A stretch of 10,980 nt of DNA. It comes from Tubiluchus corallicola (Eukaryota > Animalia > Priapulida). Below, one piece after another: positions 1 through 10,980 of this stretch; positions within the stretch are counted from its first letter, which is position 1, and every line of letters starts with the position of its first letter. The notes under the pieces are model-generated. The model saw nothing but the letters and a program-made list of their open reading frames with translations, searched no databases and was not told where the DNA came from. The DNA lies in contig JAQGDQ010001991.1 of NCBI GenBank assembly GCA_030141605.1, forward strand, positions 7,498 through 18,477. The letters run 5' to 3'. Made by a program: the position numbers and the translations under genes.

Positions 1-328
1 ATTGTATTGTTTAGGAAACAATTTGATAATATATTTTTTGTTATACAGTTGTGTCATAATGAATGCTTTTTTTAGACTTGGAATTAACAGAAACTTGTAG
101 TATCTTGGGGAGGTGCTGCCATCATTTGGCTGTAAAATTTATTTACCTGTCTCTTAAACTGTTTACTGTACAATCTATTTACATACCATTTACTGGGTTT
201 CAACTAAAGTTAATGAGCTGTAACAGGAGTCCTGGCTATTGTATGTTGGTCAGTAGTAGTTCAGGTCTCATAGTCTGCTGGTGAATAGTGTAATTGGTGA
301 ATTTCATAATGTAGTTTGTCAAGACTGC

Positions 329-342
329 AATTTATGTTGAAA
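329..342 (+). other. Putative self-primer / transcript 5' end in the LTR
   Basis: 14/14 complementary to 467..480; lies ~58 nt upstream of AATAAA in an Inr-like context (GC-AATTT). Confidence 0.55.
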
Positions 343-386
343 CCTACCCCCCTCTACACCAGCTTCACTGCTTCATTTTTTTTGAC

Positions 387-392
387 AATAAA
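387..392 (+). promoter_or_regulatory. AATAAA polyadenylation signal, 5' LTR copy
   Basis: AATAAA ~75 nt before the LTR end, followed by a GT/T-rich tract. Confidence 0.55.
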
Positions 393-466
393 GGAATCAA
401 CCTGTATCAAAGTGTTCATCATTTTTATTTGGTTACAACATGCAGGCAGACAAACTGGACAAAACA

Positions 467-480
467 TTTCAACATAAATT
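467..480 (+). other. Non-tRNA primer-binding site, putative self-priming
   Basis: TTTCAACATAAATT directly follows the LTR-terminal CA, has no TGG, and is the exact reverse complement of AATTTATGTTGAAA at 329..342. Confidence 0.7.
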
Positions 481-501
481 CAGCACTTTCAATAGGAATT
501 A

Positions 502-1326
502 ATGATGTCAGCTTCGGAGAAAAAGACGAGGAGAACTGTTGCAAAGTCAGCTTTGACAAGGGTACTGAGAAGGCTTCAAAATTTAATTGAAGAGGAAGAC
601 AGTGTGCAAGAAATTAATCGGCTGGTGGATGCTGTGGAGGCTGCACTCAATCATTTGGAAGCATGCCACATTGAATTCTTTAATGCATGCAAACAAGAAC
701 AGCAGAATGTGGATGAAGACAAGGCTTCTCAATACATGGAGCAAGAATATTCAAGAGCAGACAACGTTTTTGCATCAGTTAAGGACTACAAGCGGAGAAT
801 CAGGCGAGTTGAAGAACTCAAGAAAGAGAAGGATGATGAAGCTAAAGCAACGAAGGAAGAGGAAAAAATCATCAGGTGGCACAAAATAGATTTTGATACA
901 CTGATTCATTTATTGCATGGACATATTGAAAATCAGGAAAAGAGGCTTGAGAGCGGAGATACAGCAATTCAGGTTCTGGAGAGTTGTCGGTTAGAAATTC
1001 AGACATTGTTGGAAAAAGTGAGGTTATCATTCACCAAATATGCTTCCTTGCTTGCTGACTATCAGGAAGAGGATAGAAGATTCAATGACGTAGAGACAAT
1101 TGTTAAAGAGATAAATGACAAAGCAATGAACTATATTGGTTCTCAATCATTGCAAAACAATCATGCATCTGGCATGTCAAACAACACTGGAAATGAGCAA
1201 GCATCTGGTAGAGCAAAATTGGAAGCAATACCAATTCCCGGTTTTCGTGGTGGCTACAGTGAATGGCCGACGTTCATCACAAATTGGAGGAGGATTGTCG
1301 AAAAACATTATTCCAGTGAATTTTGA
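502..1326 (+). CDS. gag: N-terminal part of element A Gag (charged helical region and start of DUF1759-like domain), ending at an in-frame TGA
   Basis: Ends with the BEL Gag motif LEAIPIPGFRGGYSEWPTFITNW; same frame as 1336..6387 (..SSEF*AAILNEKLSGEA..). Confidence 0.85.
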   Translation: MMSASEKKTRRTVAKSALTRVLRRLQNLIEEEDSVQEINRLVDAVEAALNHLEACHIEFFNACKQEQQNVDEDKASQYMEQEYSRADNVFASVKDYKRRIRRVEELKKEKDDEAKATKEEEKIIRWHKIDFDTLIHLLHGHIENQEKRLESGDTAIQVLESCRLEIQTLLEKVRLSFTKYASLLADYQEEDRRFNDVETIVKEINDKAMNYIGSQSLQNNHASGMSNNTGNEQASGRAKLEAIPIPGFRGGYSEWPTFITNWRRIVEKHYSSEF

Positions 1327-4300
1327 GCTGCCATCTTGAATGAGAAACTAAGTGGAGAGGCGGCGGATCTAGTAGCTGCCTGTAATGACAACTACGCTGA
1401 AATGATTAAACGCCTTGAAAGAAAATATGGAGATAGAAAGAAAGACACTGAAAGCATCATGGCAGAAATCAGAGATGTCAAGCCTTTATCTTCTGGCAAC
1501 CATGTTGGTTTCATAAAGTTTGTCGACAGGATAGAAAAAGCCAGTACAAAACTAAAGTCACTAGGTATGTTGCAGGAAATTAGCAATGTGGGGGCACTAG
1601 CTGAAATTGAACGCAGGTTACCGGAAGATATTCGTAATGAATGGGCAAGGCACATCATCAGCAAGAGTGATGAGGAGAGACTGGAACCTTTCAAGCTTCT
1701 TTTACCATTTTTGTTAATGGAAAAGGAGCGCGTAGAGTATTTAACTGCAGGTGTACGAAAGCAGTTTGGCAGTGTCAGTAGCCATTATCAGGACATTCAA
1801 CCCGAAGCCTTTGGGACTGGTGGCGGTGCTAAGTTAAAAAGCTGTTTCAAATGTGGCAAACAAGGACATTTTGCTCGTGAATGTAAAGCAAACGGGAGGA
1901 TGGGTGACAAAAGACCTTACTTCAAGTGCAGCACATGCGAAGTAAATGACCATTTAAACAGGGATTGTGAGAAGTTCAAAAATATGACTGTTAATCAAAG
2001 ACGAGATGTAATAAAGAGGCATGGTGCTTGTTATATCTGCTTTGGAAATCATGTGGCAGTAGTATGCAAGGGCACAGCAAAGTGCAAGAAGTGTCAGAAT
2101 GGAGGTCACCATACAATGCTCTGCTCCAAAGAGATGCAATCTGGGCCTGGTAGTGTTTCAAAATCAAATGTTGAAGTGGTTGATTCAACAACTATTTCAA
2201 ATTGTGTGGATGCTAAGAAGGTTACATCAGCTACAGTGACGGATAGTGCTGGTACTGATTCAACAACATTACTTCATATAATGGAGATTCAAGGACCAAG
2301 ACGGGGCAGTAAAATCAATGCTTTCTTTGATTCAGGAAGTTCTGGAATGTTTATAACACATGACTGTGCAAAGCAGAATAAGTTCCCTGGAAAAAGTGAG
2401 ATAATTGATGTTAAAACTTTGCAGGGACATGTCGAAACTTTGGAAACTCAGGTGTATAACGTCACGATAGTGGATAAAGATAATCAACGTCATACCTTTT
2501 TGGCATACGGCCTGGATTCAATAACTGGAAGCATTTCTCCAGTTGACATGACAGTGGTGAAGCGTATTTTTCCAGGGATTTCAGTTGGGGACCTTAAGCG
2601 TCCGAGTGGCACAGTGGAGCTTTTACTTGGCAATTTTAAAGCTGGATGGCAACCTCAACCAATCAGATCAGATGGCGCTCATCTTTTCATTATGGAAAAT
2701 ATGTTTGGTAGGTGTTTGGGTGGATCTCATCCAGAGCTATTTGACACTACCAGAAAGGCAAATGGATGCTGGAAAGAAGCTATTTTTCATGCAAAGGTCT
2801 CTAATTTCAGTACTGAAGTTTTAAGTCATCCACAGCTCAATCCACAGGAGTGCCTAGTGATAAAGCAGTCGGGTGATTCTATGTCATCATTTTCAGTTGG
2901 TACAGAAGATAACTGTGACACCTTCTTTGCAGCTGAAGCACTCGGAACTCAGATTGTGCCGAAATGTGGGGCATGTCGGTGTGGTAAGTGCCCTATACCC
3001 GGGCATACCTACAGTTTCCGGGAAGAAAGTGAGCTACGCTTGATCCGTGAAGGACTCAGCTACGATCTAGATCGCCAAGTCTGGATTTCAAAGTATCCTT
3101 GGATAGTGGACAGATCACAGTTGCCTGATAACTATCAACAAGCTCTGTCAGCTTTACAGTCGTGTGAGACAAGTTTGGCAATAAATACAGAATGGGGTGC
3201 TGTGTATTCAGGTCAGATACAAGACATGGTCGATCGAGGTGCTGCACGCAAACTTAGTCAAGCCGAGATTGATAACTGGAAAGGGCCAGTTTTCTATTTA
3301 TGCCACTTGGCTGCGCTTAACCCTAAGAGCCAGTCAACACCCGTGCGAATTGTTTTCAACAGCAGTAGAAAAGCCAAGGGTAACATTTCACTTAATTCAT
3401 GTTTGGCTAAAGGACCAGACAATTACCTTAATAATTTGCTTGGCGTGTTTTGCAGGTTTCGAGAGCACTCTTTTGCTATTCAAGGGGACATTCGGAAGAT
3501 GTACAACTCAGTTGAAATGGATGTCAATGATCAGCACTGTCACAGATTTCTTTGGCGGGATTGTGATGAAAATAGGGCACCAGATGTATACATCATTACT
3601 GTTGTAAATATTGGCGACCGTCCGGCGGGAGCGATTGCCACTGAAGCATTGTATATGACTGCTGAAATGTTCCAAAGCTCACATCCTCAGGCAGCAAAGG
3701 TCATAAAAGAGTCAACATATGTTGATGATATTCTAGAGTCTTGTGAAGGAAGAGAAAGGGGCCTCGGACTAGCAAAGGAGGTGGAAGATATTTTGAAAAG
3801 AGGGAATTTTAAAGTGAAGTGTTGGCGTTTTTCTCGTGAAGCAACTACAGAAGAAAATTCTCCGGTTAAAGTGATTGCAAATTCAGAAGAGGAAGGTCGA
3901 GTGTTGGGAGTTGTGTGGGACTCAGTGGTGGACAAATTCAAATTTCATGCAAAGATCAATTTCTCAAGACGGAGGAGGAAAGTACGAACAGGTACAGACA
4001 TATGTCGCGAGGAGTTAGCCAGAGAAATGCCACCAATTTTGACAAGACGGATGGTCATGAGCCAAGTCATGTCACTGTTTGACCCATGTGGCTTTCTTAC
4101 TCCAGTCACCATGAAGAGTAAGATACTGCTAAGGGAAACTTGGGTTAAGAAACTTGGCTGGGATGATGCATTGCCATTGGATCTGCGGGAGAAGTTTTTT
4201 GAATTTTTTCAAGAACTCTATGATGTTCAGAGTTTATCATTCCCAAGATGCTTGCAGCCAAGAGAAACTGTTGGTGATCCGATGCTGATCATACTTTCAG

Positions 4301-6387
4301 ATGCTAGTGAGACAGGATTTGGTGCTGTCGCCTATGCTCATTGGGAATTAACTGATGGAGGTAGTAAGAGTCAGCTTATAATGGCAAAGGGTAAAATTGC
4401 TCCGCTGAAGCACATCACGATTCCAAGACTTGAACTAAATGGTGCGCTAGTGGGCAAACGAATAAGGAAATTCATTGAAAGTGAAATGCGGTACAATTTC
4501 ACAGAGGTTTTGCATCTCATTGACTCGAAAACAGTTTTGGGGATGCTACAAAAAACAAGCAGTAGATTCGATCGCTATGTGGGAGTGCGTGTTGGAGAAA
4601 TACAATCTGCATCTAAACTTTCAGAAGACGGGAAACTTGATGAGTGGATGTGGATCGATGGATCTCATAATATTGCAGACTGGGTGACACGTGGAAAGAA
4701 GCCATCAGATTTAGCAAGTGATGAATGGGTAAATGGACCACATTTTCTGAGTTTACCAAGGAGTGAATGGCCTGTATCACCTGCTTCAGTCAGTGAGGAT
4801 GAACTATCAGATATCGCAGCAGTTGGACTAGTTTCTGTCAAGGAGAACGAGTCAGTATTTGATGTATCTCGGTTTAGCAAAGTTAATAGGCTACTTCGTT
4901 CAGTCGCAAGAGTGTTGCAAATAGTGAAACCGTGTGGTGATGGGAAACGCCATTTTTCCAGTGGTTCAGTAATGGTAACAGCTGAGATGTTGGAGGCAGC
5001 CAGGAGACGTGTCATCAAAGAAGCTCAGGACACAGTTGAGGAAGAGTTAGAGAAATCGGCACCAGATAAAGATGGTAAACCCACTGGTAGATTTACAAGG
5101 TTAGCACCAACGAAGAACAGTGACGGATTTTGGGTGGTTGGCAGTAGAATGCAGTGTTATGTCATTTTCACGTGGGACAACCAGCTACCTATTATTTTGC
5201 CATATGGACATCCATTGACACGACTTTTCATGGACGAAGCTCATTCTCAAGGGCATCTTGGGGTGGCTGCAACTCTGGAAAAGTTTCGCAGGAAGTACTG
5301 GGTTCCTCGTGGAACGCAATTGGCCAAAAGTGTCAAGCACAGATGTACTACTTGTAGACGTGTTGATGTCAGAGCAGCGAAACAGCTAATGGGCCCTCTT
5401 CCAGAAGAAAAGCTTAAGCCAGCTCCACCTTGGACAAATACAGGAGTTGATTTGTTTGGCCCATTTAGGGTAAGAGGAGAGGTCAATAAGAGATCAGCTG
5501 GGAAAGCATATGGAGTTCTGTTCGTGTGTTTAATAACAAAGGCTGTCCACATAGAACTTGCGAACAGTTACTCCACTGGCAGCTTTCTTTCATGTCTCCG
5601 TCGGTTTGGTGCAATCAGAGGCTGGCCAACAAAGATGTTCAGTGATGGTGGGTCGCAGCTGAGAGCAGCAGGCAAAGAATTGTTGGAAATGCATCTTCAG
5701 CTAGCAGGAAAAGATGTGTCCACATTCAGTGCTTCAAATGGATTTGCTTGGGAGTTTAGCCCTGCACATGCTCCATGGTGGCAGGGGACAACAGAGAAGT
5801 TGATTCATACGGCAAAAAGGGCGATTTCACTGGCAGTAGGATGTGCACTCATGAGCTATTCCGAGTTACAAACTGTCCTTTACGAGGTGATGCAGCTAAT
5901 AAACCAGCGACCTCTTCATGTACATATTTCAGAGGAGAAGCATTTCAAGGCTTTGACACCGAATGATATGTTGCTTGGTCGCAGCTCTGTGAACATACCT
6001 CCAGGTCCGTGGAACTACAAGGCATCGTACAGAGATCGCTTTAGAGTAATTCAGGCAATTGTCGACACGTTTTGGCGCAGGTGGAGCAGAGACTGTGCAC
6101 CAGCCATGGTAGTTCGTCAGAAGTGGCATCATAGAGAGCGGAACATTCAAGTAGGAGATGTTGTGTTTGTTGCTGACACCAATACTCTGCGAGGAGAGTA
6201 TCGCTTGGCAATGGTGGATGAGGTGTTTCCTGGATCAGATGGAAATGTTCGTCATTGCATCGTCAAATACAAAAACATCAAACCAGATGAGGATGCTAGG
6301 AACTATGGTGGTGCGACATATACAAGGGTAAGACGGCCAGTTCAGCGGTTGGTTGTTCTTGTTCCTGCAGATGGTTGGGAGATTTAA
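1327..6387 (+). CDS. pol: Rest of element A Gag-Pol: Gag C-terminus, Zn knuckles, aspartic protease, RT, RNase H, integrase
   Basis: Zn knuckles 1843..2124; protease FFDSGS (D 2329); RT YVDD 3718..3729; RNase H SDAS (D 4300), PRLEL, DSKTVL, NIADW; integrase HHCC (H..GH...CTTC) and D5449/D5644/E5794; DUF5641-like C-terminus. Confidence 0.95.
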   Translation, partial: AAILNEKLSGEAADLVAACNDNYAEMIKRLERKYGDRKKDTESIMAEIRDVKPLSSGNHVGFIKFVDRIEKASTKLKSLGMLQEISNVGALAEIERRLPEDIRNEWARHIISKSDEERLEPFKLLLPFLLMEKERVEYLTAGVRKQFGSVSSHYQDIQPEAFGTGGGAKLKSCFKCGKQGHFARECKANGRMGDKRPYFKCSTCEVNDHLNRDCEKFKNMTVNQRRDVIKRHGACYICFGNHVAVVCKGTAKCKKCQNGGHHTMLCSKEMQSGPGSVSKSNVEVVDSTTISNCVDAKKVTSATVTDSAGTDSTTLLHIMEIQGPRRGSKINAFFDSGSSGMFITHDCAKQNKFPGKSEIIDVKTLQGHVETLETQVYNVTIVDKDNQRHTFLAYGLDSITGSISPVDMTVVKRIFPGISVGDLKRPSGTVELLLGNFKAGWQPQPIRSDGAHLFIMENMFGRCLGGSHPELFDTTRKANGCWKEAIFHAKVSNFSTEVLSHPQLNPQECLVIKQSGDSMSSFSVGTEDNCDTFFAAEALGTQIVPKCGACRCGKCPIPGHTYSFREESELRLIREGLSYDLDRQVWISKYPWIVDRSQLPDNYQQALSALQSCETSLAINTEWGAVYSGQIQDMVDRGAARKLSQAEIDNWKGPVFYLCHLAALNPKSQSTPVRIVFNSSRKAKGNISLNSCLAKGPDNYLNNLLGVFCRFREHSFAIQGDIRKMYNSVEMDVNDQHCHRFLWRDCDENRAPDVYIITVVNIGDRPAGAIATEALYMTAEMFQSSHPQAAKVIKESTYVDDILESCEGRERGLGLAKEVEDILKRGNFKVKCWRFSREATTEENSPVKVIANSEEEGRVLGVVWDSVVDKFKFHAKINFSRRRRKVRTGTDICREELAREMPPILTRRMVMSQVMSLFDPCGFLTPVTMKSKILLRETWVKKLGWDDALPLDLREKFFEFFQELYDVQSLSFPRCLQPRETVGDPMLIILSDASETGFGAVAYAHWELTDGGSKSQLIMAKGKIAPLKHITIPRLELNGALVGKRIRKFIESEMRYNFTEVLHLIDSKTVLGMLQKTSSRFDRYVGVRVGEIQSASKLSEDGKLDEWMWIDGSHNIADWVTRGKKPSDLASDEWVNGPHFLSLPRSEWPVSPASVSEDELSDIAAVGLVSVKENESVFDVSRFSKVNRLLRSVARVLQIVKPCGDGKRHFSSGSVMVTAEMLEAARRRVIKEAQDTVEEELEKSAPDKDGKPTGRFTRLAPTKNSDGFWVVGSRMQCYVIFTWDNQLPIILPYGHPLTRLFMDEAHSQGHLGVAATLEKFRRKYWVPRGTQLAKSVKHRCTTCRRVDVRAAKQLMGPLPEEKLKPAPPWTNTGVDLFGPFRVRGEVNKRSAGKAYGVLFVCLITKAVHIELANSYSTGSFLSCLRRFGAIRGWPTKMFSDGGSQLRAAGKELLEMHLQLAGKDVSTFSASNGFAWEFSPAHAPWWQGTTEKLIHTAKRAISLAVGCALMSYSELQTVLYEVMQLINQRPLHVHISEEKHFKALTPNDMLLGRSSVNIPPGPWNYKASYRDRFRVIQAIVDTFWRRWSRDCAPAMVVRQKWHHRERNIQVGDVVFVADTNTLRGEYRLAMVDEVFPGSDGNVRHCIVKYKNIKPDEDARNYGGATYTRVRRPVQRLVVLVPADGWEI

Positions 6388-6414
6388 AGGAGCACCGCGT
6401 TTTTTTTTCATCTT

Positions 6415-6419
6415 GGGGG
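6415..6419 (+). other. Minimal polypurine tract (GGGGG)
   Basis: G run directly abutting the TG of the 3' LTR, preceded by a T9 tract at 6400..6408. Confidence 0.55.
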
Positions 6420-6882
6420 TGTATTGTTTAGGAAACAATTTGATAATATATTTTTTGTTATACAGTTGTGTCATAATGAATGCTTTTTTTAGACTTGGAA
6501 TTAACAGAAACTTGTAGTATCTTGGGGAGGTGCTGCCATCCTTTGGCTGTAAAATTAATTTACCTGTCTCTTAAACTGTTTACTGTACAATCTATTTACA
6601 TACCATTTACTGGGTTTCAACTAAAGTTAATGAGCTGTAACAGGAGTCCTGGCTATTGTATGTTGGTCAGTAGTAGTTCAGGTCTCATAGTCTGCTGGTG
6701 AATAGTGTAATTGGTGAGTTTCATAATGTAGTTTGTCAAGACTGCAATTTATGTTGAAACCTACCCCCCTCTACACCAGCTTCACTGCTTCATTTTTTTT
6801 ACAATAAAGGAATCAACCTGTATCAAAGTGTTCATCATTTTTATTTGGTTACAACATGCAGGCAGACAAACTGGACAAAACA
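6420..6882 (+). repeat. 3' LTR of element A (463 bp)
   Basis: Copy of 3..466. Differences by eye: A124/C6541, T140/A6557, A301/G6718, and G384 missing (~99% identity). Confidence 0.95.
6803..6808 (+). terminator. AATAAA polyadenylation signal, 3' LTR (probable functional copy)
   Basis: Same motif in the 3' LTR, with downstream GTGTT and TTTTTATTTGGTT. Confidence 0.6.
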
Positions 6883-6887
6883 TTCAT
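6883..6887. repeat. Probable 5-bp target-site duplication TTCAT (right copy)
   Basis: TTCAT follows the 3' LTR; window positions 1-2 (AT) match its last two bases. The rest of the left copy is outside the window. Confidence 0.6.
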
Positions 6888-7430
6888 AGCTATAGTGTAT
6901 CGGTTGTGCAATTCTGGGTTCCTCTGCAGCCGTTTACGTAGACTTTCCAATCTAGATGAAGCCATTTGTAGCGTATCTGGTAAAACATCGTTCTCAGATT
7001 TAAATGGGATGTCCAACTGGTAATGCCCATGTGTTTTTGTGACTGAAGCCTCCCATATATCGAGAGCACGCATATCGTCTCTAGAGAATTGTCTGTCAGA
7101 CTCGCTAGTTTCAATTTTCCAGAATTGTTCTATTTGCTGCTGCAAGGAATTGGTTTCTCCATATGACAATGCATTGGCTTGGGTTAAATTACTACAAATG
7201 CGCCCTAAATTAGGAACGCCGCCTCCTATGGGTCCATTAAGGGTCCAGCCTAGCTTTGTCTTCACAGCATATGGCGTTAGTCTAGGACCTGTTCGTACCT
7301 CAAGAGGAATCAGCGCATCAGGAACATCCTGGCCGATCAAAAGTCCCAGTTCAGTTAGGTCTTCTGTATCTGTGAACGATAGGGGAAGTCCTTGCAAATG
7401 CGGCCATTGTTCTACATCCTTGCTAAAGGC
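6883..7430 (-). pseudogene. pol: In-frame continuation of element B pol (protease C-terminal part to pre-RT region), truncated by the insertion of A
   Basis: After TAG 7433..7431 the same frame reads AFSKDVEQWPHLQGLP...RYTIAM and then runs into the antisense LTR of A. Confidence 0.88.
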
Positions 7431-10421
7431 CTAGCAGTCCTTTTCCAGTAACAATGCAGGCCTAACGAAGACATGAGGCAAAGCTATTTTATTGCCAGTG
7501 TTTACCCCAGTAACAGACATCTTCGTGATTAAAGTGTTTATCTTGGAATATTTCTCTTCTATAGTGGTTAAAGAGAGCGTTCGTTTTTGTCCAGTAGCCC
7601 CAAGTTTGTCGAACAATGCCTTTGTACAAAAAGTGTTAGTCGAGCCAGGGTCAAGTAGGGCTAAAGTACGCACGGGCATCTTCCCATCAACTTCAACCAA
7701 AACTGAGACAACAGGGAGAGCCGCTTTGCCGCCTTCCTTAATACTAGCACAACTGCTAGAAGCTTCTGGTTTACAATGTGTTGGCGCTTTTTCCTTCTTG
7801 CTTCCATCATTGTTTTTAGAAGGTGACATTTTCTCCAAGGCAGCATGCAGTAAATTTGAATGCTTACGTCTGCATCCTTCTACGTCGCATCCTGCTTTGA
7901 AGCATCGAGCAGCCCTGTGCTTTCCTTTAATCAAACAATTGAAGCAAAGACCTTCTCTTCTGGCGGTTTTCAATCTATCAGTATCATTCATTGACTTAAA
8001 TTTATTGCATAGCCTGAGTGAACGGTGTTCCGTAGAGTTACATAGAAAACAAGGCATCTCTAGGCGTTGAGAAGCCATTTTGCCACCACTTCCGGTTGTA
8101 TTTCCGGGTTGTCGTTCACTGTTGCATTTCGTAATTGATGCAGTTTCCTGCGCTGAGCTGGCGAAATTCCTGGCTTTGGTGTCGCGTCTACCTTTTGGGC
8201 TCCTAGTAGACAGGCTAACGTTAATGTCGCCAAAGACCGGATGATTAATTTTGTCAGCTGCGTCCTTAATGAATTCGACTACATCAAATATCGTCGGATT
8301 CCTGTGCTCATATTTCAGAAGCCTGGCTACAACATCCTTCCACCTATCCTGGAACTTGAATGGGAGTTTTTTAATTATTTGTAGCAAACTGCATTGAGTA
8401 CTAATTTCGCAAACGTTGTTCATTATTTTCAAAGTTTCCACACAAGCCACAATCAAATCAGAAAATTCCTGTAACTTTCCCGGCTCATTTATCTTTATGG
8501 GCTCAAATTCAGCAATTCTGGAAAGCCAGGCCTGTGTGACAACAAATGGCGAGCCGAATCTTTCGGTTAAAAGCTGTTTAGCATGCCCATATGCAAAACG
8601 GGGGTCCATATAATTACAACTGTCAACAACTCTTTTAGCTTTACCAATGCAGAGTTGGGCTAACCTAGTGTACCTCGCTGCATCATCTTGGGTATAGTTC
8701 TCCACGCTGGCTTCGAAACGCTTGATAAAGCTCCAGAACTTCATTACGTCACCATCAAACGTTTCAAGCTGCACGTGTGGAAGCTGCATAGCATTGTACA
8801 TATTTAAGTGTTGTCTTTGGCCTTCTAACATGAGGTCCATAAAAACGTTCATGTCATTCTGACTAGCCCTACCGGAGAAATTCCTAGAATTATTTTGTAT
8901 CCCGTTACCACAAGAAGCCTGAGGCGATGTAGCCGGAAGCGGAAGTTGCGTATTCCCTGGGACGAAGTCACGTGCAGAAATATTTAAAGTTTGTTCTACC
9001 TGGGGTGATTTAAATGCGGCATGGAAGAACGGCGTAGTTTGTTTAACGCTAGGTTCTAAACCTTCACTGGAAGAATTTTCGAAGAAGGGCTGTACATCAG
9101 ATAAATAGATATTCCACCATCTACGAAGAAAACCTGATTCATAGTCATCCGAAAAATTGACGTTTACATATTCAGTATAATCCCAGGGCTTCTTTCGGCC
9201 TAAAAAGTGCGCAACTTTAATCTTGCTACTGAACTGCTTCATTGCAGGAAGGTAACCGTAACGACCTTGGACGGCAGCATTATACACAAAAGGTAGGCGC
9301 TTGTCAAACTGTGAACTCCAGTTCGGAAAGGCTAAATTTAATAAACCCTGATCACCGCCATCGAATGAACAGGCCTCAGTTTGTGATAGTGACAACAATC
9401 TACTGTAAGTTTCCAAATTAGGCTGAAATACAAACATTCCAGAATTAAAACAATCAGGCCACCCCACATCTGGGGCAGCCGCAAGCTCATCATAATTGAA
9501 TAACTCATCAATATTATCTAATACTAAAGTATCAGCATCTAAGTAAACGCACTTTGTAAACTGAGTCATAGCCCAGCAGTGCAATTTCGAGAATGTTACA
9601 TTTAGCTCTGGCCTACCTAGCAAATGCAAGTTATCAAAATCACTACTCTTTAATAAATCAATCATTTGTACATAATCAAAAACATTACTAAGCTCTGCCA
9701 TAACTCTGCTAGAAACAGTATGGGTGACCAAAATTGCTAGATGTCGAGTTGTACCAGTTCGACGCAAACTGTGTGCCAAGACAAGAGCTCCCTTAGCATA
9801 ACTGTCGTTCATTGCCATGGTGAGATAGGCCTCCATAGACGTATGATGAACTGCAGGCTTGGTGTCTGATGACTGGGCTTTGGTGACGTCACGCACTCCT
9901 TGAAGCCAATCGGTAACCTTGTCCTTGGTTGACATGGGTTTCCTAGCTAAAGTCTCGTCCTTGATTTCAGGCGAGGTGATGGTTGTACGCGACTTCTGAC
10001 TGGTTGCACTGCTATGTGAAGTAACTTCACTCTCAAGTCTTAACTGTTTTAACTTCATTGCTTTTAATTTCAGCTCCTGTTCCTGAATCTTAATCTCATG
10101 CAACTTTACTTCCCTGGCACTTTTCTTCGACCGTCTCGTAGATTTCAAATGACTAGCACCTGAAGATGCTTTGGAAGGGCTGCGCTCGCCAACTTGATGC
10201 TGCGCTGTCGCTGTAGCTGCGTCAGCATACGACGACGTACCAGACGCTTCACATGACGTTACATTATATGAATGATCTGGTTTCTGCTGACTTGCTAAGA
10301 GTCTGTGAATTAGCTCTTCTTTACTACCAGAAACTGACAGTTGTTTGGCCCGCAGCATTTCTCGCAGCTGATCACGGGTAGTATTTTTTAATTTCTCCCT
10401 TGTTGTTTGGTCCGACATCAT
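7431..10421 (-). CDS. gag: Element B Gag-protease polyprotein, 996 aa to an in-frame TAG: SAP, charged helical region, glycogenin, PAM2-like, DUF1759 Gag, Zn knuckles, protease
   Basis: One uninterrupted ORF. Knuckles CFLC..H..C, CFNC..H..C, C..C..KHSNLLH; protease motif LDPGS. Confidence 0.92.
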   Translation of the reverse strand: MMSDQTTREKLKNTTRDQLREMLRAKQLSVSGSKEELIHRLLASQQKPDHSYNVTSCEASGTSSYADAATATAQHQVGERSPSKASSGASHLKSTRRSKKSAREVKLHEIKIQEQELKLKAMKLKQLRLESEVTSHSSATSQKSRTTITSPEIKDETLARKPMSTKDKVTDWLQGVRDVTKAQSSDTKPAVHHTSMEAYLTMAMNDSYAKGALVLAHSLRRTGTTRHLAILVTHTVSSRVMAELSNVFDYVQMIDLLKSSDFDNLHLLGRPELNVTFSKLHCWAMTQFTKCVYLDADTLVLDNIDELFNYDELAAAPDVGWPDCFNSGMFVFQPNLETYSRLLSLSQTEACSFDGGDQGLLNLAFPNWSSQFDKRLPFVYNAAVQGRYGYLPAMKQFSSKIKVAHFLGRKKPWDYTEYVNVNFSDDYESGFLRRWWNIYLSDVQPFFENSSSEGLEPSVKQTTPFFHAAFKSPQVEQTLNISARDFVPGNTQLPLPATSPQASCGNGIQNNSRNFSGRASQNDMNVFMDLMLEGQRQHLNMYNAMQLPHVQLETFDGDVMKFWSFIKRFEASVENYTQDDAARYTRLAQLCIGKAKRVVDSCNYMDPRFAYGHAKQLLTERFGSPFVVTQAWLSRIAEFEPIKINEPGKLQEFSDLIVACVETLKIMNNVCEISTQCSLLQIIKKLPFKFQDRWKDVVARLLKYEHRNPTIFDVVEFIKDAADKINHPVFGDINVSLSTRSPKGRRDTKARNFASSAQETASITKCNSERQPGNTTGSGGKMASQRLEMPCFLCNSTEHRSLRLCNKFKSMNDTDRLKTARREGLCFNCLIKGKHRAARCFKAGCDVEGCRRKHSNLLHAALEKMSPSKNNDGSKKEKAPTHCKPEASSSCASIKEGGKAALPVVSVLVEVDGKMPVRTLALLDPGSTNTFCTKALFDKLGATGQKRTLSLTTIEEKYSKINTLITKMSVTGVNTGNKIALPHVFVRPALLLEKDC
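9081..9836 (-). CDS. GYG: Glycogenin catalytic domain (glycosyltransferase family 8) inside Gag, aa ~196-447
   Basis: NDSYAKGALVL, RPELNVTFSKLHCW, YLDADTLVLDNIDELF (DxD 9539..9531), AAPDVGWPDCFNSG, SFDGGDQGLLN, LPFVYN, YGYLPA (Tyr 9260..9258), HFLGRKKPW, WWNIY; colinear with animal glycogenin-1 as I recall it. Confidence 0.95.
10290..10391 (-). other. SAP DNA/RNA-binding motif at the N-terminus of B Gag
   Basis: LKNTTRDQLREMLRAKQLSVSGSKEELIHRL fits the SAP pattern L..L...L+..L...gL..sG.K..Li.RL. Confidence 0.8.
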
Positions 10422-10532
10422 TTAGGTGTGTTCAACTTTAAACATGACCAAATAACTTCTCCTGTCTACAAAAGTCAATCTATGTACGCGAAACAGTAGC
10501 TAAACCGGAAGTAGGTCACAATCTGGGTCATA

Positions 10533-10979
10533 TGTTGACTGTATAAAAATGTCCACTCTGGATTGTCGAATGCCGATATAAAATTGCTTGGGCTTTACGG
10601 AGACAAACAAACAAAGTCATCATTCGCTCAGTGTAACTGTTTATTGTTTGTACTATTTTCATGGCACATGCCCCGTAGTCATATTTGCTTCATCCCAAAA
10701 TATTACATTTTATCTGAAATAATATATAAATTTCTTTAATAAACTGATTCATTTTTACCAAAACATCGAATATGATTAAATTAATGAGAAGCTTACAACA
10801 AAATAAAATAAATGACTAAATAAAATTTACGTACATCGTTGGCATTAATCATGAGTTCACACAGCTACGTCACCACATGTACACCTTGAAACCTAAATGA
10901 CCGGAAACTCTGTAGGAAGCGACTATTGAGGCCAGGTGTCGCCACTTGTAACTTATAGCTATACTAAATTTGACAAACA
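10533..10979 (-). repeat. Probable 5' LTR of element B (boundaries uncertain)
   Basis: Non-coding region upstream of gag. Minus strand starts TGTTTG at 10979, TATATA at ~10728, AATAAA at 10645..10640, candidate end AACA at 10533 (alternative 10429). No second LTR in the window to confirm. Confidence 0.35.
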
Positions 10980-10980
10980 A

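Follow-up and report, generated by a model that had tools for sequence, protein, structure and literature searches.

Complementarity between the primer site and the LTR in a BEL/Pao element of Tubiluchus corallicola and its relatives suggests self-primed reverse transcription with a possible link to splicing

In this study, we examined a stretch of 10,980 nucleotides from the priapulid Tubiluchus corallicola, referred to as the window, and related it to homologous elements in other sequence collections. The window begins with a complete BEL/Pao element on the plus strand, bounded by a 5′ LTR at 3–466 (464 bp, TG...CA) and a 3′ LTR at 6420–6882 (463 bp), which upon alignment differ by three substitutions and one 1-base indel. 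Since the contigs of other copies leave the window sequence just behind 466 and 6882 (three runs), the position of the LTR end does not depend on the pairing described below. An apparent 2-base extension of the LTR (TT) arises only from the 3′ flank, which begins TTCAT; this motif (6883–6887) is the likely 5-bp target-site duplication, of whose left copy only the last two bases are visible (AT, window 1–2). At the position of the polypurine tract, directly before the 3′ LTR, there is only a run of five G (6415–6419), compared to about 10 bases in the ICTV description of the Belpaoviridae.

Between the LTRs, a gag-pol region in one frame (496–6387) consists of open reading frames at 496–1326 and 1327–6387, with an in-frame stop in gag at 1324–1326. 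Pfam domains follow the BEL/Pao order (DUF1759, zf-CCHC, Asp_protease_2, RVT_1, Peptidase_A17, Integrase_H2C2, DUF5641), the Asp_protease_2 and RVT_1 matches falling under Pfam's cut-off, and bear out the assignment to BEL/Pao made in an initial annotation of this DNA. PF05380 is present in 120 of 120 homologues among the matches listed, and the Pfam search of the element's proteins found no chromodomain. The closest proteins among the matches listed, almost all unnamed and one from Paramuricea clavata, share 45–58% identity over the RT-RNase H region. The gag stop is found despite 99% LTR identity; the copy is young and probably not autonomous. In LTR size, TG...CA ends, domain order and single frame, the element agrees with the ICTV profile of the Belpaoviridae (Semotivirus: LTRs of 0.2–1.2 kb, Gag-PR-RT-RH-IN, one long frame) (PMC8742986). 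By its proteins it is BEL/Pao-type, but its priming is not that of a typical ICTV belpaovirid.

The studied element is inserted in a second BEL-type element, on the minus strand, which at 7431–10421 carries a 996-aa gag-protease frame with a SAP domain. The same frame holds an intronless glycogenin-like GT8 domain (~9174–9824), placed in frame before DUF1759 and with 47–56% identity to animal glycogenins. In the leader of this neighbour, a TG...CA-bounded stretch at 10484–10800 (minus) may, by eye, be another solo LTR. Its own primer site (10942–10948, minus) reads CA, two bases, then TGG, and is thus ordinary-looking, an internal contrast to the studied element.

Directly after the 5′ LTR of the studied element there is no TGG. 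Instead, the adjoining 467–480 (TTTCAACATAAATT) is the exact reverse complement, over 14 of 14 bases, of 329–342 (AATTTATGTTGAAA) within the LTR, of which the 3′ LTR holds a second copy at 6746–6759. A342 pairs with T467, the first base past the terminal CA, while C343 and A466 are unpaired; as the pairing ends at the LTR end, a 3′ end at 342 faces U5, the orientation required of a minus-strand primer. The missing TGG, the full-length pairing and its abutment on the terminal CA had all been put forward in the initial annotation, and each stood up against the window sequence and the independently set LTR end. The segment is AT-rich, which would favour a chance match or a single local inverted duplication peculiar to this copy. 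Such an origin has a vanishingly small probability: when the LTR was shuffled 100,000 times under a second-order Markov model, only 2 shuffles gave a match of 14 bases, none of the other anchor positions in the window (~9,970) gave more than 11 bases, and the pairing is kept in the family copies and, with other letters, across the tree, a cross-family pattern that already refutes it.

To place the pairing in the context of related elements, we searched with the window protein aligned to 60 homologues. This yielded 101 confirmed stretches from metagenome contigs, and we retained 78 loci (L numbers below). The single-protein query returned no loci from metagenome and viral contigs, and the alignment query none from viral and genome contigs. 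A primer site could be placed in 36 loci, making 37 sites with the window; the other 42 of the 78 end before the LTR, repeat a family already counted or have an unclear LTR end (the last being L004, L050, L052, L054, L061 and L076). A further 11 loci have a primer site and too little LTR to score. This left 25 families, window included, with L027 omitted as belonging to the same family as L025. The score of each was its best match, either contiguous or bridging one consensus GT–AG join. A match to the family's own LTR of at least 10 bases was found in 21 of 25 families, and of at least 8 in 24 of 25; among the controls, 9 of 600 pairings between families and 0 of 500 shifted anchors reached 10. 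The 25 families are kin, and these counts, like the permutation values below, overstate independence. Six families have an LTR end fixed by a second LTR copy rather than by pairing, and all six match, over 9–15 bases: contiguously in the window (14), L056 (9) and L025 (10, with the end taken from L027), and after a GT–AG join in L006 (11), L018 (14) and L022/L037 (15, the site of L022 being joined to the LTR of L037). In 11 families the LTR end was chosen with the pairing in view; for eight of these, no more than 13 of 400 shuffles did as well, and L045, L057 and L058 are weak alone (28, 42 and 106 of 400). L027 has a substitution in its primer segment and an anchored match of 3. In L006, both LTR copies end in AA rather than CA (467).

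The same layout, with complementarity in register with the LTR end and no TGG, recurs across the lineage in other letters. Compensatory letters are seen in GTTGAAAACC/GGTTTTCAAC versus GTTGATAACC/GGTTATCAAC, and GTAAC, GTACC and GTGAC are each matched by their own complement after an AG; the compensatory changes that the initial annotation had proposed looking for in relatives are thus present. In a quick tree (SH-aLRT only, unnamed loci only, L072 and L074 dropped as too short), the scored families lie on deep branches on both sides of the window element, which shares at most 53% identity with any row. Taken together, we consider it quite likely that the studied element primes minus-strand synthesis with its own RNA.

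A different primer could be a host tRNA fragment or other small RNA, the LTR match being secondary, as in half-tRNA-primed Ty1/copia elements. Half-tRNA priming does exist without a TGG site, according to the accessible part of one account (PMC6317226), and many of our primer sites share a GT(A/G) start. We nevertheless regard this as very improbable, given that the 37 sites, none with TGG in its first six bases, comprise 28 different first 10-mers, each tracking its own LTR. Rfam found no tRNA in window 1–700, only three matches at chance level, which speaks only to a tRNA-like gene in that interval, and ARAGORN found no tRNAs in the 16 of 78 loci scanned.

Alternatively, the duplex could be a leader structure serving packaging, dimerisation, translation control or the shielding of the 5′ poly(A) signal, with another RNA acting as primer. 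Covariation demonstrates that a pairing is kept and not what it is for, and the AATAAA at 387–392, the likely poly(A) signal, lies in the loop closed by the helix. This explanation is improbable, if less so than a host RNA primer, in that in 24 of 25 families (for some by construction) the helix lies exactly where a primer site belongs and goes no further than the LTR end, and no other primer site exists in 37 of 37. As for the fold itself, the helix 329–342/467–480 is part of the minimum-energy structure predicted for 324–500, which is modestly more stable than shuffles (z −1.86), and in a search for a U5-IR-like stem the minimum-energy and centroid folds of this stretch agreed only on the primer helix.

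Comparison of family copies over 250–560 (four runs of two samples) bears on how the 5′ part of the RNA might be made. Substitutions fall at 13 positions in 283–302 and also at 320, 356–377 and 407–435, with none listed in 250–282, 321–355 and 436–482. The primer segment is therefore free of the listed substitutions while the surrounding LTR varies; few contigs reach the primer site, whose own constancy is weakly sampled. The variable stretch begins right after a GT (281–282) and ends just before an AG (322–323), and several contigs from the two samples have a different pyrimidine-rich upstream sequence joined at 322/323, one such form apparently without the A of the AG. The stretch reads best as a candidate 43-base intron at 281–323, with a possible second donor at 297; a U3/R border would look similar. 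The acceptor in the window is weak, passing only the lowest of three pyrimidine thresholds, and the candidate intron ends five bases before the primer. The RNA may accordingly start upstream of the candidate intron and then be spliced. No joint across 281–323 was seen in the DNA contigs, as expected for DNA, nor was an intron-containing version of the window family's primer seen among the loose ends listed. Among the matches listed, the window stretch was not found in any RNA run; one run guessed to be RNA covers only 6079–6230, at low identity.

A link to splicing is more conspicuous in the relatives. In 10 families, a contiguous match of 5–7 bases grows to 10–14 once a GT–AG segment inside the LTR is removed. 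In nine of these 10 split families, the contiguous match, for which no splice rule was applied, begins immediately 3′ of an AG with pyrimidines before it, and the upstream donors joined to it read GTAAG, GTGAG or GTATG. When the nearest donor was taken in each of the 15 families with an acceptor, the summed upstream match was 59 against a permutation mean of 15.9, a value reached in 0 of 200,000 permutations; this rule settles on a donor without a match in two of the 10 split families. The remaining five of the 15 have a primer that begins at the acceptor, to which the upstream exon contributes only 0–3 bases. A signal resembling AATAAA lies 3′ of the acceptor in 12 of 15 relatives examined. 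Further, one L006 LTR copy lacks exactly the 205-base GT...AG segment held by the other copy and by L007, which indicates that LTR introns of the L006 clade are probably spliced, unless the assembler has merged two copies, as it may have done. This segment (L006 7175–7379, compared with L006 55/56 and L007 7030) is an upstream LTR intron and not the primer intron. In a sister clade, the predicted intron lies inside the primer, and therefore splicing would be needed to make it.

The layout of these LTRs varies within the lineage. In the split-primer clade, the long LTRs of L001, L009, L020, L028, L036 and L051 have a second consensus donor further upstream and, by eye, an acceptor ~100 bases before the primer donor, a multi-exon layout within the LTR. 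L025, L027 and L072 have contiguous primers that end in the same seven bases as stand behind the acceptor in the split primer of L018/L022; in this comparison with split-primer kin, the tree places L025 and L027 in the same subclade. These contiguous primers point to a possible loss of the intron or to an acceptor one base earlier.

Two routes to a self-primer are thereby suggested for the window. In the first, towards which we lean at slightly less than even confidence, the RNA would start upstream of 281 and the intron 281–323 would be removed, leaving the primer five bases into the next exon. In the second, that of the initial annotation and a sub-case of self-priming with the geometry of Tf1, the transcription start would lie no more than a few bases from 329, the opening 14 bases of the RNA would serve as the primer and no splicing would take place; in that case, the window primer may derive from a split primer that has lost its intron. 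We hold this second route to be somewhat less probable than the first. Consistent with it, position 329 is the A of a C|A step (328/329), and across families the paired stretch starts at a pyrimidine-A in six of 17, against a background of 16% (p ~0.04, post hoc), or, if one base of slack is allowed, in 10 of 17 (p 0.02, post hoc). The differing upstream sequences joined at 322/323 could mark the U3/R border, and the total matches of 10–15 bases resemble the 11 of Tf1. Against it, the variable stretch lies between a GT and an AG, pyrimidine tracts make up the alternative upstream forms, no clear TATA box is visible upstream by eye, and an acceptor lies 4–20 bases before the primer 3′ end in 17–19 of 24 families versus a background of 13–35%, a comparison that is partly circular for the split families.

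Folding predictions can be read alongside both routes. For RNAs that begin at 329 or 324, the predicted probability of the duplex is 0.92–0.97, in favour of a start near the primer. With more upstream sequence, a competing hairpin is predicted in which 305–317 pairs with 322–329 and 332–336, and in the unspliced fold of 250–520 the primer duplex does not form. Over 32 choices of start and end, the mean duplex probability of unspliced RNA is 0.48, with 15 of 32 models below 0.5; with the candidate intron out, it is 0.89 or 0.96, with 1 and 0 of 32 models below 0.5. This modelled gain shows only that the competing hairpin arm (305–317) lies in the candidate intron. An extra pairing of 276–280, the predicted end of the upstream exon, with 481–485 was also considered; its probability is 0.00–0.56, mostly below 0.3, and base 483 varies, and it was not counted.

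Under self-priming, and by analogy with Tf1, 329–342 of the element RNA would pair with 467–480 inside the particle, the element's own RNase H would cleave it behind 342, and reverse transcriptase would extend the resulting 3′ end into U5. Strong-stop DNA could then transfer through the stretch from 343 to the poly(A) site downstream of AATAAA 387–392, the signal being active in the 3′ LTR copy. On the splicing route, removal of 281–323 would also remove the competing hairpin. Inheritance of the intron would require that splicing spare the 3′ LTR copy in the template, which a cap-proximal donor or separate primer and template RNAs could bring about. Extending this to the relatives, we give slight preference to a broader proposal: that a broad BEL/Pao lineage may have dropped tRNA priming and made host splicing a licence for reverse transcription, with a primer that in at least 11 families would exist only after removal of an intron from the 5′ LTR, and that in the window would be freed from a hairpin by such removal.

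Until now, self-priming has been described for Tf1 and Tf2 of Schizosaccharomyces pombe and proposed for Tcn1; in Tf1, pairing involves the initial 11 bases, and the RNase H cut falls between bases 11 and 12, as given in the accessible portion of one source (PMC7175516). Like these elements and the Tf1/sushi group of Ty3/gypsy, the studied element has no tRNA site, and the bases right behind its LTR can pair, in primer orientation, with a short segment of the LTR. Unlike the Tf1/sushi group, it has BEL/Pao proteins, no chromodomain and 14 paired bases, and the primer of its relatives follows or spans a predicted intron; in contrast to Tf1, the primer as the 5′ end of the RNA is only a candidate reading here. 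The feature is real and would work like Tf1 self-priming, in an element that is not a member of the Tf1/sushi group. A parallel in the kind of evidence is offered by the Tcn1 chromoviruses and the TAR elements of plants (Houba, Osr-1; Ty1/copia), for which self-priming was likewise predicted from sequence alone, outside Tf1/sushi; they belong to other superfamilies, and the accessible part of that work describes no splice link for them (PMC6317226). The dictyostelid element Skipper and the fungal GalEa are also LTR elements without TGG. From what is accessible of the respective papers, Skipper has no tRNA site and no complement in the LTR (PMC5006619) and GalEa has no tRNA site and an internal hairpin (PMC6934838), unlike the studied element, whose complement lies in the LTR.

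Within the Belpaoviridae, the ICTV profile describes a primer site of 18 bases for tRNA-Arg or tRNA-Gly and regards replication as poorly understood (PMC8742986), whereas the studied lineage has no such site (no TGG in 37 of 37); the remark in the initial annotation that self-priming is not known to be established for this family agrees with that profile. In the accessible portions of PMC3601003, PMC6934838, PMC8556966, PMC3286476 and PMC5006619, BEL/Pao self-priming is not reported, and terms for a PBS or for priming are absent from the accessible main text of the BEL/Pao surveys PMC3118150, PMC554778 and PMC6238403. In the literature covered, which lies mostly outside subscription journals, Repbase and the supplements of genome papers, we found no published account of self-priming or of a spliced primer in BEL/Pao. 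Repbase notes self-primed LTR families in animals, and these may include BEL families. Overall, the initial annotation stood as to the BEL/Pao assignment, the kept complementarity and the novelty in the published record that we covered; its transcription start near 329 is one of two candidate readings, and it missed the link to splicing.

Priming in the Belpaoviridae has so far been assumed and not measured. If our reading is true, self-priming would extend to a third LTR superfamily, after Ty3/gypsy and, by prediction, Ty1/copia, and such elements would presumably be beyond silencing by tRNA fragments at the primer site. LTR finders based on the PBS would overlook such elements or judge them wrongly. 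Were splicing to build the primer or set it free, the initial step of reverse transcription would be coupled to RNA processing in the nucleus, and the differing splicing of two LTR copies in one RNA would present a puzzle that can be put to the test.

Follow-up and report, generated by a model that had tools for sequence, protein, structure and literature searches.

The window, by which we mean the whole analysed stretch of 10,980 nucleotides, holds two BEL/Pao elements, one inside the other. The younger, at positions 3..6882 on the plus strand, carries no glycogenin and was recognised by its pair of LTRs (3-466 and 6420-6882, identical at 462 of 465 letters) and its Pfam domains (Peptidase_A17, RVT_1, Integrase_H2C2, DUF5641 and DUF1759); it lies within the pol of an outer element that reads on the minus strand. 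No tRNA was found within the window. The 5′ LTR of the outer element is placed at 10550..10953, with approximate ends, on the basis of contigs from public runs with loose ends behind 10953 (X1 and X4) and of a summed depth that rises several-fold from about 10531. This 404-bp LTR-like stretch departs from the usual TG in its first base; the window does not reach as far as the 3′ LTR.

The Gag-protease frame of the outer element, of BEL/Pao type, runs stop-free from 10421 to 7431 for 996 codons plus a stop. At the Gag N-terminus stands a SAP-like motif (residues 15-42; 10296..10379) that scores below the Pfam cut-off (PF02037, E 5e-4, 20 bits against 23.9); an unambiguous SAP occupies the equivalent place in P0245, one of the glycogenin-free Gag relatives. 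Residues 196-447 (9081..9836) form a captured, intronless glycogenin catalytic (GT8) domain, recognised by Pfam, phmmer, alignment and structural modelling. It is followed by a Gag-side motif, LNISARDFV (8961..8987), which also stands ahead of the capsid domain in glycogenin-free relatives and has counterparts in 5 of 17 Gag relatives, and then by a capsid-type DUF1759 domain (residues 555-696; 8334..8759; PF03564, E 5.1e-6, 27 bits against a cut-off of 25.4). The model of the latter has a pLDDT of 84.7, and its best structural matches, the capsids of PNMA2 (E 6e-3) and dArc1 (E 0.075), are both weak; an ESM Atlas search with residues 1-730 returned no usable match.

Three Cys/His zinc-knuckle motifs (residues 791-859; 7845..8051), read from the sequence and lying in columns conserved with 10 Gag relatives, precede an aspartic protease motif, DPGS (residues 924-927; 7641..7652), that aligns with the D[PSN]GS of relatives. 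Three zinc knuckles followed by an aspartic protease in one frame are a defining feature of BEL/Pao elements, and the alignment with the 10 relatives places zinc knuckles and protease in a single frame here as well. Beyond an in-frame stop (7431..7433) that separates the protease from the remaining pol, the pol sequence continues to the insertion point (6885..7430) with 37-46% identity to every one of the 8 BEL/Pao polyproteins tested (E no worse than 3e-28); only 182 of its residues, all before the RT, lie inside the window, the remainder being beyond the nested element, and the matched polyproteins bear Peptidase_A17. We take the outer element for a BEL/Pao LTR retrotransposon, a group whose pol has RT, Peptidase_A17/RNase H and integrase in the order PR-RT-IN. 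Its copy in the window is broken twice, by the stop and by the nested element, which interrupts pol at 6882. Because the contigs of all three covering runs deviate from the window inside codon 7431-7433, the stop looks private to this copy.

Identity and active site of the captured domain

Glycogenin starts glycogen by glucosylating itself, in a reaction that depends on Mn2+ and UDP-glucose. Pfam detected Glyco_transf_8 in the frame (E 4.5e-18) together with DUF1759, and phmmer against the PDB matched human glycogenin-1 over 250 of 252 residues (E 1.4e-84). The AlphaFold model of the domain (pLDDT 87.5) has a TM score of 0.92 against GYG1, and sequence identity to the glycogenins found reaches at most about 58%. 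The 756-nt domain frame is uninterrupted, has Gag sequence on both sides and opens on a Met with the same spacing as the beginnings of three free glycogenins; it contains three small in-frame length changes, none of them damaging. The preliminary description of this locus, which had proposed an in-frame fusion of glycogenin to a BEL/Pao Gag, free of stops and frameshifts and upstream of a DUF1759-like domain, was thus borne out; it made no mention of the breaks in the window's copy, the missing synthase-binding motif or the short C loop. In a quick tree of 78 of 315 rows, the domain groups on a long branch inside the animal glycogenins, where its neighbours are krill, crab and two unnamed sequences (SH-aLRT 85). 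We claim no donor lineage from a quick tree with so long a branch, the more so as the domain does not have the shorter loop of the neighbouring group. Third-position GC, at 0.37 in the domain against 0.38-0.43 in Gag, gives no date for the capture.

Aligned with the 333-residue mammalian GYG1 (P0382), which serves as the numbering reference, the domain is identical at 12 of 12 active-site residues, given here as GYG1 residue with its captured equivalent: Y15 (Y208), T83 (T276), K86 (K279), D102/D104 (D295/D297), N133 (N326), D160/D163 (D354/D357), Q164 (Q358), Y195 (Y388), H212 (H405) and K218 (K411). The preliminary description had listed the same twelve as apparently retained. The domain has the GT-A fold with its DxD, His and Asp/Gln motifs. 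By alignment with GYG1, D295-A296-D297 (9531..9539) is the DxD motif, predicted to bind metal and UDP-glucose, and Y388 (9258..9260) corresponds to the tyrosine described as the acceptor in GYG1 (PMC9188544), a position that is Tyr in ~100% of 314 glycogenins. Retention of the twelve was rejected as an argument for function when taken alone, since by a hand calculation it would arise by chance with a probability of about 0.18 at the rate of change observed in conserved columns, 12/91. The dimer contacts W128, D160 and Y197, as given in PMC12267440, are kept as W321, D354 and Y390; the homodimer prediction, at 0.68 against 0.50 for the control, speaks neither for nor against a dimer.

The C loop has 21 residues, without proline, against 26 residues in 175 of 307 glycogenins, and a profile of the C-terminal glycogen-synthase-binding motif (GN34), built from 262 host segments and able to detect 106 of 117 free glycogenins, has no match in a six-frame translation of the window (best E 0.43). 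A shortened, proline-free loop and a lost tail would suit a domain selected for a different role, be it as a dimer or host-glycogenin-binding module, as a priming decoy or as a transferase for another acceptor. Such a role would have precedents in GYG2, which damps glycogen priming, in R707 and Gat1, which use another acceptor, and in the Skp1 galactosyltransferase (PDB 6mw5). Human GYG2 keeps the acceptor tyrosine yet shows little or no self-glucosylation, which PMC12267440 attributes to the C loop, and mimivirus R707 is described as keeping the tyrosine without self-glucosylating (PMC9614988). However, the donor-binding residues and acceptor tyrosine are all kept in the captured domain, and it lies far nearer glycogenin-1 (E 1e-84) than the Skp1 enzyme (E 8e-31). 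The absence of the C-loop proline is moreover the norm: a proline in register with GYG1-238 occurs in no more than 15 of 307 free glycogenins. We regard a change of role as improbable.

Copies of the fusion and selection on the domain

The broken state of the window's copy, its position amid nested repeats and the fact that none of the listed contig pieces covers the whole stretch might suggest an assembly artefact, or a lone processed pseudogene inside one dead element. Both junctions are nevertheless bridged by contigs, the C-side one by X2 record 14 (8566-9170) and the N-side one by X1 record 7 (9667-9979) and X4 record 23 (9625-9868, of which only 32 letters reach into Gag). Runs X1 and X2 derive from a single sample, possibly the source of the window, and among the pieces listed they alone supply a bridge over the C-side junction; none of the joints listed skips the glycogenin domain. 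Contigs come from two studies and depart from the window's letters at some 1% of sites, X1 and X2 include some that continue beyond 6881 without the nested element, and two runs of one sample disagree at two silent sites within the domain. In addition, a reading of the sequence adjoining the domain revealed no polyA run, UTR-like stop or target-site duplication. An artefact or dead pseudogene is on this evidence very improbable, and the earlier worries over misassembly and a single copy are eased: as judged from the contigs, the fusion is present in more than one copy, including uninterrupted ones. An exact look-up of the 996-codon frame found no identical entry in the collection searched, and run X6, which by guess is RNA, gave no contig on the window, a result that bears on expression in neither direction.

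The main-class contigs listed differ from the window by about 0-2.5% and exceed a diverged contig of the same run some 3-7-fold in depth, a hint only, since summed depth is not copy number. In X4 a contig at 9199-9543 has about four times the depth of the Gag contigs, diverges by 4.4% and is 2 letters short. It seems to represent a second class, probably frameshifted, that has spread; gaps are also present in the X4 Gag contigs.

The domain deviates at 12 of 91 columns conserved at 90% or more, and as many or more deviations occur in just 11 of the 314 glycogenins (ten named fungal proteins and one unnamed). The changes are conservative, with a summed BLOSUM score of +13 where random single-base changes would give about -8.5 (p ~1e-4), and concentrate in aliphatic or small columns (10 changes in 43 such columns and 2 in the remaining 48; p 0.011). 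Because substitutions at conserved sites are conservative to this degree, the domain evolved under selection, which may predate the capture and so belong to the host gene. Its terminal branch is 1.28 against a median of 0.25; some unnamed free glycogenins have branches of 1.06-2.22.

Comparison within the family, based on 40 of 335 difference rows, yielded seven listed differences within the domain that separate the window from the run contigs. Four are silent, an excess that is not significant (p 0.06-0.12); two are swaps in which either residue also occurs in host glycogenins, and one is at a site where the window's copy alone leaves the norm. Across the frame in its entirety, silent changes make up 14 of the 26 differences listed (p 0.001-0.008). 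The proposal that selection has kept the domain was thus upheld as regards a purifying-type pattern of substitution, but not as regards selection after capture, and the excess of silent changes looked for among copies is significant in the frame as a whole but not within the domain. The open frame itself was rejected as an argument for function, because Gag and Pol downstream in the same frame need openness anyway.

It is a substantial possibility that the domain is a tolerated passenger of a young family, derived from the glycogenin mRNA of a fast-evolving host and bearing constraint laid down in the host gene; it would have survived because the insert is in frame and folds by itself within a linker that tolerates nearly anything. 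The closeness of the main-class contigs to the window, the non-significant silent excess in the domain and the deeper, probably frameshifted class in X4 are consistent with this. So is the high variability of the region before DUF1759, which starts anywhere between residues 74 and 485 among relatives, and no other organism has the fusion among the matches listed. Young LTR-mediated retrocopies, furthermore, are described as often being in frame just through youth (PMC5131818). On the other hand, a level of deviation reached almost exclusively by fungal proteins fits relaxed but continuing selection in a new setting, and of the three length changes none does damage. The capture also comprises a folded unit from its own Met with the tail dropped, and the 4.4%-divergent class suggests that it is older than the newest copies.

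A model for the captured enzyme and comparison with known systems

We favour, tentatively and at a little less than an even chance, a captured glycogenin that glucosylates itself on the surface of the particle. Reverse transcriptase would have jumped to a spliced glycogenin mRNA and then returned, copying its coding sequence between start codon and linker, and the element family would since have kept the domain under selection. Template switching is a documented route of mRNA capture (PMC5131818). With one domain per Gag, crowding in the lattice would favour working dimers, which could build short glucose chains on Tyr388. A Belpaoviridae capsid is described in which the CA N-terminus lies on the outer surface and carries a fused folded domain (10.64898/2026.03.22.711591); this tolerance of N-terminal fusion supports a passenger equally well. 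Lacking a synthase-binding tail, the displayed enzyme could not bring in glycogen synthase by itself, so its probable benefit would be pairing with host glycogenin, which would coat particles or tether them at glycogen granules. At maturation the domain may be released by the element's protease, in the manner of a matrix-like region. Against self-glucosylation on the particle can be set the shortened C loop, the precedent of R707, the probably frameshifted X4 class and the non-significant four of seven silent differences; the long, constrained branch may reflect a fast-evolving host.

It is rather unlikely, though conceivable, that the particles of this family, taken as autonomous, not only self-glucosylate but, via host glycogenin and glycogen synthase, become coated by glycogen or stored in its granules, with shielding or entry to germ cells loaded with glycogen as the benefit. 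If that were true, a retroelement would be producing its own glycan coat. An active domain would link a retroelement particle directly to glycogen and offer a fresh view of routing or shielding in envelope-less elements, while a passenger would be a clean example of a Gag that kept copying with a complete 250-residue enzyme accommodated in its frame. The extra genes of LTR elements in the literature section reviewed (dUTPase, env, BIR, BCL2 and MATH) serve replication, entry and control of cell death or ubiquitin; a self-glycosylating metabolic enzyme within Gag has no precedent among the protein matches listed or in the literature searched.

The nearest relatives found for the outer element are BEL/Pao (Belpaoviridae) elements, represented by P0144/P0275 (ENA), XP_064647481 (Lineus), XP_038049665 (Patiria) and XP_041453145 (Lytechinus), with which it shares the LTR, a DUF1759 Gag, three zinc knuckles, protease and pol, at 34-41% identity in the Gag core. 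In contrast, a GT8 domain was found in 0 of the 15 Gag matches scanned. The preliminary description knew of no retrotransposon carrying glycogenin, and neither the protein matches listed nor the literature searched contained a GT8 domain fused into Gag; the main text of a BEL/Pao survey (PMC3118150) contains no word beginning with "glyco", nor that of PMC13389597 the word "glycogenin". Compared with animal GYG1 (PDB 3t7m, 3u2w), the captured domain has the same fold, DxD, named catalytic residues, acceptor tyrosine and dimer contacts, but it has no GN34 motif and a shorter C loop, and it sits inside a capsid polyprotein. Mimivirus R707 is likewise a virus-borne, glycogenin-like GT8, thought to glucosylate a viral protein; in contrast, it is a free gene of a giant DNA virus, with 26% identity to GYG1, and does not self-glucosylate, as PMC9614988 describes it. 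The planarian gypsy elements Burro and GYPSM1 also carry host-type domains in frame within an LTR-element polyprotein, but these elements are not BEL/Pao, the domains follow Gag, and those named in the account of PMC6431247 are MATH, BIR, BCL2, SUMO-like and dUTPase, with no glycosyltransferase among them. In LTR-mediated retroposition, as in the outer element, an intronless host sequence comes to lie within an LTR element, most simply through template switching (PMC5131818), and intronless host sequence between element flanks, one mark of such retrocopies in Tan et al. 2016 alongside microsimilarity of mRNA and element at the switch points, is what the outer element contains. Whereas capture in those cases is described as replacing part of the element's frames and leaving non-autonomous copies (PMC5131818), here the Gag, protease and pol sequences continue in frame after the captured glycogenin.

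Nested BEL/Pao elements and the order of the Gag frame

The window holds two BEL/Pao elements, one nested within the other. The inner element (3-6882, plus strand), which lacks glycogenin, interrupts pol of the outer, glycogenin-bearing element on the minus strand; its LTRs are identical at 462 of 465 letters (about 99%), and its gag-pol, with matches to DUF1759, Peptidase_A17, RT, integrase and DUF5641, is open over about 1960 codons apart from a single in-frame stop in gag (1324-1326, plus strand). Its flanks (1-2 and 6883-6887) fit a 5-bp target-site duplication, of which the left flank is just two letters within the window. The 14 letters directly after its 5′ LTR (467-480) match, exactly and in reverse complement, part of its own LTR (329-342) and may constitute a self-priming-like signal; no comparable LTR complementarity was found in the outer element, where the longest match is 6.

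In the outer element, an LTR-like stretch (about 10953..10550, minus strand) is followed by a 996-codon frame (10421..7431, minus strand) that ends in a stop, beyond which 182 further pol residues match all eight BEL/Pao polyproteins tested. The frame encodes, in order, a SAP-like motif, the glycogenin domain (residues 196-447), a linker containing LNISARDFV, the DUF1759 capsid domain, three zinc knuckles and protease, and alignment with 10 Gag relatives places glycogenin as an insertion within the variable region upstream of the capsid domain. In fold, the DUF1759 domain resembles a capsid only weakly (PNMA2, E 6e-3). The motif LN(P/I)xAxx(F/W) ahead of it (8961-8987), present in the outer element and 5 of 17 relatives, may resemble the PAM2 motif, which binds poly(A)-binding protein.

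Junctions and additional copies

Between 53 and 67% of sampled window words were found in four of six public sequencing runs, from two studies. Contigs were examined from four of the six (X1, X2, X4 and X6), X1 and X2 representing one sample, possibly the window's own source, and X4 another study; X1, X2 and X4 contigs each covered all 30 bins of the window, and X6 gave no contig. Among the 24 contig pieces listed (1087 more exist), the N-side junction is bridged by X1 record 7 and by X4 record 23, which reaches 32 letters into Gag, and the C-side junction by X2 record 14. The two joints listed fall in the inner LTR, and neither skips the glycogenin domain. Misassembly, one concern of the preliminary description, is countered at both junctions, and we regard an artefactual fusion as very improbable.

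X1 and X2 contigs run on beyond 6881 without the inner element, and X1, X2 and X4 all differ from the window inside the outer frame's stop codon; therefore, additional copies exist, and that in the window is a decaying one. In X4, the glycogenin bins (window 9154-9765) have a depth of 104-172 versus 25-61 for most Gag bins (one is 95), about 3-5 times as much, and a glycogenin-region contig of depth 127 is 4.4% off the window and two letters short, and therefore probably out of frame. This depth and the diverged contig point to another class of glycogenin copies that is more widely spread, which tells against a clean picture. X1 and X2 also contain a gapped, diverged relative of the outer element with about 88% similarity (window 7746-8108); X4 has a comparable one at 7811-8111.

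A glycogenin core and evidence of selection along its branch

The domain matches human GYG1 (E 1.4e-84), and its predicted structure overlays that protein with a TM of 0.92. All 12 residues listed earlier as retained are present in the alignment to GYG1, as are W128, D160 and Y197 (GYG1 numbering), given as dimer contacts in PMC12267440. The domain opens with a Met that precedes its first strand by two residues; 3 of 93 free glycogenins scored have this spacing at the very start of the protein, which fits capture from a glycogenin start codon. None of the six frames of the window contains the C-terminal glycogen-synthase-binding motif (PMC9188544), which is present in 106 of 117 free glycogenins tested, and the C loop has 21 residues, compared with 26 in 175 of 307 other glycogenins. 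The captured domain would be expected to work like the catalytic core of glycogenin and is not the full protein, because the synthase-binding feature is absent. Among the homologous proteins, P0003 (GT8 plus four LIM matches in Pfam) and P0011 (by precomputed domain annotation) are glycogenins fused to LIM domains.

Mean identity of the domain to 130 glycogenins is 53%, versus a median of 61% among those 130; its highest identity to any glycogenin seen is about 58%, and in a quick tree of 78 rows, where its placement is unsure, its branch is 1.28 (median 0.25). Of the 91 columns in which at least 90% of 314 sequences agree, the domain differs at 12, a count equaled or exceeded in just 11 of the 314, ten of them named fungal proteins. 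Taken by itself, this count is compatible with neutral decay, because the 13% rate equals the overall excess divergence. The kind of change is conservative: the BLOSUM sum of the departures is +13 versus about -8.5 expected (p about 1e-4), and they are concentrated in aliphatic or small residues (10/43 versus 2/48, p 0.011). This rejects neutral decay and indicates purifying selection on the long branch, part of which may predate capture. The earlier proposal that the domain was kept by selection is therefore upheld in part, for the branch as a whole, and selection after capture is putative.

Copies were compared at 40 of 335 difference rows, of which 26 lie at sense codons of the outer frame (the other rows, 13 beyond the frame and one in the stop codon, were excluded). 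Silent differences number 14 of 26 in the frame (p 0.001-0.008) and 4 of 7 within the domain (p 0.06-0.12). Two of the three domain replacements are swaps between residues both used by host glycogenins; at the third, the window copy alone departs from a 98%-conserved residue. This among-copy test is weak because the difference rows favor changes private to the window's copy.

Capture, possible role and known relatives

Template switching onto a spliced glycogenin mRNA would be the best account of the capture, a process described within LTR elements (PMC5131818). In one Belpaoviridae capsid (10.64898/2026.03.22.711591), the N-terminus of CA lies on the outer side and can carry a fused nanobody. 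We infer that glycogenin may sit on the exterior of the shell at a high local concentration, where it could pair with neighbors or host glycogenin and glucosylate Tyr388. Glycogenin's own glucose chains are limited in length and, lacking the synthase-binding tail, the domain should make short chains only, unless host glycogenin brings the synthase. The gain to the element would likely be tethering to, or coating by, glycogen, a step that is a guess. A self-glucosylating glycogenin on the outside of the particle, tied to glycogen, is the role that we tentatively put forward, at close to even chances. The main rival, somewhat less likely but quite possible, is that the domain is a tolerated passenger. 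Selection for a role other than self-glucosylation, for which GYG2 and R707 are precedents, seems unlikely. The glycogenin-bearing Gag is real and unusual, and its function is putative.

The preliminary description knew of no retrotransposon carrying glycogenin, and none appeared among the matches listed. Domain searches returned no Gag or Pol family among 120 of 1248 matches in proteins of 547-1742 aa, 120 of 1813 in shorter proteins and 22 of 22 in longer ones. The whole frame was searched against 1.84 billion representatives, and each of the 150 matches listed, of 13,247, aligned to either the glycogenin region or the Gag region, never to the two together; Pfam on 27 of these found no double, and a fused relative, if present, should outrank them. 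This absence is weak, because masking ahead of gene calling often removes transposon proteins. The titles and abstract starts listed likewise described no such element; an entry in Repbase, Dfam or GyDB, in a subscription journal or in a supplement would lower the novelty. Host domains within LTR polyproteins are already known from Burro (PMC6431247); glycogenin would be a new cargo of this known kind.
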